6,337 nt of DNA from Candidatus Firestoneibacteriota bacterium (GTDB taxonomy: Bacteria > Oederibacteriota > D2-FULL-39-29 > JBDRBU01), in the NCBI GenBank assembly GCA_043822305.1, contig JBDRBU010000033.1, forward strand, positions 1 to 6,337, in the 5' to 3' direction. The notes beneath the pieces were generated by a model. It ran no database searches and had not been told where the DNA came from. It saw nothing but the letters and a program-made list of their open reading frames with translations. Below, in pieces: positions 1 through 6,337 of the stretch. Both the position numbers and the translations under genes were made by a program. Every line of letters starts with the position of its first letter. The first letter of the stretch is position 1.

Positions 1-142
1 AGTTTATAAACTACTTTTGTCAAGATTTATTTCTTAATAATATTTTGCTTTTCTATTTATATTCCTTTTCAAATATTATTTAAAGAATGATTACTTAAGC
101 ACCATTTGATCAATCTTCTATAGTATCTACCAGGAGGTAAAT

Positions 143-253
143 ATGACCTCGAACTACTCATATAAAGGACTACTTCAAACCCTCGATTCCTATACCCCCC
201 AAATCCATCCCTCAATCCGAAATATAGCCTACCAACCTAAATTATATTCCTGA
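143..253 (+). CDS. Possible small ORF, 36 aa (MTSNYSYKGLLQTLDSYTPQIHPSIRNIAYQPKLYS), unknown function
   Basis: Strong SD AGGAGGT at 132-138, 4 nt before ATG 143; open to TGA 251-253. Below the ORF-track cutoff; no recognisable motif. Confidence 0.3.
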   Translation: MTSNYSYKGLLQTLDSYTPQIHPSIRNIAYQPKLYS

Positions 254-506
254 GAATCAAAATTTTCGCCTTTCATATTTTCCCCCTCAAAATAAACATT
301 TTTATCACTTATAAATAAAAAATATTTTAAAAATATTATTTTAACTTTGAAAAAAATAAACAAACATTTTTACAAAATTATTTTTCCTACAACAAAATAA
401 TTTTTTTCTAATAAGATTCAAAAAAAAATTAAAAATATTTTATAGAATTTTTTAGATTATAAAATTTTTGTTTTAAACCAAATCAAAAGTAAAACCTTAT
501 TTTCCC

Positions 507-534
507 TTGCTTTCTATTCCCTTATTTATATAAT
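507..534 (+). promoter_or_regulatory. Putative sigma70-type promoter for the TOPRIM-histone-HU cluster (probably leaderless)
   Basis: TTGCTT 507-512, 16-nt spacer, perfect TATAAT 529-534. ATG 542 follows after 7 nt, with no SD upstream. Preceded by a long A/T-tract region. Confidence 0.5.
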
Positions 535-541
535 TCCTTTT

Positions 542-1621
542 ATGAATATTAAAAAATCTGATACAGTAAATCCCGAACTCTCTTCCAAATTTCATAGCTT
601 GTTATTACAAAGCTGGAGACCAACCCTAAAAGAAATCCAAAAACAAAAAGCAATACCAATTGATGTTCGATTACGTAGAGAAGGAATTTATTATTATGAA
701 GAAATAATTCATCTCCAGCCAAAAGAATGGTTAATTAAAGAATTTGGTCCAGGACAAGATTATCCGGTCAATATCAGTAGACTTATGAAAAATATTATCT
801 GGCAAATCCGGACCAGGATTATTCAAAAACAACAACCACCTGTAAAAGGACTTATCCGATCCTTCTGGTATGCATACATCAAACCTGTCCTATCAAGAAC
901 AAATTCCCTAAACCAGAAGGTTGATCAATATCCACAAATGATTCAAATGTTTGCCAGGCTGGTCCAATATTTAGATCTTATGCGTTATAAAGATATCGGA
1001 TTCACAGACGATAATCAAAGCGATAGAAAAATAGGAATAAATAATCACATAATTTTATTTGCAGAAAAAGCCGGACATTATCCATTACTCCAGCAAATTG
1101 CAGAAAATTCCGAAGTAACTATTATCTCTTTAGGTGGACAACCTTCAATCCTTAGTGCAGAATATTTTGTTGATAAAATGAAAGCCCAGGGAATAGATAT
1201 CCGAAAATCATTTTATACCTTTAGCTTAGTAGATTATGATCCCAGTGGCTGGATTATAAAAAATGCATTCTTAAATGACCTCAATTTCTTCGGATTAAAA
1301 CATATAAAGCGTACAGATCTTATCCTATTGAAAATGTTCAGTAAAGAGGAAATAGAATCCAGTAAATACCTTGTTCCTGATCCTAAAGAAATGAAGATAA
1401 AAAACAGAAACTGGCTCAAAGAATCAGGAGGAATAAACGGTGAACTCTATGGACTTGAAGCTGATGCTGCCCCTTTAGAAAGAATAGAACAATTGTTTAA
1501 TTCATATATTCAGAATTTAATTGAATCAACGGAAGATATCAGAAAAGGAAGAGCTCTCTTTTCTGTAGCCCAATCCTTAGACGAATATGTTTTAGCCAGA
1601 TTAAGAACACAGGAGAAATAA
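542..1621 (+). CDS. Spo11/topoisomerase VI subunit A-like protein (winged helix with candidate catalytic Tyr + TOPRIM domain), 359 aa
   Basis: LIRSFWY (R106, Y110) resembles the RxxYY motif of Top6A/Spo11. IILFAEK (E175-K176), SLGGQPS (GxP), LVDYDPSG (DxD, D231/D233) and GLEADA (E306) follow the motif order of Top6A/JetD-like TOPRIM domains. Confidence 0.8.
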   Translation: MNIKKSDTVNPELSSKFHSLLLQSWRPTLKEIQKQKAIPIDVRLRREGIYYYEEIIHLQPKEWLIKEFGPGQDYPVNISRLMKNIIWQIRTRIIQKQQPPVKGLIRSFWYAYIKPVLSRTNSLNQKVDQYPQMIQMFARLVQYLDLMRYKDIGFTDDNQSDRKIGINNHIILFAEKAGHYPLLQQIAENSEVTIISLGGQPSILSAEYFVDKMKAQGIDIRKSFYTFSLVDYDPSGWIIKNAFLNDLNFFGLKHIKRTDLILLKMFSKEEIESSKYLVPDPKEMKIKNRNWLKESGGINGELYGLEADAAPLERIEQLFNSYIQNLIESTEDIRKGRALFSVAQSLDEYVLARLRTQEK

Positions 1622-1622
1622 T

Positions 1623-1985
1623 ATGTCAAATAATTCAGTATCTGTTACAAAACCATTTACACTTAATACATTCATGAAACAAACAACAAAACTTAAAATA
1701 ACCGCTGATGTGCTTGATGATTTTATAAAAGCCTTAGATGAATTAGTTATAAAAATAACTCAAACCTCTGAAGCCTTAGCAATAAAAGAAGATAGAAAAA
1801 CAATAATGCCTCAGGATTTAGAAAAAGCATTAAAAGAAACTTTAGAAAAAGGCCCCCTTACCGTAGATGAACTTACAAAAAAAATAGAACCATTAAGTAT
1901 AATTGAATTAACAGACTTGTCAGAGAAAATAAAGAAAATGGCAGAGGATCTTCTAAAACCAAAACAAGCAAAAAGAAAGAAATAA
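1623..1985 (+). CDS. Prokaryotic histone-fold protein with C-terminal helical extension and basic tail, 120 aa
   Basis: Short helix (TLNTFMKQ), loop KIT, long amphipathic helix (about aa 28-56), then RKTIMPQD (R58-K-T...D65), the RKTxxxxD signature of HMf-type histone folds, and helix LEKAL. SD AGGAGA at 1611-1616; ATG lies 1 nt after the upstream stop. Confidence 0.85.
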   Translation: MSNNSVSVTKPFTLNTFMKQTTKLKITADVLDDFIKALDELVIKITQTSEALAIKEDRKTIMPQDLEKALKETLEKGPLTVDELTKKIEPLSIIELTDLSEKIKKMAEDLLKPKQAKRKK

Positions 1986-2007
1986 ATCCAATTTGAATTT
2001 CTTATCT

Positions 2008-2040
2008 TATCCCCCTCTTATCTAAGAGGGGATAGGGGAG
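2008..2040. repeat. Short GC-rich palindromic element (REP/small-dispersed-repeat-like hairpin)
   Basis: CCCCTCTTA (2012-2020) / TAAGAGGGG (2023-2031) perfect 9-bp inverted repeat, extendable with TAT/ATA around a bulge, followed by ATAGGGGAG; no U-tract on the + strand. Confidence 0.55.
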
Positions 2041-2053
2041 TTATATAGCATAG

Positions 2054-2335
2054 ATGAACCACAAAGAATTAACCAAAAAAATATCTTTAAAATTTCATCT
2101 CCGACTTTATTTTTCAGAGCAACTCCTAAACCAAATCTATACCGAAATAACCCAAGAACTACTTAGAAAAAAAAGAGTCTATCTAAGAGCGCTTGGCACT
2201 TTTAATTCCCTTCACCGCCCCGCCAGACGATATTATGATCCAAAAACAAAAAAATTCAAAACCAGACCCGCTTACGATGATGTGATCTTCCGCCCAGCAA
2301 AACAACTTCTAAATAAATTTAGAATACATTTATAA
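2054..2335 (+). CDS. HU/IHF-family DNA-binding protein (divergent), 93 aa
   Basis: MNHKEL...IS start, RVYLRALGTF (cf. V.l.GFGTF), RPARRYYDPKT (cf. R.AR.GRNP.T), RPA...VIFRPAKQL (cf. IPA...P.F.PGK.L); length typical for the family. Confidence 0.9.
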   Translation: MNHKELTKKISLKFHLRLYFSEQLLNQIYTEITQELLRKKRVYLRALGTFNSLHRPARRYYDPKTKKFKTRPAYDDVIFRPAKQLLNKFRIHL

Positions 2336-2344
2336 TATTTTATC

Positions 2345-2376
2345 TTGACAAAATATGTAATTACATTATAATTACA
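2345..2376 (+). promoter_or_regulatory. Sigma70-type promoter of the TA operon with overlapping palindromic operator
   Basis: TTGACA 2345-2350, 16-nt spacer, TATAAT 2367-2372. Perfect palindrome ATGTAATTACAT 2355-2366 plus near-copy TATAATTACA 2367-2376. SD GAGGTGA at 2380-2386. Confidence 0.8.
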
Positions 2377-2393
2377 GTAGAGGTGATGATATT

Positions 2394-2645
2394 ATGAAAG
2401 CAAATATAATTCCTATAGGAAATTCAAGAGGAATCAGAATACCAAAAACATTATTTGAACAATGCCATATTGGGAAAATAGTAGAATTAGAAATTAAAGG
2501 GAAAAATATTGTTATTAAACCTATCAAACAAAAGCCAAGAAAAAATTGGGATGAAGCTTTTCTAAAAATGCATGAAAATAAAGATGATCAACTTATTATT
2601 GATGATAACATTGATTTAGATACGGAGGATTGGGAATGGAAATAA
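2394..2645 (+). CDS. mazE: AbrB/MazE/SpoVT-family antitoxin, 83 aa
   Basis: N-terminal IGNSRGIRIPK swapped-hairpin motif, acidic C-terminus, directly upstream of and overlapping a PemK toxin. Confidence 0.92.
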   Translation: MKANIIPIGNSRGIRIPKTLFEQCHIGKIVELEIKGKNIVIKPIKQKPRKNWDEAFLKMHENKDDQLIIDDNIDLDTEDWEWK

Positions 2646-2959
2646 ATCAATATGATGTTTTTTTGGTTGGATTGGATCCTACTATTGGACATGAAATAAA
2701 AAAATCCCGCCCTTGTATTATAATTTCACCAAATGAGATAAATAAAAATATTTCAACAGTAATCATTGCACCTATGACAACAAAATCACATTCATATCCC
2801 ACAAGAGTTCCTATTAAATTTAAAGGAAAAGATGGTTGGATTTTATTAGATCAAATACGAACAATAGATAAAAGAAGATTAATTAAACAACTAGGGAAAA
2901 TAGAACATAATACTATCACCCAAATAAAGTCTGTTATAAAAGAAATGTTAGTAGATTAA
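2636..2959 (+). CDS. mazF: PemK/MazF-family endoribonuclease toxin, 107 aa (start revised from TTG 2630 to ATG 2636)
   Basis: LDPTIGHEIKKSRPCIIISPN, VIIAPMTT and LLDQIRTIDKRRL are hallmark PemK/MazF motifs. SD GGAGGA at 2624-2629 lies 6 nt before ATG 2636; 10-nt overlap with the antitoxin. Confidence 0.95.
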   Translation: MEINQYDVFLVGLDPTIGHEIKKSRPCIIISPNEINKNISTVIIAPMTTKSHSYPTRVPIKFKGKDGWILLDQIRTIDKRRLIKQLGKIEHNTITQIKSVIKEMLVD

Positions 2960-3025
2960 TATATTCAAAAGAATAGTTAGTATAAACTTTAGTTGAAATA
3001 TTATTATATACTCTAAGGATTTAGA

Positions 3026-3499
3026 ATGAAATATATCCTTATAATATTTTTAGTGTTTATTTCTGTAATTGTTACTGTTTCTGCAGATGATCCAACAGTT
3101 GTTGCAGGATTTGTTCTTGGTCCTGGTATTTCATATATGAACGGGAATAATACAGGATACGGTTTCGATATTCATTGCCAATTGATTATGTTTTCTGGTT
3201 CAATTGAATACTATAAATGGAATAAACAAGAAATAGTGAGAACTTATATGGGATTAGGTTTAGTTCAATTACTTCAATTTCAATTTGGATTTGGATATGG
3301 TGATACTCCATTTAGAATAAGATCTAACATTAATATAGTAGATTTATTTAGGAAGCGAGAAAATAATGCTCATCGCTTTCTTTATCCATCTGCAGGTGAA
3401 CAATGGGGAGGTTTTCCTAGATTATTCCCAATATTATCTTTAATGATAGATTTTGGAAAAACTCGTAGATATGGAGCAAGTCTTGGTATATTATTTTAA
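3026..3499 (+). CDS. Hypothetical exported protein, possibly a small outer-membrane beta-barrel, 157 aa
   Basis: Signal-peptide-like N-terminus (MKY + hydrophobic run + VSA/DD), Gly/aromatic alternating segments, C-terminal YGASLGILF with terminal Phe. SD-like AAGGA at about 3015-3019. Confidence 0.6.
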   Translation: MKYILIIFLVFISVIVTVSADDPTVVAGFVLGPGISYMNGNNTGYGFDIHCQLIMFSGSIEYYKWNKQEIVRTYMGLGLVQLLQFQFGFGYGDTPFRIRSNINIVDLFRKRENNAHRFLYPSAGEQWGGFPRLFPILSLMIDFGKTRRYGASLGILF

Positions 3500-3810
3500 A
3501 ATAGTAATTATTATCAATTTTTATTCTTTGTAGGTTTAACTCTACAAATTATAAAGAAAACTAAGAATTTAGAAAACCAATCTCCGCCCGCTACCATCCG
3601 CCTCATCCTCTGCCTGTTTCCTTTTATCTATTTTGTTTCATATCTCTTATTTCCCCCTTACCCATATTTTATCCTCTTCACTTCTCACGGCAGCCATTCG
3701 GCGTATGACAGCGAGCTGGGCGATGCACGTGAGACTCCCTCTTCGGCATCTCTAAACATCTATTAAATTATTATCACTGTCTCGGACAAGACATAATCTC
3801 CACCCGCCAA

Positions 3811-4055
3811 TCAGTAATCCGCAACAGTTTCCTACAATGTCCCGTGCCCTCCATTCAGTCGTTCCGTTTCGACAACTTATCACCACTTGCCATTTTATGG
3901 CAATTGGTTCGTGCTTGATGATAAAGGCAAGAAGCCTTTAACATCATTTTTCTTTTTGTGGGCTGCCTCAAAAAGAAAATCCGCACTGATAAATTGTCTC
4001 CACTACACTCCTATTTTTATTGATAGTTTTCTTTGTCTCGGTTGCGGATTACTGA
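3811..4055. repeat. Branched inverted-repeat domain I (non-coding)
   Basis: Closing 15-bp perfect IR TCAGTAATCCGCAAC 3811-3825 / 4041-4055. Inner stem 3871-3882 / 3987-3998 (one C-A mismatch) encloses hairpins 3887-3903, 3916-3946 and 3948-3979. Confidence 0.8.
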
Positions 4056-4079
4056 CCCCGCCCTACCACCCCTAAAGGT

Positions 4080-4384
4080 GTGAGCTTGTTTATATTATTT
4101 ATTTTAAGATGAAAAAGCTGCAAAGGAGAAATCACCCCCGACTAAATAAGTCGGGGTCGGGAGATGTCCGATAAGACCGGTCTTATCCGACATCCCCCTT
4201 GATTTCTCCCTTGCGACGTCAGAAAAACCAGCTTATCCTCGCCAAGAGACTCCGTCTCGCCAATGAGGTTTCACCTCGGCAGGAGACTCCGTCTCGGCAG
4301 AGTGATAAGCTGGTTTTTCTGATAAACATAAAAGTTTTTATGTTTACTTTTTCAAGAAAAAATAAATAATATAAACAAGCTCAC
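4080..4384. repeat. Branched inverted-repeat domain II (non-coding, cloverleaf-like)
   Basis: 26-bp perfect IR 4080-4105 / 4359-4384 plus 8-bp IR 4110-4117 / 4347-4354, enclosing three arms: 4120-4134 / 4200-4214 (sub-hairpins 4136-4156 and 4159-4198), 4219-4237 / 4304-4322 (19 bp perfect, three mini-hairpins inside) and 4323-4333 / 4336-4346. Confidence 0.9.
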
Positions 4385-4690
4385 TTACCTCCCACCCACC
4401 ACCCTTCAAGGGGTTCGCTCCAAATAGGAGCTCACAATCTTACTATGCATATAATTATCAAATCATCTCATCACCCCCTTTTACGCTTCGCAGTAGCTCC
4501 GCTTTTCGCCAGAGCCAAAGGCTCTGTCGTGAAAATCAAAAATGAAACTCTTGTCAGGACATAATTAGATTCAGGAGATAATACCATTACTCGACAATAA
4601 ATATGCTATTAAAACAAAACTGTAACCACATTTTTCCCTGCATCTTTCTCTAAATCACATACTTTCCCAAAATTATAGTTATTTTTTTCA

Positions 4691-4747
4691 TTGACAAAAT
4701 TAACTAATTTATATAGAATATCATCATAATCAGCAATTATATGATGA
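4691..4747 (+). promoter_or_regulatory. Sigma70-type promoter of the ATPase gene with downstream inverted repeat
   Basis: TTGACA 4691-4696, 17-nt spacer, TAGAAT 4714-4719. IR TCATCATA 4721-4728 / TATGATGA 4740-4747 spans the expected start site. SD GGAGG at 4781-4785. Confidence 0.7.
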
Positions 4748-4792
4748 CTTTGATTTATTTGATGAATAAATTTATAATCTGGAGGAATTAAA

Positions 4793-5935
4793 ATGAATCC
4801 ATTTACCCCCGGTCATACTGTTGATCCTCAGTTTTTTGCCGGCCGCAAAAAAGAAATAGAAAAATTTAAGATGTTTTTAAAAAATACCTGCCAGGGTAAT
4901 CCCATGAATATGGCTATCCTCGGTGAACGAGGTATAGGCAAATCTTCACTCTTGAGGACGTGTGAAAATCTTGCGAGGTCAGAACGATGTATTGTAGTGC
5001 GGGTGGACTTGGACGCAGCTATATCGACAATTAACGATCTGGTGATAACCATATTGCAAGAAATAAAACAAGAAGGCGGGGCTTATTCTAAGATCTTTAA
5101 GGCATCCGAAAAAGCAAAAAGATTTTTCGATACTTATAATATCTCTGCTGGGATTATGGGCGTTTCTTTAAGCCTGGATAGGCATAAACAGACTTTTTCT
5201 CATGAGGCGCGTTTAGAACTAAAGAAGGTTTGGAGGATAGTAAAAGAATACGTTCCGGCGATTGTAATTATGTTAGACGAAGCGGAACAACTTGAATATA
5301 TAGAAGGCTGCCTTCAATTCCTTAGAAATACTTTTTCTCGGATAACAGAAGAAAAAATGAACTTCATGTTGCTTTTATCAGGGAAGTTGAGCCTATTCCG
5401 TAAAATAAAAGAAATTCATTCACCTTTAGCCAGATTTTTTAATCCCGTCAGCCTATCTGAGTTGAATTCCGAGGAGAGCATTGAGGCTATCGAGAAACCC
5501 TTATCTTCTTCAAATTTTAAATTTACAGATGAAGTCAAAAACAAGATTGTTGAAGTAAGCCAAGGCCATCCTTATATCATACAACTTTTTGGATTCTATC
5601 TTTGCGAAAAGGCCACCTCTCAAATAATAAACGGGAATACCTATGAGGCATCCTTCCCCATGATTATGGACAGTCTATCAAAACAGCTCTTTGAAGATTA
5701 CTATCACTCCTCCAGTCCTCTGGAACAGAAGATACTAAGAGCTATTGCTGAAGAAAAGGAATCCGTCCTGGACTTCTCTTTAATAGTCAAAAAGGTCACA
5801 CAACCCCCTAATAAGGTATCCTATTTACTTAATCGTCTCTGCGAAAAGGATTGCCTAAAAAAGGTCTCCCGCGGTCATTACAGGCTTTTTCATAATTTGT
5901 TTAGGGAGTATTTGCGAGGTGAGGCGGATGCATAG
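4793..5935 (+). CDS. P-loop ATPase of the archaeal-ATPase/STAND-like type with C-terminal winged helix, 380 aa
   Basis: MNPFTPG...FAGRKKE N-terminus, Walker A GERGIGKS, Walker B IVIMLDEAE, GHPYIIQ (GxP motif), C-terminal wHTH-like segment (VSYLLNRLCEKDCLKKVSRGHYRL). Confidence 0.88.
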   Translation: MNPFTPGHTVDPQFFAGRKKEIEKFKMFLKNTCQGNPMNMAILGERGIGKSSLLRTCENLARSERCIVVRVDLDAAISTINDLVITILQEIKQEGGAYSKIFKASEKAKRFFDTYNISAGIMGVSLSLDRHKQTFSHEARLELKKVWRIVKEYVPAIVIMLDEAEQLEYIEGCLQFLRNTFSRITEEKMNFMLLLSGKLSLFRKIKEIHSPLARFFNPVSLSELNSEESIEAIEKPLSSSNFKFTDEVKNKIVEVSQGHPYIIQLFGFYLCEKATSQIINGNTYEASFPMIMDSLSKQLFEDYYHSSSPLEQKILRAIAEEKESVLDFSLIVKKVTQPPNKVSYLLNRLCEKDCLKKVSRGHYRLFHNLFREYLRGEADA

Positions 5936-6200
5936 CCAGAAATAATTAAGCGTCTCCTTCATGAAGTGTCAGCGATAATTTATTGAAACTTACATAGGCA
6001 CGAAATATTGATAATAACAGTCCCGAAAACAAATTCTCCCACCTCTTGCAGCGGTTATAAAACCTTTGAAATTATTTTTACTCCCATAAAAACAAAAATG
6101 TAAGCATCGTATTAGACGGATATGTTATGGATACTTATTTTCTGCTGTTTATTGGAAGTTTTACCTGGACGGTTTTATACTATTTTAAAATGAGAAGTTT

Positions 6201-6337
6201 TTATAAAGTTTTCGGAAAGAGATTATTATGAATTAAAACAGACGCTATTTGACCGGGGCTTACTTTAATCCCTTCATTTTCTCTGTAATATTTAGCTATC
6301 TTTTCAAGTTTAATCCAATCTTCATTAAAAAAAGGTA
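6201..6337 (-). CDS. 3' end of a convergent hypothetical gene (partial; ...PFFNEDWIKLEKIAKYYRENEGIKVSPGQIASVLIHNNLFPKTL*), possibly ribbon-helix-helix-like
   Basis: The minus-strand frame is open from the window edge (codon 6335-6333) to TAA at 6203-6201, 44 sense codons, with a protein-like two-helix pattern. Not in the ORF track because the start lies outside the window. Confidence 0.55.
   Translation of the reverse strand, partial: PFFNEDWIKLEKIAKYYRENEGIKVSPGQIASVLIHNNLFPKTL

Follow-up and report, generated by a model that had tools for sequence, protein, structure and literature searches.

The attachment site attP(+) of CTXphi and RS1 is a folded single-stranded DNA (ssDNA) used by the XerC and XerD recombinases, as described for IMEX (PMC4246890, PMC5357621, PMC3442271). 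According to the available text of PMC4246890, it consists of contiguous inverted sites with centres of 12 and 5–7 nt, a layout that works only when folded. In the accessible parts of these sources, such use of folded ssDNA by XerC/XerD is established for CTX-like filamentous phages, with both boxes always on one stem. Chromosomal dif has an 11-6-11 layout (PMC2731167), and the available text of PMC12715192 lists full, left-armed and right-armed dif-like attP sites, with hairpin pairs not among them. Strand-specific branched folds are also found in the Frpo/ssi and sso elements of plasmids: in the portions available, Frpo candidates are defined by −35/−10 sequences in stems (PMC11541004) and the function of an sso can lie in its structure and not in its sequence (PMC4595007).

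Here we analysed a 6,337-nt stretch of DNA (hereafter the window), which is the whole of contig C33 in a genome of Candidatus Firestoneibacteriota (G000) and which is predicted to form a 305-nt cloverleaf. As in CTX attP(+), Xer-type boxes are rebuilt as stems in the predicted folded DNA of a mobile element, the C stem having one mismatch and the D stem two adjacent ones (the same numbers as stated for attP(+)), and the host has dif and XerC/XerD-like genes. Unlike CTX attP(+), the window carries its C–C′ and D′–D hairpins on separate stems of the 305-nt scaffold, it belongs to a RepA/ParA-type plasmid family and not to a filamentous phage, and no integrated copy was seen. Having no contiguous C-6/8-D site, it falls outside the CTX attP definition; it would work like attP(+), but its non-contiguous boxes keep it from being a member. 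Integron attC sites are tyrosine-recombinase substrates whose structure is kept while their sequence is mostly variable, with one strand favoured, and the window resembles them in these respects; unlike attC, its fold is branched, larger and provided with dif-like boxes, and neither an integron integrase nor a cassette array occurs in the window. It also differs from dif and from the plasmid cer, psi and pdif sites by the absence of a contiguous C-6-D arrangement, both of its sites being symmetric and set in a perfect fold. With chromosomal dif, as far as the available text describes it, the window shares 11-nt arms and an ATAA...TTAT inner core (PMC2731167). Finally, like Frpo/ssi and sso as presented in the available text (PMC11541004, PMC4595007), the locus is a strand-specific branched fold of the 250–350-nt class on a plasmid, but it has no −35/−10 pair in its stems and no rolling-circle Rep or relaxase was recognised.

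Our best explanation, to which we give a probability of about 0.45, is that the cloverleaf may be a folded ssDNA substrate for Xer-type recombinases, in the form of a split variant of CTX attP(+). No description of the split layout or of a related fold was found in the largely open-access literature searched.

A 305-nt cloverleaf within a larger structured region

The preliminary description of the window had pointed to a nested cloverleaf at 4080–4384, and most of its geometry holds. The 26-bp perfect inverted repeat (4080–4105/4359–4384), the 4 × 4 internal loop and the 8-bp stem (4110–4117/4347–4354) are all present, as are the 18-bp palindrome (4170–4187) and the duplicated 14-mer (4246–4259 and 4283–4296), and the statement that almost every base can pair translates into 254 of 305 nt (~83%) paired in the predicted minus-strand fold. 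Three arms do radiate from a four-way junction, but only arm 1 branches again in the minimum free energy (MFE) structure, where two arms had been said to do so; arm 2 folds as a single long, bulged hairpin, one 14-mer pairing with the other. Shuffling bears out that such a fold is not due to chance, with z-scores of −21.95 (RNA, plus strand), −20.13 (RNA, minus strand) and −22.14 (DNA, plus strand), and none of 100 shuffles folding as stably as 4080–4384 (MFE of −161.6 kcal/mol for the plus and −175.5 kcal/mol for the minus strand as RNA, −101 kcal/mol for the plus strand as DNA). At the scale of the 2.15-Mb genome, the 26-bp repeat is the longest among 419 perfect inverted repeats (at least 12 bp, seeds no more than 600 nt apart), and the segment 4220–4419 ranks first by folding energy among 564 non-coding windows. 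Misassembly is excluded, since a single contig from an environmental run spans 4025–4449 with 8 substitutions and 2 gaps. The copy-number check proposed earlier shows the cloverleaf to be single copy in the genome.

The earlier impression that no tRNA, tmRNA, RNase P, SRP or intron motif is present stands: the covariance models of Rfam 15 gave no match at E ≤ 1 over 3500–4800, and no tRNA or tmRNA was found on the contig. On five related loci, Rfam returned nothing meaningful, two weak chance matches aside. None of the four terminal loops of the cloverleaf is of the GNRA or UNCG type. A group I intron was considered and rejected: minus-strand words are reminiscent of Q, R and S elements, yet Q precedes the P-like strand and Rfam gives no match. 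A retron msr-msd was also rejected, with no reverse transcriptase family among the 9 ORFs scanned in the window, itself probably an incomplete contig.

The cloverleaf (domain A) is one domain of a structured non-coding region of ~960 nt (about 3580–4541), which also comprises domains B and C (Table 1). This larger region, the plasmid context and the Xer-type boxes had all escaped the preliminary description.

Table 1. Features of the window (positions in the window; a dot marks features listed without a strand)
Feature	Position	Strand	Basis
Domain A, cloverleaf: outer stem, four-way junction, three arms	4080..4384	-	Folding; wobbles favour minus strand; spanning relative
Outer stem, left arm: 26 bp perfect + 4-nt loop side + 8 bp	4080..4117	.	
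Outer stem, right arm; sequence differs in more distant relatives	4347..4384	.	
Arm 1, branched: hairpin 1a 4136-4156, hairpin 1b 4159-4198	4119..4215	.	
XerC-like box pair: 11-nt arm, 8-nt spacer, inverted 11-nt arm	4164..4193	.	
Arm 2: 19-20-bp perfect stem + bulged tip with duplicated 14-mer	4218..4323	.	
XerD-like box pair (arm 3): inverted 11-nt arm, 6-nt spacer, 11-nt arm	4321..4348	.	
Domain B: second branched fold, 15-17-bp closing stem	3809..4057	-	z -7.7/-7.9
Domain C: bulged stem, 71-nt purine-rich loop (minus strand)	3586..3716	-	
~70-nt hairpin repeat; three more copies on plasmid-like contig C15	4466..4536	+	
TopoVI-A-like ORF, histone, IHF/HU-like gene; region used to find sibling plasmids	542..2335	+	
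AAA/STAND ATPase	4793..5935	+	

The relative that spans the cloverleaf differs from it by 7 substitutions and 1 deletion within 4080–4384. Seven of these eight changes hit one or other of the 51 unpaired positions (P ~2.5e-5), and the remaining change mends a wobble, turning A.C into a G-C pair; this pattern indicates selection on pairing, the predicted fold being preserved in the relative. Three positions of the 4 × 4 loop have changed and the loop remains open. A second run carries six of the same substitutions over 4154–4363 and thus does not represent an independent lineage. Furthermore, 11 of the 13 wobble positions in the helices of domains A–C are G.T on the minus strand (P = 0.011), which argues for one folded strand, the minus strand folding better, and not for a symmetric cruciform. 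This bias and the loop-only changes fit a folded RNA and a folded DNA alike.

In four metagenome runs, relatives cover about 3580–4541, their ends being loose on either side. In another relative, domain B is present without domain A and the sequence past 4075 is unrelated, so that domain A is modular. Domain C is covered by many contigs in metagenome runs, and in one of these runs changes at 3613 and 3690 would be compensatory. Parts of domain B (3842–3888 and 3946–4011) are matched in one run by contigs of very high depth (up to 970 when summed) and occur as swapped hairpins in other relatives, and domain B may thus be more widespread than domain A. DNA searches with the cloverleaf region against relatives and the genomes of the order and phylum returned short A/T-rich matches only, and blastn against phages and plasmids gave nothing usable. 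Three flank motifs each had 0 matches in viral contigs, and one motif had 2 actinobacterial matches in genome contigs, judged to be chance.

Xer-type boxes in the window, its host and sibling plasmids

The host dif site lies between convergent genes on contig C95 (8632–8659, locus L057). It fits the 11-6-11 layout given in the available text of PMC2731167, and its core is identical in 8 of 12 genomes of the order, G000 included. Two full-length tyrosine recombinases of 288 and 296 aa (PF00589) are encoded in the genome, on contigs C108 and C119, their assignment to XerC and XerD being by size only. Compared with this host site, arm 3 of the cloverleaf is a D′-6-D hairpin whose arms are identical to the XerD arm at 10/11 and 8/11 positions, and the 18-bp palindrome forms the central part of a C-8-C′ hairpin whose arms are identical to the XerC arm at 6–7/11 positions. 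A single mismatch interrupts the stem of this XerC-like pair, at position 6; the C arm of a site on contig C15 has the same sequence as the right arm of the pair. In the predicted fold, the box stems are paired at 10/11 (C) and 9/11 (D) positions, and the start of the C loop fits the host dif centre only weakly, at 2 of its first 3 bases. The two hairpins lie 157 nt apart and, among 73 ATAA-spacer-TTAT hairpins in the genome, they form the only pair within 250 nt that has a D-type second member. A contiguous C-6/8-D duplex site (XerC arm, 6–8-bp centre, XerD arm) is absent from the window, the only near-case being an overlapping reading with 12-nt spacing at 4315. Taken together, the boxes make up less than a fifth of the cloverleaf, leaving the outer stem and arm 2 unaccounted for. 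No integration at dif was seen, the dif loci of the host and of 7 relatives (draft genomes) showing one clean site each in about 3 kb. Two further stems of the region (3871–3881/3988–3998 and 4232–4243/4298–4309) share the GATAA/TTATC core with the XerC-like box but lack a D arm.

The window bears a TopoVI-A-like ORF (a label resting on the available text of PMC11390915, with no Pfam match behind it), histone and IHF/HU-like genes, MazEF, a 157-aa ORF and an AAA ATPase, with the cloverleaf and domains B and C together in a 1.3-kb intergenic gap. A short hairpin between the histone and IHF-like genes (2006–2040) resembles a C-run/G-run palindrome found elsewhere in the genome. The contig is plasmid-like and probably incomplete, and no Rep was seen on it. 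With its 359-aa protein, 9 sibling loci were recovered from metagenomes, several of which encode a short Xer-like recombinase besides ParA and RepA-type initiators; one of them, L023, is circular, as its ends overlap. L018 and L025 are short loci, L020 is a shorter copy of the plasmid of L021, and L019 and L022 are mutually related. Xer-like recombinases of 188–207 aa are encoded by each of L019, L021, L022 and L023 (three of them verified by profile or BLAST). The non-coding regions of these four loci do not align to the window but are strongly structured (z of −4.4 to −10.9; sliding fold scan of L019, L021 and L023), and in L019 and L023 a similar ATPase directly follows the structured region, as it does in the window. 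A GC-rich word of 12–16 nt, not found in the window, is common to L019 (6145), L022 (12067), L023 (33) and L021 (6984) and is a candidate transfer-origin or protein site.

Within the host genome, the second plasmid-like contig C15 (L027) carries a RepA-like ORF, ParA, a serine resolvase and toxin-antitoxin pairs. It shares with the window the ~70-nt hairpin repeat (L027 4737–4798, 5520–5588 and 7876–7948), each copy of which stands upstream of a co-oriented gene, with a 3-nt loop inverted between copies. On another contig of the genome (C94, 14257–14880), a 207-aa Xer-like recombinase similar to the enzymes of the sibling plasmids was identified; this contig has a structured left end and, from its ORF starts only, seems rich in restriction-modification-like genes. 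Neither the PF03432 relaxase nor the PF02534 coupling protein, the two families searched, occurs in G000, and no relaxase was found among 12 proteins scanned from the circular L023. The TopoVI-A-like marker protein has no match in PLSDB and is restricted in the phylum to G000, being absent from the other 98 genomes; in viral contigs it gave 0 matches in one search and, in the other, 1 distant locus without a box hairpin. PLSDB matches to the recombinase and the ATPase are all distant.

The motif patterns were defined after viewing the window, and the siblings provide an independent check of about three lineages plus C15. In L019, L021, L022 and L023, the XerD-arm pattern yields only one inverted pair, located inside the structured non-coding region, and it is absent from L020, L024, L025 and L026. 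L019 and L022 have a separate C hairpin upstream of the D pair, which is the same split pair in the same order as in the window; in L019, the pairing pattern of the window is matched exactly and the outer five bases are the same. More distant relatives keep both D arms, with a 5-nt spacer, a different neighbouring arm and a changed outer stem (loose ends). L021, L023 and C15 show the CTX layout itself, that is, two inverted contiguous C-D sites, with centres of 6/7, 6/7 and 10/6 nt, respectively. The C15 site (8099–8229) is an inverted dif-like pair with the XerC arms outermost, and the predicted folds of L023 (114–199) and L021 (7068–7155) are CTX-type attP-like structures on RepA/ParA plasmids in which no relaxase was recognised; each of these folds is followed by a similar T-rich stem base.

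Beyond plasmids, a smaller split cloverleaf was found in two mutually related phage contigs (L033 and L040). In phages, no general link between C and D hairpins was found: a D hairpin within 300 nt of a C-type pair occurs in 0 of 34 viral contig loci, and a C hairpin beside a D-type pair in 1 of 66 distinct phage loci by a strict rule (80 loci minus 14 duplicates) and in 2 by a looser one. Across the phylum, the D-pair pattern is at control level (4 other genomes versus 5 control matches). A symmetric XerC-like pair of 11-nt arms with a 5–9-nt spacer stands alone in 34 viral loci (L058–L091), many of them outside long ORFs, and is possibly a common phage recombination or operator site. The C-stem mismatch at position 6 is shared by the window, L019, L022, L023 and C15 and shifts to position 7 in L021; its conservation, entertained as proof of folded recognition, was downgraded to weak evidence because position 6 is simply variable in phage sites.

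Weighing the explanations of the fold

The preliminary description had proposed a structured non-coding RNA, a folded ssDNA element such as a recombination substrate, or a MITE-like element. The second of these is best supported, by the recurrence of XerC-like and XerD-like hairpins in the corresponding region of sibling plasmids, the RNA is less likely and the MITE-like element is not sustained. The long (26-bp) terminal inverted repeat and the many small palindromic repeats of the genome might evoke a MITE, or an accumulation of nested REP-like hairpins without a function of its own, but this view is largely refuted and very improbable: the cloverleaf is single copy, its flanks prolong the stem instead of forming a target-site duplication, of 7 arm probes, only 2 short ones have a fuzzy match elsewhere in G000, one each, and the changes in the relative avoid the stems. 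A nested REP/BIME cluster was also rejected, the arms not belonging to genome-wide repeat families. The cloverleaf could otherwise be one domain of a non-coding RNA of ~800–960 nt produced off the minus strand, a putative transcript in keeping with the one-sided G.U-type wobbles, the loop-only variation, the possibly compensatory pair of domain C, the purine-rich minus strand and the modular domains. We consider it improbable, as Rfam has no match in the window or the five related loci beyond the two chance ones, the minus strand lacks both an upstream promoter-like site and a terminator-like site at the 3′ end, the cloverleaf has no GNRA or UNCG loop, and the only motifs shared with siblings here resemble DNA-recombinase boxes. 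Perfect helices of 20–26 bp are typical RNase III substrates, which also counts against an RNA.

Unlikely, although the least so of these rivals, is a role as part of a single-strand origin, promoter or priming region (sso, ssi or Frpo-like) that would convert plasmid ssDNA, either incoming or lagging, to duplex, with the Xer-like boxes as passengers. The plasmid context and the strand-specific branched fold agree with what is expected of an sso, and the structured slot of ~1 kb holds its position between plasmids while its sequence is unalignable; against this, the best −35/−10 match in stems reaches 9/12 on either strand, the initiators of the siblings are RepA-type with no recognised rolling-circle ones, and the siblings have no AT-rich outer stem. 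As improbable as the RNA is the proposal that the box pairs are symmetric duplex sites, for multimer resolution or as the operator of a homodimeric recombinase, perhaps with histone/IHF-like accessories, in a region having another job, e.g. a transfer origin. Stand-alone symmetric C-type and D-type pairs are indeed common in phage contigs, each sibling has a single Xer-like enzyme, and the D pair of the window has a canonical 6-nt centre. However, homologous D pairs have spacers of 5, 6 and 8, which fits stem recognition better than recognition of a fixed duplex, each box is precisely one stem of the fold, and the layout of L021, L023 and C15 works only when folded, according to the available text of PMC4246890. 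The reading as a folded Xer substrate has its own difficulties: no dif-integrated copy and no source of ssDNA were found, lone palindromes exist in phages, and most of the fold is unaccounted for.

A putative split Xer substrate and its implications

Under the preferred reading of a folded ssDNA Xer substrate, we infer a single-stranded phase, Xer binding, a loop-to-loop geometry and strand exchange. The site of a small plasmid would present XerC-like and XerD-like boxes as two hairpins, serving as a docking or strand-exchange substrate. Its minus strand would fold when single-stranded, on the lagging-strand template, during DNA uptake or transfer, or by extrusion from supercoiled DNA. XerC-type and XerD-type proteins, either those of the host or the ~205-aa Xer-like enzyme of the sibling plasmids, would then bind the two stems, the branched scaffold keeping the loops together so as to mimic one dif site. 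As in CTX attP(+), the plasmid would be joined to a dif-like partner by one strand exchange, placed where stem and loop of the C hairpin meet, and the D hairpin would act structurally during this exchange.

A bolder and unlikely proposal, though less so than the rivals above, is that the locus represents a new class of Xer substrate, a "split dif", in which half-sites would stand as separate loop-capped hairpins on a branched ssDNA scaffold and would be interchangeable with a contiguous CTX-type attP within one family of relaxase-less small plasmids. If so, cutting after each inner ATAA followed by hairpin-hairpin exchange would leave a dif-like site of 11-6-11 layout and free the ~157 nt in between in circular form, and the split and contiguous layouts could then be two states of one device.

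These readings, if true, would have several implications. Boxes sitting on separate hairpins would mean that Xer enzymes accept a geometry without description in the literature searched, and the natural pairs of split and contiguous sites in this plasmid family permit a direct comparison with oligonucleotides. In addition, small plasmids without a recognised relaxase would be able to dock at dif, or resolve single-stranded intermediates, in this way. More broadly, the hijacking of Xer recombinases through folded ssDNA would extend from cholera-type phages to plasmids of uncultured groundwater bacteria.
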